Assembly: GCA_963674965.2 (NCBI GenBank)
Contig: CAXXFL010000007.1
Coordinates: 32,001-96,000, forward strand
Direction: 5' to 3'
DNA from: a bacterium
GTDB taxonomy: Bacteria > RBG-13-61-14 > DATKZS01
DNA: 64,000 nt
The stretch's first letter is position 1, and each line of letters begins with the position of its first letter. This document shows, in pieces, positions 1 through 64,000 of this stretch. The notes beneath the pieces are model-generated. The model was not told where the DNA came from and did not search any database. It saw nothing but the letters and a program-made list of their open reading frames with translations. The translations under genes and the position numbers were made by a program.

Positions 1-66
1 TGAGTTGACGAGGAAAGGGAGAAACGGTACTCTTAAGTTCTAAAGTTCAGTGATCATTAACCTGCC

Positions 67-252
67 GAGCCTCTTGCAAAATTCCCGCTTTGGAGTGCGG
101 CGGCTCGACGCCGCTTTTCTTCCGCGCGGCTTGACGCGAGGCAAGCCGGCGTATTATAAGGCCTTGTCAAGCCAAGGCCATCGAAAGCGGTCTCAAGCGA
201 CCGCGCTCCAAAGCGGTTATGCCGCAAAGAAAAGGACTTTTGCACGAAGCTC
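67..252. mobile_element. 186-bp MITE (non-autonomous element) with ~19-bp imperfect terminal inverted repeats and an internal REP doublet, copy 1
   Basis: Ends GAGCCTCTTGCAAAATTCC / GGACTTTTGCACGAAGCTC, flanked by direct repeat TGCC (63-66, 253-256); ~90% identical (18 mismatches by hand, no gaps) to the reverse complement of 14835-15020. Confidence 0.85.
92..209. repeat. Inverted pair of GGAG-type REP-like hairpins (REPIN-like)
   Basis: GGAG-t-GCGGCG-gctcga-CGCCGC-ttt at 92-117; opposite strand GGAG-c-GCGGTC-gcttga-GACCGC-ttt at 184-209; 66-bp spacer. Confidence 0.7.
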
Positions 253-290
253 TGCCGACAATAGTATTTATTGTCAATATCTTGCCCGGC

Positions 291-1142
291 TTAAAAGGCC
301 GGTTTTTTCAAAAGCCCGCTTATCTCGGCGTAGGGCATTTCGATCTCGATGAAGCCGTCGGCATAGGACGCCACCTCGTAGGGGTTGTACACGAAGAGCA
401 GGGAATCGGCGCGCACGGCAAAGCTGTCGGAAAGGTGGAACCTGTCGTTATCGAACCAGTAGCCCGCCTCGGCCAGGTCTTCCGCCGGGGCCAGCCCTCG
501 CATCTGCCGGAACTTCCTCTCCCCGACGGCGGTAATGGCCGCCATTTTGTCCGGACCGGCCAATAGATCGTAAAGCGTAATCTGCCTCCCGTCGGCCAGG
601 AAGAAATTCATATAGACGATCCTCGAGTTGGGATGGACCCCTCCCGAGTACTCGTAATAATTGAAGCTGAGGCAGACAATGCCGCCGGAGTTTCTTTCAA
701 CCTTCACCGTGGTCTGGTTCTCCCAGGGCATATTCGAAAAGGGGTCCTCATTCCCAAACTTCCGATACTCGGAAATGAAAAGGTCCATGCCCTGATCGAT
801 CGATCCCACCACGTTGTCTCCCCGTTGCATGCTGGTCCTGATCGCCGAGTCGACCGCGCCGTTCAGCGCCGCGACGGCCGCCGGGCTTCCCGCCGCGGTG
901 AAGCGAGGATATACCACCCCGATCCGAGTGCAGTTGGGAGGGGCCGCCCCGCAGCTCGGATCGACCTTCTCCCTGTTCACGATCTCGAAGGCGGCCGACT
1001 CGGCCCCCGACCTCGCGGGGGGCGCCGCCTGGGCCGAGGGCAAAGGCGCGGGAGCGGGAGCGGGTCTTTTATTGTTGCCTCTTATGCAGCCGGCCGCCAA
1101 AGTGGCGGTCATTAAAATAACCAGTAACGTTCTTGTCGGCAT
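291..1142 (-). CDS. DUF4163/DUF3298 (PdaC/RsiV-like) lipoprotein
   Basis: Lipobox LAAGC after hydrophobic signal; Y-x-GG-x-HP and YNPYEVASYADG motifs; AGGAGG upstream of ATG at 1142. Confidence 0.75.
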   Translation of the reverse strand: MPTRTLLVILMTATLAAGCIRGNNKRPAPAPAPLPSAQAAPPARSGAESAAFEIVNREKVDPSCGAAPPNCTRIGVVYPRFTAAGSPAAVAALNGAVDSAIRTSMQRGDNVVGSIDQGMDLFISEYRKFGNEDPFSNMPWENQTTVKVERNSGGIVCLSFNYYEYSGGVHPNSRIVYMNFFLADGRQITLYDLLAGPDKMAAITAVGERKFRQMRGLAPAEDLAEAGYWFDNDRFHLSDSFAVRADSLLFVYNPYEVASYADGFIEIEMPYAEISGLLKKPAF

Positions 1143-1168
1143 TTCCATGTCCTCCTGATAAAGCGCGG

Positions 1169-3871
1169 CTAGCGCTCGGGAGCCGCCGTCCGTTCGATCG
1201 GCATATCCGAGTCGGCCCTGGCCCGATACCGGGCGAGGGACGCCTTGTATTGAGACAATATCTTTTGGTCGTCCTTTTCCTTCAATAAGGCTATCGCCTG
1301 CTCCTGCCACTTTACGGCCTCGAGCCACTCGCCGTTCTCGCCGTGGGCCGCCGCCAGAGTATTGAGGTAAGCGTGGTCCTCATATTTGGTCAAGCCGCAG
1401 GCGGCCGAGGCGTACTCGACGGCCTTCTTGCCGTCCCTGCATCCAGGCCAGTCGCAGGCGGCCAGGTTCCAGGCCATCTCATTCAAGGCCTCGGGGTTGA
1501 GGGGATCGAGTTCCCGGGCCGTCTCATAATCCGCGACGGCCTCCTTGACCCTTCCCAGCCGCTGGTAGGCCGAGGCCCGGGCCAGGTAGGCCTTATCGTA
1601 GCCGGGGTCTATCTCGAGGGACTCGGAGTAATCCCTTATTGCCCCCTCCACGTCGCCCATATCGACGCGGAGGTTACCACGGATACGGAGCGAATACTTG
1701 CTTTCCCGGTCGGCCTTCACGGCCCGGTCATAGTCGGCCATGGCCTTTTCCCGATTACCGAGGGTCTCGTATATGCGCCCCCTGTTAACTATGATAGTGG
1801 CAAAATCCGGCTCGATCTCGATGGCCTTGTCATAATCCTCGAGCGCCTTCTCCAGCTCGCCCCTGTCGCGATGGACCAGGGCCCGGTTGTTGTAGGCGTA
1901 GTAGCCCTTGGGATCGAGCTCGATGGCGTGAGTGTAATCCTCGACCGCCTTGTCCAGCTCTCCCTTGGCCCGGTAGGCGTTGCCCCGGTTGTTGAAGGGG
2001 TAGGAAAAATCCGGGTCAACGGCGATGGCCCGGTCGTAATCGGCTATGGCCTCATCGAGCATGCCCTTGTTCCTATACGCGTTTCCACGGTAGTTGTAGG
2101 CCTGGGCGAACTCTGGATTCAGGGCGATGGCCCTTCCATAATCCTCGATGGCCTTGTCGTATTCCCGAAGCTTGGCGAAGAACTGGGCCCGCTCGTAATA
2201 GCCGCGGGCGTGCTCGGGATATTTCTCGATAAACTGGTTGAGTTTCCTTTCCGCCCTGATTTCGTCGCTTTTTCTCAGAAGCTCCGCGTCGGCCACCACG
2301 TAAAGAAGCTCGTTTTCCATGGACTTCTTTTTCTCGGCCCCCACCCGGTAATAGGAAACTCCCGCCACGGCCGTCACCGTAAGGGCCGCCAGAGCCAACG
2401 TAATCCAGTGCCAGTTGCGTCGGGCGAAGCGTCCGAGCAGGGCCGCGAAGTTATACTCGTAGGCGGAAACCAGTCCTCCCGACATGAAGCGGGACACGTC
2501 GGCCGCCACCTCGCCCGCGTTGGCGTACCTCTTGGCGGGATCCTTTTCGAGGCACTTCTCGGCGATGGCCGCCAGCTCGGGCGGGCATTTTTTTTCCTTC
2601 TCCTTGACGGGAACGACCGGGTCGGCGATGACCTTTCCCATCACCTCGTAGGCGGTGAAGCCCGAGAAGGGGGGACCGCCGGCAAGTATCTCGTAAAGGA
2701 TGGCGCCCAGACTCCAAACGTCGCTTCTTTCGTCGACTTCCTCGATCCGCCCTTCCGCCTGCTCGGGACTCATGTAGGCGGGAGTGCCCAGCGGCCGGCC
2801 CGATATAGTCTGCCCCGCCCCCGCTTTCCTTATAAGATCGAGTCCCTCCTCGATGGCCCCGGCCCTCTCGTCCTCGGTCCCCTTAACCTTGGCCAGGCCC
2901 CAATCGAGCACCACCGTCTCGCCGAACTCTCCCACCATAACGTTGGCCGGTTTCAAGTCCCGGTGAATGACGCCCTTGGCGTGGGCGTAGGCCATGGCCT
3001 GGCAAACGTCGAGGAAATGACTCATCACCTCGAGGCGTCCGGCTATGCCGGCGGCCTCGCTTTTTTGAGCGATGCGGTCGCGCAGGGTCTCGCCCCGAAC
3101 CAGCTTCATGCTGTAGTAAAGGGTCCCGTCCGTTCTTTTGGCGATCTCGTAAACGGGCACCACGCTCGGGTGCTCGAGTTGGCCCGTGATCCGGGCCTCG
3201 CGCAGAAAGCGGGCCGCCGCCTCGGCCGCGGCTCGGGAAGGAGTGTGGCCGCCGGTCGAGCCGCCGCCCCGCTCGGTAAGAAGCCGCTTGACCGCCACCT
3301 CCCGGCCTATGTGCTCGTCAAAGGCGAGCATGACCACGCCGATGCCGCCCTTGCCCTGCTCTCCCTTGATGGTGTAGCGGCCGGGGTGCTCGAGGGTCAC
3401 GCGCTCCGAGTCGTCCAGTCTCCGGCCCGCGCTGAAACGGGAGGCCTGATCGTCACCCTGGCCGCCAAAGGAAAGAAGGCCCGCCTCGCCCTCCCCTTCC
3501 GGCCCGGAGGATATCTTTTCATCCCCCGACTCGTCCGTCAGGGAGGCGTCTTCCACATTTTCGCCCGCCGTGTAGCCCGGCGGCATCTCGATCTCGATCC
3601 CGCCACCGAAGGACTCGAGGGTGGCCGAAACGTCAACCTCCTTGTCCTCCAGCTTGGCCTCGATGAGGCGCTCCAAGAGTTTCTTGTTCTCGCGTTTGAG
3701 GACACCCATCTCGACCAGAACGTCGCCCAGGTCCTTGCCCTCCTCGGAGACCCAAACGGAGGCGGCCCGGGCGAAGTCGAGGGGCTCGATAAACTGAAGC
3801 TGTACCGCCGTCACGCCGAAAAGAAGGTTACGGTCGCTTGGTCTCTCGCGCGTTTTCTTGTTCTCGTCCAT
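1169..3871 (-). CDS. Hanks-type Ser/Thr protein kinase with TM helix and C-terminal TPR array
   Basis: GKGGIG, VAVK, HRDLKPAN, DWG, GTPAYMSPEQ, DVWSLG motifs; TM segment; about 9-10 34-aa TPR repeats. Confidence 0.9.
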   Translation of the reverse strand: MDENKKTRERPSDRNLLFGVTAVQLQFIEPLDFARAASVWVSEEGKDLGDVLVEMGVLKRENKKLLERLIEAKLEDKEVDVSATLESFGGGIEIEMPPGYTAGENVEDASLTDESGDEKISSGPEGEGEAGLLSFGGQGDDQASRFSAGRRLDDSERVTLEHPGRYTIKGEQGKGGIGVVMLAFDEHIGREVAVKRLLTERGGGSTGGHTPSRAAAEAAARFLREARITGQLEHPSVVPVYEIAKRTDGTLYYSMKLVRGETLRDRIAQKSEAAGIAGRLEVMSHFLDVCQAMAYAHAKGVIHRDLKPANVMVGEFGETVVLDWGLAKVKGTEDERAGAIEEGLDLIRKAGAGQTISGRPLGTPAYMSPEQAEGRIEEVDERSDVWSLGAILYEILAGGPPFSGFTAYEVMGKVIADPVVPVKEKEKKCPPELAAIAEKCLEKDPAKRYANAGEVAADVSRFMSGGLVSAYEYNFAALLGRFARRNWHWITLALAALTVTAVAGVSYYRVGAEKKKSMENELLYVVADAELLRKSDEIRAERKLNQFIEKYPEHARGYYERAQFFAKLREYDKAIEDYGRAIALNPEFAQAYNYRGNAYRNKGMLDEAIADYDRAIAVDPDFSYPFNNRGNAYRAKGELDKAVEDYTHAIELDPKGYYAYNNRALVHRDRGELEKALEDYDKAIEIEPDFATIIVNRGRIYETLGNREKAMADYDRAVKADRESKYSLRIRGNLRVDMGDVEGAIRDYSESLEIDPGYDKAYLARASAYQRLGRVKEAVADYETARELDPLNPEALNEMAWNLAACDWPGCRDGKKAVEYASAACGLTKYEDHAYLNTLAAAHGENGEWLEAVKWQEQAIALLKEKDDQKILSQYKASLARYRARADSDMPIERTAAPER

Positions 3872-3937
3872 GGTTCGAGACGTCCCGGATAAAGATTGTA
3901 ACACGGCCAGGGGGCGGCGGGTAGGGACGGGCCTGGA

Positions 3938-4291
3938 TCACCAAACCTTCTTAGGCGCCCTGAGAGCGGCGCTGGCGGCGATAAAAATTATTCCCGTGCC
4001 CGTGGGATGTCCTATCAGCTTCGGATGCAGGAATATGCCGGCCGCCGCGATGGTACCTATGCCCAATATAAAAAGAGCCAGGCTGAGAGGGTCGGCTATC
4101 AAATGGTGGACTTGCTTGCGAAAGCGGCTGATGGCGTACAGGCCGGCCAGGGCGGCCAATCCTCCAGCCGCGGCCAGGACGTGACGAAACCAAAGCGCGG
4201 GATCGAGTCCGATGCCCAGAACCAGCGCGTTGACTCCGGCCAGGCTCGCCAGGAGTCCCGCCAAGAAGACGATCCAGGGAGGGCGTTCCAT
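3938..4291 (-). CDS. Small 4-TM membrane protein, unknown function
   Basis: Four hydrophobic segments; sigma70-like promoter directly upstream. Confidence 0.65.
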   Translation of the reverse strand: MERPPWIVFLAGLLASLAGVNALVLGIGLDPALWFRHVLAAAGGLAALAGLYAISRFRKQVHHLIADPLSLALFILGIGTIAAAGIFLHPKLIGHPTGTGIIFIAASAALRAPKKVW

Positions 4292-4299
4292 GCCAACCG

Positions 4300-4328
4300 A
4301 TTTTACCCGCGCCGGCGCCGGTTGGCAA
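4300..4328 (-). promoter_or_regulatory. sigma70-type promoter, near-leaderless
   Basis: TTGCCA-17 bp-TAAAAT, 8 nt before ATG at 4291. Confidence 0.55.
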
Positions 4329-4367
4329 AATCCTTTCGCGCGCAACTCTTTCGAAGCCGCGTCGGGA

Positions 4368-6056
4368 TTACCTTATCACCCGTATCAGCCTGGCCCCGCC
4401 CGGCGGGATATCGGCCAGGGTCTTGAACCTTTCCGGCCAAAGGGACATGGTCTTTTCCAGCCCCGGCTCCGAAATACCAGTGATTATATACCCGGCGCCG
4501 CCGTCCTCGATCCTTTTCCATTGCTCGTCGGGGCCGCCGTCCACGAGCATAACCGAAGGACGATCCGCATAGAAGGCGGTTAACATGGGCTTGCGGCTCA
4601 TGATTATCGAGCCCTCGGGCGTGAGCTTTCCGGCGACCTTGTTGATGATCACGTAATCGCGCAGGGCGGTCACGGTCTTTCGGTCGATCCCGCTGAAGCG
4701 TAGATCGTACTTGCCCCAGTCGATGACGGGCCTGTCCCAGTCCCCGTAGCCGTTGACGTAAACGACCTGGCCCCCTCCCGGCGGGTCAGGCATGTAGGTC
4801 AGGCGGTCCTTGACAAAGCCGTAAAGGCCATAAGCGTGAAAAACCAAAACAAGTATTAAAAGACCCGGCAAGACGAAACGGGATAAGGGCGCGGGTCCAC
4901 CCTCCTCTTGACTGGAAAATTTCTCGAGCGTCCATTTCGCCGCCGCGAAAAGATAGTACAGGGACATGGGCAGAAGAGGCAAAGTGAAGCGGATATCCGA
5001 AAAAGGCCAGAGCATGACAATTATTATGGAGACAAGATAAAACCCCTCCATTACGCGCCGTCCTCTCCCGTACTCGATCACGACGCCGAGGATTGCGGCC
5101 GCGAACAAAACCAGCCCGGCCGCCTGGCCGGCCCGGCCAGGGCCCAGCAAGAACCAGGCGGGCGCGAAGGCGTAAAGCCCGGCTTGCGAGGGCACGGTCA
5201 GGGCGTTGTTCTCGATCCTCCTCAGGAAGTCGCCCGCTCCGGCCGACGCGGCCGAGCTTCGATCGTCCTCATAAAATAGCTCGGACCCGTAAACCAGCGG
5301 CCGGCCTCCCACAACCTGGTTCCGCGTCAGCCATGCCCCCATCACCAGGACGAAGACCATCAGGACCAGGGCCCAGGCGGGAAAGGTTTTTGCTCCCACC
5401 TGGAGTCTCGTCCTGGCCTGGAACAGGCCGATCACGACCGAGACGCAAAGGGCCAGTCCGGCGGTCCTGGTCATCAGGGCGGCCGAAACCAGCACGGCGA
5501 GCGCAAGAAGGCGGGGACCGCTAAGGGAGTCGCCCTCCCCTTCCGCGGCGGCAAGGACCGCGAAAAAGCCAAGGGCCATGTATAGGGTCTCGGAGAGAAG
5601 GTGCCCGCTCTGAAGATATAAAAGGGGCATGGTGCCCGTAGCCAGGCCGAAGACCAGACCGACGGCCCTGGACCTTTGCCTTCCGGCCGCGACAAGACCA
5701 ATGGCCAGGGAGGCCAGGGCGCTGAACAGGGCGACTAACCCGTGCATAAGCGGAAAAGGATCGTCGCTCAGCCAGTGGCAGGGGGCAAGGACCGCGGGGA
5801 AAAGAAATGGATACTTGACGTGGGGAGGAGCGCCCGGCTCGTAGATGGTTTTATAACCCATTCCCTCGGCGATGCTTTTGGAGAGGAAATAGTAAACCGC
5901 GTTGTCGCCTCCCAGGTTCCCGCCCAACTCGGACGATACGTTGGTCAGGTGGAGGGAAAAGACAAACGCGAAGAGCGCGAGCCAGGCGAGCGGGCCGTAC
6001 CAGGCCAATATCTTGGACCCGGACTCGACCTCCTTTTTGCCTTCCGGCTTACCCAT
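4368..6056 (-). CDS. GT-C fold membrane glycosyltransferase (ArnT/PMT-like)
   Basis: Multi-TM protein with GD-x3-Y loop after TM1, YP-x-LFP, LSE-x2-Y and R-x-TLPL motifs, soluble C-terminal domain. Confidence 0.7.
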   Translation of the reverse strand: MGKPEGKKEVESGSKILAWYGPLAWLALFAFVFSLHLTNVSSELGGNLGGDNAVYYFLSKSIAEGMGYKTIYEPGAPPHVKYPFLFPAVLAPCHWLSDDPFPLMHGLVALFSALASLAIGLVAAGRQRSRAVGLVFGLATGTMPLLYLQSGHLLSETLYMALGFFAVLAAAEGEGDSLSGPRLLALAVLVSAALMTRTAGLALCVSVVIGLFQARTRLQVGAKTFPAWALVLMVFVLVMGAWLTRNQVVGGRPLVYGSELFYEDDRSSAASAGAGDFLRRIENNALTVPSQAGLYAFAPAWFLLGPGRAGQAAGLVLFAAAILGVVIEYGRGRRVMEGFYLVSIIIVMLWPFSDIRFTLPLLPMSLYYLFAAAKWTLEKFSSQEEGGPAPLSRFVLPGLLILVLVFHAYGLYGFVKDRLTYMPDPPGGGQVVYVNGYGDWDRPVIDWGKYDLRFSGIDRKTVTALRDYVIINKVAGKLTPEGSIIMSRKPMLTAFYADRPSVMLVDGGPDEQWKRIEDGGAGYIITGISEPGLEKTMSLWPERFKTLADIPPGGARLIRVIR

Positions 6057-6101
6057 CGATATCCATCCGCCTCATGTCTTTTCCCGCGGCGTCCAGGCCC
6101 C

Positions 6102-7007
6102 TTACCGGGCGCCTCCAAGCCGGGACGACCAGTCGAACCCCGGCGCGAAGCGCTCGATAAAGGACTTTGCCGTACCGGCTTTTAGCGACTCCTTTACGCT
6201 CTCCGATACGCCAAGGTCCTCGAGGTCCCGGTAGATTTCACTCAGGCCGCCCATGCCCGCCGGATGGTCGGAACCGAACATTACGCGCTCGTGATATTTT
6301 TCCAGGCCCTCCAACAACTCCTCGATCACTCGTTGACATCCGGGCGTGTTTTTCAGCCAGTCCTGGAAGGGAGGTCTTACGCAGGAAAGGACGTTGGTGG
6401 CGTCAAGATAAAGATAAGGGTATTCATCCAGCATACGGAAGGCCCAGGCCAAATCGGGAAAGGCCATGTGCACGAAGATCACGGGAAGGCGGGGAAACCT
6501 GCCGAGGAGGCCCTCCAGTTCCTTGGTCGGCATCTTCATGGCGTAAAACGCCTCGAAGCCGGTATGAAAGAATACGGGTTTTCCCTCTTCCTCGACGGCC
6601 TCGTAAAAGGGAAGCATCCGCTCGTCCCAGGGATCGAACTTCTGCACGAAGGGATGGAACTTGAAACCGAGAAAGCCCGAGTCCAAGTAGGCGCGGGCCA
6701 CCTTGGCCTTGTCCTGCGTGTCCTGGTGGAGACTGGCGAAGGGAATGGCGCCCGGCGTCTTTTTGCAAAAATCCAGGTTCCACTCGTTAAGGCCCTCGGT
6801 CTCCTCGACCTTAAGAGGATAGGCGAAGTTGAAGAAATGAGTCACGCCCTCCGCCTGAAGGTCCGAAAGGATATCCCGGGCCGACACGTCCACTGAAACG
6901 GGATGAGCCGGGAAACCTCTTTTGATCCATCGCATCAGTCCGCCCAGCCTGGCCTCAGGCAGGACGTGAACGTGGGAATCGATTCTAATTCCGTTTACTT
7001 CTTGCAT
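6102..7007 (-). CDS. Amidohydrolase family (Amidohydro_2) metal-dependent hydrolase
   Basis: IDSHVH, GFKFHP, FHTG, FVHM, FGSDHP motifs. Confidence 0.85.
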   Translation of the reverse strand: MQEVNGIRIDSHVHVLPEARLGGLMRWIKRGFPAHPVSVDVSARDILSDLQAEGVTHFFNFAYPLKVEETEGLNEWNLDFCKKTPGAIPFASLHQDTQDKAKVARAYLDSGFLGFKFHPFVQKFDPWDERMLPFYEAVEEEGKPVFFHTGFEAFYAMKMPTKELEGLLGRFPRLPVIFVHMAFPDLAWAFRMLDEYPYLYLDATNVLSCVRPPFQDWLKNTPGCQRVIEELLEGLEKYHERVMFGSDHPAGMGGLSEIYRDLEDLGVSESVKESLKAGTAKSFIERFAPGFDWSSRLGGAR

Positions 7008-7036
7008 AATATTACTTCCCGCTTGCAAAATTCGAA

Positions 7037-7912
7037 CTAGCCGATAAGACGGAGAAAATTACCCCGAGTTATTTTTTCCCTATCCCTTCCCGAAAGGGCC
7101 AGGGCATCCAGGTTCTTGATCAGGGTCGAGTAATCGAAGGCGTCGTTATGGGTATGGAAATACGGCCCGTCGCTTCCGAAGAGGCACTTATCCGGTCCTA
7201 TCCTTCTCACCGCCATTTTTACCACCCTGGCGCTGACGTAATGGGTGCTTGCCAGGTCGACGTTTACGTTTTCCTTTTCCCTGGCCACCTCCCAGATATC
7301 TCTTTGGTAGGGTATTCCGGCGTGGGCGAACACGATCTTCAGGCGTGGAAAATCCTTTATCAGGCTCATGAAGTCGCCGTTCGCTCCCTCTCCGAGGTGG
7401 ATTATCATGGGCATGCCTTTTTCCGAGCAGAGGGCCGCCGCGTCGGCCAACATCGAGGTCGGATAATTATGCCAGAAGGGATGGACCTTGACCCCGATGA
7501 TCCCCTCCTTTTCCATGCACCTCTCGATCTCGGAAACCGGGTCGACCGGTCCCGCCGGGTTGACGAATATCCAGCCGAAAAACCTGTCCGGACGAGCGGC
7601 TACGGCCTCCAATACCTCGTCGTTGCGCGGCTGGACCTTAACCTCGTAGAGCTTGCCGCCCGCGTCCACTCTCCCGTCTTTTTTAACCCAGCTCGAGTAA
7701 AGCGCCCGCGCTCCCTTTTGCAGGTACTTGTTGCCGTCGGTAATGGCCCTCAAAAAAAGCGGGGCCCCGATCCTGGCCAGAGCGGTGTCCTCCAGCGGCG
7801 GGTTGAGGGAGGCCATCAGCGCGATCTTCTTGACGCCGAACCGGTCCATGCTCGCGACCAGAGCGTCAAGGCCAATAATCGATTCATGCAGATGAAAATG
7901 GCAATCGATCAT
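7037..7912 (-). CDS. Amidohydrolase family (Amidohydro_2) metal-dependent hydrolase
   Basis: IDCHFH, GVKVHP, IHLG, FAHAG, FGSDGP motifs; GGGAGG SD. Confidence 0.85.
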   Translation of the reverse strand: MIDCHFHLHESIIGLDALVASMDRFGVKKIALMASLNPPLEDTALARIGAPLFLRAITDGNKYLQKGARALYSSWVKKDGRVDAGGKLYEVKVQPRNDEVLEAVAARPDRFFGWIFVNPAGPVDPVSEIERCMEKEGIIGVKVHPFWHNYPTSMLADAAALCSEKGMPMIIHLGEGANGDFMSLIKDFPRLKIVFAHAGIPYQRDIWEVAREKENVNVDLASTHYVSARVVKMAVRRIGPDKCLFGSDGPYFHTHNDAFDYSTLIKNLDALALSGRDREKITRGNFLRLIG

Positions 7913-8123
7913 ACGTGGTTTCCTCCCTGCTCTCAAATGTTACCCCCGGGATGGGGTCATGACAAACCGCCGGCCGATAAAAATGAGCTATTACGGGCTC
8001 GGGACCGGCGTAAGGCCCTTTTTCGGATCGGTACTTCGCGCGAGGGGTCGGTCCCGGTTTGATTTATCCGTTCCGATTGATTATATTACAAAATTAGTTA
8101 AGTTCCTCATTTAACGTCTTATT

Positions 8124-10388
8124 ATGAGCCCGAAAGTACTAATTATTGAGGACCAGATATCCTTGGCTCAAGCCATCGCCAAGCTACTTGCGCGTTACAA
8201 GATCGAGGCGACCGTGAGCGGCGACGGCATAGAAGGGCTCAAGGCATATACTACCCGACCGTACGATTTATTGATCGTTGACCTCCACCTTCCCAAGCTC
8301 AGCGGCGTGGAGGTCATACGTAAAGTCCGATCCACCGCCCATGGCAAGGACCTGCCCATCATTATCATGACCGGCGTCTATAAAAGTCAGGATTACGCGG
8401 ACAAGGCCAAGGAGCTTTTCGGAATTAGACATTACCTTATCAAACCCTTCTCCCAGGAGGCGTTCTTGCAAGCCATTAAGGAATCTCTAAGACCCGAAGC
8501 CGGCCCCGGTCCGGAAAAGAAAAGCCCCGGCGGCCCCGAACCCGTCCGTCCTTCCACCACCGAGCGCCCGCCCGCTCGGCTCAAGTCCAAGGAGACCGTC
8601 GGCCCGGAACCGCCGCGGACCCAGGCCGGCGCCAACGGCCATCGCCCGGTGGCGGAGATAAAACCCCGGCAGGCGCTGATGGGAAACCTGAAGGACGCGC
8701 CCATGGACCGCCTTCTAATGGACTTCAAGGCCAACCGCTCGACGGGAACTCTTTTCGTCAAGCGAGAGGAGGAGGAAAGGACCATACTGTTCGTTGAAGG
8801 CTCCCCCATTGGTCTCGCCACCACGAAATCCGAGTGCTCCTATGGCAACCACCTGTTCTGCAAGGGCAAGATCAGCCTTATGGAATACCAGGTCTATCAG
8901 GGGCGGCGGAAAAACGGGACCGACTCCGACGAGCTGTTCATCAAGATGGGGGCCCTCGCCCCCGAGGAGCATGGAGCCCTTTGGCGGCAATACCTTCAAG
9001 AGTCTCTGATAAGCATGTTCGGATGGGAAAGGGCCGAGTTCACCTTCCAGCTCTGGCCCTGCCTGGAGGGCGCGCCCTGTCCCTCGGTGATCAACCTTGC
9101 CCACGTTATTCACCAGGGCTTCATCAGGCACTCGACTCCTCAGAGGACCGCGTCGCTACGGGAAAAGGCGGGCGATCGTTTCCTCGGCCTTACTCCCAGT
9201 TTTTACGATTACCAGATGCACATCCAGATCAACCCGGAGGAAAGTCTATTCCTCGACATGATGGACGGATCGAGACGGCTCGAGGAACTTCTTCCCGAGG
9301 ACCCGGAAAAGGCGGAAAAAATGCTTCGCTCCTTTGGGGCCTTCTCCGCTTTGGGCATGGTGTCCTTTCACGCGGCCCCGGAGTTAAAGGAGCTTGAGGC
9401 TCCCTTCCCGGTGCGGGAACGTCCCACCGTCGAGGTTAAGGTAACGGTCGAGGAGAAGGAGTACGAGGCTGAAGAGGCCCCCGAGGGGTCCGCCGAGGTC
9501 GAGGAGGAGACGGAGGAAGAAGCCGTTGCCCTGGGAGGCGAGGTGGGCTTTGACGACCTTCTGGGCGACCTCGAGGACGACCTGGGCGACGTGGTCGAGA
9601 GCATGCAGCCCGCGCCCCAGGCCGACGCCGCGAGAGGGGCCGAGGAGGAGCAGGGCAAAAAGGACGAGGAACTTATCGATTTCCTAAAGACCCTGGGCGA
9701 CAAGGACTACTATGAAATATTCGGCATGTCGCAAGGAAATTTCGACTTCAGCAAACTCAAGGATGAGTACTTCCGACTAACCAAGAAGTTTTCGCCGGAG
9801 CGCTTCATTACCAGCTCGGGCGACGTTTTGGAAAAGGCCGAAAACGTTCTTTCCCGCCTGGCCACGGGTTATAACACGCTTTCCAACGTGGTGAGCAAGG
9901 AAAAGTACGACGAGATGCTGGCGCAGAAAATCCGGGTCAGCGGCGGCCCGGGCTCCCGGGACAAGGACCACGACAAGATGCAGGCCGAGGTCGCCTTCCA
10001 GTCGGGCATGGCTTTCATTGCCATGAGCGACTGGGACGGGGCCGAGAAGTCCATGGCCGAGGCCATGAGTCTGGCGCCCGACAACCCGGACATCATCGCT
10101 CAGTACGCGTACACTATATATAACAGGAACAAAAAGTCCAAGGCGATCCAGAACCGGGCCAGGGAGCTTCTGGCCCAGGCCCTCAAGATAAAGCCCAAAT
10201 GCGCTCCCGCTTTCGCCTATCGCGGGGCCATGCTCTTTGAGGAGGAAAAGGTCGCACTGGCGGAGGCCGACTTTAAGAAGGCCCTTTCCATCAATCCCCG
10301 CTACAAGTTCGCCCTCAAGGGCCTCAAAAAGATCGAGGCCGCCAGGCAGGACGAGAAAAAGGGCTTCTTCGGCAGGTTCATGAAATAA
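8124..10388 (+). CDS. Response regulator: REC + DUF4388/PatA_N-like + J-like domain + TPR
   Basis: REC (IIED, IVDLHLP, MTG, IKPF); GNLKDAPMDRLL...STGTL; DYYEIFG...KKFSPERF; C-terminal TPRs. Confidence 0.8.
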   Translation: MSPKVLIIEDQISLAQAIAKLLARYKIEATVSGDGIEGLKAYTTRPYDLLIVDLHLPKLSGVEVIRKVRSTAHGKDLPIIIMTGVYKSQDYADKAKELFGIRHYLIKPFSQEAFLQAIKESLRPEAGPGPEKKSPGGPEPVRPSTTERPPARLKSKETVGPEPPRTQAGANGHRPVAEIKPRQALMGNLKDAPMDRLLMDFKANRSTGTLFVKREEEERTILFVEGSPIGLATTKSECSYGNHLFCKGKISLMEYQVYQGRRKNGTDSDELFIKMGALAPEEHGALWRQYLQESLISMFGWERAEFTFQLWPCLEGAPCPSVINLAHVIHQGFIRHSTPQRTASLREKAGDRFLGLTPSFYDYQMHIQINPEESLFLDMMDGSRRLEELLPEDPEKAEKMLRSFGAFSALGMVSFHAAPELKELEAPFPVRERPTVEVKVTVEEKEYEAEEAPEGSAEVEEETEEEAVALGGEVGFDDLLGDLEDDLGDVVESMQPAPQADAARGAEEEQGKKDEELIDFLKTLGDKDYYEIFGMSQGNFDFSKLKDEYFRLTKKFSPERFITSSGDVLEKAENVLSRLATGYNTLSNVVSKEKYDEMLAQKIRVSGGPGSRDKDHDKMQAEVAFQSGMAFIAMSDWDGAEKSMAEAMSLAPDNPDIIAQYAYTIYNRNKKSKAIQNRARELLAQALKIKPKCAPAFAYRGAMLFEEEKVALAEADFKKALSINPRYKFALKGLKKIEAARQDEKKGFFGRFMK

Positions 10389-10400
10389 GCGCCTTTTCCA

Positions 10401-13400
10401 TTATTGCTCGCTTTCCCATTCCTTGATAGTTTCTTCCATCTTCTTCCTGTTGGGTATGTTCGGGTTCAGTTCTATCGCCTTCTTGAAATGGCGGACGGCT
10501 TCCTTCTTTCTGCCCGCGCTCGCCAGCGCGGCCGCGTACTTGACGTGGACGATAGGATAATCATCTCCGTATTTTAGCGCGACCTCGAAGGCTTTCAGGG
10601 CCTCGGGGACCTTGCCCTGATCGAAGAGGCATACTCCCAACTCGACGTAAAACTCGGGATTGCTGGGCCAGACCTCGATGGCCTTGACAAGAAATTCTTC
10701 CTCTTTGGCCGGGTTGCCTTGTCTTCTCTCTATCCTGGAGACAAGCTCGAGGCAACGGTAGTTTCGAGGATGGATTGCAAGAGATTTGTCCGCCCACTCC
10801 CGCGCCGTCTTGAGGTCGCCCTTGTCAAAATATATCCCTGCCAGTATAAACGGGGCGAAGCTGTCCTCCGGGTTGTAAGCCGCGGCTTTTTCCAGAAGCT
10901 CGATAACTTCATCGCTTGGTCCCTCTTTTTTCCTTTTTTGAGCCGCAAGGTTGATCATCATATTGCATAGCCGTATTGACGCCCGCGGCGCCGGATAATG
11001 TCCGCCGAGGCTTTCCACGAATGACGCCAGTTCCATTACGTCGGACTCGCGCTCCTCGGCGTTGCCGCCGACCTCCTGCCTCATTTTGACGTATTTATTG
11101 CGTCCCTCCGATAACTTGGCAAGTTTTTCCCTTATCCTTCTTCCCTCATCCCCTTCCGGCAAATCCACGAGTATTACCGAGGCGTCCTGGCCCTTGGACA
11201 AGAAATTTTCCGCTATGTCAGTGAGTCTTTTCGTATCCCGGTCGAACGCGACGCCGGGCATGGTAAACTCGAACTGTCTTCTGTCGTCCACCTGCAAGGG
11301 TCCGTCGCCCACCAGTTCCATGATCCTTTCCTCGTTCATTACGAACCGGGCGAGCAGATTGTCCGGATTCACGTCGGCCCGGGCAAGGTCTTGCCTTATC
11401 TTCTCATTCTCGAACTTTGCCGCCAGAGATTGACAGGAAACTTTCAAGGGCTCATTGGAGCCGAACAGCAGATAGTCGCTCATCGGCGTGGACTCCCAAA
11501 GGGTGACGCTGGGAAAGACCGAGCAAAAAGTCCTGAGGGCCATGGCCAGGGTCCTCTCGTCCATGTTGTACACGTCAATCCACGCCAGCGCGACTCCGCC
11601 GGGATTGAGGCTGTTTTTCATGATTTCATAGAACTCGCGGGTAAACATTATCCCCTGACCCGCCTGCCAGGGATTGGAAGGCTCGCTTATGATAACGTCG
11701 TACTTGTCCTCTCCCAGGGCCAGATGATTTCTTCCGTCGTTAATAATGATTCTCAGTCTGGGGTCCTCGTAATCGAGGCCGCTGGCGTCCTTGAAGAACC
11801 TGCTGGCCTCGAGCACCGCGGGTGAAAGCTCGAGGGCGTCCAGCCTATCGAGGTCGTATTTGAGGGCGCTTCCCGAGGTCACGCCGCTGGCTAGACCCAG
11901 CACCATGACCTTCTTGGGGTCCTTGTGCAAAATGAGAGGAACATGGGCGAGTAGTATCTGGGTGGTCATGTCCAGGCTGGTGGTGGCGTCGGTCTTTCCA
12001 TTTATCTTGAGCACCAGGTCCTCGTCTATCCTCTGAGACAGAACGGACACCGTGGTTTCGGCGTCCTCCCTGAAATAACGCAGGATATAATTGCGCTCCA
12101 TTATTTGCCTGAGGTTATGGGCCGGACCCTGGTGGGAAAGATACACCGCTCCATATATATAGGGGCCGCTGTTTATCACCAAAGGGTCGGGGGGAGGCAT
12201 TGCCAGTATCATGACGATACCGCCACCCGCCAGGGTGGAGGATACAATCGTGGCCGCCCTCCTCGGCAGTTCCGAACCAAGGGTCCATAAAACGCCTATA
12301 AGCAGACTCGCCGCCGTGGCGAAAAGAACGGTGGGCCTGACGCCGAAGAAGTGAAGAAGCACGAAACCGGCCAGAAAGGCCCCGATGATCGATCCCACCG
12401 AGTTGGAGGCGTACACCCATCCCATGGGCTCGCCCGCTCCGGACCTCTCGCGGGCGACTACCCGGGCGATCAAGGGAAGAAGCATGCCCATCATTAATGT
12501 GGGAACGATAAGCAGGCCGAAGGTTACTCCGAAACGCAATAAGGTCATGGCCCGGCTGGCGGACCCGTATTCGGCCACCCAATAGTTCATCTTGACATTG
12601 ACCACCTCGAAAAGAGGGATCACCGCTATGGCGGAAAGGCCTATTACGAACTCCATCACCCCGGCCCAGAGAAGCGGCTTTTTTATCGAGTCCACCCATT
12701 TCGAGATAAGCGCGCCTCCAAAACCAAGGCCGCCTATGTAAGCCACCAGGATAATACTGAAACTATAGGTGCTACCCCCGAATATCATGGTGAAAGAACG
12801 AGTCCAGGCGATCTGGTAGATCAGGGCCGCCATGCCCGAAAGACAATATCCGAAAAGAACGAGCAAGGCGGTATTCGTCCATTTCGCCTCCTCCCCCTCG
12901 GGAGTTTTCACGTCCGTCCCGCCGCCTTTGGCTTTGAAACGGCCGCGCATGGCGAATACCAGGGCAAAGATCAATATATTGATCGCCGCCGCCAATATAA
13001 TGGTCCGCCAGTTGCCCAGGGCGGGAAGGATGACGAACCCGGCCAGGCCGGCGCCCACCATGGCCCCGATGGTGTTCAGAGCATAAAGACGTCCGGCCGC
13101 CAGCCCGAACCTTTCCCTCTCGAGGAGCGTGGCCTTGAGCAACACGGGCAAAGTCGCGCCCATGCAAAGGGTGGGTGGAAAAAGTATGGCCGCGCTGACC
13201 ATGAACCTCGTCATGTTGAAAATAAAAGGACTGTCCCATAAATTAACGTAGGAATAGGAGAGGATCGGCTTGGCCCAATCCACGAACAAAGGAACAAGGA
13301 GAGCGAAAGCTCCTATCAAGCCCTCCAGGACGCCATAGATCAAAATGGGGTCCTTCTTGCTCCGGTCAACCAGCCGGCCCCCGATAACGCTGCCGAGAGC

Positions 13401-13547
13401 CAGGCCGCCCATGAAGCTCACCACCACCGCCGTCACCGCGTGGGTCGTGCCCCCGAAGACCAGCACGAACTCACGGCTCCACACGACCTCGTAAACCAGG
13501 CCGCAGGCGCCGGATAAAAAGAAGAAAACGAAAATCAGATAATACAT
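10401..13547 (-). CDS. Fused MFS-like membrane domain / spermidine synthase-like methyltransferase with TPRs
   Basis: SGACGLVYEVVW-type duplicated TM halves, VLGLASGVT, DGRNHL, DVIISEPSNPW, C-terminal TPRs. Confidence 0.85.
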   Translation of the reverse strand: MYYLIFVFFFLSGACGLVYEVVWSREFVLVFGGTTHAVTAVVVSFMGGLALGSVIGGRLVDRSKKDPILIYGVLEGLIGAFALLVPLFVDWAKPILSYSYVNLWDSPFIFNMTRFMVSAAILFPPTLCMGATLPVLLKATLLERERFGLAAGRLYALNTIGAMVGAGLAGFVILPALGNWRTIILAAAINILIFALVFAMRGRFKAKGGGTDVKTPEGEEAKWTNTALLVLFGYCLSGMAALIYQIAWTRSFTMIFGGSTYSFSIILVAYIGGLGFGGALISKWVDSIKKPLLWAGVMEFVIGLSAIAVIPLFEVVNVKMNYWVAEYGSASRAMTLLRFGVTFGLLIVPTLMMGMLLPLIARVVARERSGAGEPMGWVYASNSVGSIIGAFLAGFVLLHFFGVRPTVLFATAASLLIGVLWTLGSELPRRAATIVSSTLAGGGIVMILAMPPPDPLVINSGPYIYGAVYLSHQGPAHNLRQIMERNYILRYFREDAETTVSVLSQRIDEDLVLKINGKTDATTSLDMTTQILLAHVPLILHKDPKKVMVLGLASGVTSGSALKYDLDRLDALELSPAVLEASRFFKDASGLDYEDPRLRIIINDGRNHLALGEDKYDVIISEPSNPWQAGQGIMFTREFYEIMKNSLNPGGVALAWIDVYNMDERTLAMALRTFCSVFPSVTLWESTPMSDYLLFGSNEPLKVSCQSLAAKFENEKIRQDLARADVNPDNLLARFVMNEERIMELVGDGPLQVDDRRQFEFTMPGVAFDRDTKRLTDIAENFLSKGQDASVILVDLPEGDEGRRIREKLAKLSEGRNKYVKMRQEVGGNAEERESDVMELASFVESLGGHYPAPRASIRLCNMMINLAAQKRKKEGPSDEVIELLEKAAAYNPEDSFAPFILAGIYFDKGDLKTAREWADKSLAIHPRNYRCLELVSRIERRQGNPAKEEEFLVKAIEVWPSNPEFYVELGVCLFDQGKVPEALKAFEVALKYGDDYPIVHVKYAAALASAGRKKEAVRHFKKAIELNPNIPNRKKMEETIKEWESEQ

Positions 13548-13729
13548 GTCGCCAACGGTTTCCTTTCATGGCCGGGCGATTGCCCGCAAAGGATTATAAG
13601 GCCAAGCTCCCGGCAATCTCGATGGAAGACGCTTTGATTATACAACGCGCCCCGTATATTATAGCGAGCGCCGATATAATGATTTTAACCCGATGATTGA
13701 GCGTGTCAATCCGTGGGAAAGGTCTGGGC

Positions 13730-14818
13730 ATGAAGAACAATGCTTTCGGAATAGGAATTATTGGAACGGGACTGATCGGGACCATGCACGCCGTCTCCCT
13801 GCAGAAGGCCGTCAAGGCCATCGGCAAACCGGTCAGGCTCGTGGCCGCGGCGGACAAGGACGCTAAAAGGGCCGAAAGGTTCGCGTCCGCCTTTGGCTTC
13901 GAGCGAGCCTCGACCGACTATAGGGAGATCGCGGACAATCCCGAAATCCAGGCGGCGTACGTTTGCACCTGGACCAGCGAGCATAAGGAAGCGGTGATGG
14001 CCCTCGTGGAGAAGGGCAAAAGCGTCTTTTGCGAAAAGCCCCTCGCTTTCACCGCCGGGGAAGCTCGGGCGATGTACAAGGCGGCCGTCGAGTCGGGGGT
14101 AACGCACCAGGTGGGCCTGGTGCTCCGCCGGGCCCCCGTTTGGAGCGCTCTCCGCGAGAAGATACTGGCCGGCGGCCGCGGTTTCCCCATCGCCGTCATT
14201 TTTCGGGACGACCAGTGCTTTCCCATCAAGGGCTCACACCCCGGCGAGTGGAGAAAGGACCCGGCCAAGGCGGGCGCTGGCTGTCTTATCGAGCACTCGA
14301 TCCACGATCTCGACCTTTTAGAGTGGATATTCGGTCCCATCCTGGAAGTGCGGGCCGAGACGGTCGAGCGTTTCGGCCACGCTGGAATCGAGGACCTGGC
14401 CAAGGTGGACCTGTACTTCGAGTCGGGCATGAGGGGGAGTTTGATATCCATCTGGCACGACGTATTAAACCGTCACTCGAACCGGAGGATGGAGGTTTTT
14501 TACGAAAAAGAATACCTGGCGGTCGAGTCCGAGTTCACCGGCCCCATCGCGCTGATGGCCGGGGAGGGACCGGCCAGGGTACTCAAAGAGGACGAGGTGA
14601 ACCGCATTTTTTGGGGTTCCCAAAATATATCCGACGAGCGCGAGCGTGAATTGACCCTTCATTTCGGGGCCCTCGAGGACTACCAGTTCCTCAAAAGCGC
14701 CATGGAGGGAAATCCCGCCGACCCTGACTTCAGCGTGGCCGTGAGGGCCCACGAACTGGTCGACGCCTGCTATCGGTCGGCCCCTGGGGGACGCAAGATC
14801 AAAGTAAAGGCGCGGTAG
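13730..14818 (+). CDS. Gfo/Idh/MocA family NAD(P)-dependent oxidoreductase
   Basis: GIIGTGLIG Rossmann motif, CEKP, EHSIHDLD. Confidence 0.9.
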   Translation: MKNNAFGIGIIGTGLIGTMHAVSLQKAVKAIGKPVRLVAAADKDAKRAERFASAFGFERASTDYREIADNPEIQAAYVCTWTSEHKEAVMALVEKGKSVFCEKPLAFTAGEARAMYKAAVESGVTHQVGLVLRRAPVWSALREKILAGGRGFPIAVIFRDDQCFPIKGSHPGEWRKDPAKAGAGCLIEHSIHDLDLLEWIFGPILEVRAETVERFGHAGIEDLAKVDLYFESGMRGSLISIWHDVLNRHSNRRMEVFYEKEYLAVESEFTGPIALMAGEGPARVLKEDEVNRIFWGSQNISDERERELTLHFGALEDYQFLKSAMEGNPADPDFSVAVRAHELVDACYRSAPGGRKIKVKAR

Positions 14819-14834
14819 AATCGTCTTAATGGTA

Positions 14835-15020
14835 GAGCTTCATGCAAAAGTCCCTTTCTTGACGGCATAGCCGCTTTGGATTGTGGTCGCTTGAGAGCGC
14901 TTTCGATGGCTTTGGCTTGACAAGGCCTAAGATTACAACGGCTAGCCTCGCGTCAAGCCGCTCGGAAGAAAAGCGGCGTCGAGCCGCCGCACTCCAAAGC
15001 GGGACTTTTGCAAGAGGCTC
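14835..15020. mobile_element. 186-bp MITE, copy 2 (inverted relative to copy 1)
   Basis: Ends GAGCTTCATGCAAAAGTCC / GGACTTTTGCAAGAGGCTC; flanks GGTA/GGTT (3 of 4 match); intergenic, 16 bp after a stop codon. Confidence 0.85.
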
Positions 15021-15076
15021 GGTTGAATAATTTTTAGTGAGGACTTTCGTTCCGGGACCTGTCCGGCGATACGATG

Positions 15077-15109
15077 TTGAACATTATATTATCATGGTGG
15101 TAATATAAT
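15077..15109 (+). promoter_or_regulatory. Promoter overlapped by a 12-3-12 inverted repeat (putative operator)
   Basis: TTGAAC at 15077; ATTATATTATCA-tgg-TGGTAATATAAT containing TG-n-TAATAT and TATAAT. Confidence 0.5.
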
Positions 15110-15216
15110 ACTCGCGACTCGGGAGTAAAATTTTAAGTACGGGGTTTCTCGTTGAATCGTTTGAGTTGAAAAAGACGATCGACCTTTTAAACGACCAATC
15201 GCGTTAGGAGTCTTAC

Positions 15217-17001
15217 TTGATACGCTGTATAAACCATCCTCAGTTGCACGCCAAGTACCATTGCGGCAAATGCGAGATAGGGCTTTGCGAGCACTGCGTG
15301 ACGCCGAAGGCCTTTGGCGCCTCCAAGCTTTACATGTGCCCCAAGTGCAACGAGCCCACGGCCGACCTGACGCCTTACATTGGCGTCCAACCCTTCTGGT
15401 GGGGGGTGGGAGACATTTTGCTCCGTCCCTTCCGGGAAGGAAATTGGGTCACCTTCATCGGGTGGGGCATCTTCGCCATACTGACCCTGGCGGTGGCCGA
15501 CTTCGCCATGAGCATGGGGGGCCTTTTCGCCATCATCGCCGCCGGCTTCTGTTACGCCCTTTATTACAGCGTGCTCATCTCTTATTTCTGGCGCATCATC
15601 GCCCGGAACGAGGACGGCAGATTGGAAATCCCCGACTTCGAGTACGAGGGCATGAGCGCTTCCCTTATCTGGCCGGTCGTGCAGTTCGTGGTATCTTTCG
15701 TCTCGGCGTATCTTCCCATCGTGGTTTTCGCCGTCTTCATGCTGACCAGTTTCGGTTTCATCTTCGAGGATATTGCCGGGTCGCCGGTGTTCGTGGCCTT
15801 CATCATCGTCTGCGTCGTTTTCGGGATCGTCGGCACCATGTTGATCCCGATGATCACGCTTTTAATCGGGGTTTTCCGGCGCATACCCATGGCTTTCAAT
15901 TATCCTTTCATAGTAAGGCAGATATTCAAGATACCCGTGGAATACGGCATCCTTTTAATTTTCGTCTTCGCCTTCATCATCGCCTACTCCATCGTCAAGG
16001 GCGTTTTTTTCGTCGCTCTGACTCCCTTAAGCTATACGTTCAGCAAAAGCATCGGCCTTGCCTTTATAAAAAATATCATCCAATACCCCATCGAGGGAGC
16101 GCTTCAACTCTACATTTTCATGATCATTGGACAGCTTCTGGGATACATGGCCTACCAGGCCAGGTTTAAGCTCAAGTGGTGGCCGGAAAACCAGTCCGAG
16201 CCGGTCTTTATGGTGCAGGGCAGGCCGGCCGATCTAAGCTACGAGCCCGCGCCGGTAATGACCTCGGCCATGCGGGCCGCCATGGTGGGGGGAGCGGCCG
16301 CCGCCGGCGCGTCCATCCCGCCGGGCTCGGCCTCCATTGCGCCTCCCATGGCCTCGGCGCCTCCCCGGTCTCCAGCGGCCACCGGGGCTCCAGCGGCCGC
16401 CCCGGTTCCCCAGCCGGCGGGACCGTCCTTTACCGACTCCGGCGCGGAGATGGAGATGGCCAAGCAGATAGCCGAGGGCATGCAGGTGCTGGCCCAGGGT
16501 AACGCCGACGAGGCCGCTTTCCACTTCCGCCAGGTCCTTGACCGGGACCCCACCCACCTTGGCGCCCTGCGGGGAATGGTCATGGTCTCGACCAAGGTAA
16601 GGAACGAGACCAACGCCTTCAAGTATGGCCGGCTGATGGGGGCGGAACTGTCCAGGAGAAGGGACTTCGAGGCGCTTTACGAGCAGTATATCGAGATAAG
16701 CAAAAGCTTTCCCGATTTCTCCTACGAGACGCGCGACCAGATGCTCGTGTCCAGGTGGCTGGTGCAGGAGCAAAAATTCATGGAGGCGGCCAAGCTCCTG
16801 CGCGAGGTGGGGGTCAACAACCCTCATGATCCGGACGCGCCCAAGGCCCTCTACCAGTGCGGCGAAATCCTTTGGAAAAAATGCGGCAAACCCGAAAACG
16901 GGGCCAAGATGTTCGAGTACATCCTGAAGAAATATCCGCACGTCAGCTTCGCCGATAAAATCAAGGAGGCCATGGGCCAGATTAAGGCGGAGTCTCAGTA
17001 G
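15217..17001 (+). CDS. B-box-type zinc finger + multi-TM (DUF4013-like) + Pro/Ala linker + TPR protein
   Basis: C-x2-H-x7-C-x2-C-x4-C-x2-C...CPKC; about 6 TM helices; TPR-like C-terminus; TTG start with AGGAG SD. Confidence 0.7.
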   Translation: MIRCINHPQLHAKYHCGKCEIGLCEHCVTPKAFGASKLYMCPKCNEPTADLTPYIGVQPFWWGVGDILLRPFREGNWVTFIGWGIFAILTLAVADFAMSMGGLFAIIAAGFCYALYYSVLISYFWRIIARNEDGRLEIPDFEYEGMSASLIWPVVQFVVSFVSAYLPIVVFAVFMLTSFGFIFEDIAGSPVFVAFIIVCVVFGIVGTMLIPMITLLIGVFRRIPMAFNYPFIVRQIFKIPVEYGILLIFVFAFIIAYSIVKGVFFVALTPLSYTFSKSIGLAFIKNIIQYPIEGALQLYIFMIIGQLLGYMAYQARFKLKWWPENQSEPVFMVQGRPADLSYEPAPVMTSAMRAAMVGGAAAAGASIPPGSASIAPPMASAPPRSPAATGAPAAAPVPQPAGPSFTDSGAEMEMAKQIAEGMQVLAQGNADEAAFHFRQVLDRDPTHLGALRGMVMVSTKVRNETNAFKYGRLMGAELSRRRDFEALYEQYIEISKSFPDFSYETRDQMLVSRWLVQEQKFMEAAKLLREVGVNNPHDPDAPKALYQCGEILWKKCGKPENGAKMFEYILKKYPHVSFADKIKEAMGQIKAESQ

Positions 17002-17059
17002 CTGCGGCGGGCGCTCGGCCATCCCGCCCGAGCGCGACCAAGGCAAGGAGGACTTTATT

Positions 17060-17260
17060 ATGGCGGTTGAACGAGTTACCAGGATCGTTGCCACGTCCCC
17101 CGACAACTTCGAGGGGGCCATCCAGGAGGGACTTAACAGGGCCAACAAGACCCTCAGGAACCTGCGCCGTATCGACGTGGTCCAGCACGCGGTGAGGCTC
17201 CAAAAGGGCAAGATCGCCGAATACGAGGTCACTCTCGACATCACCTTCGTGATAGACTGA
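17060..17260 (+). CDS. Dodecin family protein
   Basis: 66 aa with TS-x3-E-x-AI-x-EG-x2-RA-x-KTLRNL...G-x-I-x-EY-x-V...F pattern; GGAGG SD. Confidence 0.85.
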   Translation: MAVERVTRIVATSPDNFEGAIQEGLNRANKTLRNLRRIDVVQHAVRLQKGKIAEYEVTLDITFVID

Positions 17261-17277
17261 ATCCACTACCCAGATCG

Positions 17278-18159
17278 ATGAACGAGGAATTAAAGCCCGG
17301 ATCGGATATAGAGGCTCGCGGGCAAGGCGTCGCCGATAACGCTTGTCCGCCGTCCGGCGCGGTCTTCAACCAAGCCAAGATCGCGAATTTTTCACCGCCT
17401 CCTTATCCGCATCCCCCCCCTTACAAGGCCCGGCCCCGAGGCCCGTGGGGATTTTGGGTGACCATGGGCTGGATGATCCTGGCCCTCGCCCTCTCCATGC
17501 TCGCTGGCTTTGTCTCCATCATCTTTTACGCCGCCTGGGCCAACGTTAGCGGCGACGCTCCCCTTAAGGACCTCGGCTTTCAAAATCTGGCCTATGAAGG
17601 AGACTTCCTCTGGATATCCACCGCCATTAACGGCCATCTTTGGATTTGCCTCATGGTCTTCGCCGTCTTTACCCGCGCCTGTCTAAGCGGCTTTCCGGCG
17701 AGCGAATACATGGCCTTGAAAAAGCCGGCCAGGCTGGACGTCCTTCTCGGCGTTATGGCCCTGGGCGCCTATTACGTCGGCTCGGAAAAACTCATCGACT
17801 ATTTCAACGTGCCCGAGCCGGCCTGGATGCTGGGCGTTTATAGGTCGGCGGACTGCGTGCCCTGCCTCCTTTTCGCGGTCGTCGTCATCGCGCCGCTGGT
17901 TGAGGAATCCTTTTTCCGCGGCTTCGTATATAAAGGGGTCGAGAATCGGCTGGGGCCTTTTTGGGCCGTCGCCTTCACGGCCGTGCCCTGGACGCTGATC
18001 CACCTGGGCCAGTACGAGCCCGCTTATATCGTCTCCATACTCTGCCTGGGGGTCCTCTTTGGCCTCGCCCGCTGGAAGTCGGGCTCGATTTTCCTTCCCC
18101 TCGCCCTTCACGCGATAAACAACTCCATCGCCAGCTTTCAGATGATTCTCTTTTATTAG
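17278..18159 (+). CDS. CPBP (Abi/type II CAAX) intramembrane metalloprotease
   Basis: EE-x2-FRG, W-x3-H, H-x3-N motifs. Confidence 0.9.
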   Translation: MNEELKPGSDIEARGQGVADNACPPSGAVFNQAKIANFSPPPYPHPPPYKARPRGPWGFWVTMGWMILALALSMLAGFVSIIFYAAWANVSGDAPLKDLGFQNLAYEGDFLWISTAINGHLWICLMVFAVFTRACLSGFPASEYMALKKPARLDVLLGVMALGAYYVGSEKLIDYFNVPEPAWMLGVYRSADCVPCLLFAVVVIAPLVEESFFRGFVYKGVENRLGPFWAVAFTAVPWTLIHLGQYEPAYIVSILCLGVLFGLARWKSGSIFLPLALHAINNSIASFQMILFY

Positions 18160-18195
18160 GCCCCGCGTTAAATTGATTCAAGAATCAAGGCGCGT

Positions 18196-18221
18196 AAAAA
18201 AGGCGCCCCGAGGAGCGCCTT
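18196..18221 (-). terminator. Rho-independent terminator after rplQ
   Basis: AGGCGCTCC-tc-GGGGCGCCT followed by U-tract on minus strand. Confidence 0.75.
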
Positions 18222-18241
18222 GGTGAACGGACTTCGCCGTA

Positions 18242-18640
18242 TTATTCTTCTTTCTTTTTCTTCTTGGCTTTTTTCTTGGGCTCATCGTCGGAGACCAGCT
18301 CGATGATGGCCATTTCGGCCGAGTCTCCGCGCCGGGGCCCGAGCTTGACCACGCGGGTGTATCCGCCCGGCCTTTCCTGGTAACGGGGCGCGATCTCGTC
18401 GAAGAGCTTATGGACCACGTCCTTTTCGTACATCACGGCCAGCGCCTGCCGCCTGGAGTGTAGATCGCCCTTTTTGCCGAGGGTGATCATCTTGTCGGCC
18501 AGACTTCTGAGTTCCTTGGCCCTTGGCAGGGTGGTCTCTATTCTTCCATGTTTTATAAGCGCCGTTACCATATTGCGAAACATCGCCTGCCTGTGGGCGG
18601 TTTCCCGGGCAAAGCGCCTTGTTTTAATAGCGTGCCGCAT
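18242..18640 (-). CDS. rplQ: 50S ribosomal protein L17
   Basis: MRH...ITLGK...[10 protein letters not shown]. Confidence 0.97.
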
Positions 18641-18643
18641 GGC

Positions 18644-19654
18644 TTATCCCCCTTTAATAAGGTTCTTGTCGTACCGGGGATCGGGGAAATTATCAACCTT
18701 CATTCCCAGTTGAAGCCCCATCATACTCAGTACTTCTTTTATTTCGTTCAAGGACTTCCTTCCGAAGTTCTTGGTTTTCAACATCTCGGCCTCGGTCTTT
18801 TGCACCAGCTCGCCGATGATCCTTATGTTCGCGTTCTTAAGGCAGTTGGCCGCCCTGACGCTGAGCTCGAGCTCGTCCACGCTACGATAGAGGTTGGGGT
18901 CCATATCGTGCAGTTCCTCGATCTCCTCCTCCACCGTCTCGACGTCCACCTTGTCGTCGAAGTTGACGAAAATCCCGAGTTGGTCCTTTAAAATTTTGGC
19001 GGCGTAGCCCACCGAGTCGGCCGGCATGACCGCCCCGTTGGTCCAGACCTCGAGGATCAGCTTGTCATAGTCGGTGATCTGGCCCACCCTGGCGTTGGTC
19101 ACGCGGTAATTGACCTTGCGCACGGGCGAGAAAATCGAGTCGATGGGAATGGCCCCGACCGGCAGTTCCTCGTCCTTGTTCCTCTCCGCGGGAACGTATC
19201 CCTTGCCCATCTTGACCCACATCTCCATGCGTAGGGTCGCGTTCTCGTCCAGGGTGGCGACGTGCGCCTCGGGATTTAGTATCCTCACGCTGGGGTCGGC
19301 CTGGATGTCCCCGGCCCTTACTATGGCCGGGCCCTTGGCGTCGAGAGTGATCGACCTCTTGGCGTCCCCGGAGTAATTGAGGAGGACCTCCTTGAGGTTG
19401 AGGATGATCTCGGTCACGTCCTCGGAGACCCCGGGCACGGTGGAGAACTCGTGAAGCACTCCTTCCATCTTCACGGCCACGATGGCCGCCCCCTGGAGAG
19501 AGGACAGGAGCACCCTGCGAAGAGCGTTGCCGAGAGTGATGCCGAAGCCGCGCTCGAGGGGTTCCGCCGTGAACTTGCCGTATACTCCAGTAGCCGAGTC
19601 GGCCTCGAGTTCAAGTTGTTTCGGCTTTATCAGGTTCCGCCAGTTACGGTGCAT
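18644..19654 (-). CDS. rpoA: RNA polymerase subunit alpha
   Basis: [28 protein letters not shown]. Confidence 0.98.
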
Positions 19655-19699
19655 TATTTATCCCTCCCTAGGATGGAACAAACCGGCCCTCGAGGCCGA

Positions 19700-20329
19700 T
19701 TACTTGGAGTAAAGCTCGACGATCAAGTTCTCGTTGATCGGCATGGTTATGTCCTCGCGAGCCGGATACTCCTTGAGCGTGCCCTTGAAGTTCTCGACGT
19801 CAAGATCGAGCCACCTGGACACGCCGCCCCGTTTCTGAACGTTCTCCAGGGCGGACTGGAAAGCCTTGCTCTTCCTGCTCTTCTCTTTTACCTCGATCAC
19901 GTCCCCCTCGGATACCAGATACGACGGTATATTGACCTTCTTGCCGTTCACCAGGAAATGCCCGTGACGAACGAGTTGGCGGGCCTCGTTCCTGCTGCCG
20001 GCGAAGCCCAGGCGATAAACCACGTTGTCAAGACGCCTCTCGAGAAGGACCAGAAGGTTATAGCCCGTCACGCCCTTCATAAGGTCGGCCTTGGCGAAGT
20101 AGTTGCGGAACTGGGACTCGAGAAGTCCGTAAATCCTCTTGACTTTCTGCTTCTCTCGAAGCTGCATCCCATAGTCGGAATGCTTTATCCTTCTGTCGCC
20201 GTGCTGTCCCGGCGGTTTGGCTCTCCTGTCCACGGAGCACTTGTCCGAATAACACCTCTCGCCCTTCAGATAGAGCTTGAGACCTTCCCTCCTGCAAAAA
20301 CGGCAAACGGCTTCACGATACCGGGCCAC
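19700..20329 (-). CDS. rpsD: 30S ribosomal protein S4 (Cys-containing form)
   Basis: MARY...CRFCRRE...[14 protein letters not shown] start. Confidence 0.98.
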
Positions 20330-20364
20330 GTATGCACCTCCTTAATAAAAGCGGGATAATCCCG

Positions 20365-20754
20365 TTAAACCCTGCGCCTTTTCGGCGGACGGCAGCCATT
20401 GTGGGGAATGGGAGTCACGTCCTTGATCAAGGTCACCTTGAGACCCGTGGACTGGAGGGCCCGGAGGGCCGACTCGCGTCCCGAACCCGGTCCCTTGACC
20501 AGGACGTCCACGCTCTTCATGCCGTGCTCCTGGGCGCGGCGGGCGGCCTCCTGGGCGGCCTGCTGGGCGGCGAAGGGCGTGCTTTTCCTCGAGCCCTTGA
20601 ACCCCACCATGCCGGCGCTCAGGCAGGACACGGTGTTCCCGGTCCGGTCGGTGATGGTAATAATCGTGTTGTTGAAGGAACTCTGAATATGGACCACGCC
20701 GTGCTCGATATTCTTCTTGACCTTCTTTTTTCCGCGTTCTTTCTTCCTGGGCAT
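20365..20754 (-). CDS. rpsK: 30S ribosomal protein S11
   Basis: [25 protein letters not shown]. Confidence 0.98.
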
Positions 20755-20785
20755 ATTTTCTCCCCGTTCCTAATGGAACCGAACC

Positions 20786-21163
20786 TTATTTCTTGGTGGC
20801 CTTCTTCTTGCCGGCTATGGCCTTTCTCGGCCCCTTCCTGGTCCTGGCGTTGGTGTGGGTATTCTGTCCCCTCACCGGCAGTCCCCGCCGATGCCTCAGG
20901 CCCCGGTAGCAGCCCATGTCCATGAGCCGCTTGATGTTCATGCTGACTTCCTTGCGCAGCTCTCCCTCGACCTTGTACTTCGAGTCGATTATCTGACGGA
21001 TGGCCGCGACCTGGTTCTCGTCCAGGTCGTTGCTCCGGGTGGCCGGCTCCAGGCCGGCCTCCTCGACTATCGAAAGCGCCGTGGTCTTGCCAATGCCGTA
21101 GATATAGGTCAAGGATACGACGATGGGCTTGTTGGGCAAATCAACGCCGGCGATTCTAGCCAT
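20786..21163 (-). CDS. rpsM: 30S ribosomal protein S13
   Basis: [25 protein letters not shown]. Confidence 0.98.
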
Positions 21164-21187
21164 GTTTCCTCCTCATGCTCACTTGGA

Positions 21188-21301
21188 TCAACCCTGCCGC
21201 TGCTTGTGGCGGGGGTTCTTGCAGATAACGCGCACGACGCCGCGGCGTTTGACTATCTTGCAATCTTTGCAGCGCTTTTTCACTGAAGCTTGCACCTTCA
21301 T
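21188..21301 (-). CDS. rpmJ: 50S ribosomal protein L36 (37 aa, below ORF-track cutoff)
   Basis: Hand translation [37 protein letters not shown]. Confidence 0.97.
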
Positions 21302-21363
21302 TTCCGATTCCTTTCAATGCGCCCGGGGGCGCCGCGTTATGCCTTACGAAAGTCCGGGAGAAT

Positions 21364-21585
21364 TCATCTCCTGAACGTTATCCTTCCACGCGTGGGATCG
21401 TACGCGTTGATCTCGACCGTGACCTTGTCGCCCGGCACTATCTTGATATAGTGCATCCGCATCTTGCCGGATATGTTCGCCAAAAGCTTGTGCCCGTTGG
21501 GAAGCTCGACCCTGAACATCGCGTTTGGCAGGGCTTCTTTTACCTCGCCCTCTATTACGACCACGTCGTCCCTATCCTTCGCCAT
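21364..21585 (-). CDS. infA: Translation initiation factor IF-1
   Basis: [22 protein letters not shown]. Confidence 0.97.
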
Positions 21586-21644
21586 GCAAACCCCTTTTGC
21601 AGGATTGATAAATCACCGCCTCCCGCGGCGTTGGCCAGCGACCG

Positions 21645-22397
21645 TTACCAGTCGCTCAAAACGTCCGGACCATGGTCCGTCACGGCCACCGACCTCTCGA
21701 AGTGCGCCGAGGGCCTGCCGTCAGCCGTGACCGCGGTCCAACCGTCCTCCAGTACCTTCACGTCGGGAACGCCGGCGTTTATCATCGGCTCGATGGCCAG
21801 GACCATTCCCTCCACCAGTTTATTGTTCGGTCTCGGGCGGCCGCAGTTGGGGACCTGGGGCTCCTCGTGCATCTTGCGCCCGATGCCGTGGCCAACGAAC
21901 TGGTATACCACCGAGAAACCGTTGGCCTCCGCGTGACCCTGCACCGCCTCCGCTATATCGGAGAGGTGGTTGCCGGGGACCATTTTTAAAACGGCCCGCT
22001 CCAGGCATTCCCGGGTCACCTCGATCAGCTTTTTCTTTTCCTCGCCCACCTCGCCGATGGCGAAGGTCATGGCCGCGTCGCCCACGTAGCCGCCGCGAAC
22101 GGCCCCGAAGTCGACGCTGAGGACGTCTCCGTCCTTTAAGACCCGTTCCTCACTGGGGATGCCGTGGACCACCTCCTCGTTGATGGAGGCGCAAAGCACC
22201 GCCGGGTATCCCCTGTAACCCAGGAAAGCCGACTCGGCCTTCCTTTTCTCGAGTATCCTTCTGGCGCGCCCGTCAAGTTCCATGGTGCTTACGCCCGGCC
22301 TGGCGAAAGCCTTGATGTCCTCGAGCACCTCCACCACCACCCGGTTGGCCTCGCGGAGGACCTCGATTTCCTTCCTGGTCTTGAGGACTACGCCCAA
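21645..22397 (-). CDS. map: Type I methionyl aminopeptidase
   Basis: CASINEEVVHGIP, GHGIG, AIEPM, SAHFE. Confidence 0.96.
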   Translation of the reverse strand: MGVVLKTRKEIEVLREANRVVVEVLEDIKAFARPGVSTMELDGRARRILEKRKAESAFLGYRGYPAVLCASINEEVVHGIPSEERVLKDGDVLSVDFGAVRGGYVGDAAMTFAIGEVGEEKKKLIEVTRECLERAVLKMVPGNHLSDIAEAVQGHAEANGFSVVYQFVGHGIGRKMHEEPQVPNCGRPRPNNKLVEGMVLAIEPMINAGVPDVKVLEDGWTAVTADGRPSAHFERSVAVTDHGPDVLSDW

Positions 22398-22401
22398 ACC
22401 G

Positions 22402-23046
22402 TCAATCTTCCAGGGCCTTCATGATGGCGTCGGTGATGCCGTTGATATCGCCCACGCCGGGAATGTCCTTGACGATGCCCTTTTTGCCGTAATAGTCCTT
22501 AAGGGGGGACGTCTGATCGTGATACACGCCAAGGCGGTTCCTGATGGTCGCCTCGTTGTCGTCGTCCCGCTGGTAAAGCTCGCCGCCGCACTTGTCGCAG
22601 ACGCCGTCTTTTTTCGGCTTCTGGAACTCGAGGTGATACATGGCGCCGCATCCCTTGCAGGTGCGCCTTCCGCCCAGTCTCTTGACCACCTCGTCGTCGG
22701 GCACCTCGATGCTGACGACCTTGTCGATCTTCTTGGACATGCCCTCGAGGGTCTTGTCCAGTGCCTCGGCCTGGGGCACGGTGCGGGGGAACCCGTCAAG
22801 GATAAAGCCCTTGGCGCAATCGGACTCGGCCAGCCTCTCCTTGACCATGCCGATGACCACCTCGTCGGGAACGAGCTTGCCCGCGTCCATGAATTCCTTG
22901 GCCTTCTTGCCAAGCTCGGTGCCGTTCTTTACCGCCGCGCGCAGCAGGTCGCCCGTGGATATCTGCGGAATGCCGTACTTCTCTATAAGCCTTTTAGCCT
23001 GGGTCCCTTTGCCGCAACCTGGCGGTCCGAGCAATATCAAGTTCAC
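22402..23046 (-). CDS. adk: Adenylate kinase (zinc-LID type)
   Basis: GPPGCGKGTQ, LDGFPR, CKGC...CDKC. Confidence 0.97.
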   Translation of the reverse strand: MNLILLGPPGCGKGTQAKRLIEKYGIPQISTGDLLRAAVKNGTELGKKAKEFMDAGKLVPDEVVIGMVKERLAESDCAKGFILDGFPRTVPQAEALDKTLEGMSKKIDKVVSIEVPDDEVVKRLGGRRTCKGCGAMYHLEFQKPKKDGVCDKCGGELYQRDDDNEATIRNRLGVYHDQTSPLKDYYGKKGIVKDIPGVGDINGITDAIMKALED

Positions 23047-23096
23047 TTCATCCCTCCTTGATCGAAATACTGATCCGACGCGATATTGTTAAAGGG

Positions 23097-24422
23097 CTAC
23101 CTGCCCCTTCTTCCCTTCATCTTGGGTCCCTTGGGTCCCAGGAACCCGTCGTAGTGGCGGGTGATCATGTGGGCCTCGATCTGGGAGGCCGTGTCCATGG
23201 CCACGCCCACCACGATGAGAAGGCCCGTTCCGCCGAAGTAGAACGGTATTCCCACCCATCCCATCAGCACGGCGGGAAGCACGCAAACGGCCACCATATA
23301 GAGCGCGCCCCCGACGGTGATCCTGGTCAGGATGCGGTCGATAAAGTCGGCCGTGTTCTGTCCCGGCCTCACGCCGGGTATGTATCCGCCGTGTTTCTTC
23401 AGATTGTCGGCCATATCGACCGGGTTGATCTGAACGGCGGTGTAAAAGAACGTAAAGAAGATAATAAGTATAGCATAAACGGTGTTATATTGCCAGGACA
23501 CCGGGCTCATGGACGAGGAGAACCACTGGGCCCAGTTGGAGTCGGACTCTCCGAAAATGCCCGCGATGCTGGCGGGAAAGGTCAGCATGCTCGAGGCGAA
23601 GATGGGGGGAATGACTCCCGCCGGGTTCACCTTGAGGGGAAGGTGGGTCTTGACGCCGCGATACATCTTGCGGCCCACGGTCCGGGCCGGGTACTGGACC
23701 TGAATCTTCCGCTGGGCCCTCTCGACGTAGACGATGGCCCCTATTACGACCACCATGCCTATCCCCACCAGAAGCAACGTAATGATATCGAGCTCTCCCG
23801 TCCGGTACTGGGAAAGGGTCTGGTAAATGCCCACGGGCACTCGGGCCACGATACCGGCGAAAATGATAAGGGAAATGCCGTTACTGATGCCCCGCTCGGT
23901 AATCTGCTCGCCCAGCCACATGAGAAGGGCCGTGCCGGCGGTCAGGGTTATGATGGTCATAACCACGAACCTGATTCCCGGGTCGGGCACGACCGGCATC
24001 TGTCCGGCGCTCCATCCCCGAAGCATGCCGATGATGGCCACGCTCTGGATGGCCGAGAGCACGATGGTCAAGTACCTGGTGTATTGGGTGATTTTCTTCC
24101 TGCCTACCTCGCCTTCCTTTTGCAGGCGCTCGAGATAGGGAAAAACCACGGCCAGAAGCTGCAGGATAATGGAAGCGGTAATATAGGGCATGATCCCGAG
24201 GGCGAACACGCTCATATTGAGGAACCCGCCGCCGGTAAAGGTGTTTAACATGCTGAAAAGTCCCGCAGACTGGGACTGCTCGAACATGGCTTTGAGGGCG
24301 GCCGAGTTGATGCCCGGGATCGGAATATGCACTCCGAGCCTGCAGACGGCCAGTATGGCCACCGTGAAAAGCAGGCGGCGCTGCAGCTCGGGAATCTTGC
24401 CTATATTTGTCCAGCCCGACAT
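23097..24422 (-). CDS. secY: Preprotein translocase subunit SecY
   Basis: ALGIMPYITASII; WLGEQITERG; GGYIPGVRPG. Confidence 0.98.
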   Translation of the reverse strand: MSGWTNIGKIPELQRRLLFTVAILAVCRLGVHIPIPGINSAALKAMFEQSQSAGLFSMLNTFTGGGFLNMSVFALGIMPYITASIILQLLAVVFPYLERLQKEGEVGRKKITQYTRYLTIVLSAIQSVAIIGMLRGWSAGQMPVVPDPGIRFVVMTIITLTAGTALLMWLGEQITERGISNGISLIIFAGIVARVPVGIYQTLSQYRTGELDIITLLLVGIGMVVVIGAIVYVERAQRKIQVQYPARTVGRKMYRGVKTHLPLKVNPAGVIPPIFASSMLTFPASIAGIFGESDSNWAQWFSSSMSPVSWQYNTVYAILIIFFTFFYTAVQINPVDMADNLKKHGGYIPGVRPGQNTADFIDRILTRITVGGALYMVAVCVLPAVLMGWVGIPFYFGGTGLLIVVGVAMDTASQIEAHMITRHYDGFLGPKGPKMKGRRGR

Positions 24423-24425
24423 GGG

Positions 24426-24872
24426 TTATATTACCTCTACCTTGCCCCCCGCCGCCTCGATTTTCGCCTTGGCCTTCTCGCTGAAGGCGTGGGCCTTGAC
24501 GGTCAGGGCTTGTTTAAGTTCGCCGTTTCCAAGGATTTTCACCATGTCTTTGCCCTTCATGAGCCCGGCTGATTTCATCTGCTCGATTCCCACCTCGCTG
24601 CCCGCGGGGAAGGCGTTCAACGCCTCGACGTTAATCTCGGCGCGCTCGATCCTGTGGATATTGTTGAAACCCCTTTTGGGAAGACGGCGGGCCAGAGGCA
24701 TCTGTCCGCCCTCGAAGGCCCGGTGGGTCTTTCCCTTTCCGGCCCTCGCGTTCTGTCCCTTGTGTCCCGCTCCGCAGGTTTTTCCCCATCCGGACGACTC
24801 GCCTCTGCCCACGCGCTTCGCTTTCCGGTTCTTTCCCTTGGGAGGAGTGAGGTTTGAAAGGTCGGTCGCCAT
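24426..24872 (-). CDS. rplO: 50S ribosomal protein L15
   Basis: RVGRG...FEGGQMPL..RLPKRGF. Confidence 0.97.
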   Translation of the reverse strand: MATDLSNLTPPKGKNRKAKRVGRGESSGWGKTCGAGHKGQNARAGKGKTHRAFEGGQMPLARRLPKRGFNNIHRIERAEINVEALNAFPAGSEVGIEQMKSAGLMKGKDMVKILGNGELKQALTVKAHAFSEKAKAKIEAAGGKVEVI

Positions 24873-24873
24873 T

Positions 24874-25056
24874 TTATTCCTCCACTTCCACCATGTGGAT
24901 GACTTTTTTTACCATGCCGCGAATCTCGCGGGTATTGGGCCTTTCAACCGTCTGGTTCATCCGGTTTAGTCCGAGTCCCTTCAGCACGGCCTTGTGCTCC
25001 TTGGGCCGGTTGATGGGGCTTCTTTTAAGCGTAATTTTTATAGTCGGGTTGGCCAT
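24874..25056 (-). CDS. rpmD: 50S ribosomal protein L30
   Basis: ITLKRSPI...LGL...IRGMV; synteny. Confidence 0.95.
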   Translation of the reverse strand: MANPTIKITLKRSPINRPKEHKAVLKGLGLNRMNQTVERPNTREIRGMVKKVIHMVEVEE

Positions 25057-25084
25057 ATTGTCACCTTCATGTCCCGTCTTTGCC

Positions 25085-25585
25085 TTACAGTTCGTCGGGC
25101 GATTTTCCTCGCCTGGCGGCCACCGCCTCCCTGGTCTGCAGTTTGAGCAGGGCGTCGAAAGCGGCCTTGACCACGTTCTGGGGGTTGTTGGTCCCGATGG
25201 CCTTGGTCAAAAGGTTGGTAATCCCGGCCGCCTCGACCACGGCCCTGACCGGTCCGCCGGCGATGACGCCGGTACCGGGGGACGCGGGCCGCATGAGCAC
25301 GCGGGCCGCTCCGCATCGTCCGATCTGCTCGTGGGGGATGGTCCCCCCCTCGACGAGCCCGACCTGGACCATGGAGCCGCGGGCCTTCTCGACGCCCTTC
25401 CTGATCGCCTCGGGCACCTCGTTGGCTTTTCCCTTGGCCACTCCGACCCTTCCCTTTCCGTCTCCAACCACCACCAGGGCCGAAAAGGAGAACCTTTTGC
25501 CTCCCTTTACGACTTTCGCCACCCTGCCGATATGGACGACCTTATCCCTTAATTCGACTTCCTGTTCACCGTACTCGATCGCCAC
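25085..25585 (-). CDS. rpsE: 30S ribosomal protein S5
   Basis: [22 protein letters not shown]. Confidence 0.98.
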
Positions 25586-25605
25586 GGTAATCCTCCCGTT
25601 TCGGG

Positions 25606-25968
25606 TTAAAAATTCAGCCCGGCTTCCCTGGCAGCGTCGGCCAGGGCCTTTAGCCTGCCGTGATATAAAAAGCCGTTGCGGTCGAACACGACTTTTTCAA
25701 CTCCGGCCGCCTTGGCCTTCTCGGCTATCATCTTGCCGACGGCCTTGGCCGCTTCCTTGTCGTTGGTGCTTTTGAGCTGCCCTTTCAGGTCCTTGGACAA
25801 GGTGCTGGCCGCGGCCAGGGTTTTGCCTTCCTCGTCGTTTATGACCTGAACGTAAATATGACGCTGGCTCCTGAAAACGCAGAGCCGGGGACGCTCCTGG
25901 CTACCCCTGACCTTGCGCCGGACCCGACCTTGCCGAATGATTCTTTTTTCATTCCTGGACTGTGCCAT
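25606..25968 (-). CDS. rplR: 50S ribosomal protein L18
   Basis: [22 protein letters not shown]. Confidence 0.97.
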
Positions 25969-25992
25969 GACCCTCTCCACTAATTAAACGCG

Positions 25993-26547
25993 TCACGAGC
26001 CGGGGGCGCCGCCGCCCACGCCGGACTTGCCGGCTTTCCTGCGAACGTATTCGCCCTGATACCTGACGCCCTTGCCCTTGTAAGGCTCGGGGGGACGCCA
26101 GTTCCTGATCTTGGCGGCCAGGTCTCCCACTTGCTGCTTGTCCACGCCGCTAACGACGATGGTGTCCTTTTCCATGGTCACGTCCAACCCCTCGGGGATG
26201 GGGACCTCCTTGGGGAAGGCGTAGCCCACGCTCAATTTCAGGACCTTACCCTGGACCTCGGCCTTGTAGCCCACGCCGATTATATCCAGCTTCTTGACGT
26301 AGCCCTCGGTGACGCCGACCACGGCGTTGCCGACCAGAGACCGGTAAAGTCCCTGGAACATCCTGGACTGGCGCGAGTCGTCGGGCCTTGAAACCCTTAC
26401 TACTTCCCCCTCTATCTCGATGGAGCAGGGAGGATTTACCTCAACCGTCAGCTCGCCCTTGGGCCCCTTCACCTTGAAGAGGGGGGCCCGCCACGAGACC
26501 TCGGCCCCCTTGGGCACGGTTATCGGTACTTTACCCACTCTTGACAT
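25993..26547 (-). CDS. rplF: 50S ribosomal protein L6
   Basis: MSRVGK; PEPYKGKGVRY. Confidence 0.97.
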   Translation of the reverse strand: MSRVGKVPITVPKGAEVSWRAPLFKVKGPKGELTVEVNPPCSIEIEGEVVRVSRPDDSRQSRMFQGLYRSLVGNAVVGVTEGYVKKLDIIGVGYKAEVQGKVLKLSVGYAFPKEVPIPEGLDVTMEKDTIVVSGVDKQQVGDLAAKIRNWRPPEPYKGKGVRYQGEYVRRKAGKSGVGGGAPGS

Positions 26548-26574
26548 GACCTTATCTCCTGACCTTCGCGTTCC

Positions 26575-26970
26575 TTACCAGATCGAGCAGAGTATCTCGC
26601 CGCCCACTCGCCGCTCCCTTGCCTTCTTGTCGGTCATGACGCCCTTGGAGGTCGAGATAATCGATACTCCAAGTCCGTTCTTGACCTCGGGCAGGTCGTC
26701 AACCTTGGCGAAGACCCTGCGCCCGGGCTTGGATTCCCTCTTGATCTTCATGATGATGGGGTTTCCGTCCGGGTCGTATTTAAGGAACACCTTGAGCACG
26801 CCCTGCTTGCCGTCCTGGGCGAGCTTGAAATTTTTTATATAACCCTCGGCCTTGAGTATCCGCGCGATTTCCAGCTTAAGCTTGCTCGCGGGAACGTCGA
26901 CCGACTCGTGCCTGGCCGAGAGACCGTTTCTGATCCGGGTCAACATGTCCGCTATGGGATCGGTCATCAT
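26575..26970 (-). CDS. rpsH: 30S ribosomal protein S8
   Basis: [23 protein letters not shown]. Confidence 0.98.
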
Positions 26971-26985
26971 TTTCCATACTCCCCC

Positions 26986-27171
26986 TTACCAACTCGATTT
27001 GACCATGCCGGGTATCTTGCCCTCGAGCGTGAGCTTCCTCAGGCAGATTCTGCACATGTCGAAACGCCGGTAATAAGCCCGGGGACGCCCGCAGATCGGG
27101 CACCGGTTATAATCCCTGACCTTGAACTTCTTGGGCCTCTTCGCCTTGGCCATAAGCGATTTCTTCGCCAC
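26986..27171 (-). CDS. rpsN: 30S ribosomal protein S14, zinc-binding type Z
   Basis: 61 aa, RCPICGR...CRIC. Confidence 0.97.
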
Positions 27172-27186
27172 TTTTAGACTCCTCCG

Positions 27187-27729
27187 TTAGTTGGCGCGGA
27201 AGGGCATGCCCAGTCGCTTGAGAAGGCTTCTGGCCTCCTCGTCGTTCTGCGCGGTTGTGCAGATGGTTACGTTAAGTCCCTGGATGCGCTCAACCTTGTC
27301 GTAATTGATCTCGGGGAAAATGATCTGTTCCTTGATTCCCAGCGAGTAGTTTCCCCTTCCGTCGAAAGCCCGGGGGCTCACTCCTCCGAAGTCCCTCACC
27401 TGGGGCAGGGCGATGCTCACGAGCCGGTCGAGGAACTCGTACATCCGGGCCCCCCGGAGCGTCACCATGACGCCGATGGGCATGCCCTTTCTCAGCTTGA
27501 AGGTGGCGATGGATTTTCTCGCCTTGGTCACCACCGGCTTCTGGCCCACGATCTGGGTCAACTCGGCGACGGCCCCGTCAATAAGCTTGACGTTCTGGAC
27601 CGCCTGCCCGAGGCCGAGGTTGACGGTAACCTTGGTAAGGCGGGGGACCTGCATGACGTTCTTGTAGGAAAACTCCTCCATCATCGCCTTGACGATTTCC
27701 TCGTTGTATATTTTCTTGAGCCTGGTCAT
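27187..27729 (-). CDS. rplE: 50S ribosomal protein L5
   Basis: [24 protein letters not shown]. Confidence 0.98.
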
Positions 27730-27741
27730 TTTGGCCTTCCC

Positions 27742-28062
27742 TTAATCGATATGTTCTTCGCACTTCCCGCAAACGCGAACGCGGGAGCCGCTGTCGAGCT
27801 TCTTGAACCGGGGCCTGGTGGTCTTGTTGCACTTGGGGCAAACCAGGGCCAGGTTGTCAAGCCGGATGGGCGTTTCCCTCTCGATGCGCCCGCCCTGGGG
27901 GGCCATGGGGTGTCCGGGACGAAGGTGCCGGGTCTGGAAATTGATTTTTTCCACCAGGGCCTTTTCCTTCTTGTGGTCGACCTTGATGACCTTGCCCTTC
28001 TTGCCCCGCTCTCTTCCCGAGAGCACCGTGACCTGATCGCCTTTTCTTATCTTGTAAGCCAT
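27742..28062 (-). CDS. rplX: 50S ribosomal protein L24
   Basis: IRKGDQVTVLSG..GKKGKV (KOW). Confidence 0.96.
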   Translation of the reverse strand: MAYKIRKGDQVTVLSGRERGKKGKVIKVDHKKEKALVEKINFQTRHLRPGHPMAPQGGRIERETPIRLDNLALVCPKCNKTTRPRFKKLDSGSRVRVCGKCEEHID

Positions 28063-28082
28063 TTTTTCACCTGTATCGGGGC

Positions 28083-28451
28083 CTAAAGGACCTCGGGGGC
28101 GAGCGAGACTATCTTCATGAAACGCTTGGCCCGAAGTTCCCTGGCCACCGGACCGAACACGCGGTTTCCGATGGGCTCGAGCTGGTTGTTAAGGAGCACG
28201 GCCCCGTTGTCGTCGAAGCGCACGTAAGTCCCGTCGGGACGGCCGATTTCCTTGGACGTTCTCACCACCACGGCTCGGACGACCTCGCCCTTTTTCACCT
28301 TCGAGGTGGGGATGGCCTCCTTGACGGACGCCACGATTATGTCTCCCACCCGCGCGTAGCGGCGGCGGGTCCCGCCCAGCACCTTGATGCACTGGACCTT
28401 TTTGGCCCCCGAGTTGTCGGCCACGGTCAGCATGGATTCAACCTGGATCAT
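28083..28451 (-). CDS. rplN: 50S ribosomal protein L14
   Basis: [15 protein letters not shown]. Confidence 0.98.
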
Positions 28452-28469
28452 GTTTTATCCTCCCTCGCC

Positions 28470-28754
28470 TCAGTCCGCTCGCCTGATGACCTTGAGAAGG
28501 CGCCAGCGCTTGTCCTTCGAGAGGGGACGCGTCTCGATGATCTGAATGAGGTCTCCGGTCCGGCAGGAGTTCTCCTGGTCGTGGGCCTTGACGTTCTTCC
28601 ATACCCGCGTGTACTTCTTATACTTGCGATGAAGCTTTATCCGCTCGATCCTGACCACGATCGTCTTGTCCATCTTGTCGCTCACCACGACGCCGGTCCT
28701 GACCTTGCGATGTCCCCGCGGCTTGTCGGCGCGGGTCGAAACCGCGTTTTCCAT
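28470..28754 (-). CDS. rpsQ: 30S ribosomal protein S17
   Basis: GVVVSDKMDKT; ETRPLSKDKRW. Confidence 0.97.
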   Translation of the reverse strand: MENAVSTRADKPRGHRKVRTGVVVSDKMDKTIVVRIERIKLHRKYKKYTRVWKNVKAHDQENSCRTGDLIQIIETRPLSKDKRWRLLKVIRRAD

Positions 28755-28809
28755 TTCCTTACTCCTTAGCCCCCGTGTTTATTGGCTCTTGTGTCATTAC
28801 TATCCCGGT

Positions 28810-28998
28810 TTATAGTCCTCTTTCCCGGACCACGGTTTTCACTCGCGCCAGGTCCCGCCTGGTCATTCTCAGGCGGGCGGTGTTCTCGAGCTGGCCCGTG
28901 GCGTGCTGGATGCGAAGGTTGAAAGCCGCGCGCTCGAGGTCCTTTAGCTTGTCCATAAGCTCCTCGTCGGTCATCTCTCTTATCTCGGTCGGCTTCAT
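28810..28998 (-). CDS. rpmC: 50S ribosomal protein L29
   Basis: MKPTEIRE...FNLRIQHATGQLEN; ATG overlaps rplP TGA. Confidence 0.95.
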   Translation of the reverse strand: MKPTEIREMTDEELMDKLKDLERAAFNLRIQHATGQLENTARLRMTRRDLARVKTVVRERGL

Positions 28999-29411
28999 CA
29001 ATAATCCTCCAGCTCGACGATCTGGGTGGGAATGGGAAGCTTGCTGCCGGCCAGCTTGAGCGCGGCGCGGGCCATTTTCTCGTCCACTCCCTCGAGCTCG
29101 AACAGGACCCTTCCGGGCTTGATGGGGGCCACCCACTCCTCGACCGATCCCTTGCCTTTACCCATCCTGGTTTCGAGGGGTTTCTTGGTAAGGGGCTTGT
29201 CGGGGAAAATCCTTATCCAGATTTTGCCGGCCCTTTTCACGTGCCTGGTAATGGCGACGCGGCTGGCCTCGATCTGCCTGGCGGTTATCCATCCTGCGCC
29301 CATGGCTTGCAGTCCGTAGCTTCCGAAGGCCAGGGTGGACCCTCGTCTGGCGATCCCCCTTATCCTTCCCTTTTGAAGTTTTCTATATCTTGGTTTCTTG
29401 GGCTGTAACAT
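28998..29411 (-). CDS. rplP: 50S ribosomal protein L16
   Basis: MLQPK; RMGKGKG. Confidence 0.98.
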
Positions 29412-29446
29412 TGCCCCTCTCCTTTACTCGCGTATCTTACAATCCA

Positions 29447-30103
29447 TCAAAGCTTGACGGGAGGAGCGTTTCCGCCCTTCCACACCTCGTTCTTGAACAC
29501 CCATACCTTGACGCCGATGACGCCGTAGGTGGTCCTGGCCTGGGTGTACCCGTAGTCGATGTCGGCCCGGAGCGTGTGCAGGGGCACCCGGCCCTGGCGG
29601 TACCACTCGCTCCTGGCGATCTCCGCGCCGCCCAGCCTGCCGCCGCACTGGATTTTCACGCCCTGGGCCCCGAACTTGAGGGCCAGGCTGATGGCTTTCT
29701 TCATGGCCCTTCTGAAAAGGACCCGCCGCTCGATCTGGAGCGCCACGTTCTCGGCGATGAGCTGGGCGTCCGTCTCCATGGGCCTGACCTCATGGATGTT
29801 GATGAAGACCTCGGCCTCGGTGAAGCGCTGGAGCTCGTGCCGCAGCACGTCGACCTCCTGGCCCCGCTTGCCGATCACGATGGCCGGCTTGGCCGTGTGG
29901 ATGTTGACCCGGCACTTGTTGGTGCTGCGCTCGATGACGATGTCCGAGATACCCGCGTGATAGAGCTTCTTCTTGATGTACTCGCGGATTTTCAAGTCCT
30001 CGTGCAGGAGCTTGGAGTAGTTCTTCTTGTCGGCGTACCAACGCGAGTCCCAGGTCTTGATATAACCCAGTCTAAAGCCGATGGGATGAGTTTTCTGGCC
30101 CAA
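29447..30103 (-). CDS. rpsC: 30S ribosomal protein S3
   Basis: [24 protein letters not shown]. Confidence 0.98.
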
Positions 30104-30116
30104 GACGTCCTCCCTT

Positions 30117-30455
30117 TTATTCCCTTTCAGCGACCACTATCGTAATCTTGCTGGTTCTTTTTCTGATGGGCGTGGCCCTGCCCATGGCCCGCGGCATCCA
30201 CCGCTTCATGGTCGGGCCCTCGTCCACGAAAACGTTCTTGACCACCAGGGCGTCGGCGTCAAGCCCGTGATTTTCCTCCGCGTTGGCCACGGCCGAGCTG
30301 AGAAGCTTCCTGAGCGGACGGCTCGCCCCTCTCGGGTTGTGAGCCAGCGAGGCCAGGGCCTCCTCGACCTTCCTGCCCTTGATGGTTTCGGCGACCAACC
30401 TTACCTTGAACGGGCTCATTCGAAGGTAATTAAGCTTAGCGACGGCATCGGTCAT
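30117..30455 (-). CDS. rplV: 50S ribosomal protein L22
   Basis: SAVANA; VDEGP; PRAMGRA. Confidence 0.97.
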
Positions 30456-30496
30456 TTATTTTTCCTCCCGTTCTCAAATATCTTCCCAAGAACGGC

Positions 30497-30778
30497 TTAC
30501 TTCTTGAGCTTGGACTTGCGGTCCCCCGCGTGCCCGAAGAAGCTCCTGGTGGGAGAAAACTCCCCCATCTTGTGCCCCACCATGTTCTCGGTGATCAGCA
30601 CGGGTATAAACTTCTTTCCGTTGTGGATCGTAAAGGTCAGCCCGATCATGTCCGGCGTGACGGTGCTGCGCCTGCTCCAGGTCTGGATGGGGCGCTTGCT
30701 TCCGGTATCCTTGGCCTTCTGGACCTTCCTTTGCAGGTGGTCGTCCACGTAAGGGCCTTTTTTAAGGGACCGCGCCAT
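30497..30778 (-). CDS. rpsS: 30S ribosomal protein S19
   Basis: [22 protein letters not shown]. Confidence 0.98.
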
Positions 30779-30790
30779 TATTATCCTCCG

Positions 30791-31615
30791 TTACTTCTTT
30801 TTCCTGCCATGCATAATGTATTTGTCGGTTCTCGGGTTCTTCCTGGTTTTCTTGCCCTTGGTTATTTTGCCCCACGGGGTCTGGGGGTGGTTTCCCTTGT
30901 TCCTGCCCTCGCCCCCGCCGTGGGGATGGTCGACCGGGTTCATGGCCACGCCGCGCACGATCGGCCTTCTGCCCAGCCAGCGCTTCCTGCCGGCCTTGCC
31001 GATGCTGATGTTGCCGTGGTCCGGGTTCGAGACCTGGCCCACCGTGGCCCAGCAGTCCTGGAGCACCAGGCGCTGCTCGCCGCTGGGCATCCGGATCAGG
31101 GCGTACTTTCCCTCCTTGGCCATGAGCTGGCCGAAGGTCCCGGCGCTCCTTATAAGCTGCCCGCCCTTGCCGATCTTGTGCTCGAGGTTGTGAAGGATCG
31201 TGCCCAGGGGCATGTTCCGGAGGGGAATATGGTTGCCGGGCTTGATGTCCACGTTCTCGCCCGCCACGACCTTGTCCCCCACGCCCAGGCGCTGGGGCGC
31301 CAGGATGTATCTCTTCTCCCCGTCCGCGTAATGAAGCAGGGCGATCCAGGCGCTGCGGTTCGGGTCGTACTCGACGCTGGCCACCTTGGCCGGAATCTCG
31401 AGCTTGTCGCGCTTGAAGTCGATCACGCGGTAGCGCCTCTTATGCCCCCCCCCGCGGTGCCAGACGGTGACGCGGCCGGTGTTGTTCCTGCCCCCGCTCT
31501 TCTTGAGCGAGCGTATGAGGGTCTTCTCCGGTTCCTTGGCGCCTTCCTTGTTAAAGACCGTCTGGGTCATGAACCTGCGGCCCGGCGAAGTCGGTTTGTA
31601 TTTCTTAATAGCCAA
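30791..31615 (-). CDS. rplB: 50S ribosomal protein L2
   Basis: [25 protein letters not shown]. Confidence 0.98.
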
Positions 31616-31636
31616 GATATCTCTCCCCGAGTATTC

Positions 31637-31930
31637 TTACACGCTCTCGTAGAAGTCGATGCGGTCGCCTTCCTTAAGCGTCACGATCGCCTTCTTCCAG
31701 CTCTTCTTGTGCCCGAAAGTCATTCCCCGCCGCACGGGCTTGCCGCGCATGCGCATGGTGTTGACTCTCACCACCTGGACCTTGAATATGGACTCGACGG
31801 CCCGCTTGATCTGGTGCTTGCCCGCGCGGGGGTCGACCTCGAAGGCCACCTGGTTGTGGCCCTCCTCCTGGATGGTGCTCTTCTCCGTCACGATGGGCCT
31901 TTTGATGATATGGTAGTCCTGAAGCGTCAT
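31637..31930 (-). CDS. rplW: 50S ribosomal protein L23
   Basis: IIKRPIVTEKS; WKKAIVTL; ATGA overlap with rplD. Confidence 0.96.
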   Translation of the reverse strand: MTLQDYHIIKRPIVTEKSTIQEEGHNQVAFEVDPRAGKHQIKRAVESIFKVQVVRVNTMRMRGKPVRRGMTFGHKKSWKKAIVTLKEGDRIDFYESV

Positions 31931-32583
31931 GACAGGGCCTCCTGTATCGCCTGGGCGGCGGCCTTGGTAAGGATCAGCTTGTCGTGGAGAAGCACGTCGC
32001 GAACGTTGATTCCCACCGCCCTGATGGCCTTGATCCGGGGAAGGTTCCTGGCCGAAAGCTCGACGTTTTTGTCGGCCTCCGCGATAACCACCAGGGCGTT
32101 CTCCCCGATGCCCGCGTCGCCCAGCCAATCCAGCAACTCGGCCGTCTTGATCCGCTCCAGGGTAAGCTCGCTGATAAGCGTCAGCTTCTCGTCCTTCCTC
32201 TTTTGAGTGAGCGCCGACTTGAGGGCGGCCTTTCTCACCTTTTTGGGAACGTTGATCGAGAAGTCCCTGGGATGGGGACCGAAGATGACGCCGCCGCCGC
32301 GCCAAATGGGAGACTTCCTCATGCCGGACCTGGCCCGGCCCGTGCCCTTCTGGCGCCAGGGCTTCTTCTTGGACCCGGCCACGTCGCCCCGCGTCTTCGA
32401 GCTGCCCGTGCCCGCCCGATGCTTGGCCTGCTGGTATTTCACGGCCTCCAGCATGAGATGGGGCTTGACTTCCACGTCGAACACGGACGGGTTAAGGTCG
32501 AATTGATCGACCACCTCCCCTTGCCGGTTCAGAACGTCAACCCTTATCGGCTCGCCCGAGCCGGAAGTTTTTTCTGTATCCAT
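31927..32583 (-). CDS. rplD: 50S ribosomal protein L4
   Basis: KPWRQKGTGRAR; WRGGGVIFGP; short N-terminal extension. Confidence 0.97.
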   Translation of the reverse strand: MDTEKTSGSGEPIRVDVLNRQGEVVDQFDLNPSVFDVEVKPHLMLEAVKYQQAKHRAGTGSSKTRGDVAGSKKKPWRQKGTGRARSGMRKSPIWRGGGVIFGPHPRDFSINVPKKVRKAALKSALTQKRKDEKLTLISELTLERIKTAELLDWLGDAGIGENALVVIAEADKNVELSARNLPRIKAIRAVGINVRDVLLHDKLILTKAAAQAIQEALS

Positions 32584-32633
32584 GACTTGCCGCCTTCCAA
32601 ATCCTCGTCGATATTAGCCTGGTCTAAAGCCGC

Positions 32634-32942
32634 CTAAAGCTTGATCTCGATGTCGATGCCCGCCGAGAGATCGAGCTTGCCAAGGGCGTCGACCGTCGCC
32701 TGGGTCGGCTCGAGAATATCGATCAGCCGCTTGTGAGTCCGAATCTCGAACTGCTCCCGGCTTTTCTTGTCGATATGCGGAGACCGAAGAACGCAAAACT
32801 TGTTAATCTCCGTCGGAAGCGGAATCGGACCGGCAACCCTGGCCCCCGTTCTTTTCGCGGTACCGACTATATCTCTCACTGACTGATCGAGAAGATTATG
32901 ATCGTAGGCCTTAAGCCGTATCCGGATCCTTTGAGTCGCCAT
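32634..32942 (-). CDS. rpsJ: 30S ribosomal protein S10
   Basis: [22 protein letters not shown]. Confidence 0.98.
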
Positions 32943-33031
32943 CACAGCTCCTTCATTTCTAACGTCGCGACCGGCTTCATACTTCCGTCCGGGCGCATCA
33001 AATGTTTATCCATCCGTTATTATTGCCTAAA

Positions 33032-34237
<1,206 letters not shown>

Positions 34238-34315
34238 CCCTATTGTCCTCCTTCATTCGCGTACCCGGGCATCTTCCCGGAAATAATTAAATTCTTCTCG
34301 CTCAAAGAGCGTATA

Positions 34316-36397
34316 TCAATAACCTCTCACCTTAAGCAGTACTTCCTTGAGCAGGTTAGTCGGCACCACGTCATAGCTGTTGAACTGCATGGTATAAGTT
34401 GCCCTTCCCTGGGAGAGCGACCTCAGCGAGTTGACGTACCCGAAAAGCTCGGCGAGGGGGGCCCTGGCCGTGTACACCTGGGCGCCGGACCTGGACTCGT
34501 TTCCCTCGATGTTTCCTCTCCTGGCGTTCAGGTCCCTGAGCACGTCTCCCACGTAGTCCTCGGGGGCCACTATCTCGAGCTTCATGATGGGCTCGAGCAG
34601 CACGGGAGAGCATTTTTTCGCGGCTTCCTTGAAGGCCAGGGAGGCCGCGGCCCTGAAGGCGATCTCCGATGAGTCTTCCTCATGGTACTTGCCGTCGAGG
34701 AGCGAGGCTTTCACGTCCACCACCGGGAAGCCGGCGAGGGGACCCACTTCCATGGCGTCCTTTACGCCCTTCTCGACCGCGGGTATATACTGGGTGGGAA
34801 CGGTCCCTCCCTTAATCCTGTTCTCGAAGACAAACCCGGCCCCGCGCTCGAGGGGCTCGAAGCTCATGTTGACTATTCCGTACTGTCCGTGTCCGCCGGT
34901 CTGCTTGACGAATTTCCCCTCGACCTCGGCCGCGCCGAGGAAGGTTTCCTTGTAAGCCACCTGGGGTTTTCCCACGTTGGCCTGGACCTTGAACTCGCGG
35001 AGCAGCCTGTCCACGACTATCTCGAGATGGAGTTCGCCCATGCCCTCGATGATGGTCTGTCCCAATTCCTCGTCGTAGCGGGCCCTGAAGCTGGGGTCCT
35101 CGACCATGAGCTTTTGCAGGGACGCGGCCAGCTTGTCCTGGTCGGCCCTGGTCTTGGGCTCGATGGCCACGGAGATGACCGTCTCGGGAAACTCGATGGA
35201 CTCGAGAAGCACGGGCGCTCCCACCTTGGTCAAGGTGTCGCCCGTGCCCGTGAACTTGAGGCCCACCACGGCCACGATGTCGCCGGCGTAAACCTCGGGC
35301 ACGTCCTCTTCCTTGACGGCGTGCATTTTGAGGAGTCGGCCCACCCTCTCCTTTTTGTCCTTGGTCGAGTTGTAAATCGTTTCCCCCGCCTTGATATGGC
35401 CGGAGTAAACCCGGACGAAAGTCATGGCCCCCTTGTGAGGGTCGTTCATCATCTTGAAGGCCAGCGCGGTAAAGGGCTCGTCGTCGCTGGCTTTTCTTTT
35501 TATCTGTTCTCCGGTTTTGGGTTTGATGGCGGTAATGGGTGGAACGTCGATGGGGGCCGGGAGGTAATTGACGACGGCGTCGAGGAGCGGCTGTACGCCT
35601 TTATTCCGGAAGGCCGAGCCGCAAAGCACGGGAAAGAAGCTTAGCTCGAGCGTGGCTCTCCTTATGGCCTCCATAATCTGGGTCTCGGAGACTTGTTCTC
35701 CCTCCAGATATGAGTCCATGAAGGTCTCGTCGTTTTCGGCCAGTGTCTCGAGCATAATTTCCCGCCAATAAAGCGCCTCTTCTTTAAGTTCCTCCGGGAC
35801 CGGCGTTTCTCTGAAACGCGCTCCCAGCGTCTCGTCGTCCCAGGTTATGGCCACCATCCTTATAAGGTCTATGACTCCCTTGAAGTCGGCCTCGACTCCA
35901 ATGGGAATCTGTATGGGCAGCGGAGTCGCCTTCAATCTTTTCTGGACCATTTCGAGCACGTTGGGGAAGTTCGCCCCTACTCGGTCCATTTTATTCACGA
36001 AGGCTATCCTGGGGACCTTGTATTTATCCGCTTGTCTCCAAACCGTCTCGGACTGAGGCTCGACGCCTCCATACGCGTCAAAGACGGCGATGGCCCCATC
36101 CAGAACCCGAAGGGACCTTTCAACCTCCATCGTGAAATCCACGTGGCCGGGCGTATCTATTATATTGATCCGGTGATCACGCCAGAAACAGGTGGTGGCG
36201 GCGGCGGTTATGGTTATGCCCCGCTCCTGTTCCTGTTCCATCCAGTCGGTTACGGTATTTCCCTCGTCGACGTTTCCGATTCGATAGGTAACCCCGGTAT
36301 AGAAGAGCATCCGTTCGGTCGTAGTTGTCTTGCCGGCGTCAATGTGTGCCATGATGCCGATATTACGGATTCTGTGTAATGGTACAACCCTACCCAA
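34316..36397 (-). CDS. fusA: Elongation factor G
   Basis: [28 protein letters not shown]; str-operon position. Confidence 0.96.
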
Positions 36398-36531
36398 GGG
36401 GCCCCTCTTTTATTCCTTGCCGCCGCGATGGACGTTCCGCCAATAGCAACGTTTGCCAGGATCATTTCCTTTCGATTCGAATGGCCTTGAAAACAAGGCC
36501 CGTCGTACAAAAAAATTGCCTTTTTATCCGC

Positions 36532-37005
36532 CTACCACCGGTAATGGGCGAAGGCCTTGTTGGCCTCGGCCATACGGTGGGTATCCTCTTTTTTCTTGAC
36601 CGCCGAGCCCCGGTTGTCGGACGCCTCGAGCAGTTCCATGGCCAGTTTTTCCCGCATGGTCCTCTCACTCCTCCTCTCGGAGGCGTACTTGATGAGCCAG
36701 CGGATGGCCAGGGTCTCCTGCCGGCGGGGACGAACCTCGATGGGCACCTGGTAGTTGGCGCCGCCCACGCGCCTGCTCTTGACCTCGAGCATGGGCTGGA
36801 CGTTCTTCAGGGCCTTCTTGAAGGTCTTGAGCGGATCGTCCTTGGTCTTCTGGGCGATCACGTCGAAAGCGCCGTATACTATCTGCTCGGCCAGGCTCTT
36901 TTTGCCGTCAAGCATGATGGCGTTCATGAACCTGGTCACCTGAGCGTCGTTATATACCGGATCGGGAATGAGTTCCCTTGTCTCAACTTCTCTTCTGCGC
37001 GGCAT
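36532..37005 (-). CDS. rpsG: 30S ribosomal protein S7
   Basis: [24 protein letters not shown]. Confidence 0.98.
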
Positions 37006-37102
37006 ATCATTAACCTTTTAACCGTTTCGTTTAACTGCCCTTCAAAAAATCGGCAAAAAAAAAGATCGAATCGCGAGCCTGAAATATCCGGCGATCCAAT
37101 CC

Positions 37103-37474
37103 TTACTTGGGCCTCTTGGCGCCGTACTTGGACCTGGCCTGCTTGCGGTTGGCCACGCCCTGGCTGTCCAGCGTGCCCCTGACGACGTGGTACCTGACGC
37201 CGGGAAGGTCCTTGACCCTGCCGCCCCGGATCAGCACCACCGAGTGCTCCTGAAGGCTGTGGCCCACGCCGGGGATATAGGTCGTGACCTCGATCCCGTT
37301 CGTCAGCCTCACCCTGGCCACCTTGCGCATGGCCGAGTTGGGTTTCTTGGGCGTAAAGGTCGTGACGCGCGTGCAGACGCCCCTTTTCTGGGGGCAGTTC
37401 TGAAGCGCGGGCGACTTGGTCTTCTTAACGACTTTTTTGCGTTCGTTCCTTATTAGCTGGTTAATCGTGGGCAT
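37103..37474 (-). CDS. rpsL: 30S ribosomal protein S12
   Basis: [26 protein letters not shown]. Confidence 0.98.
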
Positions 37475-37514
37475 TTTACCTTCTCACCAAATAGTAATCT
37501 CCGTGAAGCTTATA

Positions 37515-37542
37515 ATTATATATAATTCTCCGGGAAAGTCAA
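37515..37542 (-). promoter_or_regulatory. sigma70 promoter of the str operon
   Basis: TTGACT-16 bp-TATAAT upstream of rpsL. Confidence 0.7.
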
Positions 37543-37600
37543 CCAATATTTAACCATTTTTTTACGGCCGCCGACCCCGTCGGCCGGCGGCGCCCGATTT

Positions 37601-41704
<4,104 letters not shown>

Positions 41705-41771
41705 CGCGACGCCCTCCTTCCGCGGGCGGACCGTGGTCCGTTTGCCCGCGCCGGTTCGATTATGACCGCGT

Positions 41772-45899
<4,128 letters not shown>

Positions 45900-46017
45900 T
45901 TCTCCTCTTTTTCAGAGACCAGTATGCAAATCTCCAAGTATCGACCACTATCGGTCCGCTCGATTGGAGCCCGGGACGCCGGTCGGGCGTCCCGGACGCG
46001 AAAAAGTCGCGAAAAGC

Positions 46018-46401
46018 CTACTTGATTTCCACTTTGGCGCCGGCGCCCTCGAGTTGCTTTTTGATCTCCTCGGCCTCTTCCTTGCTGACGCCTTCCTTAA
46101 CCGGAGATGGTACTTCCTCGACGACCGCCTTGGCTTCCTTGAGACCAAGCTGCGTGATGGCCCTGACTTCCTTGATCACGTTGATGCGCTTCTCGCCCGC
46201 GTCGAGCAGCATGACGGTAAACTCGGTCTGCTCTTCCTCGGGCTCGGCCGCCGCCGCCGCGGGCATGGCGCCCATGGCCATAACCGGCGCCGCCGCCGAC
46301 ACGTCGTAGCGCTCCTCGAACTCCTTTACGAACTCGGAGAGCTCGAGCAGGGTAAGCTTATCGAAAAATTCAAAAACCTGTTCCTTGGTGATATCCGACA
46401 T
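46018..46401 (-). CDS. rplL: 50S ribosomal protein L7/L12
   Basis: EEQTEF; LGLKEAK; GAKVEIK. Confidence 0.97.
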
Positions 46402-46478
46402 GGCAGTTTCCTCCGAAAATAATTAATTTTTCCCTGGGCCCCGGGCCCGTTTGGTTGACGAACAGACCTCGCGCCGCC

Positions 46479-47009
46479 CTAGGCGGCTTCCTTTTTTTCC
46501 TTCAGGGCCGCGATGACCCTGCCGAGCTTGTTGGGCCCGGCGGACAGGACCGCGTGCAGCTTCTGAGGTCCGGCGTAGAGAAGGCCGGCCATCTGGGCCA
46601 GGAGTTCCTCGCGGCTGGGCATGGTGGCCAGGACGTTTTTGACCTGGTCCGCCGTAAGGACCCTGCCGCTGATGGCTCCGCCCCTTATCTCGAGGTCCTG
46701 GTTGGTCTTGATTTTCGCGAACTCGACCAGGACTCGAGCCGACGCGCCCGGGTCTTCTCCATGCCAGGCCAGAGCGACCGGACCGGTCAGGAGCTCCTTG
46801 ACGGGCTCGAAGGGCGTTCCCTCGATGGCGATCTTCGTCAACGTGTTCTTGGCGACCCTCAAGCTGACGCCCGCTTCCCTGCACTTGGACCTAAGGGCCG
46901 TCATCTGCTCGACGGTAAGGCCCCGGTAGTCGGCAAGGACGATAGCGGGAGCGTTCTCAAGCTCGCCTTTTAACCAAGCGACGAATTCTTCCTTTTCCGA
47001 TTTCTTCAA
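46479..47009 (-). CDS. rplJ: 50S ribosomal protein L10
   Basis: DYRGLTV; VAKNTL; LTGP; MPSREEL. Confidence 0.97.
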   Translation of the reverse strand: MKKSEKEEFVAWLKGELENAPAIVLADYRGLTVEQMTALRSKCREAGVSLRVAKNTLTKIAIEGTPFEPVKELLTGPVALAWHGEDPGASARVLVEFAKIKTNQDLEIRGGAISGRVLTADQVKNVLATMPSREELLAQMAGLLYAGPQKLHAVLSAGPNKLGRVIAALKEKKEAA

Positions 47010-47039
47010 AGCTTCTTCCTACCTCCTTTCCCGCCTGGT

Positions 47040-47165
47040 TCCCCGTTCGATCGAGTCGAAGCCGGGAATAGGCGGGGCGGGAGAAGGCCCCAATAATGGC
47101 CTTATATCTGGCTTCGTCTCGGCGGGCGGCAAAAGCCATTATCCGGGGACCCGCGGTCTTTGACG
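47040..47165 (-). ncRNA. L10 leader (rplJ autoregulatory cis element), boundaries approximate
   Basis: AAGACCGCGGG...ATAA...CCCGCCGAGACG kink-turn-like pattern in rplA-rplJ spacer. Confidence 0.65.
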
Positions 47166-47286
47166 AATGTTTAAATATTCGAATAAATTAATAAAAGCTA
47201 CTATAAAACTCCCGTTCTCAAAAAAACTATAACAGTCCCGTCCCGCCTTCCCTTAAAAAGGCGGGAGGGAAAGTATCCGAAAAACT

Positions 47287-47991
47287 TTACTGTGCCAGCT
47301 CTTTTATCTCGGCCGCGTCGAGCCTGACGCCGGGACCCATGGTCGATGAAATACTGATCGACTTGATATAGGCCCCTTTAGCCGTGTCCGGTTTCGCTTT
47401 AAGTACCGCCTCGTACAGGGCCATAAAGTTGGCTTTCAGCTTATCTTTGCCAAAGCTGGCCTTGCCCAGCGGACAATGCACGTTGGCGCCCTTGTCCACC
47501 CTGTACTCGACGCGTCCCTGCTTGAGCTCGCCCACCGCCTTACCCACGTCCATGGTGACCGTGCCGAGCTTGGGATTGGGCATCATGCCCCGGGGGCCGA
47601 GTATCTTACCCAGCTTACTCACTTGCCCCATCATGTCGGGCGTGGCGATGGCCTTGTCGAAATCCAGCCATCCGCCCTGAATTTTTTCGATCATGTCCTC
47701 GGCGCCCACGAACTCGGCGCCGGCCTCCTGGGCCTCCTTTTCCTTATCGCCCTTGGCGAAGACCAGCACTCGAACGGACTTGCCCGTTCCGTGGGGAAGT
47801 CCCACCGTGCCCCTCACCATCTGGTCGCTCTTTCTGGGATCGACGCCCAGCCGCATGGCCACGTCGACGGTCTCGTCAAAGGAAGCGCCCTTCATGGAAA
47901 GGAGAAGGTCGAAACCCTCGTCTACTCCGTAGAGTTTGGCCCGGTCCACTTTGGACCGCAAGTCCTTTATCTTTTTACCTCTTTTTCTCAT
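47287..47991 (-). CDS. rplA: 50S ribosomal protein L1
   Basis: [28 protein letters not shown]. Confidence 0.97.
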
Positions 47992-48025
47992 TTTACACCT
48001 CCATCTCCGCCCCGGAGATACACGG

Positions 48026-48451
48026 TCATTCCTCGATTTGGATTCCCATGTTCCGGGCCGTACCCGCGATGGTTTTATAAGCCGCGTCAAGGTCGTTGCA
48101 GTTAAGGTCCTTGAACTTGAGCTCGGCGATTTCCATTACCTGTTTTTTCGAGAGCTTGGCCACTTTCTCCCTCTTGGCGTCCGGGCTGCCCTTAGCCAGC
48201 TTGGCCGCCTTTTTAAGGAGCACCGACGCGGGAGGGGTCTTGATCTCGAAGCTGAAGCTTCTGTCGGCGTAAACCATTATCTCCACCGGCGTGGTAAGGC
48301 CGGGCTCGAGTTTGGCCGTCCTGGCGTTGAACTCCTTGACGAACCCGGCGATGTTGACCTGGTGCTGGCCAAGCGCCGGACCCACCGGCGGAGAGGGCGT
48401 GGCCTGTCCCGCCGGAATTTGCAGTTTAATTTTAGCGATTACCTTTTTCAT
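48026..48451 (-). CDS. rplK: 50S ribosomal protein L11
   Basis: [24 protein letters not shown]. Confidence 0.98.
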
Positions 48452-48534
48452 TTGCTTCCTCTAAATCGTATCGGCTGACGCAAACGTTGTTCGGGGCCCT
48501 TCGCCGAGGTCTAGCGAAACCGTAATCGGCCCCT

Positions 48535-49074
48535 TTATCCTTTTTCTATCTGGACGAAATCGAGCTCGACCGGGGTCTGGCGTCCGAAGATGGACACCAG
48601 CACTTTGACCTTGCCCTTTTCCGGCTTGACCTCGTCCACTACTCCGTTAAAGCCCCGGAAGGGACCGTCAACCACCCTGACCACCTCGCCCCTTTCGTAC
48701 TTGTCCTTGGGCTTGGGACGCAGGGTGTCGTCGGTCATCATCTTGGTAAGGCGCTCGGCCTCCTCGTCGGGAACGGGAGGCGGGTTCCGGCCGCCGCCCA
48801 CGAACCCGGTTATCTTGGGAGTGTTCTTGACAAGATGAAAAGTCTCGTCGTTGAGGACCATCCTGACGAGCATGTATCCGGGAAAGAACTTTCTCTGGCT
48901 GACTTTTCGTTTTCCGCCCACCAACTCGACCACTTCCTCCGAGGGAATGAGCATCTCACCGAAGCGCTCTTCCAGTTTGTAGAGTTTGACCCTTTCCTCG
49001 AGCGCTTCCTTGGCCTTGTTTTCAAACCCGGAATAGGTGTGAACGACGTACCATTGCATTTCGTCTTGGCTCAT
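48535..49074 (-). CDS. nusG: Transcription termination/antitermination factor NusG
   Basis: WYVVHTYSGFE; FFPGY; SIFGRQTPVEL. Confidence 0.98.
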   Translation of the reverse strand: MSQDEMQWYVVHTYSGFENKAKEALEERVKLYKLEERFGEMLIPSEEVVELVGGKRKVSQRKFFPGYMLVRMVLNDETFHLVKNTPKITGFVGGGRNPPPVPDEEAERLTKMMTDDTLRPKPKDKYERGEVVRVVDGPFRGFNGVVDEVKPEKGKVKVLVSIFGRQTPVELDFVQIEKG

Positions 49075-49101
49075 CTATTTAATCTCCGTCCACTTTCCGG
49101 A

Positions 49102-49494
49102 CTAGAAAACAAGGGTCAACAACCCGTCATATATCTTGTCAAATACAAATAATATCAAAGAGATAACGAGAGTAACGCCGATAACCACCAGCGTCGTGCC
49201 CCTCACGTCAAGCCAGGAGGGCCAGGCGACTTTACGAAGCTCGGCCACCACCTCGCTTCCGAAGCGGTTGGTTTTTTCCTGCCGCTTTATATACTCCACC
49301 AAAAGCACAACCAGAACTATGGACAAAGTGGCAGACGCGGCCTGGACCCACATTTCCGGAAGATCGAGCTGGGTGAAGAATAGCGTCGTCACCACCTCGG
49401 CCATGGAGGTGAAAAAGCTGTAAATGATAAAAGCCACCACCAGCCCAAGGCCGTAAAGCCAATAGGTCAGCATCTTCTGGTTGTCTATCGCCAT
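49102..49494 (-). CDS. secE: Preprotein translocase subunit SecE (3-TM form)
   Basis: ELRKVAWP motif followed by TM helix; synteny. Confidence 0.93.
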   Translation of the reverse strand: MAIDNQKMLTYWLYGLGLVVAFIIYSFFTSMAEVVTTLFFTQLDLPEMWVQAASATLSIVLVVLLVEYIKRQEKTNRFGSEVVAELRKVAWPSWLDVRGTTLVVIGVTLVISLILFVFDKIYDGLLTLVF

Positions 49495-49527
49495 GACTTT
49501 ACTCTCCAAAGAGTGAACGCGATCAAG

Positions 49528-49603
49528 TGGCACGCCAGGAGGGACTCGAACCCCCAACGTCCGGTTTTGGAGACCGGTGCTCTACCAATTGAGCCACTGG
49601 CGC
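49528..49603 (-). tRNA. tRNA-Trp (CCA)
   Basis: 76-nt cloverleaf, anticodon loop CTCCAAA, encoded CCA end. Confidence 0.96.
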
Positions 49604-49630
49604 GCATTGTAAGCCCCGAAAATATTGGAC

Positions 49631-49792
49631 TCATTTAGTCTCTTTATGTTCCGTGTGCCTGCGGTCGTAGGGGCAATATTTCTTAAGCACCATCTTGTCG
49701 GGAGTGTTCTTTTTATTCTTCATGGTCGTGTAATTTCGTCTCTTACACTCCTGACAAGCCAGAGTTACTATTATTCTCGCTTCTTTAGCCAT
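49631..49792 (-). CDS. rpmG: 50S ribosomal protein L33 (53 aa, below ORF-track cutoff)
   Basis: Hand translation [53 protein letters not shown]. Confidence 0.96.
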
Positions 49793-49839
49793 CTTTCAAA
49801 TCTTTCCCCGGCGCGTTTTGTCCCGGGCGAACGCTCCTT

Positions 49840-51045
<1,206 letters not shown>

Positions 51046-51146
51046 TTCAAATCTCCTCCGTCTGACGTTTTTACGAACCCAACAAACGTTAAAGGGCCGT
51101 GTGGGCCCGCGCTTAAAGGATTCGAGACCGGATTCTTTTCATTTTA

Positions 51147-51222
<76 letters not shown>

Positions 51223-51265
51223 CTTAAACCAAAAACAATATTGCAACCTCTCGCGAGGTTTTTTT

Positions 51266-51343
<78 letters not shown>

Positions 51344-51392
51344 TTATCTTAAGGCGGAGCCGAAACTACGGAGCGTTTCCGCCTGGACCGCA

Positions 51393-51476
51393 TGGTGGAG
51401 GGAGGTGGATTCGAACCACCGTAGCCGAAGCAACGGGTTTACAGCCCGTCCCCTTTAGCCGCTCGGGCATCCCTCC
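51393..51476 (-). tRNA. tRNA-Tyr (GTA)
   Basis: 84 nt, long variable arm, loop CTGTAAA, CCA end. Confidence 0.96.
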
Positions 51477-51491
51477 TTATAATAACGCTAA

Positions 51492-51567
51492 TGGAGCTGG
51501 CGATGGGACTCGAACCCGCAACCTGCTGATTACAAATCAGCTGCTCTACCGATTGAGCTACGCCAGC
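51492..51567 (-). tRNA. tRNA-Thr (TGT)
   Basis: 76 nt, loop TTTGTAA, CCA end. Confidence 0.96.
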
Positions 51568-51581
51568 CTCCAAAGACTCAA

Positions 51582-51610
51582 AGTATAACAGTACAAGGAA
51601 GTTATGTCAA
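51582..51610 (-). promoter_or_regulatory. sigma70 promoter of the tRNA-tuf operon
   Basis: TTGACA-17 bp-TATACT. Confidence 0.85.
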
Positions 51611-51641
51611 GATAACGCCTTAAAAAAAGATAAACTCATAC

Positions 51642-52478
51642 TTACTCCCCGGCCTTCCATGCAATCTTGGAACCATCATTGGCCAGGGAGTCATGATTGA
51701 GTAATGTTTTCCCCTGCATTATCTGGAAAAAGATTATAGCAGAAGCCGCCGACGCGTTCAAGCTGGAAGTTTTTCCCCCAAGACGAATTTTAAATAAAAA
51801 ATCTATTTCTTTTTTAATCCCGGGCCTTATACCCTTGCCTTCCGCCCCGATGACGACGGCGGTCTTGCTCGATAACTCTACCTCGCCTATCTCCTTTTCC
51901 GCCTCGGGGTCGGCGCCGAAAATCCAGTAGCCCGCTTCTTTTAATTCCTTAAGGGCGCGGGACAGGTTAACGGCCTCGGCGATCCGGATGTATTCCATGG
52001 ACCCCGAGCTGGCCTTATGCGCCGCGGCGGTCATGCCCGCCGACCTGTCCTTCCCTATCACCACCGCGTCAAGGCCCAGGGCCTCGGCGCTTCGAAGGAT
52101 CGAGCCGAAGTTCATGGGGTCGGTCACGCCGTCGAGGACCGCAATGGCGGACCTTTCGGACCCGAGACAATCCGAGACCGAGACGGTCTCCGGCATGGGC
52201 GCCAGTACGGCCATGCCCTGGTGGACCCGGGCCTGGACCATGGCGTCGAACTCTCGTGTGTCCATCTCGAGGACGGGAACGCCCAGCGCCCCGGCCTTCT
52301 CCATGACCGCTTTACGCGAGGCGGACATATTATAAGGATCGGGCCCTGGTTCCCTGTCGCCCTTCCCTCTTCGCAGGACGACCCTTTCCGCGGCGCGAGG
52401 GCGAGCGTCCAGCACGGCCATTACCGAGTGGTAGCCAAATATCCATTCTTTTTTGTTTTTTTGCTTCTTCATGGCCAT
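51642..52478 (-). CDS. rlmB: 23S rRNA Gm2251 methyltransferase (TrmH/SpoU family)
   Basis: HQG, LDGVTDP.NFGSILRSA, GAEGKG, SLNAS SPOUT motifs; usual position before tRNA cluster. Confidence 0.88.
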   Translation of the reverse strand: MAMKKQKNKKEWIFGYHSVMAVLDARPRAAERVVLRRGKGDREPGPDPYNMSASRKAVMEKAGALGVPVLEMDTREFDAMVQARVHQGMAVLAPMPETVSVSDCLGSERSAIAVLDGVTDPMNFGSILRSAEALGLDAVVIGKDRSAGMTAAAHKASSGSMEYIRIAEAVNLSRALKELKEAGYWIFGADPEAEKEIGEVELSSKTAVVIGAEGKGIRPGIKKEIDFLFKIRLGGKTSSLNASAASAIIFFQIMQGKTLLNHDSLANDGSKIAWKAGE

Positions 52479-52575
52479 GGGACCGAAGCGGCCTTCTTTC
52501 GGCGTCCATTTTGGGCGGCCCCCGTTTCGGCCGACCTGAAAAACGGGCCGTCAGGGCCGCCGAAAACAATTCATA

Positions 52576-53388
52576 TTATTTATTGTCTTTTCCTTCGTCC
52601 TCGGACGGGGGTTTTTCTTCCTTGTCCGCCCCGGAGTCGGTTGGCTTTCCTTCTTTATTTTCAGTAGCTTCGCCTTCCTTTGCATCGTCTTTATTCTGGG
52701 CCGGCTCCTCTTGGTCCTTTTCCCACCAGAAGATGGCCTTTCTCCACTGCGGCTTGATATCGCTGGGCTTGTCTTCGTCCAGGGCCTTCTTCCTCTCCCT
52801 CAGTTCTTTGCGAACGGCCAGGAGCCTGTCGATCACGATGGCCCTGTTGGCCAGGTCGGCGTTGAGGGTCGGAACTATCCAGCCCTGGTTTCGGGCCATG
52901 ACGTAAATGGCCTTCACTTTTTTAGGGTCCTTGGGAAAAAACTCGATGGAAAAGGAGCCGTAAAGGCTTTTAAGGTTCCCCTCTTCCATTTTCCAGGTAA
53001 TGGTCCAGGCGGGCTTGTCCTCGGCGAAGGCCAGGATGTAGTTGTAATCCGGCGAGGGCCAGATGTTCTTGACCGTCACGTGCAGGCGTTTGGTCTCGTC
53101 CTTGCTCGGAAGCACCTCCACCGCGTGAATATCTGGAAAAATCCGGGCGTATTCCTTATAGTCGGTCATCACCTCCCAGACCATCTCGGCGGGGGCGTCA
53201 AAGAGGATTTCTCCCTTTACCTCATGGACCCTGGTGTCGGGCGCCTCCTTGAAGCTGATAATGACCTCGCCCCGGTTCAACCTGTCCTCATCGCTGGGCA
53301 GAAGCTGGGCCTCGCCGTGGCCGGACGGCCACAGGGTCATTATTCCCGCCAGGAGCAGGAAGTAGACGACGTATCTTAAATTCGCCAT
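52576..53388 (-). CDS. Exported SRPBCC/START (Coq10/polyketide cyclase-like) protein with acidic tail
   Basis: Signal peptide; APAEMVWEVMTDY...IFP; EGNLKSLYGSF. Confidence 0.7.
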   Translation of the reverse strand: MANLRYVVYFLLLAGIMTLWPSGHGEAQLLPSDEDRLNRGEVIISFKEAPDTRVHEVKGEILFDAPAEMVWEVMTDYKEYARIFPDIHAVEVLPSKDETKRLHVTVKNIWPSPDYNYILAFAEDKPAWTITWKMEEGNLKSLYGSFSIEFFPKDPKKVKAIYVMARNQGWIVPTLNADLANRAIVIDRLLAVRKELRERKKALDEDKPSDIKPQWRKAIFWWEKDQEEPAQNKDDAKEGEATENKEGKPTDSGADKEEKPPSEDEGKDNK

Positions 53389-53446
53389 GTATTTACCCGT
53401 AAAGAAAGCCGGCTCTCAGGCCGGCCTTCATCGTCATTTTTTATTT

Positions 53447-53475
53447 ATGCTAGTCCATGGGGGGCCGAATGTCAA
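53447..53475 (-). promoter_or_regulatory. sigma70-type promoter
   Basis: TTGACA-17 bp-TAGCAT. Confidence 0.6.
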
Positions 53476-53741
53476 GGAAAGGGCCTTTGCGAGCGCGCCA
53501 TTAGTGGAGCCGTAAAAAGCGCAAAAACAAGGCGTAATATCGAAATATCTTTTCGGCTGCAAAGCTCGAAGATCGCATGGTAAATAATAATCGGGCCCTT
53601 TCTTCTTTTTCACTCGCCTCGCCGGCTCGATAATTCCTTGTTCTTAAATTGCTTACGCCGCGCCGTTGCAAGCGGCGCCCGGGCGCATCTTCGGAGCTAT
53701 GGCGAAGGCCGGAAAGCCATTCAATAACCGCTCGCCCTCGG

Positions 53742-54440
53742 CTATTGCCCGGCCGGTTTGTAACCTTCCTTTTTATAAGTCCCGCCCGACTCGATCCACT
53801 GGCGCTGGACGGAGAGTGAGGACGGCAGGTCCTTTTTAATCATATACTCCTGGACAAAGTCGGGGATAAGGGCCTTGGTCTCGACCCAGGTGCTGTAGCG
53901 GGCGAAGGTGCTTTTATCGTCCACCCAGTAAAACTGCCACGCGCCGGAGAGCTGTTTCATGTCGTTTTTATAGTCGGGATCGAGCTTCCAACTGGAGCGG
54001 TAACTGCTTTTATCGCGGTCACCGATTATCTGGTAGTTGATTTTAATGCCCATGATATCTACGGACAGCTTGAGCCTGTCTCCGCCGTCCCACTTTTCTA
54101 CCAGCTCGCTGCTCTCGAGGCGGGGAAGGTATTCCTCCTGGCGCCATCCCTGGGTGATCAGGTCCCAGACCTCGTCGATATTCTTCCTGAACATCATGGC
54201 CGCCCTGACCACCTGCTCACCCTTCATGTCCCTGGGCTTGTCCAGGATGACTATCTCGCCCTTGTTGGCCCGCTCGACCTGCTCGGGCGTCATGCCCTCG
54301 TGGGCGGAGGGGTCTTGAACGGTCATGGCTCCCTTTGGAGGGCCCGAGCCCCGGTCCGCCGACGTCCACGCGGGAAGGACCAAAAGCGCCGCTAATACCA
54401 AAGCGGCCGAGAAGGCAATAGCCTGGGTTTTGTACTTCAT
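53742..54440 (-). CDS. Exported SRPBCC/START family protein
   Basis: Signal peptide; IDEVWDLI...EYLP; LSGAWQF; LIPDFVQ; paralogous to 52576-53388. Confidence 0.7.
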   Translation of the reverse strand: MKYKTQAIAFSAALVLAALLVLPAWTSADRGSGPPKGAMTVQDPSAHEGMTPEQVERANKGEIVILDKPRDMKGEQVVRAAMMFRKNIDEVWDLITQGWRQEEYLPRLESSELVEKWDGGDRLKLSVDIMGIKINYQIIGDRDKSSYRSSWKLDPDYKNDMKQLSGAWQFYWVDDKSTFARYSTWVETKALIPDFVQEYMIKKDLPSSLSVQRQWIESGGTYKKEGYKPAGQ

Positions 54441-54554
54441 TTCTTTCCTCCATTATGGGAATGGTATTGCCGCGGTCGCCGGAGGCAACTTCCTTAGCCG
54501 GCGATGGGCTTACCATAATGATATCACGAGGTGGGCTTCAAAATAATTTTGCCG

Positions 54555-56387
54555 TTAGGGGGACGATTCTTTTTTGATCTTCAAGATGGCGGACCCCGTT
54601 CCCGGGACCTGGGCCACCACCTCGAAGCTCTCGGGATAGGCGCGGATGGTGGGGACCAGGACGTTCTCCACGAACCATCCGGGCCCGCCGGGAAAGCTCG
54701 AGCCCCATTCGTCGGCCAGGACGTAATCCGCTTTTGCCTCGGCCAGGTAATCCCTCACTTCTTTCAGGTCGTGGGAATAGGGAATCGAGCCGCAGGTCCT
54801 TCCCGTGAAGAGCCGGCAAGGCGGCGGGGAATGATAAATCAGGATCGAGTCCGGCTCCGTGACCTCGGCCGCAATCATAAGCAGCTTATAGCTGTCCATC
54901 ACGTCCCGGCTGGAGAAGCGGACCTTAAAACCCGGGCGGAAGGTCTCGGTCGGAAGCCTGGAGGCGGCCATGTAATATCGGACGTCGTCAACCAGGTTGA
55001 AAGCCGTCACGGATATAACGGACGCCAAAAGGAGCGCCAAAGGAAATAGCTTGCCGGGTCCCTTGTCGGGATCGACTTTAAAGGCCCGCCATACCCGCGC
55101 CGCCAGGAACTCGAGGAAAAGCCTTGCGCCCTCAATAATCAGAAGGATGGAAAAGGGCAAAAGAGGAAAAACCAGCCTGGGGTCGAGCATGGGCCAAAGG
55201 GACATGGCCCCGAAATATGAGGCCATAAAAAAGAAAATCATCTCGGCCAGGGTCCGGTCCCTTCTCCACAATCCAGCCAGGCCCAGAAGCGCCAGGCCTA
55301 AAGCCGAGGCGTTGATGGACCAGGCCCAAAGCCCGGAGATTTTATCTATATCTCCCGCTGGGACCATGGGCATTAGAAGCGCCAGCCTCTGGTACAGGAA
55401 GCCGTTCGTGACGACCCTCTTCACGGCCTTGGGGATCGAAGCCCGAGGCACGGGTCCCATCAGGGGCGCGTGAAAATCCACGGCGATCATCTCGGGGCTG
55501 TCCGGCTTGAGGTCCATCATGAACCAGTCCACGTAGCCGAACTCGGAGGAACCAGGAGACGAGTCCCCTCTCGATCCCCACAATAAAAGCGCCAATAAGA
55601 CGGGGACCGCTATGGCCGCGGCCCAAGCCGACCGCCTCCATAGATGCCCCCGCCCCGAGGCAAACAACCTGGGAAACAGCATATGAGCGGTCCAGGCCAC
55701 CACCAGCGCCAGTCCCATCGAACGGGTGAAAACGGACGCGAGGACAAGGGCGGCCGAGGCAAAGCCCAGGATATACAAGCGCCGTTTGGCAGGGATTCCC
55801 TTTCGACCGGCCTCCCCTTCCCTCTCCCCTGCAATGTTTTTTCCCGGGGCGGGCCAAATCGAGCCGGACAACGATACCAGGCAGATCATGGACGAAAGGA
55901 CCAGGAACATGAAAGGCACGTCGGATTTGGGACCGGTGAAGAACCGGAAAAGGTCGGGACAGGAAATGAGAGCGACGGCCGCCGCCAGGCCCGCCAGGGC
56001 GCCCGAGGCCCTTTGGCCAAGCGCCGCCGCCGCGGCCGCGGATGCCCCGTAGCATAGCCACATCATGACCTTCATGGGGTACAGCTTCATGCCGAAGAGC
56101 TTGATCAAGGCGGCCAGACCCAGATAAAAAAGAGGAGGTTCCCTTACGTGGGCCGGGTGGCCGGGAAGGGACAGGTCGATAAATCCCAGACCGTCGGCCA
56201 GGGCCTGCCCAAGAAGCATCCCCTGGCTCTCCGAGCCGAGCAGGAAATAGAAAACCGAGTCGAGTCTCAATCCGTAAAAAGCCAGGGCAAGAATAAAGGC
56301 AAGCAAGGGCGCCCATATTCGCGAGACCGGTCTTTTCGATTCCGCCGGCGCGTCCGGATTTTTCATGATTGATTCCGGCCGGTCCAT
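54555..56387 (-). CDS. GT-C fold membrane glycosyltransferase
   Basis: Multi-TM, colinear with 4368-6056; directly downstream of a GT2 polyprenol-phosphate glycosyltransferase. Confidence 0.65.
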   Translation of the reverse strand: MDRPESIMKNPDAPAESKRPVSRIWAPLLAFILALAFYGLRLDSVFYFLLGSESQGMLLGQALADGLGFIDLSLPGHPAHVREPPLFYLGLAALIKLFGMKLYPMKVMMWLCYGASAAAAAALGQRASGALAGLAAAVALISCPDLFRFFTGPKSDVPFMFLVLSSMICLVSLSGSIWPAPGKNIAGEREGEAGRKGIPAKRRLYILGFASAALVLASVFTRSMGLALVVAWTAHMLFPRLFASGRGHLWRRSAWAAAIAVPVLLALLLWGSRGDSSPGSSEFGYVDWFMMDLKPDSPEMIAVDFHAPLMGPVPRASIPKAVKRVVTNGFLYQRLALLMPMVPAGDIDKISGLWAWSINASALGLALLGLAGLWRRDRTLAEMIFFFMASYFGAMSLWPMLDPRLVFPLLPFSILLIIEGARLFLEFLAARVWRAFKVDPDKGPGKLFPLALLLASVISVTAFNLVDDVRYYMAASRLPTETFRPGFKVRFSSRDVMDSYKLLMIAAEVTEPDSILIYHSPPPCRLFTGRTCGSIPYSHDLKEVRDYLAEAKADYVLADEWGSSFPGGPGWFVENVLVPTIRAYPESFEVVAQVPGTGSAILKIKKESSP

Positions 56388-56405
56388 GGGCCGCCCTCCC
56401 TCGGC

Positions 56406-57164
56406 CTAGGCGCCCGCGTTGGAGGAGTATCCCCGCGCGCTTGGTCCCGGACTGGTAAGCCTTTTGAGACCCATGGCGAAGAGCCTGTAGATGGCGGAGA
56501 ACACCTCGGTCCGGTCGATCTTGGACTTGCCCGCCCTCCGCTCGACGAAGGTGATGGGGACCTCGACGGTGGAAAAACCGTTATAACGGCACTCGAAGAG
56601 CATTTCCTCGGCAAAGGCGTAGCCGTCGGACCTGAACCTTTCGAAATCGAGCTTGGCCAGCATGTCCACCCGATAGCACCGAAAGGATGAGGTCCAGTCC
56701 CTGATCTCTCCTCCCAGGACCAGACGGGCCGCCGTGTTGGCGCCCTTTGAGAGGAACACGCGGTGCCAGGCCCAGTTCACCACTTTTCCGCCCGGCACGT
56801 ACCTCGAGCCGATGGCCACGTCATGGTCATCCGCGGCCGCCACCAGGGCGGGGACCGACTCGGGGGCGTGAGACCCGTCGGCGTCCATGATCACCACCCG
56901 GTCGTAGCCTCCGTCGATGCCCGCTCGCATCCCGGCCCGCTGGGCCCCTCCCAGGCCCATCTTGCCCGGCCGAAGATGGACCGACACCTTCTCGGGAGGC
57001 CCGGCCGTTTGGGCCAGTTCGGCCGTGCCGTCGGGAGAAGAGTCGTCCACAACCAGGACGTCAAGGTCCATGTCCAGGGACAGAAGAGACTCGACGATCC
57101 ACTTGATATTACAGGCCTCGTTATAAGTGGGAAGAGCGGCCAGTACGCGCGGTTTGCCATCCAT
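56406..57164 (-). CDS. Polyprenol monophosphomannose synthase (DPM1/Ppm1-like GT2)
   Basis: PTYNE, VDDSSPDGT, MDADGSH, GSRYVPGG, EVPITFVERRAGKSK. Confidence 0.9.
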   Translation of the reverse strand: MDGKPRVLAALPTYNEACNIKWIVESLLSLDMDLDVLVVDDSSPDGTAELAQTAGPPEKVSVHLRPGKMGLGGAQRAGMRAGIDGGYDRVVIMDADGSHAPESVPALVAAADDHDVAIGSRYVPGGKVVNWAWHRVFLSKGANTAARLVLGGEIRDWTSSFRCYRVDMLAKLDFERFRSDGYAFAEEMLFECRYNGFSTVEVPITFVERRAGKSKIDRTEVFSAIYRLFAMGLKRLTSPGPSARGYSSNAGA

Positions 57165-57170
57165 GGGAAA

Positions 57171-57198
57171 ATCTTAACACACCATGGCCAAATGACAA
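57171..57198 (-). promoter_or_regulatory. sigma70 promoter giving a leaderless mRNA
   Basis: TTGTCA-16 bp-TAAGAT with extended TG, 6 nt before ATG at 57164; no SD. Confidence 0.55.
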
Positions 57199-57271
57199 AA
57201 AGGCAACTTGGAAAAGCTATTGGGAACATGGATTAGTAGTGGCCATGAAAGAAGGGCAAGGATCCAGGACT

Positions 57272-57309
57272 AAAAAAGCCTCCGCCCCCTTGTTGTAGGG
57301 GGCGGAGGC
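57272..57309 (-). terminator. Strong rho-independent terminator with no upstream CDS
   Basis: Perfect 13-bp stem GCCTCCGCCCCCT/AGGGGGCGGAGGC, 6-nt loop, U6 on minus strand. Confidence 0.85.
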
Positions 57310-57346
57310 CTGATGAAAAGGTTTGGCTTTTTTATTGGGGATTTGT
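57272..57346 (-). ncRNA. Candidate ~75-nt small RNA
   Basis: Lies between an ECF-type promoter and the orphan terminator; no ORF. Confidence 0.5.
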
Positions 57347-57351
57347 ATATA

Positions 57352-57378
57352 TAGACTTTCCGGTTTTGGAAAGGTTCC
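57352..57378 (-). promoter_or_regulatory. ECF-sigma (sigmaE-like) promoter candidate with upstream A-tracts
   Basis: GGAACC-16 bp-GTCTA; three A-tracts at 57390-57417. Confidence 0.55.
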
Positions 57379-57592
57379 GGCTTGGCGTCATTTTTTTATT
57401 GTTTTTTTATTTTTTTTGACGGCGGACTCTCGACTTTGAAATAAAGCCTTATAAATCGGCAAGTTGTCTAACAGTATCGGACCCGGAGGGGCAATTCGCC
57501 GCCAAGGGGACCCTCAAAGGCAAGATATCCGTTCAGCTTCATATTTTTCCTGGCTCCTTGGCGGCCATGTTCCCGGCCATATCGCAATAGGC

Positions 57593-57621
57593 TTGACTTG
57601 GCCGGTTTTGGGCCATAAAAT
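57593..57621 (+). promoter_or_regulatory. sigma70 promoter of the AlkP-cysC operon
   Basis: TTGACT-17 bp-TAAAAT. Confidence 0.7.
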
Positions 57622-57697
57622 CGTAAACTCCGGCGGGGTTTTCATTCCGCCAGGAGTTCAAAATAAGCCCGCAATAAGGGGAGTTGTTAACGATATC

Positions 57698-59080
57698 ATG
57701 AAGAAGATAGTCATACTTGGTTTGGACTGCGCCACTCCCCAGCTTCTTTTCGATGAATTCAGGGACGCGCTTCCCAATTTACGCTCTCTAATGGAAAAGG
57801 GGGTTTACGCCAAACTCCGGAGCACTGACCCTCCCATTACCGTCCCCGCCTGGACGGCCATGATGACGAGCAAGGACCCGGGCATCCTGGGTTTTTACGG
57901 TTTCCGAAACCGGGCGGCTTACGACTACTCGAGCCTTTATTTCGCCAACGCCAAGTACGTTAAGGAAAAGACCATATGGAACTACGTTTCCAGGAACCGC
58001 ATGTCCTCGCTGGTGTTCGGCGTTCCTCAAACATATCCTCCCAAGCCCCTTAACGGCATGATGGTGGCCAGCTTCCTGACTCCCAACAAGGAGGTCCAGT
58101 ACACTTGGCCCGACGACGTGAAGGCCGAGCTCGACCAGGCCGCCGACGGCGACTATATGATCGACGTGGACGACTTTCGGACCGACGACAAGGACCGGCT
58201 GCTCGAGCAGATTTACGTGATGACCGAGCGGCGCTGGAAGGCCTTCCGCCACTTCTACAAAAAGGACGATTATAATTTCTCCATCGTGGTGGAGATGGGA
58301 GTGGACAGGATACACCACGCCTTCTGGCGCTTTCATGACAAGAAGCATCGCCTGTACGAGCCGGGCAACAAGTACGAGACGGCCATCCGCGATTATTACG
58401 TGGCCCTGGACGGCGAGATCGGCAAGACCCTCGAGCTTTTCGGCGAGGACACGGCGGTCATGGTCGTTTCGGACCACGGGGCCAAGACCATGCACGGGGC
58501 CATCTGCGTGAACGAGTGGATGCAGCGCGAGGGATATCTTACCTTGAAGGAAAAGCCCTCCTCCCCGGTCCGCTTCAAGATGGACATGGTGGACTGGGAC
58601 AAGACCCGGGCCTGGGGAGAGGGCGGCTATTACTCGCGGATATTCTTCAACGTGAAGGGACGCGAGCCCAACGGCCAGGTTCCCGCGGAGGAGTACGACT
58701 CCTTCCGCGAGGAGATCAAGGCCCGGCTCGAGGACATTCGGGACGAGGACGGCAACAACATCGGGACCAAGGTCCTCAAGCCCGAGGAAGCATACAAGGA
58801 AGTAAGGAACGTGGCCCCCGATCTTATCGTTTACTTCGGGGACCTCGATTGGCGCTCCGCGGGAAGCGTGGGCACGGGATCGGTGCATCTTTATGAAAAC
58901 GACACGGGACCGGACGACGCCAACCACGCCCAGGAGGGCATCTTCATATGCAGCCTCCCCCCTGAGCGCTTCGCGGAGGTAAAGGATACCTTCTCGATTT
59001 ACGACGTCGCGCCCACCGTGCTGACCTGGCTCGGGATCGACGTGCCGGGCGACATGATAGGGCGAAGCCTGATCAAGTAA
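57698..59080 (+). CDS. Alkaline phosphatase superfamily protein (nucleotide pyrophosphatase/phosphodiesterase type)
   Basis: ILGLDCA, PPITVPAW (Thr nucleophile), DRIHH, VSDHG, NH, DVAPTVL. Confidence 0.85.
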   Translation: MKKIVILGLDCATPQLLFDEFRDALPNLRSLMEKGVYAKLRSTDPPITVPAWTAMMTSKDPGILGFYGFRNRAAYDYSSLYFANAKYVKEKTIWNYVSRNRMSSLVFGVPQTYPPKPLNGMMVASFLTPNKEVQYTWPDDVKAELDQAADGDYMIDVDDFRTDDKDRLLEQIYVMTERRWKAFRHFYKKDDYNFSIVVEMGVDRIHHAFWRFHDKKHRLYEPGNKYETAIRDYYVALDGEIGKTLELFGEDTAVMVVSDHGAKTMHGAICVNEWMQREGYLTLKEKPSSPVRFKMDMVDWDKTRAWGEGGYYSRIFFNVKGREPNGQVPAEEYDSFREEIKARLEDIRDEDGNNIGTKVLKPEEAYKEVRNVAPDLIVYFGDLDWRSAGSVGTGSVHLYENDTGPDDANHAQEGIFICSLPPERFAEVKDTFSIYDVAPTVLTWLGIDVPGDMIGRSLIK

Positions 59081-59098
59081 AAAGGCGCGGGAGTTAAA

Positions 59099-59698
59099 AT
59101 GAAAGGTTTTACTCTTTGGTTCACGGGTCTCTCGGGCGCGGGCAAGTCCACCCTTTCCCAGGAGATAGAGATTGCCCTGCTCGAGCGCGGCATGCGCGTC
59201 GAGGTGCTGGACGGGGACTGCATCCGGGAAAACCTGAGCAAGGGACTTACTTTCTCGAAGGAGGACCGGGACATCAACATCAGGCGGATCGGCTTCGTCT
59301 GCAACCTTCTTACCCGGAACGACGTGGTGGCCATCGCCGCGGCCATCTCGCCCTACAAGGCGGTGAGGCGGGAGGTGCGCGAGACCATCGGCCGCTTCGT
59401 CATGGTCCACTGCGAGTGCCCCATCCCGGTGCTAAAGGAGCGCGACCCCAAGGGCCTCTACGAGAAGGCCCTGGCCGGCGAGATAAAAAACTTCACCGGC
59501 ATAAGCGATCCTTACGAGCCTCCGGAAAAACCCGAGATCGTCTGTCACACGGACAAGGAGGAAATCGAGGAGAGCGTCAACAAAATACTGGCCACCCTCG
59601 AGATTCTCGGCTATATTCCCAAACTGGACACGGCCGAGTACAGCGCCGAGGAGGAAGCGAAAATAAAGCAGAGGCTCAAGGACCTGGGATATATCTGA
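59099..59698 (+). CDS. cysC: Adenylyl-sulfate (APS) kinase
   Basis: WFTGLSGAGKST, LDGD, RDPKGLY, FTGISDPYE. Confidence 0.95.
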   Translation: MKGFTLWFTGLSGAGKSTLSQEIEIALLERGMRVEVLDGDCIRENLSKGLTFSKEDRDINIRRIGFVCNLLTRNDVVAIAAAISPYKAVRREVRETIGRFVMVHCECPIPVLKERDPKGLYEKALAGEIKNFTGISDPYEPPEKPEIVCHTDKEEIEESVNKILATLEILGYIPKLDTAEYSAEEEAKIKQRLKDLGYI

Positions 59699-59772
59699 CG
59701 GGCAAAACGGCCCGCCGCCCGGGCGGCCCAAGATGTATGGAACGATAATTATTATTTTAAGGAGGACCTAAG

Positions 59773-60519
59773 ATGTTTGACAACGCCTTCTTCAAGAAAT
59801 TTCCCCAAGCGGAAAGCTCCTTCATCGACGACGAGGGAAGCGAGAAGAAGTACCTTTTCCCGACCTTTTACGAGGGATCAAGGGCCATGATGGCCGCCTT
59901 TACCTGCTCGTGGAAAAAAGCCCAGGCCCAGCTTCCAAAAGGATGCTATCCAACCCCCGGCGGGCTGGGCAAGGCCGTGGCGATCGTCTCGGCTTTCGAG
60001 TACAACAACGTGCAGGGCATGGACCCCTACAACGAAATACTGTTCGGGTTCCCCGTGGTGCAGGTCCCCGCCGGCTCACTCGTTCCCAAGTCCGGGTTCT
60101 ACGTGGCCCGCCTGGTGGTGGACCAGCCCGACAACGTGCAGAGGGGAAAACACCTCTGGGGCATGAGCAAGTCCCTGGGCGAGTTCAAGTTCTACGACCG
60201 GGACGGATCGAGGGTATGCGAATTGTGGAGAAACGGCAGGATGGGCCTCAAGTTCGAAGTTCCCCGCCAGGGCCGCTCGCGCACCTTCGAGGAATGCCGC
60301 TACCTTATCTCCGTCAAGGGAGGCGAGATACTGCGCAGCCGCTCGTGCATGTCCGGCCGCAGGATCGAGGCCAGAAACGGCGGCAATATCACCTTGGGCG
60401 CCGACCCCATGGCGGCCGAGCTGAAGGGACTGGGCGTGGCCTCCGAGCCCATTTTCACCAGGTACATGCCCAACATGAACCAGACCCTTAACCTTGCCTC
60501 GGAGAAGTCGGCGGCGTAA
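59773..60519 (+). CDS. Acetoacetate decarboxylase-like superfamily protein
   Basis: PYNE...G-x2-LWGMSK Schiff-base lysine region. Confidence 0.65.
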   Translation: MFDNAFFKKFPQAESSFIDDEGSEKKYLFPTFYEGSRAMMAAFTCSWKKAQAQLPKGCYPTPGGLGKAVAIVSAFEYNNVQGMDPYNEILFGFPVVQVPAGSLVPKSGFYVARLVVDQPDNVQRGKHLWGMSKSLGEFKFYDRDGSRVCELWRNGRMGLKFEVPRQGRSRTFEECRYLISVKGGEILRSRSCMSGRRIEARNGGNITLGADPMAAELKGLGVASEPIFTRYMPNMNQTLNLASEKSAA

Positions 60520-60543
60520 TAACCAAGACTTTTATCCTATAAT

Positions 60544-60589
60544 CGAGGCCGGAGCGAATGATATATCGAGTCTCCGGCCTCGTTTTTTT
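60544..60589 (+). terminator. Rho-independent terminator
   Basis: 11-bp stem CGAGGCCGGAG/CTCCGGCCTCG plus T7. Confidence 0.75.
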
Positions 60590-61236
60590 GGGCGCAATAA
60601 CCGATGGAATAATACGGCATAAACTCATTTTTTAATATCGGCATTTTCAATATCATATCCAGGAAATTCAAACCTCGAATCATACCGGCTTGTCGCGGGA
60701 CGCCACCGCCGAAAAATCCTCCCGTCCTTACAAGAGGCTTTGGCCGGAATCCTTATATCTTTCAAACATCTGAAATCATAATGAATTTATCGCGTCTTTG
60801 TCTCGGGGCCGATAAGGCTTGAACCCTTATTAACGAATAAGGCTCGAGCGAGCGGCCACGGCGCCCAAATTGCACTTTCGCTGATACCAGATATGAAATT
60901 GGACCTGGAGAAATAACAATAAGAACGATTATTAACAACGGACCGTTTACCTGACGCTTCAGTTTATGACGTTCTACTGACAATGGTCTGAAATCGAAAT
61001 CCGACGGGAGGAGGAGCGCATAAAATATACGCGTTGAAAACCGACTAATATACCTAAATTAATATTCTTCATGACCTTGTCCTAATAACTTTTTTAATAT
61101 GCACCGTAAGGTCCCGGGAGCGCCGTTCGCGGCGGAGTTTCGAAGCTCCCAGGTCATCTTTTTACTTCAACCGTTATTCGGGACAAAAGCCCCGATATAA
61201 ATACGCGGCAATCAAATCCATGGGAGGCAACGAGTA

Positions 61237-64000
61237 ATGAAGAACATGAAATTGGGGACCAAGCTCCTGGTATTTTTCCTTTCAGTCGGCATCCTGCCCT
61301 TCGCCGTCATCGGCGGCATATCCTTGACCAAGTCCAGCGGGGCCCTTTCCGACCAGACCTTCAGCCAGCTTCAGGCCCTGAGGGAAATCAAAAAAGATCG
61401 GATCGAGAGCTTCTTCGCCGAGCGGCAGGGAGACCTGTCCGTGCTGGTGGAGACGGTGGACGCGCTGAGAAGCGAGTCCTCGAGCAAACTCGAGGCGGTC
61501 CGACAGATCAAGAAGAACCAGATCGAGGACTACTTCGCGAAAATGGAAGGCCAGCTCCACGTCATCAAGGACAACCCATTTATTGTGGAGAGGCTACTCG
61601 AGTTCGACGGCGCCTTCATGCAGGCGGGAGACAATATCGATTCCCCGGCCTGGCGTGAACTGGCGGAAAAGCACGACAAGTTTTTCAAGGACGTCTGCGG
61701 GGACTACGGCTGGAGCGACCTTCTCCTCATGTGCCCGGAGGGAAGCGTTGTATATACCGCCGCCAAGAAATCCGACCTGGGCCTGTTCCTGGACCAGGAA
61801 CCGCTGAAAAGCTCTCCCGTCGGCCTGGCCTTCCAAAAGCTTCAGACGAACCCGGACCTGGAGGTGGCCATAGGCGACTTCGCGCCTTACGCGCCCTCCA
61901 ACGACGAGCCCTCCGCCTTTATGGTCGCCAGGATCAAAAACCGGGACGGCGAGGTCACAGGGCACGTGGGCTTCCAGATATCACTGGCCAAGATCAACGA
62001 GATCATGAACGAAAGGGCCGGCATGGGAAAGACCGGCGAGGCCTATCTCGTGGGATCGGACGGGCTTATGCGCTCGGACTCGTATCTAGACCCCGACCGT
62101 CACTCGGTCAAGGCCTCCTTTGCCGACCCGGAAAAGAGAAGCGTAGAAACCATGGCAAGCGAGGCCGCCCTGGCCCAGGAGACGGGCCTTAAAGTCATTA
62201 AGGATTATAACGGCAACTACGTGCTCTCCGCCTACGCTCCGATCGACGTCCCGGGACTCGACTGGGCCATCTTGGCCGAGATCGACGTGGCCGAGGCCTT
62301 CTCTCCCGTTGATGAGGACGGCAAGGAGTTCTATAAAAAGTACGCCGATTTTTACGGATATCATGACCTGTTCCTCATAAATCCAGACGGCTACGCCTTC
62401 TACACCGCGGCCAGGGAGTCCGACTACAAAACCAACTTTTTGTCCGGCAAATACTCGGACTCCAATCTGGGCCAACTGGTCGCCAAGACGACAAAGACCA
62501 AACAATTCGGCATGGCCGACTTCGCTCCCTACGCCCCTAGTGGAAACGAGCCCTGCGCCTTTATCGCCCAGCCCGTGGTCCACGACGGCCAGGTCGAGAT
62601 GGTGATCGCTCTTCAGCTATCTCTCGATTCCATCAATGAGGTAATGCAGCAGCGGGAGGGCATGGGCGAGACGGGCGAGACCTACCTGGTGGGAAGCGAC
62701 AAGCTGATGCGGTCCGATTCCTATCTCGATCCCACCCACCACTCGGTCAAGGCCTCCTTTTCCGACCCCTCCAGGGGCTCGGTGGACACTCTCGCGGCAA
62801 GGGAGGCACTCGCGGGCAAGACTGGCCGGCAAATCATCGAGGACTACAACGGCAACCACGTTCTCTCGGCCTACGCCCCTGTAAACGTGGCGGGCCATAC
62901 ATGGGCGCTGATAGCGGAGATCGACGAGGACGAGGCCTTCGCCGCCGTCTCCGACATCGAATGGTCCATGGGCATAGTCGCCCTTCTTGGCATCGCGGGA
63001 ATAGTGATCGTGGCGCTCCTTATCTCCAGGTCGATTACCAAACCCATCAACAGGGTAATCGATGGACTCAACGAGGGCGCCGACCAGGTGGCGGCGGCGG
63101 CGGGCCAGGTGTCGTCCGCCAGCCAGTCCCTGGCCCAGGGATCGTCCGAGCAGGCCGCGTCCCTCGAGGAAACCGGCTCCTCCCTCGAGGAAATGTCGTC
63201 CATGACCAAGCAAAACGCCGACAACGCGACCCAGGCCGACTATATGATGAAAGAGTCCAGCCAGATCGTGGCCAGGGCCAACCAGGCGGTTTCCACCTTG
63301 ACCGGCTCCATGAACGAGATCACCAGGGCCAGTGAGGAAACCTCGAAAATCATCAAGACCATAGATGAAATAGCCTTCCAGACCAACCTCCTGGCCCTTA
63401 ACGCGGCGGTCGAGGCCGCCAGGGCCGGAGAGGCGGGGGCCGGCTTCGCCGTGGTGGCCGACGAGGTCAGGAACCTGGCCATGCGGGCCGCCGGGGCCGC
63501 CAAGAGCACGGCCGACTTGATCGAGGGCACGGTCAAAAAAGTCAAGGACGGGTCCGAGGTGGTGAAAAAATTAAACGACGCCTTCGGCGAGGTAACGGCG
63601 AGCTCGTCCAAGGCGGCCGAGCTGGTGGCGGAAATCGCCGCCGCCTCCACCGAGCAGGCCAACGGCATCGAGGAAATAAACACGGCCGTGGTGGAGATGG
63701 ACAAGGTGACGCAGCAAAACGCGGCCAACGCCGAGGAGTCGGCCTCAGCCTCCGAGGAGATGAACGCCCAGGCCGAGCAGATGAAAGTCTTCGTCGGCGA
63801 ACTGGTGACCCTGGTGGGAGCGGCCAAAAACGGACACGGAAAGACTCAAAAGGCTATTGCCAGGGAAATGAGCCGCCTGGGACCCGGGCCCGTCTCCACC
63901 CAAAAAGGATATGGCGGCAAGGGCAACGGAAAAGGAAACGGAAAAAGTCACCCCCAATCGGCGGTCGATCCCTCCGAGTTGATCCCCCTGGACGACTCGG
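61237..64000 (+). CDS. Methyl-accepting chemotaxis protein with two dCache-type modules (3' end beyond the window; absent from ORF track)
   Basis: Open frame from ATG 61237 (GGGAGG SD); TM1, ~545-aa periplasmic region, TM2, [23 protein letters not shown] signalling tip. Confidence 0.93.

Follow-up and report, generated by a model that had tools for sequence, protein, structure and literature searches.

The S10-spc-alpha cluster and the rpsJ-rplD junction

The window, by which we mean the whole stretch of 64,000 nucleotides analysed here, carries on its minus strand a ribosomal protein gene cluster that runs from rpsL to rplQ (18242..37474). A Pfam scan of 37 ORFs found all members of this cluster in canonical order with the exception of rplC, the gene for ribosomal protein uL3, which alone is missing; an earlier note on this DNA had described the same order from rpsJ to rplQ. 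Directly upstream of rpsJ lies tuf (EF-Tu; 33032..34237, minus strand; Pfam GTP_EFTU, D2 and D3). The rpsJ gene itself (uS10; 32634..32945, minus strand) was identified by NCBIfam NF001861 (166.5 bits) and Pfam PF00338; its start is probably the ATG at 32942, which is preceded by AAGGAG, and its stop is the TAG at 32634-32636. It is followed on the same strand by rplD (uL4, 218 aa; 31927..32583; NCBIfam equivalog TIGR03953, 236.6 bits), rplW (uL23; 31637..31930; NF004363, 119.6 bits) and rplB (uL2; 30791..31615; TIGR01171, 413.1 bits). Farther along the cluster, rpsN (26986-27171, minus strand) encodes the short, 61-aa form of S14. As in the canonical S10 operon, rpsJ comes first after the str operon and tuf, but there is no rplC between rpsJ and rplD. 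The order rpsJ-rplC-rplD is among the most conserved gene orders in bacteria.

The usual place of rplC is taken by a spacer of 50 nt between the rpsJ stop and the rplD ATG (32584-32633, minus strand), just as the earlier note had it. No promoter-like or terminator-like site was found in this spacer on the minus strand. It contains a Shine-Dalgarno-like stretch, GGAAGG, located approximately 9 nt upstream of the rplD ATG (32583), in accordance with the purine-rich stretch noted previously. The N-terminal extension of rplD, estimated in the same note at about 10 aa, amounts to 11 aa relative to a solved uL4 of 207 aa (3j3v_E), since residue 15 of L4 aligns with residue 4 of that chain; there is no other in-frame ATG, GTG or TTG between the rplD ATG and codon 24. 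In E. coli, the S10 operon has an L4-responsive leader upstream of rpsJ. Here, a search of window positions 31137-34445 (L044) against Rfam at E<=0.1 matched no family and hence no ribosomal-protein leader, including one of the L4-responsive kind upstream of rpsJ. Leaders of that kind are described in the available text of PMC3616713 as having a narrow distribution.

A single uL3 gene on another contig

We searched the whole genome (G000; 6.5 Mb in 7 contigs, 97.6% complete, contamination estimate 1.11%) with the Pfam L3 model at E<=10. The contig that holds the window (C7) gave no L3 match, in line with the previous claim that the window has no L3-like ORF, and the search of the rest of the genome that the note had proposed returned one intact gene, located outside the window on contig C5 (G000:C5:346037-346705, minus strand, 222 aa). 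The two Pfam match rows on C5 are two stretches of one reading frame. A pseudogene or a second L3 copy was also considered and ruled out, as the C5 gene was the only one obtained genome-wide. Its product matches the bacterial uL3 model TIGR03625 (L3_bact) over profile positions 2-202 of 202 with 269.9 bits, above the curated equivalog cut-off of 142.9, and its residues 3-218 align to residues 8-219 of a solved bacterial uL3 (8crx_d, E 2.6e-67). Altogether, 55 distinct sequences of uL3 chains from solved ribosomes match it at E<=1e-30. Because this is the sole L3 gene in a genome that is 97.6% complete, its product presumably functions in the 50S subunit. In ribosome assembly, uL3 is one of the earliest proteins to associate with 23S rRNA.

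The contig that carries rplC is 874 kb long. The genes rnpA, yidC and jag lie on the opposite strand and converge on rplC, a neighbourhood that is repeated in a relative, G001. The GC content of rplC by codon position (0.60/0.41/0.82) resembles that of the neighbouring genes. A gene set for a trimeric-type [FeFe] hydrogenase is located approximately 1.5 kb from rnpA-yidC-jag (L003:1496-5687, minus strand). It encodes an Fe-only hydrogenase large subunit to which a small-subunit domain is fused, along with a Nuo51-like flavoprotein and a thioredoxin-like 2Fe-2S protein.

Upstream of rplC there are an ORF of 389 aa, a 209-bp tandem repeat and a gene for an fn3-repeat protein. The stop of the 389-aa ORF (L003:10191-11360, minus strand) overlaps the start region of rplC, and its 3′ end contains the predicted rplC promoter described below. 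Its sole match is a weak one to Lin1244_N (20.6 bits, below the cut-off of 25), and it was not found beside rplC in relatives; a 233-aa ORF beside rplC in G007 was considered as a relative of it and proved unrelated on comparison. The tandem repeat (L003:11621-13649, which is G000:C5:348120-350148) lies between this ORF and the fn3-repeat protein and consists of 9.7 head-to-tail copies of the 209-bp unit, which show 96% matches and are free of indels, all frames being open throughout. A sub-threshold match of these repeats to an miRNA family in Rfam (32 bits, where the gathering score is 268) was taken as chance. The fn3-repeat protein matches a phage tail-tip Ig-like domain. The 389-aa ORF, the repeats and the fn3-repeat protein may together be part of an inserted element.

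Predicted promoter and terminator of rplC

The rplC gene of G000 has a predicted promoter of its own, TTGACT-16-TATAAT, which agrees with the consensus at 11 of 12 positions and lies approximately 50 nt before the start codon; its TATAAT is at C5:346754-346759. A predicted intrinsic terminator, formed by an 11-bp GC-rich hairpin and a T-run (-19.9 kcal/mol), follows approximately 20 nt past the stop, the hairpin being located at C5:345992-346017. A promoter motif of the sigma-70 type (TTGAC[A/T], 16-18 nt, TAT...) is present upstream of rplC in all 10 genomes of the order in which the gene was found. When the 98 nt ending at the rplC start codon were aligned for these 10 genomes, TTG in the -35 element and TAT in the -10 element were invariant and the AC of TTGAC was kept in at least 90% of them; a Shine-Dalgarno stretch precedes every rplC start. 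Clear terminators 3′ of rplC were seen in only two of the 10 (G000 and G003), and in several genomes the downstream gene closely trails rplC, so that a monocistronic rplC is the layout of G000 and not of the order as a whole. No conserved RNA leader is predicted for the rplC 5′ UTR of approximately 40 nt, as RNAalifold returned 0 pairs for the 10-genome alignment, and Rfam gave no ribosomal-protein leader at the rplC locus (L003).

Distribution of the arrangement among relatives

In the taxonomy used, the phylum to which the genome belongs is represented by 13 species genomes, which fall into an order of 11 (G000-G010, in four families) and a sister order of two (G011 and G012). We compared the rpsJ loci of all 13. 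Throughout the order (11 of 11 genomes), rplD comes immediately after rpsJ, with rplW next, which answers the question of adjacency in relatives that had been raised with the original observation; both genomes of the sister order have rpsJ-rplC-rplD-rplW. Ten of the 11 genomes in the order yielded a lone rplC, with neither rpsJ, rplD nor rplW in its flanks. The only one in which no L3 was found is G010, which is 87% complete.

Despite the shared promoter motif, the neighbours of rplC vary within the order. In G000 and G001 the gene is convergent with jag; an alpha/beta hydrolase follows it in G002 and G004, a phosphofructokinase lies downstream in G003, and a DUF362 iron-sulfur protein comes after it in G006 and G009. 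In G007 an unknown ORF lies beside it, with a response-regulator diguanylate cyclase beyond. In G005, which represents one family, rplC is convergent with rplQ-rpoA (L037:192-2311): it lies tail to tail with these genes, just past the far end of the very cluster that it left. This position could be the relic of an inversion-type move.

The same combination of rpsJ-rplD adjacency and lone rplC occurs in a second, unrelated-looking phylum of 17 genomes (G040-G056, hereafter phylum B), which we came upon through G040, a genome drawn as an unrelated bacterium for comparison. In phylum B (loci L151-L165, L166-L179, L042 and L149), rpsJ, rplD and rplW are adjacent in all 15 genomes with an S10 match, and rplC stands alone in all 16 with an L3 match; where both genes are on one contig, the rpsJ block and rplC are 0.6-1.9 Mb apart. 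In 7 of 15 scanned loci of this phylum rplC follows uvrB, at times with a PilZ gene in between. We considered whether PilZ genes might indicate a synteny of rplC shared by the order and phylum B, and rejected this, as comparison of the PilZ proteins showed them to be unrelated (E 0.22 and 3.9). One genome of phylum B has a GC content of approximately 39%.

Outside these lineages the canonical succession prevails. rplD follows rplC in 19 of 20 loci of a "same domain" comparison, the exception being G040, and in 79 of 80 loci of a broad L3 search, the exception being L126. The latter (L126:3001-3618) is from a MAG labelled Deltaproteobacteria and has no rpsJ, rplD or rplW within 3 kb of rplC on either side. 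Other departures were also observed: G024 has rpsJ on another contig than rplC-rplD-rplW (L031 / L150), and in an Actinomycetota MAG (L062) rpsJ and rplC are approximately 2 kb apart.

Phylogeny of L3

Two sets of L3 sequences were used to ask whether the gene is native or foreign. The first, of 64 rows, comprised 12 sequences from the phylum, the 20 "same domain" loci and 32 of the 80 broad-search loci, which were picked by hand for phylum spread before any tree was made; close relatives were not among the matches of the broad search, which served only as an outgroup sample. In the resulting tree the L3 proteins of the order clustered and those of the sister order fell elsewhere, without strong support. 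When the order and its sister order were held together, the log likelihood was 24.6 better than that of the free quick tree (AU p 0.81). The groupings within the order were the same for L3 and for a control tree of S10+L4+L23, both of which contain the f1 clade, G002+G004, G005+G007 and G009+(G006,G008).

For the second set, of 58 rows, 16 long-branch or near-duplicate rows were removed and 10 of 15 new phylum-B sequences were added. Here the order grouped weakly with phylum B (SH-aLRT 80-84), in that 22 rows came together at 80 and the f3 trio joined 9 phylum-B rows at 84. In the matching S10+L4+L23 control tree, the order and its sister order grouped together (SH-aLRT 89). A clade of order and sister order was not rejected by the second L3 set (AU p 0.55), and a clade of order and phylum B, imposed on S10+L4+L23, was 19.5 log-likelihood units worse and likewise not rejected at 0.05 (p-AU 0.116). 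The L3 sequences are thus compatible with vertical descent of a relocated native gene, in the sense that such descent was not rejected. The placement away from the sister order in the free trees is, on the other hand, the pattern expected of a transferred L3, though it is statistically weak.

Origin of the separate rplC gene

The lone rplC is a real, old and clade-defining rearrangement of a very conserved operon. Considering what was observed, namely the arrangement of the genes, the presence of one uL3 copy, the occurrence of the trait among relatives and the promoter motif, we find it quite likely that the native gene moved out of the S10 operon in the ancestor of the order and was kept as a separate, promoter-bearing unit. 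Under this interpretation rplC would have left the operon in the common ancestor of the order, most likely by the placement of a copy elsewhere followed by loss of the copy in the operon, with rpsJ being left beside rplD with a short spacer. The route is inferred, as are the activity of the motif in transcription and any selective cause of the move. The gene would then have persisted as a separate transcription unit behind a strong sigma-70-type promoter, to which in G000, where the gene lies convergent to rnpA-yidC-jag, a putative intrinsic terminator of its own is added, and the promoter-rplC unit may have been inherited vertically while the surrounding genes changed. The remaining S10-spc-alpha cluster is presumably read through from upstream of rpsJ, so that synthesis of L3 would be uncoupled from the polycistronic mRNA of the other large-subunit proteins. 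Of the possibilities put forward in the earlier note, relocation under separate control is borne out by the single C5 gene with its predicted promoter and terminator, by the junction shared across the order and by the canonical arrangement in both genomes of the sister order; its alternative of a xenologous copy is not required by the AU tests.

That alternative would have an ancestor of the order gaining a promoter-bearing rplC, for example from a relative of phylum B, and later losing the copy in the operon. It would account for free L3 trees that join the order with phylum B, away from the sister order, at a point where the in-operon proteins place the order with that sister order. However, the tree support is weak, the likelihood is as good or better when order and sister order are constrained to one clade, the rplC loci of the order and phylum B have no common synteny, and the codon-position GC of the gene looks native; we therefore regard displacement by a foreign gene as improbable. 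An extended form of the same idea, to which we give equally little credence, treats the lone rplC as a promoter-carrying cassette that passed between deep lineages (the order and the phylum of G040), with the resident copy then being lost. If true, a core ribosomal protein that is universal would have been replaced laterally, enabled by its own promoter, and this would explain why lineages with a lone rplC join in the L3 trees and not in the trees of operon proteins. As vertical descent was not rejected by the AU test in either L3 set, native relocation remains the best reading of these data.

Two further explanations touch on the number of events and on the data themselves. There may have been a single departure from the operon, in an ancestor shared by the order and phylum B, as this rare trait extends throughout both lineages, their L3 proteins fall together with weak support, and S10+L4+L23 do not reject the corresponding clade. 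Yet this would require either that the canonical sister order is misplaced in the taxonomy or that it regained the canonical block, and a returning rplC is unlikely to have landed exactly between rpsJ and rplD; moreover, the control tree and the taxonomy used favour order plus sister order, and the rplC contexts differ between the lineages, all of which makes a single older event distinctly improbable. As to the data, the assembly consists of 7 contigs from an uncultured organism, and one could imagine that rplC was deleted from the cluster during assembly or editing, or that the contig carrying rplC was binned from another organism. We found no evidence in favour of such an artefact. A Logan contig of 5760 nt spans window positions 32200-33000 with 0 differences and without an inserted joint at the spacer. 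The Logan contigs were built independently and come from two runs of one sample, from which the assembly itself may derive; in runs X4 and X6 (soil or sediment, with a small word share) coverage was limited to short, conserved parts of rpsJ and rplD, and these runs are uninformative about this organism. The clean assembly or editing deletion that the earlier note had offered as an alternative is excluded because the junction is shared by the whole order, in 11 independently assembled genomes, and is unchanged in the Logan contigs. Mispairing of contigs is hard to reconcile with the L3 relationships inside the order, which mirror those of the in-cluster proteins, with the position of rplC on a large contig by rnpA-yidC-jag that is repeated in G001, or with the low contamination estimate. 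Taken as a whole, an artefact is very improbable indeed.

Comparison with known systems

If L3 is made as we propose, an entire order, and separately an entire small phylum, would produce this protein off its own predicted promoter and not from the shared S10 message. Such lineages would constitute a natural experiment on whether co-transcription is needed for ribosomal protein balance. The lone rplC is also a clean, rare genomic character that may serve as a marker for poorly known uncultured lineages, and for annotation pipelines and marker-gene binning it implies that an L3 "missing" from the cluster does not mean that the genome is incomplete.

Breaks in the S10 cluster have precedents. 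In cyanobacteria, rpsJ sits with the str operon. Concerning deletions and rearrangements of the cluster, the available text of PMC8046335 states that single genes may be "lost or effectively translocated," and in that text the treatment of cluster rearrangement makes no mention of rplC. Nor did we find a description of rplC leaving the S10 operon in the full-text literature covered, from which subscription journals are mostly absent. Departure of rplC from the operon has occurred more than once in bacteria; it is a further example of a type of event already known and does not represent a new system. The arrangement in our genome resembles other lineage-specific breaks (G024, the phylum of G040 and L126) in being a stable, old change of order in which the displaced gene keeps its function, and differs in that only an internal gene, rplC, has moved and both flanking genes have closed up. 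Compared with the canonical S10 operon, it retains all members but rplC in the same order and on the same strand, after tuf and running into the spc and alpha operons, whereas the second gene of the operon, rplC, is found on another contig behind a predicted promoter of its own.
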